Positions 1-20,793 of a stretch of 20,793 nucleotides of DNA are shown here, one piece after another. Numbering within the stretch: the stretch's first letter is position 1; each line of letters starts with the position of its first letter. The stretch lies in NCBI GenBank assembly GCA_039794085.1, contig JBDIWC010000059.1, forward strand, positions 1 to 20,793, written 5' to 3'. The stretch is from Gemmatimonadales bacterium (lineage in GTDB: Bacteria > Gemmatimonadota > Gemmatimonadetes > Gemmatimonadales > GWC2-71-9). The position numbers were made by a program, and so were the translations under genes. The notes beneath the pieces were generated by a model. The model saw only the letters and a list, made by a program, of their open reading frames with translations. It did not search any database and was not told the origin of the DNA.

Positions 1-34
1 AGGCACGCCCCTCTGCCACCAGGGGGGGGAGAGG

Positions 35-61
35 TTTTGTGCCTTTTGTGCTTCTTGTGGT
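35..61. repeat. 9-mer tandem repeat (TTTTGTGCC-like x3) between two G-run+AGAGGT direct repeats
   Basis: ttttgtgcc/ttttgtgct/tcttgtggt at 35-61, flanked by G7-AGAGGT (22-35) and G12-AGAGGT (69-86). Confidence 0.7.
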
Positions 62-86
62 TGGCTCTGGGGGGGGGGGGAGAGGT

Positions 87-336
87 AGAGGTGCTCCGGC
101 TGGACAGGAACCCCTGCCAAAGCCTGAAGAGCCCAACGGTAAAGCGTCTGGTGAACTCGAGTCGCTGCGCGCCGTGACGGGGCAGGGCCTCTGAACCCAC
201 CCGAACGAGACCGCGGAGGGAGGCACACCGGACCACGAAGGCCAGGTGTCGGGCCGCATCTGGTCTTGGGAGTAGGAACCCCGCAGACCGCGAGCATACC
301 CGGGCAGTATCTGTGGCTCCGAGTGTGTAAGCCTCT
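87..336 (+). ncRNA. Putative structured ncRNA resembling an IS110-family non-coding end (bridge/seek-RNA-like); no recombinase gene in the window
   Basis: No listed ORF. Stems: 112-118/181-187, 161-165/174-178, 206-212/262-268, 225-229/245-249, 281-287/310-316. Three stems have G.U pairs on + that would be A.C on -. The IS110 resemblance is recalled, not searched. Confidence 0.45.
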
Positions 337-361
337 TTGGTTCCGGCTCTGCCGGCCTAGG
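337..361. repeat. Short REP-like palindrome (TTGGTT-CCGGC-TCT-GCCGG-CCTAGG)
   Basis: Perfect CCGGC/GCCGG hairpin at 343-355, abutting the structured segment and the heptamer array. Confidence 0.5.
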
Positions 362-409
362 ACATAGGACATAGGACATGGGACGTAGGACATGGGACGT
401 AGGACATAG
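359..409 (+). repeat. Heptamer tandem array (RGGACRT x7)
   Basis: aggacat aggacat aggacat gggacgt aggacat gggacgt aggacat; same unit as at 3777-3820. Confidence 0.9.
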
Positions 410-500
410 ACCGCCGCACCCCGTGCTGGCGCGGCAGCCCGCCAGGGTGTACTCTTGCTGTCCACATTTTCCGTCACTACCCCCTGCGCTGGAGGTCCGC

Positions 501-1115
501 ATGTCCTCTTCCCACCGTCGTACCCCGGGCGATAACCCGGTTCGCGAGGCACTCGAGCAGGGTCGGGCCCAGGTCGACCTCGATCTGGAGCCGATCGCGG
601 CTGGTGAAAACCGGATGATCGGCATTGCGCTCGCTCCCGCCGCACACTCGACCGTCGACGTGGACGACAGCCGGATGCCCGCGGCCCTCCATGGCAAGGG
701 AGACGACGCCGCCATCCACCACACGATCACGGGGTGGAGTTCGATGCACCCCGACGAAATGAACAAGAGCTGGAAAACGTACTGCACTGATCCTTACTAC
801 CACGTCTCGCCGGCCGGAGTCAAGAGCGTGGATGCTGCCACGATCAAGTCCTGGCTCGGGAGCAAGGAATTCGGCGCCATCAAGGAGCGATTCGGGTACC
901 ACGCGGAGCGGAAGGTGACGATCTCCGACGTGAACATTACCCACCTCGGATCCGGCGTGGCCTGCGCCACGTACCGGCACCGGGAGGAGGGCACCAAGGG
1001 GAGGCCGATCATCGGCAACGGCGCGGTCCTGCTCCACAAGGTGAAGGGCAAGGCGGGGGCGGCACCGAGCTGGAAGATCGCCGTGGTGAGCCGGCACGAC
1101 ACCTTCGAAGCGTAA
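501..1115 (+). CDS. Hypothetical protein (204 aa) with a C-terminal NTF2/SnoaL-like domain and a ~65-aa N-terminal extension; first gene of the YcaO-TfuA operon
   Basis: GGAGG at 491-495 before ATG 501; the ORF-track start at 378 lies inside the repeat. C-terminal pattern 'VTISDVNITHLGSGVACATYR...GAVLLHK...WKIAVVS' fits the NTF2/DUF4440 sheet. Ends 18 nt before ycaO. Confidence 0.7.
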   Translation: MSSSHRRTPGDNPVREALEQGRAQVDLDLEPIAAGENRMIGIALAPAAHSTVDVDDSRMPAALHGKGDDAAIHHTITGWSSMHPDEMNKSWKTYCTDPYYHVSPAGVKSVDAATIKSWLGSKEFGAIKERFGYHAERKVTISDVNITHLGSGVACATYRHREEGTKGRPIIGNGAVLLHKVKGKAGAAPSWKIAVVSRHDTFEA

Positions 1116-1133
1116 GGGACTCCGGTCCGGGAC

Positions 1134-2279
1134 GTGACGCTGCCGGCCGCTCCCACCGCCTCCAAGCGGTATTACCAGGGAACCCACCGGACCCGTCCCC
1201 CCGAGGAGACGTGGGCCGCGATCGCCCCCGTGCTGGAGCGGGTGGGCATCACCCGGGTCGCCGATGTGACGTCGCTGGATTCCCTGGGCATTCCGGTGTA
1301 CCAGGTGGTCCGTCCCGCGAGCCGCAACCTGTCGGTGTCGCAGGGCAAGGCCGTGACCCACGCGGCCGCGCGGGTGAGCGGGACGATGGAAGCCATCGAA
1401 CTCTGGCACGCCGAGAGTCTGGAACACCTGGTTCAGGTTCTGCTCCCCCTCCGGGAAATGCAGTACGCCAATCCGATCGCCGTCGAGACCTTCAAATGGA
1501 GGCCCGACTCGCGCCTCCTCGACACCGTGCCCATGGCCTGGCTCGAAGCCACCTCCCTGACCCGGAACCGGATGGGGTGGCTCCCCCGCCAGATGCTGGA
1601 ACTCGACTTCACGGTGCCGCGGACCCTCCGGCCCCAGCCCTTTCACCTGACCTCCAACGGGCTCGCCTCAGGCAACGGCCGGGAGGAGGCGCTCGTCCAC
1701 TCCCTCTGCGAGCTGATCGAACGGCATGGACTCTACCTGGCCCACACCGGCGCGAGACCCCGGGTGCCGCTGGACCTGGACTCGATCGAGACGGACTACT
1801 GCCTCGACCTGATCCGGAGGATACACGGCGCGGGAATGCGGTGCGCCGCCCATGACCTGACCTGGGAAGTGGGGGTTCCCACGATCGTCGTGGATCTGGT
1901 GGCGCGCGACCTCCCCAACGTGTGGCGGGGCGCGGGGTGTCACCCCGACCCGTCGGTGGCGCTCTCGCGTGCCCTCACCGAGGCGGCCCAGTCCCGGCTC
2001 ACCTACATCTCCGGCGCGCGCGACGACCTCACCCAGTTCTCGGAACACCAGGACCCGGCCGGCGCATTCACCGAGTTCGTGGTCCCCGTGCCCGAGCGGC
2101 GGATGGATGAGATCACCACTCTCGCCAGCGGTGACGTCGAGACGGACCTGGGGCGCCTCCTGGACCGGCTGCACTTGAACGACTACGAGCCGTTCATGGT
2201 GGACCTGACCCGCGACGACGTCGGTGTCCCCGTGGTGATGGCGTGGATCGCGGGACTTCGCGAGGCGCCCTATGGGTGA
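1134..2279 (+). CDS. ycaO: YcaO-family protein, TfuA-associated (thioamide-forming) type
   Basis: GTHR..PEET, GITRVADVT.LD.LGIPV, SQGK, MEAIELWHAE, SNGLASGN..EEA....LCELIER, G.GCH, RALTEAAQSR..YISGARDD. No C-terminal PxPxP tail. Overlaps tfuA by 8 nt. Confidence 0.95.
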   Translation: MTLPAAPTASKRYYQGTHRTRPPEETWAAIAPVLERVGITRVADVTSLDSLGIPVYQVVRPASRNLSVSQGKAVTHAAARVSGTMEAIELWHAESLEHLVQVLLPLREMQYANPIAVETFKWRPDSRLLDTVPMAWLEATSLTRNRMGWLPRQMLELDFTVPRTLRPQPFHLTSNGLASGNGREEALVHSLCELIERHGLYLAHTGARPRVPLDLDSIETDYCLDLIRRIHGAGMRCAAHDLTWEVGVPTIVVDLVARDLPNVWRGAGCHPDPSVALSRALTEAAQSRLTYISGARDDLTQFSEHQDPAGAFTEFVVPVPERRMDEITTLASGDVETDLGRLLDRLHLNDYEPFMVDLTRDDVGVPVVMAWIAGLREAPYG

Positions 2280-3792
2280 GACGATCGTTTTCGCCGGGCC
2301 CTGCCTGCCCTCGACGCCCACCGAGGAGTGGAGCGAACTCCTCTCCGGCGTGACGCTCCGGCCCCCGGCCCAACGCGGCGACATCCTGATGGCACTGGGG
2401 CAACGACCCGACACCCTCGTCATCCTCGATGGGTACTACTACTCGGTTCCGGCGGTGACTCACAAGGAACTGCTCTACGCCCTGCAGAGCGGAACCCGGG
2501 TGATCGGGGCGGCGAGCATGGGCGCGCTCCGGGCCGCCGAGATGGAGCGCTTCGGCATGATCGGCGTGGGGCGGGTCTTCGAGTGGTACCGGGACGGCGT
2601 GGTGGATGGCGACGACGAAGTCGCGATCCTCCATGCCCCCGCACCCTACGCCTACGAGAGCAGCACCGTGGCGCTGGTGGAAGTCCGCCATGCGCTGGAA
2701 CGGCTCGTCGGGCACGGGCTGGTCTCGGCGGAAGGAGCCCGCGGCCTCATCGAGGCCATCAAGCCGATCGTCTTCACGGCCCGGACCCCGGATCGCGTTT
2801 TCGGCCTGGCCGTGGAGCATCTGGGGAAAAAGGGCGCCGAGGAGTTGGGGCGGACGCTGGAGACGGGGAGCATCAAGCGGGATGACGCCCTGCTCGCGCT
2901 GAAGGCCGCCCGGTTGGATCACGTTTCCGCCCAACCGGAACCGCCCCTGGTCACCGTCTACCTCAGCCACTTCCGGGAGTGGTACCTCCGGCTGCCGGAG
3001 CAGGGGAGTGACGGCTGGGCCACGAGCCATCGGACCTTTCTGAAGGGGTGGAATGTGACCCAGATCCTTCATCCCGGGGCCCCGGAGTTCGTGACCGCCA
3101 TGCGGAGGCGGTTCCTGCTGGCGTCGGCCGCGGAGTGTGAGGGCCTGGCTCCGGTGGCGGCGGCGGTGGACAGCGCGCTCACCGGGTTGCGGGCCCATCT
3201 CGCCGGGTCGACGCTCGGTCCCCGTCTCCCGGAAGCGGAGGTGACGGAGGAGGCGAGGGTCCACGCGATGGCGGAGGCGGGGCTGCGGTGCTTCGGCTCG
3301 GTGGATGCCGCGGCCTCGGCGGTCGCGCTCCATCTTGGCCTCGACACCGGGCCCGGAGAGGCCTCGCTCCTGGAGCTGCTCGGAATCCAGGACGACCTGA
3401 TGCCGCCGTGGATGCTGGTGCGGGCCTTCGTCTTTTCGTCGGCGCTGGATGCTGCCATGAGCACCTCCGATGACGCGGCGGAGATCTATCTGGCGTTCAT
3501 CCGCCGGTCGCGGGGTTTCCGGATCGCCGAACGCGAGACGATGGCGCTGGCGGCGGAGCTCTGGTCTTGCGAACCCGACCAGGTGTCGGCGGAGGCGGCC
3601 CGTCGAGGACTGTTCCGGTCGACCCATGCTCACGGCTTTGCCCCGGGGTTCGGTGGTGCGATGGAGTTCCTGGCCCCCGCCGAGCGCATCACGGCGCCCG
3701 TCAACGGCTATGCGGCTCACCGCGCCCGGCTTCGGGACACGCCGTTGGTGCATGTGTTGGCTAGGATAGAGGAGAGAGGACACAGGACGTAG
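2272..3792 (+). CDS. tfuA: TfuA-like protein with a ~290-aa C-terminal extension
   Basis: VFAGP, PPAQRGD, ILDG.Y..VPAV.HKE, GAASMGALRAAE, GMIGVGRVF, DDEVA..H, KRDDA; translationally coupled to ycaO. Confidence 0.95.
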   Translation: MGETIVFAGPCLPSTPTEEWSELLSGVTLRPPAQRGDILMALGQRPDTLVILDGYYYSVPAVTHKELLYALQSGTRVIGAASMGALRAAEMERFGMIGVGRVFEWYRDGVVDGDDEVAILHAPAPYAYESSTVALVEVRHALERLVGHGLVSAEGARGLIEAIKPIVFTARTPDRVFGLAVEHLGKKGAEELGRTLETGSIKRDDALLALKAARLDHVSAQPEPPLVTVYLSHFREWYLRLPEQGSDGWATSHRTFLKGWNVTQILHPGAPEFVTAMRRRFLLASAAECEGLAPVAAAVDSALTGLRAHLAGSTLGPRLPEAEVTEEARVHAMAEAGLRCFGSVDAAASAVALHLGLDTGPGEASLLELLGIQDDLMPPWMLVRAFVFSSALDAAMSTSDDAAEIYLAFIRRSRGFRIAERETMALAAELWSCEPDQVSAEAARRGLFRSTHAHGFAPGFGGAMEFLAPAERITAPVNGYAAHRARLRDTPLVHVLARIEERGHRT

Positions 3793-4082
3793 GACGTAGG
3801 ACATAGGACATAGGACATAAGATGGAGGACTTCGGGAATCTCAGGGGGAGTCATCCCGAACGAAGTGAGGGATCTGAGAACGCTGCTGGGTGTACTCCCC
3901 GACGTCCGCTTTCCGACATTCGCACGTTTCACCCACCGTAACCGGGGACGCGGCCGACGGGAAGTAGACCAACCACCTTCTCAGATCCCTCGCCTGTGGC
4001 TCGGGATGACGCCCCGCGAGGTTCCCGGGGGTCCCATGTCCTAAGTCCTAAGGCCTACGTTGTCTTAACGTCCTAAGTCCTC
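3777..4082. repeat. Composite inverted-repeat element: AGGACRT heptamers, GTCA-type REP, ~95-nt spacer, inverted REP, inverted heptamers (REPIN/MITE-like)
   Basis: gtcatcccgaacgaagtgagggatctgagaa (~3850-3880) vs ttctcagatccctcgcctgtggctcgggatgac (~3978-4010); outer arms gacttcgggaatctc / gaggttcccgggggtc; heptamers AGGACRT on the left and GTCCTAA on the right. Lies between convergent genes. Confidence 0.8.
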
Positions 4083-5105
4083 CCGTCCCCCCCCCGACAC
4101 CCCCGCCCGGTAGAGATACCGCCTCACGCGCCCCGTCTCCACCCACTGCAGACTCCGGGTGGCCTCCCGGATCAACTCACGGACCAGCAGCTCATTCCCC
4201 TCCGCCTCGAACGCGGGTGCCATCTCCTCCGCCACAAGAAGCTGTCGCCGCCAGATCTCGTGCTCGTTCGCGGTGAAATCCCGGGTTGTCACCGAGAGTC
4301 CCCGCGCCGAGAGGGCCCGATGCATCCGGGTTCGCTCCGGGGTCATGGTGCCCGCGTCGGAGGACTGCACGACGTCACTCGCCAGGATGACGAGCTGCCT
4401 GCCCGGGGTGAGACACCGGACCAGGTGCCCCAGTGTGTCGTCCAGGTCGTCCGCCAGGTAGAGGGTGTCGATCGACAGGATGCAGTCGACCGGGGCCGGG
4501 ATCCGGAACGGCCCGGTGAAGTCGGCCACCTGGAACCGGAGACGATCCCGCTTGGCGCGGGTGCGTTGTCGGGCGCGCGCGATGGCCGGTGCGGCGATAT
4601 CCACCCCGGTGATGTGGGCACCCGTGGTGTCCGCCAGGTGTTCGGTGACGATCCCGTTCCCGCATCCGACGTCGAGAATGCGCCCGCCGGCGTTCAACGT
4701 GAGGGCGGCGCGCAGCGCCTCGAGTTGCTCGACGTCCAGCAGGCTGAACTGCCGGAGATCGACGCCGAACACCCGCTCGCAGAACAGACCGTAGGCGGCA
4801 CTTCGTTCGCTTCGGACCAGCCGCGCCCCGAATTCCTCGCTCAGGAGCGCGCGGCGGAGGGGGGTCGCCTGCGCGAGCCCCGACGGAGTGAGGGAACAGG
4901 GGTCGCTTCCCGTGAGGAGGCCATGGTGCTCGAGGGCCTCGAACGCGGTTGACCAATCGGTCAATTCGTCGCCGAAGAGGAGGGGGCCGTGCCGCAGCAT
5001 GGCCTCCCTGGTCGTGGCGATCGGTTCTCCCCAGGCCCAGTCCTGCGGCCGGCGCGTGAGGACCAGCGCCATGATCAGGACCTGCCGTTCCGCGATGGTC
5101 AGCAC
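4065..5105 (-). CDS. Class I SAM-dependent methyltransferase with an N-terminal winged-helix-like segment
   Basis: Motif I ILDVGCGNG, ITGVDI, ADF, DCILSIDTLY, LTPG. N-terminal 'L..HGLL......LTPSG' looks like a wHTH. Start uncertain (GTG 5105 chosen); the track start at 5339 overlaps the divergent gene. Confidence 0.85.
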   Translation of the reverse strand: MLTIAERQVLIMALVLTRRPQDWAWGEPIATTREAMLRHGPLLFGDELTDWSTAFEALEHHGLLTGSDPCSLTPSGLAQATPLRRALLSEEFGARLVRSERSAAYGLFCERVFGVDLRQFSLLDVEQLEALRAALTLNAGGRILDVGCGNGIVTEHLADTTGAHITGVDIAAPAIARARQRTRAKRDRLRFQVADFTGPFRIPAPVDCILSIDTLYLADDLDDTLGHLVRCLTPGRQLVILASDVVQSSDAGTMTPERTRMHRALSARGLSVTTRDFTANEHEIWRRQLLVAEEMAPAFEAEGNELLVRELIREATRSLQWVETGRVRRYLYRAGVSGGGREDLGR

Positions 5106-5220
5106 GTTGGGGCGTGGCCGGGTCCGGGGTGGTCCGGTGGCGGCCGCCTCCGGCCCGGAGTACCATTGAATCCCGCAAACACAGCGGGGCGGCGATTCAT
5201 CATCCTGGGAGGCCTCCGCA

Positions 5221-6060
5221 ATGAAGATTCCGGTCGACCACATCATCACGCCCGGGGGCGCTCGACACAAGTCCCGGGTCCATCGGGTGACGCGCACCGA
5301 TGTGGTGCATGCCAGCGATGGCGCCGTCCATCGCGCCACGCCCGAGGGCGCGGGTGAGAAGCTGGTTTCCCTGGGGCCCCCTCCCGCCGCCGACTCCGGT
5401 TCAGCCGTCGCGTCCGCTCCGCCGGCAGGACCGGGGTGGATTGAATCTGCCGGGTTCGGTTACCCGGATCCGCTGACCGCGTTCCGCGGTTCCTGGGAGG
5501 TGCCGCCTCCGCCGAAGATTCACGATCACCAGGTCGTTTTCCTGTTCATCGGGCTCCAGACCGACCGGAACGACGGCACCGATCTCCTGCAGCCGGTGCT
5601 GCAATGGGGATTCAACGGAACGGAGGGTGGGGACTACTGGGGGATGAGTTGCTGGTATCAACGCGGGGGGTCCGCAGAACCGCAACCACTCCTCGTGACC
5701 GGCAACTACGTCCGGGTCGAGCCGGGCGACAGGATCAACGTGGCGATCGAGCAGGTCTCGTGGCAGGGGATCCCGAGCTGGGAGTGCACCGCGACGGCCG
5801 AACCGTCGGGGACCGCGGCCACGATCCGGGTGAGCCGGACTCCCCGGTTTCGGTGGAGCCACGTCGGTTTGGAGGCCTATCACGCTCCTCCCGAACGCAG
5901 GGGGCTCTACCCCGGGGCGGGGCGCACCGGTTTCACGGGACTGTCGCTGAACTCCACGGGTGCATCGGTGACCCCGGTCTGGGAATCGGAGGTGAGGGTG
6001 CCGGGGACGGGTCGCCGGGTCGAGGTGCAGGGGGCGTCGGCCGTGGAGCTCTGTTACTGA
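5221..6060 (+). CDS. G1 (eqolisin-like) glutamic-peptidase-like / ConA-fold protein
   Basis: GGAGG RBS. 'F.GSWEVP..P....VFLFIGLQ.....LLQPVLQWG...GG.YW...WY' and 'GLEAY' give a candidate Gln/Glu dyad; N-terminal 'ITPGG..H.SRVH' is prosegment-like; no signal peptide seen. Confidence 0.6.
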   Translation: MKIPVDHIITPGGARHKSRVHRVTRTDVVHASDGAVHRATPEGAGEKLVSLGPPPAADSGSAVASAPPAGPGWIESAGFGYPDPLTAFRGSWEVPPPPKIHDHQVVFLFIGLQTDRNDGTDLLQPVLQWGFNGTEGGDYWGMSCWYQRGGSAEPQPLLVTGNYVRVEPGDRINVAIEQVSWQGIPSWECTATAEPSGTAATIRVSRTPRFRWSHVGLEAYHAPPERRGLYPGAGRTGFTGLSLNSTGASVTPVWESEVRVPGTGRRVEVQGASAVELCY

Positions 6061-8984
6061 CGTTTCTGCATGAGGGCCCGGTATTCGGACGCCCTGGCGG
6101 GTTGTCCCGAGCGTTCGTAGAGCATCACGAGGGGACGGAGCGCCGCGGTGGCCGAGAGGCCCCCCACGGAATTGGCGATGACAGTGTGACTCTCCAGCAG
6201 CATCGGCTCCGCCTCCGCGTACCTCCCTCGCACCACCAGACACTTTCCGAGCACGCTCCGGATCTCCGCGATGGCCCAGTCGGGGCGGGAAATCCGGGAG
6301 CCGATCTCCAGTGCCTCCCGTGCGATCGGTTCCGCGTCGTCGCATTTCCCCTGGTCCGCCAGAATGCTGGCGACGTTCTTCATCGCTCCGACCGTGAAGA
6401 GGTTGTCGGCCCCGAATCGTCCCTGGAAGATGGCGAGAGCGTCCCGGAACAACGCCTCGGCCCGCGTGAACTCACCCTGTTCCTGCAGCAGGAGTCCCAG
6501 GGCGGAGGACCCCACGCCGACGGATTGGTGATCGTCGCCGAGCAGGCGGCGATATACCGAGAGCGCCGAGTCCACGAGTGGTCTTGCCTCGGCGTATCGA
6601 CCCTGGGCGGTCAATACGTGGCCCAGATTGTTCATGGCATCGGCGACCCGGCGGTCCCCGGGACCATAGGCGTCCCGCGTGAGGACGAGTGCTTCTCGCA
6701 GAAGGGTCTCGGCTTCCGTCAGGCGGTTGAAATAAAACTGGACGCTGGCCTGGCTCAGGAGCGCCACGCCCAGGGCGGGGCCCTGGAGCCCGTGCTGCCG
6801 GTAGATCGCGATGGCCCGGGCACCGACCGTGTCTCCCCCGGCGTAGTCCCCCTTGAGCCACCGAATCCGACCCAATTGCTGAAGAATGTCCGCTACCTGT
6901 GGCGCGTCCGGTCCGAGCTGCGCGGTAGCCAGGTTCAGAGCGTGGACCGTTTCCGTCTCCGCCGTGTCGAGATCACCGGCATCGGAGTGGGCGAGCCCCA
7001 GCAGCTTCTTCCCCTCGGCCACCTCCAGGGAGGCCTCTCCGTAGAGCCGTTGGCGAATGCCGAGTGACTGCTCGAGAAGGGGTGCGGCGACGGCGGGGAG
7101 CCCGAGACCCAGGTAGACCTGCCCCATGCTCCCCATGAGGGCCGCCTGCACGTCGGGCTGGTCCTCCAACCCCGTACTGATCCGGGCGGCGCCGGCATCG
7201 AGGATCTCCCGGGCGGTGACAGTGTTGCCCTTCGTCTCCCCGGGATCGGCCACCCGGAAGAGATCGATCAGGAATTCCGTCACCCGGCGCGAGGTCTCGG
7301 CCTCGCGGTTGGCTCGAGCGCTCTCGAGGGACACACGGCGGAGCTGCACCCCGGTCGCGAGAGCCACGAGGAGGAGTCCCGCTCCGACGAGACCGGCCCA
7401 CCTCAACCGGCGTCGGGTGCGAGCGGCCTTCGCCAGGGCGAGTGCCTCCTGGGCCCGGGCGGCGTGGCGGGCATCGAGGTGGCGGAGACAGTCCGCGAGG
7501 GCTCTCGGATCGGTTCGGCGTTCGGGGTTCCCGTCCACCGCCGAGGCGATGTCCTCGCGTACCAGCGGATCCTCGACATCCCGCTCCCAGCCCGATCCGA
7601 GGGCTCGGGTCAGGTCGCCCACCACCATCTGGTACATGACCACGCCCAGCGAATAGACATCCGCGTGGACCGTCGAGGGCTTCCCCTCCATCAACTCCGG
7701 GGCCATGTAGAGGCGGGTGCCGGCCCCGGCCGTGCCATCCGGTGTCAGGGGGCTCGCCGCGTCGAGTTCGGTGAAACCGATCTCGGTGATCCCCGCATCT
7801 TCCAATCGGGCGCGATCGGTCACCAGCCCGATGCCGAAATCGGCCAGTTGCGCCTGCGGTTCTCCCCGCCCGTCCGTGCTCATCAGGATGTTGGATGACT
7901 TGATGTCCTTGTGGAGCACTCCGACCGAGTGCGCCGCGGCGAGAGCATCGGCGATCTGGGCCACGATCTCCAGGCGGGTAGACATCGGAACGGCGGCCAG
8001 ACCGCCCTGGGCCCTGGCCCATTGATCGAGATTCCCCGCGGCAGACCACTCGGCTTCGAGGAAATAGGGAGCCTCCTCGAAATTCCAGTCGAGAATGCGG
8101 ACGATGTCCCGCCGGTCCCCCAACTCCTCCTTGAGCAGCCGAACGAGGGTCACCTCCCGCTTGAGACCGGTCAGCCGCTGTCCGTCATAGCAGAACTTGT
8201 AGACTCGCTTCTCGTGGGTCTTCTTGTGCTCGGCACGCCACACGTCCCCGAACCCTCCGGTGCCGACCTTCTCCTCGAGGACCCAATTGGGACGGTGAGG
8301 CACTTCGATGCCCGGGGCGGGCCGCCATCCGGTGATGGTGTCCAGGTCGAGTATCCGCTGGACCTTGTCGGTGTCGGCCGGGGGAGCCAGCGGAGCCACT
8401 CCCTCCCGCCCCACCTCATACACCTCGACTGCCTCCGCCACCCCCTGGAACACGTAGGATCCGTGAGCCAGCCAGGTGAGGTCGGTCCCGGCGCCATCAG
8501 TCTGTGGTGTTCCCCGGCGCGCCAGGTCGAAGGCCACCCGGGTCAGGAGGGTCTGCCGTCCGGACGCCACCGACATGATCCGCGCCACCATCGGCTTGGC
8601 GATTCCCTCGACTTCGACCGGCTTGGCCCCTCGAGCCACGTCGGCCGGAGTGTTGGCTCGCCGAATGACCTCGCCGACGTGGATCCCGACCCGGGCCTGG
8701 AGAGGAACCTGAAGTGCGTCGCTCAGGGCGGCGAGCTGGTCGTGGTAGGCGATCGCGTAGCGAACGGCGCTGATGGGCCGGTCGAACAGGAGGAGGAAGC
8801 CGTCGGTCTTGTCGATCTCCTGGCCGCCGTACTGGGAGAGGAGGTCCCGCGCCACTCGGTCGTGCTGCTGGAATACGGTGGCGGCCCGCTCATCACCGAG
8901 CTGTTCGGTGAGACGGGTGCTCCCAACCAGGTCCGAGGCCAGGAGGGTGCTGAGCAGGGGCGAGGACATCGTGGTGTCGGACAT
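6054..8984 (-). CDS. Class III nucleotide cyclase-like domain + Hanks-type Ser/Thr kinase + TM helix + TPR repeats
   Basis: Cyclase: SDLVGST, IDKTDG, RVGIHVGEV, EGIAKP..AR. Kinase: GTGGFG, VYK, HKDIKSSN, DFG, YMAPE, DVYSLG. TM: WAGLVGAGLLLVALA. TPRs such as NNLGHVL..QGRYAEA. Start at ATG 8984 or 8969; the upstream 62 codons of the track ORF are translated repeats. Confidence 0.92.
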   Translation of the reverse strand: MSDTTMSSPLLSTLLASDLVGSTRLTEQLGDERAATVFQQHDRVARDLLSQYGGQEIDKTDGFLLLFDRPISAVRYAIAYHDQLAALSDALQVPLQARVGIHVGEVIRRANTPADVARGAKPVEVEGIAKPMVARIMSVASGRQTLLTRVAFDLARRGTPQTDGAGTDLTWLAHGSYVFQGVAEAVEVYEVGREGVAPLAPPADTDKVQRILDLDTITGWRPAPGIEVPHRPNWVLEEKVGTGGFGDVWRAEHKKTHEKRVYKFCYDGQRLTGLKREVTLVRLLKEELGDRRDIVRILDWNFEEAPYFLEAEWSAAGNLDQWARAQGGLAAVPMSTRLEIVAQIADALAAAHSVGVLHKDIKSSNILMSTDGRGEPQAQLADFGIGLVTDRARLEDAGITEIGFTELDAASPLTPDGTAGAGTRLYMAPELMEGKPSTVHADVYSLGVVMYQMVVGDLTRALGSGWERDVEDPLVREDIASAVDGNPERRTDPRALADCLRHLDARHAARAQEALALAKAARTRRRLRWAGLVGAGLLLVALATGVQLRRVSLESARANREAETSRRVTEFLIDLFRVADPGETKGNTVTAREILDAGAARISTGLEDQPDVQAALMGSMGQVYLGLGLPAVAAPLLEQSLGIRQRLYGEASLEVAEGKKLLGLAHSDAGDLDTAETETVHALNLATAQLGPDAPQVADILQQLGRIRWLKGDYAGGDTVGARAIAIYRQHGLQGPALGVALLSQASVQFYFNRLTEAETLLREALVLTRDAYGPGDRRVADAMNNLGHVLTAQGRYAEARPLVDSALSVYRRLLGDDHQSVGVGSSALGLLLQEQGEFTRAEALFRDALAIFQGRFGADNLFTVGAMKNVASILADQGKCDDAEPIAREALEIGSRISRPDWAIAEIRSVLGKCLVVRGRYAEAEPMLLESHTVIANSVGGLSATAALRPLVMLYERSGQPARASEYRALMQKRQ

Positions 8985-9037
8985 CAGAGGGAAAATGATG
9001 CAGGGAGCAGGTTTGCGCGAGGGGTGGGGGGGTAGGG

Positions 9038-9281
9038 GGGTGTTGGGTATTGGGTGTTGGGTATTGGGTGTTGGGGAATTAGGGCAATGACCAATGACCA
9101 ATGACCAATGACCAATGACCAATGAACAATGAACAATGAACAAGGGGGCAGGGGATTCGACGATCCTCATCCCCGGCGAACGCCGGGATCCATGGACCGT
9201 TCCGGCACCGTCGCACCCTCCTACGTCCTATGCCCTTGTTCTCTGTCCTCCGTCCTCTGTCCTCTGTCCTGCGTCCTCTAC
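9038..9281. repeat. Mosaic of heptamer arrays (GGGTRTT x5; AATGACC x5 then AATGAAC x3; CCTCTGT-like x~7) around a REP palindrome
   Basis: Arrays at ~9038-9075, ~9086-9141 and ~9220-9281; REP tcatccccggcgaacgccgggatccatgg at 9167-9195. Confidence 0.9.
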
Positions 9282-9283
9282 AG

Positions 9284-10414
9284 CTACCGCGCCAGCCGCC
9301 CCTCGGGCTGGAACACCGACCAGGCGAACCAGAAGTGGTTCCCATGGGGCACAGCGGGGAGCCGCTTGCCCGCCAACTCTCCCTCCACGGCCCGGCCCAG
9401 GATGTCCCAGGTGGAACCGGTTTCCTTGTCGCGGAAGCGGCCCGGCCCCGCCGGTGCGAAGGTGAGGGTCCGCCCTTCCAGCTGCGGCACGAAGACTCCG
9501 GTGGCCCCCACATCGCGTCCTTGGGCTATCTCGCGGGCATCGAGGGCGCTGGAGGTCCCGGGGGCCCAGAACACCACGAGGGGGGTCCCGGCGAGCCGCT
9601 CATGCCGCACCCGCTCCTTCGCCAGATTCGTGAAGGGGATGGCCAGGGAGGAATCGCCCCGGGTCACCGCCACGACCCGCTCCATGGCCGGGAGGCTTTG
9701 GTCGATCTTCCCGCTGACGAAGCCGGGGATGGGCCGCCCGCCGGGTCCGTCGTAGGAGGCGTAAGGGTTCTGCCCGTAGGGGCGGCTGTGGCCGGTCCGG
9801 CGTGACAGAACCTTCCCCTCGGGCCACGTCTCCCGAAAGGTCTTCCAACTGACCATCGGGGCGCTGATGACCGTGAGCCGGGTGCCGGTGAGCTCACCCA
9901 CGATTCCCTCGCCGGTGGCCTGTTGCCACCAGCTCTCGGTTTGACGGTCGTACATCACCATGTCGGAGTGGCGGAGACGCCCCGACACTCCGAAGGTGAG
10001 CACCCGGTCTCCCACACGACCGTCGAAGGCGATGGCGGTGTTGCAGAGGGGGCAGAAGGTGACTGTCACCGGGAGGCTCCCGATCCGGTCGTTGACGATC
10101 TCGTGCCAGATGAGCACCTGGATCGGATAGGCCCGGGCCTCGCCGCCCGCTTCGACGACCACGACCGGTTCCGGATCCTTGAGCCATCCGCCGGCCTGAC
10201 GGACCGACTCGAAGTTCGGCGAATCAATCGCCGGGATGCCATCCTTGGAGGGCCCCCCGGACACGATCTCCACCAGCGGCACACTCCGCTTGGAAAAATC
10301 GGTGCGCCACTCGCCGCTCTGTGCCTGGACGACCGAGGCGGCCATCATGCTCGCCGCGACCGTGCCCGCAACCCCCGCGATGAGCCGACGAAGACTGGAG
10401 CGCTGAACCTGCAT
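9284..10414 (-). CDS. DUF3179 domain-containing exported protein
   Basis: Signal peptide (RR..hydrophobic..VQA); GGPSKDGIPAID, RAYP...WHEIVND, TFCPLCNT (CxxC), FGVSG.L..SD.VMYDRQTESWW.Q, FWFAW..F.P. Confidence 0.92.
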   Translation of the reverse strand: MQVQRSSLRRLIAGVAGTVAASMMAASVVQAQSGEWRTDFSKRSVPLVEIVSGGPSKDGIPAIDSPNFESVRQAGGWLKDPEPVVVVEAGGEARAYPIQVLIWHEIVNDRIGSLPVTVTFCPLCNTAIAFDGRVGDRVLTFGVSGRLRHSDMVMYDRQTESWWQQATGEGIVGELTGTRLTVISAPMVSWKTFRETWPEGKVLSRRTGHSRPYGQNPYASYDGPGGRPIPGFVSGKIDQSLPAMERVVAVTRGDSSLAIPFTNLAKERVRHERLAGTPLVVFWAPGTSSALDAREIAQGRDVGATGVFVPQLEGRTLTFAPAGPGRFRDKETGSTWDILGRAVEGELAGKRLPAVPHGNHFWFAWSVFQPEGRLAR

Positions 10415-10440
10415 GGGAACTCCTCGGATCTCAGTTCAAG

Positions 10441-10550
10441 AACATAGGACGGCAGGACAGAGGACGGCAGGACAGAGGCCCCTACCGCCTACCGCCTATC
10501 GCCTATCGCCCATCGCCCATCGCCCATCGCCTACCGCCTATCCTTACCTA
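10441..10550. repeat. Back-to-back 7/8-mer arrays (AGGACGGC/AGGACAG, then CCYAYCG x~8)
   Basis: Directly visible; fills most of the gap between the Crp-like stop codon and the DUF3179 start. Confidence 0.85.
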
Positions 10551-11237
10551 CGCCGGCATCGCCGCCAACGCCGGACGTCCCCCCGAGGCGAGATCGCCAA
10601 GGTGGTCCAGATCCTGAAGCTTGATCATGCTGCGGCGGACATCCAGGGTCCCCTGTCGGCGAAGAGCCCGGAGAACCTGATTGGTGGTCTGACGGGAGAT
10701 CCCCGCCGTGGCCGCCACGAGGTCCTGGGTCAGGGGGAGATCCGTCTGCGACGCCGGATCCCCACCGCCGAGCGACCGGGCGAGGAAGAGCAGAACCGCC
10801 GCGACCCGGGATGTCGGAGGGAGCTGGACCAGGTGCCGGTGGGCCACCATGCTCCGCTGCTGGCGCTGGCCTGCCGCCGCCACCGCCCGGGCGAACGGGA
10901 GGTCGCTCGAGAAGGCACGGTCGAAGATGGGGCCGGGGATGTGGATGAGGGTGACCGGGGTCAGTGCAATCGTTTCCCAGCGCCCCTCCTGATCCGCAAA
11001 ATCGGTGGAATCATGCCCCACGATGAGGTGTCCGACGCCGTAGATCTCACTCACCACCTTGGAACGCCCCGGACGGGTGAGGAAAACACCGAGGACCCCG
11101 GCGACGACCACGGTGGCTCCGTACCGGGTTTCAGGGGCGAGAATGTCTCCCGGACCGAGGGAGCGACGGATGATCGTGGGGAGACGCAGCACTTCTGAGG
11201 TGATGTCTGGAGCCTGGCTGACCAACTTGATTGTCAT
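10548..11237 (-). CDS. Crp/Fnr-family transcriptional regulator
   Basis: C-terminal HTH 'RVAAVLL.L.....LPLTQDLVAATAGISRQTTNQVL..LRRQGTL....IKLQDLDHL'; divergent beta-barrel N-terminus; purine-rich RBS before ATG 11237. Confidence 0.88.
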   Translation of the reverse strand: MTIKLVSQAPDITSEVLRLPTIIRRSLGPGDILAPETRYGATVVVAGVLGVFLTRPGRSKVVSEIYGVGHLIVGHDSTDFADQEGRWETIALTPVTLIHIPGPIFDRAFSSDLPFARAVAAAGQRQQRSMVAHRHLVQLPPTSRVAAVLLFLARSLGGGDPASQTDLPLTQDLVAATAGISRQTTNQVLRALRRQGTLDVRRSMIKLQDLDHLGDLASGGRPALAAMPA

Positions 11238-11355
11238 GGCGCTTTTCCTTCCCATCGAGCCTGGAGGTGGGGTACCGATATTTCTGGGTTTCCTGTCTTA
11301 CACGTCGCGAATCGGATTTCGTATCTTTCGAGCTTCTCGAACCCCGGAGCGCACC

Positions 11356-12363
11356 CTGTCTCTGCTCGTCATCGGAGGCACCAGAAACCTCGGCCACCTC
11401 CTGGTTCTGGCGCTCCGCGAGGCCGGGCACAGGGTAACGGTGCTCAATCGTGGGGTGACCCCCGACACCCTCCCCCGGGATGTGGAGCGTCTCCGGGCCG
11501 ACCGGACCGATCCTCGGGCCCTGGCTGTTGCCTTGAAACAACACGACTGGGAAGCGGTGGTGGATCTCGCCTGCTACTCCGGGCCCGAAGCGGAGGCCGC
11601 TGTGGACCTGCTTCGGGGGCAAACCGGCCGCTACATTTTCATCGGGACCGGTCAGGTCTATCTGGTCCGAACCGAAGTCCGGCGGCCCTCGCGGGAGGGG
11701 GACTACGCAGGGCCTCTCCTCTCTGAGCCACCGGCGGGGACCCGGGACCACGACAACTGGCGCTACGGGATCGGGAAGCGGGAGGCGGAGGATGTGCTCG
11801 CCGAGGCGTGGTCAAGGTCCCGGTTTCCGTACACCAGCCTTCGCTTGCCCATGGTCCACAGCCCGCGGGACCATTACGGCCGGATCCACAACTACCTCCT
11901 GCGGCTCCTCGATGGCGGCCCGATTCTCCTGCCGGACGGTGGGGATCTCTCGGTCCAGCATGTGGTTGCGGATGATGTCGTCGGGATGATCTGTCGTCTG
12001 ATCAACTCCGACGCCGGCGTGGGGGACGCCTACAACCTGGCCCAGCCCGATGTACTCACGGTGGAGGAGGCACTCGGGGTGATGGCGGAGGCCGCGGGGG
12101 TGCCGCTCCGGGTCCAGCGGGTTTCCCGGGTGACCCTCGATGCCCAGGAGCTGCTCCCGGCATGCTCACCCTTTTCCGACCCGTGGATGTCGGCGCTCGA
12201 TTCTTCGCGGGCCGCCGCAGTGCTCGGGTTCCAGGGAACCCCGATGGGGGAGTACCTGCCTCGCCTGGTTGAGCATTACACTCGCTCGGCGCTTCCGCCA
12301 CCGGTGGGGTATGCTCAGCGGAAACGTGAACTCGCGCTGAGGAACGGTGTGATGCCGGGATGA
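11356..12363 (+). CDS. NAD-dependent epimerase/dehydratase (atypical/extended SDR)
   Basis: LLVIGGTRNLG, GH.VTVLNRG, DR.D, YIFIGT..VY, YG.GK, LR.P.V. Start uncertain: CTG 11356 follows GGAG (11346-11349); alternative ATG at 11236. Confidence 0.88.
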   Translation: MSLLVIGGTRNLGHLLVLALREAGHRVTVLNRGVTPDTLPRDVERLRADRTDPRALAVALKQHDWEAVVDLACYSGPEAEAAVDLLRGQTGRYIFIGTGQVYLVRTEVRRPSREGDYAGPLLSEPPAGTRDHDNWRYGIGKREAEDVLAEAWSRSRFPYTSLRLPMVHSPRDHYGRIHNYLLRLLDGGPILLPDGGDLSVQHVVADDVVGMICRLINSDAGVGDAYNLAQPDVLTVEEALGVMAEAAGVPLRVQRVSRVTLDAQELLPACSPFSDPWMSALDSSRAAAVLGFQGTPMGEYLPRLVEHYTRSALPPPVGYAQRKRELALRNGVMPG

Positions 12364-13904
12364 GCGGATTCGCCGAGTACGATCAGTTCGACGGACTCGG
12401 ACTGGCCGACCTGATCCGCCGTCATGAGGTGACCCCGGAGGAGGTCCTGGAGGCCGCGATAGCCCGGATCGAGCGCCACAATGCCGCGGTGAACGCGGTG
12501 ATCCACCCGATGTTCGACGATGCCCGGGTTCGACTTCCCGAGGCGGTGCCCCGCTCCCCCTTCGGCGGCGTGCCCTATCTTCTCAAGGACCTGGTGGCCA
12601 ACCATGCCGGTGTCCCCACCCGATCGGGGAGTCGGTTTCTCCGGGACTTTGTCCCCGACCACGACACGACACTCGTGGCTCGGACCCGGGCCACGGGGCT
12701 TGTGACGCTCGGCAAGACCAACACCCCGGAGTTCGGGCTCAATCCGGTGACCGAGCCCGAGCTTTTCGGACCCACGCGCAACCCTTGGAATCTGGAACGC
12801 ACTGCCGGGGGCTCGAGTGGGGGATCCGCCGCCGCCGTGGCGCTCCGCATGGTCCCGATCGCCGGAGGTGGTGATGGTGGGGGATCGATCCGGATTCCCG
12901 CCTCCTGTTGCGGGATCTTCGGCCTCAAGCCCACCAGGGGCCGCACGCCGGTGGGCCCCGACCGAAGCTTGATCTGGCAGGGGGCGGTGATCGAGCATGC
13001 GCTCACCTGGTCGGTACGGGACAGCGCCGCGCTCCTCGACGCCACATCGGGGCCGGAGGGAGGAACGGGGGTGACGTTGCCCGCGCCAGTCCGGCCGTTT
13101 CTGAGCGAGGTCTCCCGGGATCCGGGGAGGCTGCGGATCGCGATGTCGGCCCACCCCTTCCTGGGCCACGAGGTCGATCCCGCCTGTCTACGGGCCCTGG
13201 AGGAGACCGCGGACCTTCTGCGCCGACTCGGGCACGAGGTGGTGGAGGCGACTCCCGAGATCCAAGGCCGCGACTTTGCCCGTGCCTTTCTGACCATGGT
13301 GGCCGTCGAACTCCGGACCGACCTGCGCGAAGCAGAAGGCGCTGTTCAGCGAACCGCACGGAGGGGAGACATGGAACTTGCATCCTGGACCCTCGCCCGG
13401 CTGGGCGGTTCCATCCCGGCCACCCAGTATGCCGCCGCCCTTCGGGAACTGGATCGGACCACCCGCTCGGTCAACCAGTTCTTCACCGAGTGGGACATTC
13501 TGCTCACTCCGACGCTGGCGTCACCTCCGGTGCTGCATGGGGCGTTGCGCCCTCCGGCAGGTGAACAGAGGGTGATGCGGATGCTGAGCGGCGTGCCGGG
13601 CGGGGGGTGGATGCTGAACCGGATCGGAGCCCTCGAACAGAGCGCCGAATCGGTGTTCGACTTCATCCCCTGGACTCCGGTGTTCAACGCGACCGGACAG
13701 CCGGCGATGTCGGTGCCTCTCTGCTGGTCCCCGGAGGGATTGCCGATCGGAATGCACTTTGTCGGCCGGTTCGGAGACGAATCGACCCTGTTCCGGCTGG
13801 CGGGGCAATTGGAACGCGAGGTACCCTGGGAGATTCGACGTCCGCCGGAGCCCCCGGGTGGCTCCCGCGACCCGGCTGCAACAGCGCGGGACCCTGGCTC
13901 GTAG
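12360..13904 (+). CDS. Amidase-signature family amidase (cytoplasmic)
   Basis: GVPYLLKDL (Lys), GKTNTPEFG, NPWNLERTAGGSSGGS, GGDGGGSIRIPAS; ATGA overlap with the SDR gene. Confidence 0.95.
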   Translation: MSGFAEYDQFDGLGLADLIRRHEVTPEEVLEAAIARIERHNAAVNAVIHPMFDDARVRLPEAVPRSPFGGVPYLLKDLVANHAGVPTRSGSRFLRDFVPDHDTTLVARTRATGLVTLGKTNTPEFGLNPVTEPELFGPTRNPWNLERTAGGSSGGSAAAVALRMVPIAGGGDGGGSIRIPASCCGIFGLKPTRGRTPVGPDRSLIWQGAVIEHALTWSVRDSAALLDATSGPEGGTGVTLPAPVRPFLSEVSRDPGRLRIAMSAHPFLGHEVDPACLRALEETADLLRRLGHEVVEATPEIQGRDFARAFLTMVAVELRTDLREAEGAVQRTARRGDMELASWTLARLGGSIPATQYAAALRELDRTTRSVNQFFTEWDILLTPTLASPPVLHGALRPPAGEQRVMRMLSGVPGGGWMLNRIGALEQSAESVFDFIPWTPVFNATGQPAMSVPLCWSPEGLPIGMHFVGRFGDESTLFRLAGQLEREVPWEIRRPPEPPGGSRDPAATARDPGS

Positions 13905-13931
13905 GGGATGGTGACTTTCCCGGAGGACTCG

Positions 13932-16061
13932 ATGGTGCGAATCCCGCGACTGGCGGCGATGGTTCTGGCGTGTACGGTTTCGTGGGTGAGGCCGGCCACG
14001 GGGCAGGATCCCGTCCCCGACACGGCCCGGCTTCCGACGGTGGAAGTGACGGGGACCCGGTCGCGCCGATCGATCCTGGAGCAACCCCTCGCCATGACCC
14101 ATATCCCGCGGGCGAGTTTCGAGAACGCGTCGGGCTACCGGCTGGATCAGGCGCTTACCTTCGTGCCCGGTGTCGTTGCCCGGTCGCGGTACGGCACCAG
14201 TGACATCCAGCTCATCATCCGGGGCTACGGGGCGCGGGGGGCGGGCGAGAGGTCCAATTCGGGCACCTCGCGGGGAGTCCGGGTGTTGATCGACGGATTT
14301 CCCGAGACCGAACCGGATGGACGCACGTCGTTCGATGGAATCGACCTGGCCTCCGCGTCCAGCATCGACGTGATCCGGTCCAGCGTCTCCAGCATCTATG
14401 GCAATGCCGCCGGGGGAGTGGTGAACATCACCACCGATGCCCCGATCGAAGGTCCCTTCAGCACGATGGAGACCCAGATCGGTTCGGCGGGCCTGCGCCG
14501 GATCTCCGGTCGCGCGGGGATCCTCGTGGGGAGGGGCCAGGTGAACGCCAGCGTGTCCCGCACTGTTTTTGACGGCTGGCGCGAGCACTCCAACAGTGAC
14601 CGCACCCTGGGCACGGCGTCGTACCAGTTTCCGCTGGGGTCCCGGACCACACTGGGGCTCTTCGGGTATGGTGTGTCCCATACTTTCCGGATCCCCGGCC
14701 CGCTGACGGCCGACCAGGTGGAGGCGGATCCGGATCAGGCTAACGCGACGTTCCAGTCGCGCGATGAGCGCCGGGAGAATCGCCTCGGACGACTCGGGGT
14801 CCGCATGACGCATCAGCTCTCCTCCGAGATCGAGCTGAGCGGGATGGCGTTCGGCATGCTCAAGTTTCTCAATCGGTCGGAACGCAACACCTTCCGCGAC
14901 TTCGACCGGTACCATGTGGGCGGCAACGCCATGATGCGATGGAGCCGGGACGTCGGATCCGTCCGGCACGCACTGACCGTGGGGGTGGACGAGGCATACC
15001 AGGACGGATCGATCAACTTCTGGAACCTGTCGGCCACGGGTGGGAAGGGCGATCGGCTCACGACGGACAAGAGGGAAGGGGCGAACAACGCCGGGGCGTT
15101 CGTGCAGGAGGAGGTGTCGATCGGGCGATGGGATCTCACCGCCGGATTTCGGTTCGATGCCATCACCTACCGGGTGGAGGACTTTCTCGACCGCCAGCTC
15201 TCCGACACCAGGACTCTGTCGGGGCTGACTCCCAAGCTCGGAGTGAACTTCCGTCCGACCGCGATGGAGAACGTGTACCTCAGTGTGGGGGGCGGGATCG
15301 AGGCGCCGGCGGGGAACGAAACCAATCCGGCGAGCACCTTCGGTGCGGATACGGTGTTTGCGCTCAACCCATTGCTGGAACCGATCCGTTCCACCACGGT
15401 GGAGGTGGGATACCGACGCATCAGCGTGATCGGCTTCGCGATTCTGCGCACCGACGTGGCCCTCTACCGGACCAGTGTGCGGAATGAGGTGATCCCCTTT
15501 CAGGGGGGGCGCTTCTTCCTTACCGCCGGCCGGGTCCGCCGGGAAGGGGCCGAGCTCGGGGCCGATCTCACGGCGGGGCGGGTGACTGTCAACGGTGCAC
15601 TGACTCTTTCCCGGCATCGGTACCGGGAATACCTCGTCGATTCGGTCCACTACGGCCGGCCGGGCCAGTTCGCCGACTTTGCCGGGAACGCTCTGGTGGG
15701 CGTTCCCTGGGCTACCTGGGCGGTCGGCGCCGGGTATCGGATCGGGGCACTCCATGACATGGAAGCGCGGGTGGTGCTGGAGGGGAACAGCCGCTACCAT
15801 GCCGATGACGCGAACCTGGTGACGGTTCCCGCCTGGCGCACCGCGGACCTGACGCTGTCCCTGCCCCGGCCGCTTCGGCTCGGAGGGGGGCTCGGGGTTC
15901 GGGGCGCCGTGACCGTGAGCAACCTGTTCGATGCCCGGTATGTCGGGTCGGCCTTCCTGAACCCGTCGGTGGTGGACGGAGTGCCGGTCGCGTTCGAACC
16001 GGCCGCTCCCCGGCAGATTCTGATCTCCCTTTCTCTCGGACAATTCGGAGTGGTGGATTGA
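13932..16061 (+). CDS. TonB-dependent outer-membrane receptor
   Basis: GGAGG before ATG 13932 (alternative 13908); signal peptide; TonB-box-like 'LPTVEVTG'; plug 'IRGYG...VLIDG.P...IDVIR...[12 protein letters not shown]'; C-terminal 'V.NLFD..Y...PR'. Confidence 0.93.
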
Positions 16062-16062
16062 C

Positions 16063-16428
16063 ATGGCAAGAACCCTGGCTCCTCTCCCGGCCCATCATCT
16101 GCAACACGAGATGACCACGACCACCTTCGATCTCGAAGGGTACACCGTGGTGCGGACCCTCGGCGTTGTTCTGGGCATCACGGTGAGATCCCGCTCGATC
16201 TTCGGCACGATGGGAGCGGGGATTCAGACGCTCTTAGGAGGAAACATCACGTTGTTCACCGAACTCTGCGAGCGGAGCCGTTCGGAGGCGTTCGAGCTCA
16301 TGCTTCAGCACGCCGAACAGCACGGCGCCAACGCGGTGATCGGCATACGGTACGACGCGAATGAGGTGATGTCGGGTGTCACGGAGGTCTTGTGCTACGG
16401 GACGGCCGTCGAAGTGGAGCCGGTCTGA
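16063..16428 (+). CDS. ybjQ: YbjQ/UPF0145 family protein
   Basis: TTT..LEGY.V...LGVV.G..VRSR...GG.I......R..A...M...A...[11 protein letters not shown]......EVLCYGTAV. Confidence 0.93.
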
Positions 16429-17957
16429 TGAGGGCCCGGTTGCTCCTCCCCGGACTCCTGGCCGTCATCGGTGCGACTCCGCTCGCCGGGCAGGGACAAG
16501 CGGACGTGGTCAACGAACTGACCATCGCCTCCATTCAGGAAGGGCTGGACAACGGTTCCTTCACCTGCCGGGCGCTGGTGGAGGGATACCTTCGCCGGAT
16601 CACCGCGTGGAATCCCGTGGTGAACGCCCTGGTGGTGGTGCATCCCCGGGCCCTCACCGTGGCCGACAGTCTCGACCGGGTGCAGGCGTCGGGTGCGCCT
16701 CGGGGGCCGTTGCACTGTGTTCCGCTCATCGTGAAGGACAACTACGACACCAAGGACCTTCCCACGACCGGTGGGTCGCTCGCCCTGGCCGACTTGCGGC
16801 CCGCGGCGGATGCGCCGACCGTGGCCCGGCTCCGGGCGGCGGGGGTCGTGATCCTGGCCAAGTCGAACATGGCGGAATTGGCCTTCAGCCCGTATGAGAC
16901 GGTGAGCTCGATCCTGCCCGGCTATACCCGGAATCCCTACGCCCTCGACCGGGTCACCGCGGGGTCGAGCGGCGGGACGGCGGCGGCGGTGGCGGCCAAC
17001 CTGGGCGCGGTGGGGCTCGGCACCGACACCGGCAACTCCATCCGCGGGCCGAGTGCGCACCAGGCGCTGGTGGGAGTGCGGAGCACCATGGGGCTGGTGA
17101 GCCGGACCGGTATCGTGCCGCTCAATCTCGGTGCGGATGTCGCCGGGCCGATGACCCGCACCGTGGCCGATGCCGCCGCGGTGCTCGAGGTGATGGCGGG
17201 ACCCGATTCCGCCGACCCGGTCACTCTGCGGGCGCCTCCGCGCGTTCCAGGATCGTACCTCGCGGCACTCGATCCCGCCGGACTTCGCGGGGCCCGCCTC
17301 GGTGTGCTCCGTGCGGCCTACGTGTCGGAGACGCTCGATGGCGAAGTGGACCAGGTGTTCCAGGGGGCCGTCGCGGAGCTCCGTCGCCTCGGTGCCGTGG
17401 TGGTGGAGGACGTGCCGGTGCCGGAGCTCGACAGTCTCCGACGGTCGTTCCGGGGAGGGTGCAATCCGTTCAAGGCGGAGTTCGAGCGATATCTGGCCTC
17501 GCACGGGGACCGCGCCCCGATTCACACCCTCGAGGAGCTGGTCCGGTCGCGGAAGTTCCACCCGTCAATCGAAACCCGGCTGCGTGCCGCGCTCGCGGTG
17601 GAGGAGTTGCCGGAAGCGAGTCCCGGGTGCCAGGCCGGGAAGGCATTTGGAGACGGGTTGCGCGCCGCCGTGCTCGGAGCAATGGACCGGGCCGGGGTGG
17701 ATGCCCTGATCTACCCCACCTGGAGCAACCCCCCGCGCCTCATCGGGGACCTCAACACCCCGCATGGGGACAACAATCAGCTCTTCGCGCCGCGTACCGG
17801 GTTCCCGGCCATCACGGTGCCGATGGGGTACACCCGGAATGGAGTACTTCCGGCGGGGCTCCAATTCTTCGGCAGGCCGTGGAGCGAAGCGACGCTGTTC
17901 CGGCTGGCCCATTCCTGGGAGCAGGCGACCCATCACCGCCGACCGCCCCCAATGTGA
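16428..17957 (+). CDS. Secreted amidase-signature family amidase
   Basis: TGATG overlap with ybjQ; signal peptide [55 protein letters not shown]. Confidence 0.95.
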   Translation: MRARLLLPGLLAVIGATPLAGQGQADVVNELTIASIQEGLDNGSFTCRALVEGYLRRITAWNPVVNALVVVHPRALTVADSLDRVQASGAPRGPLHCVPLIVKDNYDTKDLPTTGGSLALADLRPAADAPTVARLRAAGVVILAKSNMAELAFSPYETVSSILPGYTRNPYALDRVTAGSSGGTAAAVAANLGAVGLGTDTGNSIRGPSAHQALVGVRSTMGLVSRTGIVPLNLGADVAGPMTRTVADAAAVLEVMAGPDSADPVTLRAPPRVPGSYLAALDPAGLRGARLGVLRAAYVSETLDGEVDQVFQGAVAELRRLGAVVVEDVPVPELDSLRRSFRGGCNPFKAEFERYLASHGDRAPIHTLEELVRSRKFHPSIETRLRAALAVEELPEASPGCQAGKAFGDGLRAAVLGAMDRAGVDALIYPTWSNPPRLIGDLNTPHGDNNQLFAPRTGFPAITVPMGYTRNGVLPAGLQFFGRPWSEATLFRLAHSWEQATHHRRPPPM

Positions 17958-18050
17958 AGTTCGAAGTTTGAAGTTTGAAGGGACCCCACACCCGTCGGGG
18001 CGACTTTCGCCCCAGCGGAAGGTCACCCCGGCGAACGCCGGGGTCCATGG
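17955..18050. repeat. YGAAGTT heptamers plus two palindromes (GGGGCGA-CTT-TCGCCCC and a GTCA-type REP)
   Basis: Heptamers 17955-17980; hairpin 17997-18013; gtcaccccggcgaacgccggggtccatgg at 18022-18050 nearly matches 9167-9195. Confidence 0.8.
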
Positions 18051-18093
18051 GGAGTGTGAGGGAGGGCCTCCCCAGGCAGGTGTCGCGGGCTAT

Positions 18094-18128
18094 TTGACAA
18101 ATTAATTTGTCGGTTGTACTTTGTCCCC
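18094..18128 (+). promoter_or_regulatory. Sigma70-type promoter (TTGACA-17 bp-TACTTT) overlapped by a perfect 16-bp palindromic operator; probably leaderless
   Basis: TTGACA 18094-18099; TACTTT 18117-18122; GACAAATTAATTTGTC 18096-18111; ATG follows the -10 element after 6 nt with no Shine-Dalgarno. Confidence 0.8.
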
Positions 18129-18854
18129 ATGGCAGCCCCAACCCCCGCCCCCGCCGAACTCGCCTTCATCGACTCCACTCCGGCAGTCGCGGCCGTGGGC
18201 CATCCGGAACGGAGCGCGCTGCTCCAGGCCCTGGCGGAACGTCCGGATTCATCCTCTGGCCTCGCCGCCCGAACCGGGGATCGGCGGCAGCGGATCAATT
18301 ACCACCTCAAGGCGCTGGAAGCGGCCGGATTGGTCGAGCTGGCCGAGGAGAGGCCGCGTCGCGGGTTGACCGAGCGGGTCTTCCGCCCTGCGGCGCGGAG
18401 CTTCGTCATCGATCCCGCGGTTCTGGGTCCTCTCGACGCCGGCACGATGGCCGAGGAGGGCGAGGGAGACCGGTGGTCCGCCCGCTACGCCATTGCCCTC
18501 GCAGCCCGCGCCACCCGGGAGATTGCGGCTCTGGAGTCAAAGGCGCGCGCCGGGAAGAAGCGGCTCGCCACCGCGTCGCTGGACACGATGGTGCACCTCA
18601 CGAACCCCGGGGCGATGGCCGCCTTTGTCGAGGATCTGGCCTGCGCCGTGGCCCAGGTAGTGGCTCGGCACCAGAGTTCGGCGCCGGGCGCCCGCCCCTT
18701 CCGGGTCACCTGTTCGAGCTGGCCCGCGCCTTCCGGCACAGCACGGGACCCGTCACCCACTCCTTCATCCTCCACGAAAGAGAGGTCCCTCCATGGACAC
18801 GACTCCCCCTACCCGGTCCGCCGCCGGGACCATCGAGATCGAGGCACCCCCTGA
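18129..18854 (+). CDS. ArsR-like winged-helix transcriptional regulator
   Basis: HPER..LL.AL..RP.S...LA...G..RQRINYHLKALE.AGLV....ER..RG..ER.F. Confidence 0.9.
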   Translation: MAAPTPAPAELAFIDSTPAVAAVGHPERSALLQALAERPDSSSGLAARTGDRRQRINYHLKALEAAGLVELAEERPRRGLTERVFRPAARSFVIDPAVLGPLDAGTMAEEGEGDRWSARYAIALAARATREIAALESKARAGKKRLATASLDTMVHLTNPGAMAAFVEDLACAVAQVVARHQSSAPGARPFRVTCSSWPAPSGTARDPSPTPSSSTKERSLHGHDSPYPVRRRDHRDRGTP

Positions 18855-19563
18855 ACGCGTGTGGCGGGCACTGACCGACGCGGCCGACCTGGTACGCTGG
18901 TTTCCGTTGGAGGCGAAGGTGGAGCCGGGTGAGGGGGGATCGGTCTACATGTCGTGGAAGAACGAGTTCGCAGCCACGTCGAAAATCCTCGCATGGGAGC
19001 CCCATCGCCGCCTTGCCATTGTGTGGGGTTGGGGAGAGGAGAAGGAGAGTCAGCCTCAGGTGACCGAGTATCGGATAGAGGCAGCGGATGGGGGCCGGAG
19101 AACGGTCCTCCGGGTGGTGACCAGCGGATTCCCGACCGATCCCGCCTGGGACGATTTTGTGGAGGGGACCAACCGCGGGTGGGTGTTCGAGCTGCAATCG
19201 CTCAAGCAGTACCTGGAGCATCACGACGGCGAGGAGCGGCGGGTGGTGTACCTGCGTCACCGGGTCCCGAAGAGCGTGGCCTCCGATTGGACCCGCCTCT
19301 TCAGCACGGACGGGCTCGGGGAGTCGCCACTCGGCGGGGAGGCGTTCGACCGCGCGCTGCCACATCAGTACGCGGCCGTGGTGCCCGATGTCGGTGGCGG
19401 GCTCTTCCGGGCCTCCTGCGAACCGTGCATGCCGGGGGCGGACAGCAAGGACGTGACCCTCTGGCTCCAGGCCTGGGGGGACGACCGCGCGACGCTGGAC
19501 CGGTATGAACGGGAGTGGCCGGACATTCTGGCGCGAGTATTCCCCGAAGGGGCAGAAGTGTGA
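18793..19563 (+). CDS. SRPBCC (AHSA1/START-like) domain protein
   Basis: GAGAGG RBS; IEIEAPPERVWRALTD...L.RWF, GG.....W, EP.RRL...W, T.LRVV.SGF, GW...L..LK.YLE. Confidence 0.9.
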   Translation: MDTTPPTRSAAGTIEIEAPPERVWRALTDAADLVRWFPLEAKVEPGEGGSVYMSWKNEFAATSKILAWEPHRRLAIVWGWGEEKESQPQVTEYRIEAADGGRRTVLRVVTSGFPTDPAWDDFVEGTNRGWVFELQSLKQYLEHHDGEERRVVYLRHRVPKSVASDWTRLFSTDGLGESPLGGEAFDRALPHQYAAVVPDVGGGLFRASCEPCMPGADSKDVTLWLQAWGDDRATLDRYEREWPDILARVFPEGAEV

Positions 19564-19619
19564 AGTTGTAGGGGCGGTCCGTGGACCGCCCTAGTCTGAA
19601 GGAGCTTTGAACTTCACAC
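19558..19619. repeat. GTAG-type REP enclosed by a 10-bp inverted repeat
   Basis: GTAG-GGGCGGTCC-GT-GGACCGCCC (19568-19591), flanked by GTGTGAAGTT (19558-19567) and AACTTCACAC (19610-19619). Confidence 0.8.
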
Positions 19620-19672
19620 GTCCACGAAGTGGAGTACCTTTCGTCCTCCCATTCTCCAGGACAACCCTCGCC

Positions 19673-20413
19673 ATGTTCACCACTCTTCTGGCCGCGACCG
19701 CCATTGCCCTCCATCCAGCGCCGGCCGCCGATTCGACCGTCTACCGGGCGTTGTTCCTGCGGGCGGCACCGGGCCACCTGCTGGAGCTCATCGACCTCTA
19801 CCGCGCCCGCATGCCGGTGCATGCCGCGGCGGGGGAAGCCGAGCCGGTGTTTGCGCGGCACAGTCAGGGGGACCATTGGGATCTCCTTCTCCTCTATCCG
19901 ATCGGCACGATGGCCGAGTACTACTCGGAAGAGCGGCAGGCCCGATGGGAACGGGCGGAGAGGGAGATCAGGTACGATGGCGCGGCGTTCGACCGGGAGC
20001 GGGACCGGCTGGAGGCGTGGCGGGAGGAGTTGTTCGTGTCGGGTCCCGAGGTGGCCATGCTTCGGGAACGAAACCGGGAGGCCGGCTTCTATCACCTGGA
20101 GGTCTTCCTGGCCCTTCCCGGCCAGCGGGCCGCCCTGCTCCATCAGCGGGAGATGGAGAACGACTATCTGCGCCGGATCGGCCGGCCCGACAACCTGGTG
20201 TTCACCCGGATCGGCGGCGCGCCGTGGGATCTCTTCACGCTCGGGCTTTACCGGAATCTGCAGCACTACGCGGAGCCCTCGGCCGCGAGCGATGCCGCCG
20301 ACGACTCGGCGGCGAAGGCGGCGGGTTTCGAGAGCCGGAACACGATCGGGAGCTACCTGCGGAGCTTCCTGCAGGGGCACCATGATACGCTGTTGAACCG
20401 GGTGAGAGAGTAG
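19673..20413 (+). CDS. Secreted hypothetical protein with two internal repeats (possible NIPSNAP-like alpha/beta barrel)
   Basis: Signal peptide MFTTLLAATAIALHPAPA; repeats 'Y...FLRAAPG...GDHWDLLLL' and 'YHLEVFLALPG...GAPWDLFTL'. Confidence 0.7.
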   Translation: MFTTLLAATAIALHPAPAADSTVYRALFLRAAPGHLLELIDLYRARMPVHAAAGEAEPVFARHSQGDHWDLLLLYPIGTMAEYYSEERQARWERAEREIRYDGAAFDRERDRLEAWREELFVSGPEVAMLRERNREAGFYHLEVFLALPGQRAALLHQREMENDYLRRIGRPDNLVFTRIGGAPWDLFTLGLYRNLQHYAEPSAASDAADDSAAKAAGFESRNTIGSYLRSFLQGHHDTLLNRVRE

Positions 20414-20481
20414 GGAGTAGGGAAGAAGGGAATAGGGACATTCCTCTGAGCGTCATGCCGAGGGCGCAGCCCGAGGGATCT
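20408..20481. repeat. AGTAGGG-like heptamers followed by a GTCA-type REP
   Basis: agtaggg agtaggg aagaaggg aataggg starting at the stop codon; gtcatgccgagggcgcagccgagggatct (20452-20481) resembles the REP at ~3850. Confidence 0.75.
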
Positions 20482-20494
20482 GTGGAGACCGGCC

Positions 20495-20667
20495 TCATTT
20501 TGTCCAGATCACGATCACGCAATCGGCCCCGATCCCCGTCAGTTCGGCGGGGATCTCGGCGGCGCCCTTGTAGATCTCGAGGGCCTGAATCTGCTGGAAG
20601 GGGATCGAATTGAAATCGAAGGAGGTTCCGTTGCCGTTCATGCGCATGCCATCGAGATAGATGATGG
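20495..20667 (-). pseudogene. C-terminal fragment of a TonB plug-like domain gene cut by an IS insertion
   Basis: PIIYLDG......F..I....I.ALEIYKGAAEIPAE......C.IVIWTK*; the plug-like pattern begins at the IS inverted repeat, and the N-terminal part of the track ORF is antisense IS sequence. Confidence 0.75.
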
Positions 20668-20793
20668 GGCTCTTCCCCTGATCGAGTGGGTAAGTTAGCC
20701 TGCATCCATGAGAGATCGAGATCTGTATAGCAGGATTCTGGGCCTCCCCAGCCCGTGGCGCGTGTCCGAGGTGGAGCTGGCGCTGGGCCAAGG
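20668..20793 (+). mobile_element. ISL3-family insertion sequence, left end (truncated by the window edge)
   Basis: Terminal IR-like GGCTCTTCCCCTGATCGAGTGGGTA at 20668, followed 40 nt later by an ISL3-like transposase start. Confidence 0.8.
20708..20793 (+). CDS. ISL3-family transposase, N-terminal fragment
   Basis: Manual translation MRDRDLYSRILGLPSPWRVSEVELALGQ fits the ISL3 N-terminal pattern (LY..ILG...PW.V..V.L). Absent from the ORF track because it runs off the window. Confidence 0.8.
   Translation, partial: MRDRDLYSRILGLPSPWRVSEVELALGQ

Follow-up and report, generated by a model that had tools for sequence, protein, structure and literature searches.

Within the window (the whole stretch of 20,793 nucleotides that was analyzed), three co-oriented genes on the + strand are tightly packed, with an 18-nt gap between the first and second and an 8-nt overlap between the second and third, just as a sequence-only reading of this DNA had described them. 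The features of the locus are as follows.

501..1115, + strand: ORF1, 204 aa, a candidate domain-fused substrate arranged as leader, core, linker and NTF2-like domain, based on a family alignment and a fold model
537..593, + strand: leader-like motif of ORF1 (residues 13 to 31), consensus L-Q-x-A-F-D/E-x-x-A-x-x-L-G/D-L-x-L-E-P
606..647, + strand: candidate core of ORF1 (residues 36 to 49), E-x-R-[MTS]-[VI]-G41 followed by a variable stretch rich in Ala/Val/Ile/Phe
684..1112, + strand: predicted NTF2/SnoaL-like domain of ORF1 (residues ~62 to 204), with conserved P98, R137, Y158, E162, N173, W191 and K/R198
1134..2279, + strand: ycaO, 381 aa, TfuA-associated (thioamide-forming type; PF02624, E 2e-66)
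2272..3792, + strand: tfuA, 506 aa, a TfuA domain (PF07812, E 4e-41) plus a C-terminal extension of ~280 aa
4065..5105, - strand: convergent gene for a class I SAM methyltransferase, accessory at some of the loci (with GTG 5105 or ATG 5072 as its start)
5221..6060, + strand: possible G1/A4-type peptidase (PF01828, E 0.008, below the curated cutoff)
6054..8984, - strand: cyclase-like (TIGR04510 N-terminal domain, E 3.9e-69)-kinase-TPR protein

A ribosome-binding site, GGAGGT, lies at 491 to 496, ahead of the ORF1 start at 501. An earlier start at 378 was dismissed because M1 at 501 is where the alignment of the homologues begins, and the ribosome-binding site sits before 501. Single contigs from close relatives cover positions 420 to 3793 (run X6) and 372 to 3793 (run X8). 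Run X6 is an RNA library, but it was dropped as evidence of expression, since its depth is flat over genes and spacers, as in a DNA run. We found no promoter-like site or meaningful terminator at the locus. TAGGACA repeat arrays are present at 358 to 409 and at 3762 to 3819, the second covering the last 31 nt of tfuA. Thus, the arrays that had been said to bound the unit are real, but they have no meaning as boundaries: the genome contains 361 period-7 arrays, 66 of them of the TAGGACA type, and this genome-wide trait rules them out both as boundaries and as mobility signals.

The ycaO and tfuA genes, each present as one copy in the genome, have the makeup of a TfuA-associated YcaO system, in that they are adjacent and the conserved motifs of both proteins are intact. 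Residues S82/E86/E89, S174-N175-G176, E193/E196/R197 and Q286/R288 are invariant across 12 YcaOs and are presumably the ATP-binding motifs; TfuA retains K65 and S82, which we take to be its catalytic residues. The closest solved relative of the YcaO is MJ1094 (6pe3; E 6.6e-58), and the TfuA matches 6xp8 (E 4.7e-42). Both proteins score below the cutoffs of the McrA-type equivalogs (194 of 365 bits for YcaO with TIGR03266 and 173 of 235 for TfuA with NF033432). Three ThiS and two ThiF matches are encoded elsewhere in the genome, outside the unit. The TfuA extension (at about nt 2944 to 3771), which was absent from the sequence-only reading, is specific to the branch of YcaO-TfuA pairs linked to NTF2-type proteins. 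It has no family or structure match in Pfam, NCBIfam, the Atlas or PDB sequences, and it fails to align with its counterparts in TfuAs paired to other precursors.

Anatomy of the ORF1 family

No Pfam or NCBIfam family matches ORF1. Clustered at 50% identity, its own, unnamed family gives 78 clusters, and 72 of these are 183 to 225 aa long. Rows P0028, P0054, P0063, P0083 and P0084, whose lengths fall outside 180 to 235 aa, were left out ahead of the family counts (P0083, at 521 aa and repeat rich, is a spurious match). An AlphaFold2 model built from 84 sequences has a mean pLDDT of 85, with block means of 92 to 98 from residue 71 onward, and the structures closest to it are those of NTF2-like chains (Z 13.5, rmsd 2.6 Å, 125 residues). 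Atlas features assign the NTF2/SnoaL-like fold with very high confidence, and 10 of the 84 family members weakly match DUF4440. The guess that ORF1 carries such a fold therefore holds, in the predicted model, for residues ~62 to 204.

The N-terminal part of ORF1 had been called leader-like, and the alignment bears this out by resolving it into a conserved helix motif and a conserved, unstructured glycine motif. Among 82 aligned rows, the leader positions F18 (76%), A22 (78%), L27 (74%), L29 (67%) and E30 (66%) are conserved; the leader averages 1.55 bits per column, and residues 13 to 21 form a helix in the model. In the candidate core, G41 is found in 89% of the rows and R38 in 63%. Residues 36 to 41 reach 1.8 bits per column, yet their pLDDT is <50, so that the most highly conserved N-terminal block is the least structured part of an otherwise confident model, as would be expected of a segment held by a partner. 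The stretch that follows (residues 42 to 49) is rich in Ala, Val, Gly and Ile and falls to 1.08 bits per column; Cys makes up 1% of candidate core residues. This anatomy favors the first branch of the earlier proposal that ORF1 is either a substrate or a binding partner. The NTF2 domain, at 1.65 bits versus 1.55 for the leader, is conserved on a par with it, which suggests a role for the protein beyond that of a carrier. In several distant clusters (P0070, P0077 and P0087 among them), the N-terminal motif is a different one, and these proteins may be associated with other enzymes.

Linkage to ycaO-tfuA and the search for another precursor

We scanned metagenomes with a TfuA motif that is independent of ORF1 but drawn from the NTF2-linked branch, so the scan covers that branch only. 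It yielded 11 loci, and in all 9 of those with upstream DNA an ORF1 homologue lies immediately upstream of ycaO. The same arrangement is found in genome G422. With near-copies merged, the linked loci represent about 7 lineages, the window counted in. The ORF1, ycaO and tfuA genes are thus coupled and co-occurring, an outcome in favor of the sequence-only reading, although this context comes from 11 loci only, compared with 78 clusters in the family.

A search of 60 relatives did not turn up ORF1, and an 84-row profile has a sole strong match among 401 genomes of the phylum, the genome of origin; three weak matches (E 4e-4 to 1e-3) cover the NTF2 part only and were taken as generic NTF2 proteins. 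In the order of G422, 1 of 145 genomes has an ORF1 match. A search of plasmids with P0025 gave no match, and a JGI metagenome scan with an alignment of close ORF1 homologues gave 279 stretches that fit the pattern and 0 that were confirmed, because the motif varies.

In sister loci, the slot occupied by ORF1 holds a 75- to 82-aa peptide (G001 and G335) or a Nif11-type precursor (G381; TIGR03798, E 8e-15). The NTF2-linked YcaOs form one side of a branch with 100/100 support against 3 outgroups, and the YcaOs paired with short or Nif11 precursors fall apart from it. In 20 of 21 pairs, ORF1 homologues are 28 to 40% identical where their YcaOs are 51 to 60% identical; the other pair consists of near-copies. 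Fast divergence of this kind is typical of RiPP substrates (PMC13063428).

A conventional short-precursor RiPP, with a precursor of 20 to 120 aa near its enzymes, was not found here. The three-gene unit contains no short precursor, transporter or ThiS, in agreement with the sequence-only reading, and of the 303 reading frames that flank the 11 loci, only the methyltransferase is common to the window and other loci; there is no shared small ORF. The search for a second precursor likewise came out in favor of that reading: the leader/core profile has no other match in the genome (next best E 0.05), and a search of proteins of 30 to 111 aa turned up neither a precursor candidate nor a short stand-alone version of the leader/core motif. 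Since no such split form was found, the leader-core reading goes without that confirmation. Nor does the locus have the makeup of a thioamitide cluster, as ORF1 is a 204-aa protein and the 16 window ORFs scanned include no dehydratase or decarboxylase genes.

The methyltransferase and the cyclase-kinase-TPR gene had been overlooked in the earlier reading. The methyltransferase accompanies the unit in 3 of 7 informative loci, with orthologues convergent with tfuA in L002 (45%) and L024 (50% over 78 aa), and occurs in one of the 401 phylum genomes, the genome of origin. Of the 401 genomes, 3 have the cyclase-kinase-TPR gene, and in all of them it lies no more than 2.3 kb from tfuA; it is linked to ycaO-tfuA loci, not specifically to the NTF2 type. 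The peptidase candidate was not found in the 11 metagenome loci. G422 has a 40% homologue of it, on another contig, and 3 of 170 other genomes have weak ones. An apparent G422 peptidase beside the methyltransferase is unproven, being a 23-residue frame at a contig end for which BLASTP gave no alignment.

The role of ORF1

We conclude that ORF1 is probably the substrate of the adjacent YcaO-TfuA pair, based on its position in the precursor slot, the single YcaO branch, the N-terminal anatomy, the fast divergence of ORF1, the lack of another leader match or of a shared small ORF in the searches described above, and the presence of one YcaO in the genome. The more specific reading that ORF1 is a domain-fused, RiPP-type precursor, thioamidated near Gly41 and then relieved of its core, has slightly less than an even chance of being correct. 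On this reading, the amphipathic leader (residues 13 to 31) would dock onto YcaO or onto the branch-specific TfuA extension. As in related systems, TfuA would free sulfide from thiocarboxylated ThiS encoded in trans, and YcaO would use ATP to convert at least one backbone amide in the flexible segment R38 to H49, at or just after Gly41, to a thioamide (+15.977 Da each). The NTF2 domain might then bind, shelter or further process its own modified core, the methyltransferase, where present, might add a methyl group, and proteases might excise a short hydrophobic thioamide peptide. One could speculate that the product acts as a signal inside the cell and is not exported as an antibiotic, because there is no transporter and kinase-TPR/cyclase genes are often nearby. 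It is also conceivable, but unlikely, that the precursor's own NTF2-fold part acts as an enzyme or receptor that cyclizes, cleaves or captures the thioamidated core, with the product signaling via the cyclase/kinase-TPR proteins. In that case, the NTF2 fold would represent a self-processing domain new to RiPPs, and uncultured bacteria would hold about 77 natural variants of the core.

Against release of the core, the core is internal, so that two cuts are required, no conserved cleavage motif is evident, and the peptidase candidate is weak. An alternative is that the N-terminal arm is modified while the protein stays whole, with the thioamide tuning a property of the NTF2 protein such as ligand or metal binding, oligomer contacts or binding to a TPR kinase. 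The even length and architecture of the family (72 of 78 clusters within the narrow size range), the conserved NTF2 residues and the lack of a transporter or a consistently linked protease are consistent with this. CaMKII hub domains rank high among the fold matches, which makes an oligomer displaying modified arms possible, and the closest solved YcaO, MJ1094, is of the McrA-modifying type. However, the site is variable and the protein diverges fast, unlike uL16 (PMC13063428), ORF1 occupies the precursor slot with a leader-like motif that is separable, and a common fold proves no function. We consider modification of an intact protein rather unlikely; if it does occur, ORF1 would be the third thioamidated protein after McrA and uL16, a TfuA-dependent and bacterial one.

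It is less likely again that ORF1 is an accessory partner, either a tailoring enzyme or a binding protein of the NTF2 cyclase/dehydratase type, docked by its N-terminal motif while the substrate is a peptide or protein from another locus that went unrecognized. Conservation without structure would be expected of a docking arm as well, dehydratases are found among the fold neighbors, and the polar residues R137, Y158, E162, N173 and K198 are conserved. In contrast, neither the flanks nor the genome yielded an alternative precursor, evident precursors fill the same slot in sister loci, and a variable hydrophobic stretch after a conserved motif is unlike a plain docking arm. Iota-carbonic anhydrases carry a His-His-Ser-Ser motif, and it is highly improbable that ORF1 is a sulfur-supply helper that stands in for the ThiS missing from the unit or makes sulfide, e.g., as an iota-carbonic-anhydrase-like COS hydrolase (weak profile match, E 0.24; fold match 7c5x, Z 11.1), since dozens of NTF2 folds score equally, that motif is not seen in the C-terminal strand, a ThiS-like C-terminal Gly-Gly occurs in 0 of 82 members, and ThiS and ThiF are present in trans.

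Relation to known systems

Read as a substrate of YcaO-TfuA, ORF1 resembles the precursors of the thioamidated RiPPs described for thiostreptamide S4, the thiovarsolins and the Std pathway (PMC8153245, PMC6511847 and PMC13174530), in which ycaO and tfuA are adjacent, the substrate gene is directly upstream and a methyltransferase is optional. The candidate core is likewise rich in small hydrophobic residues; that of thiostreptamide contains Val2, Met3 and Ala5 (PMC8153245). Unlike the precursors described there, the candidate here is ~200 aa long, with an internal core, a predicted folded C-terminal domain and no C-terminal Cys, and the locus has no dehydratase, decarboxylase or transporter gene. 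RiPPER-based YcaO-TfuA surveys covered precursors of 20 to 120 aa only, so that protein-sized substrates lay out of view. No NTF2-fused YcaO-TfuA substrate was found in the literature titles and abstracts searched, and one supplement file of PMC8120280 has 0 matches for NTF2, SnoaL or DUF4440.

Only two thioamidated proteins are described, McrA, modified by methanogen YcaO-TfuA, and uL16, modified by an E. coli YcaO (PMC13063428). ORF1 shares with them its protein size and a conserved Gly at the candidate site. It differs in being co-encoded with the enzymes, fast evolving and endowed with a leader-like motif, and the uL16 YcaOs are without TfuA, unlike the locus here. Fungal borosins (PMC7878506), fused burpitides (PMC11253845) and NHLP/Nif11 precursors (PMC12537861) also combine a core with a folded domain in one protein. 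In the fused burpitides, as in ORF1, the core is N terminal to the domain, whereas NHLP/Nif11 precursors have the opposite order, with the N-terminal leader as the folded part. Unlike in these systems, the ORF1 domain is NTF2-like and without known catalytic activity, and the class-defining enzymes, YcaO and TfuA, are encoded by separate genes.

The locus is a compact three-gene candidate, for which a site is predicted around Gly41 and natural variants number in the dozens. If ORF1 is a substrate, it would represent either a new precursor architecture (leader, core and folded domain) or a third thioamidated protein, it would give roles to two unannotated domains (the NTF2 family of ORF1 and the TfuA extension), and enzymes able to thioamidate a flexible tag on a folded protein would be a useful tool. 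The NTF2-fused trio recurs in related bacteria, and searches for short precursors would overlook such loci.

The TIGR04510 family ("putative peptide modification system cyclase") occurs with NHLP-type precursors. The N-terminal domain of the protein encoded at 6054 to 8984 matches this family over the first ~205 of 814 positions, at 231 bits versus a cutoff of 400 and thus below the whole-protein threshold, and it likewise adjoins a peptide-modification locus. Unlike that family, it has a fused Ser/Thr kinase, and its partners are YcaO and TfuA.

The three-gene unit and its linkage

The reading frames proposed from the sequence alone, with their 18-nt gap and 8-nt overlap, are all borne out.

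501 to 1115, forward strand: ORF1, the 204-aa candidate substrate, with no match in Pfam or NCBIfam
1134 to 2279, forward strand: ycaO (PF02624, E 2e-66)
2272 to 3792, forward strand: tfuA (PF07812 at residues 53 to 172; ~280 additional C-terminal residues)

The G+C content of the unit is 65 to 69%, and that of the genome is 66.8%. Single contigs of close relatives span positions 420 to 3793 (sequencing run X6) and 372 to 3793 (run X8), so the arrangement is no assembly artifact. The repeat arrays that had been taken to bound the unit are uninformative about it, as the flanking TAGGACA arrays are 2 of 361 period-7 arrays genome-wide. Such tandem arrays occur at a density of 87 per Mb and differ in their repeat unit, with several types present, and those in the window (358 to 409, 3762 to 3819, 9038 to 9075, 9085 to 9143, 9225 to 9279, and 10481 to 10542) are mostly intergenic.

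Scanning genome contigs with ORF1 patterns gave 73 matches and one confirmed locus, L002, from a Gemmatimonadales MAG. It has the order ORF1-ycaO-long tfuA, plus a convergent methyltransferase, and as it is the locus nearest to the window, the host too is probably one of the Gemmatimonadota. In a search independent of ORF1, a motif typical of this branch of TfuAs picked out 11 loci from JGI metagenomes. The protein proposed to lead the operon does so consistently: a homologue is immediately 5' of ycaO in 9 of the 9 loci with upstream DNA, a count outside which L028 and L031 fall for having none. Seven of these homologues are long matches (28 to 32% identity), and two are truncated at the contig end. 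With L024 duplicating L027, and L021, L026, and L029 closely related, the set amounts to about seven lineages, a figure that counts both the window and L002. A tree built from 12 YcaOs places all nine NTF2-linked sequences on one side of a 100/100 branch; the three outgroups opposite them were drawn from the phylum genomes that encode a TfuA (5 of 401). Genomes G001 and G335 have peptides of 82 and 75 aa, respectively, immediately 5' of ycaO, and in G381 a Nif11-type precursor is encoded upstream of that gene; ORF1 thus sits where a precursor is expected. The converse test carries little weight: the two genomes that match the ORF1 profile strongly (this one and G422) are both linked, and the 78 family clusters come without context.

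A leader/core profile yields no rival precursor in the genome, where ORF1 alone matches. No protein of 30 to 111 aa shares three words with ORF1 residues 14 to 62, and the flanks of the 11 loci contain no small ORF common to several lineages. YcaO is single copy in the genome, and ThiS and ThiF are encoded elsewhere in it.

Anatomy of ORF1 and of the adjacent enzymes

A word-based search found 5 ORF1 homologues among 341 candidates, and an exhaustive search (E ≤ 1e-3) found 78 clusters, 72 of them of 183 to 225 aa. The 82-row alignment, from which five matches outside 180 to 235 aa were left out, has five zones ahead of the domain: a variable N terminus (0.63 bits), an amphipathic leader-like motif (residues 13 to 31, 1.55 bits), E-x-R-[MTS]-[VI]-G (residues 36 to 41, 1.8 bits, with Gly41 in 89% of rows), a variable small-hydrophobic stretch (residues 42 to 49, 1.08 bits), and a Pro-rich linker (0.8 bits). 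The domain (residues 68 to 199) has 1.65 bits.

In an AlphaFold2 model (84 rows), pLDDT block means are 92 to 98 from residue 71 onward, helix 13 to 21 has moderate confidence, and pLDDT is <50 at residues 36 to 41. That this best-conserved N-terminal block is the least structured would fit a segment recognized by a partner. The predicted C-terminal NTF2-like fold, already suspected, is upheld by the match of model residues 62 to 204 to NTF2-like chains (Z 13.5, rmsd 2.6 Å, 125 residues). Since CaMKII hubs share the top rank with scytalone dehydratase and with proteins of unknown function, the fold points to no function. Distant members (P0070, P0076, P0077, P0080, P0087, P0088, P0030, and P0081) join the same domain to another N-terminal motif, roughly E-R-x-x-R-S-[YF]-S-x-G-E-x-R; such members may be substrates of a different enzyme set.

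The nearest solved structure to YcaO is MJ1094, and the motif residues are invariant across the 12 YcaOs. TfuA, which matches 6xp8, retains K65 and S82, which we take to be catalytic. Its C-terminal extension is conserved inside the branch, does not align with extensions of TfuAs paired with other precursors (hhalign probability 0.1%), and matches no known family, sequence, or structure in Pfam, NCBIfam, Atlas, or PDB sequences. It is a candidate substrate-recognition domain.

Proposed function

The genes are coupled and co-occur, the family has a defined anatomy, and the enzyme motifs are intact. ORF1 is probably a substrate of YcaO-TfuA. Thioamidation of its core followed by release is the leading reading, with a chance just short of even; against it, the candidate core is internal, neither a cleavage motif nor a transporter is evident, and conservation of the NTF2 domain is high. 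A thioamidated ORF1 kept as an intact protein is a good deal less probable, an accessory role is slightly less so again, and a part in sulfur supply is very improbable. As the substrate, ORF1 would be bound through its leader and thioamidated close to Gly41, with sulfur provided in trans. The NTF2 domain might act on ORF1's own core, and methylation, the freeing of a short peptide, and a signaling role are conceivable.

The unit would work like known TfuA-YcaO thioamide pathways, but it falls outside the thioamitides, the short-precursor RiPPs, and the McrA system. Borosins have fused precursors. Such precursors are also described for burpitides (PMC11253845), and folded leaders are described for NHLP/Nif11 precursors (PMC12537861). 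At the title and abstract level, we found no report of an NTF2-fused YcaO-TfuA substrate. RiPPER's precursor size range is given as 20 to 120 aa (PMC6511847), and a global survey states that it ran RiPPER at standard settings (PMC8120280). The unit is real and conserved. As a variant of YcaO-TfuA thioamidation it is apparently undescribed so far, and it offers a protein-sized candidate substrate with a defined candidate site.

Neighboring genes and sister systems

Two genes overlooked by the first reading, and an ORF between them, follow the unit.

4065 to 5105, reverse strand: methyltransferase
5221 to 6060, forward strand: peptidase-like ORF, scoring under the Pfam cutoff
6054 to 8984, reverse strand: cyclase-kinase-TPR gene, N-terminal domain TIGR04510-like

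Of the 401 phylum genomes, a single one encodes the methyltransferase. Seven loci are informative on its position: in the window, L002, and L024 it converges on tfuA; in L021, L023, L029, and L031, the gene downstream of tfuA is a different one. In three related loci, L021 (9316 to 9885), L029, and L031, its place is taken by an unannotated same-strand gene of ~170 to 190 aa without a Pfam match, and in L023 an NRPS-like gene, judged by eye (1597 to 9821, reverse strand), converges on tfuA. Between tfuA and the methyltransferase, 3833 to 4027 holds nested inverted repeats (3833 to 3859/4001 to 4027 and 3867 to 3889/3969 to 3991), and the contig depth over this stretch is high, suggestive of a dispersed repeat element.

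The cyclase-kinase-TPR gene (also at L014 10042 to 12963 and L017 3892 to 6807) is in 3 of 401 phylum genomes, always beside tfuA, with differing YcaO branches and precursor types. In G001 and G335 it overlaps the stop codon of tfuA; in the window, 2.3 kb separate the two genes. Since no copy was found in G422 and no orthologue in the 11 metagenome loci, it is tied to this lineage's YcaO-TfuA loci, not to the NTF2 type. Ordinary kinase genes are immediately upstream in L002, L021, L022, and L026, and may be common in these organisms anyway. The peptidase-like ORF is at most a possible member of the unit; at L040 (2021 to 6220, G422), a homologue with a lipoprotein-like signal, judged by eye, precedes a class III cyclase-AAA-TPR gene. 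Farther along the window, 1.5 kb past the cyclase-kinase gene, is a Crp-type regulator (10548 to 11255, reverse strand). A 268-aa ORF (19607 to 20413, forward strand) has no Pfam match.

A second, unnamed system (L014 7188 to 7436 and 5700 to 7139; L017 9415 to 9642 and 9667 to 11115) comprises an FAD/BBE oxidoreductase, a 75- to 82-aa peptide, ycaO, tfuA, and cyclase-kinase-TPR. Its peptides have an N-terminal motif in common (DUF5818 matched weakly, E ~0.04), as well as a tail with Cys. G381 and G419 combine a Nif11-type precursor with ycaO-tfuA (L015 6738 to 7142 through 13097; L016 10265 to 11437); by eye, a ThiF/MoeB-like gene is close by on the opposite strand, and more tailoring genes are downstream.
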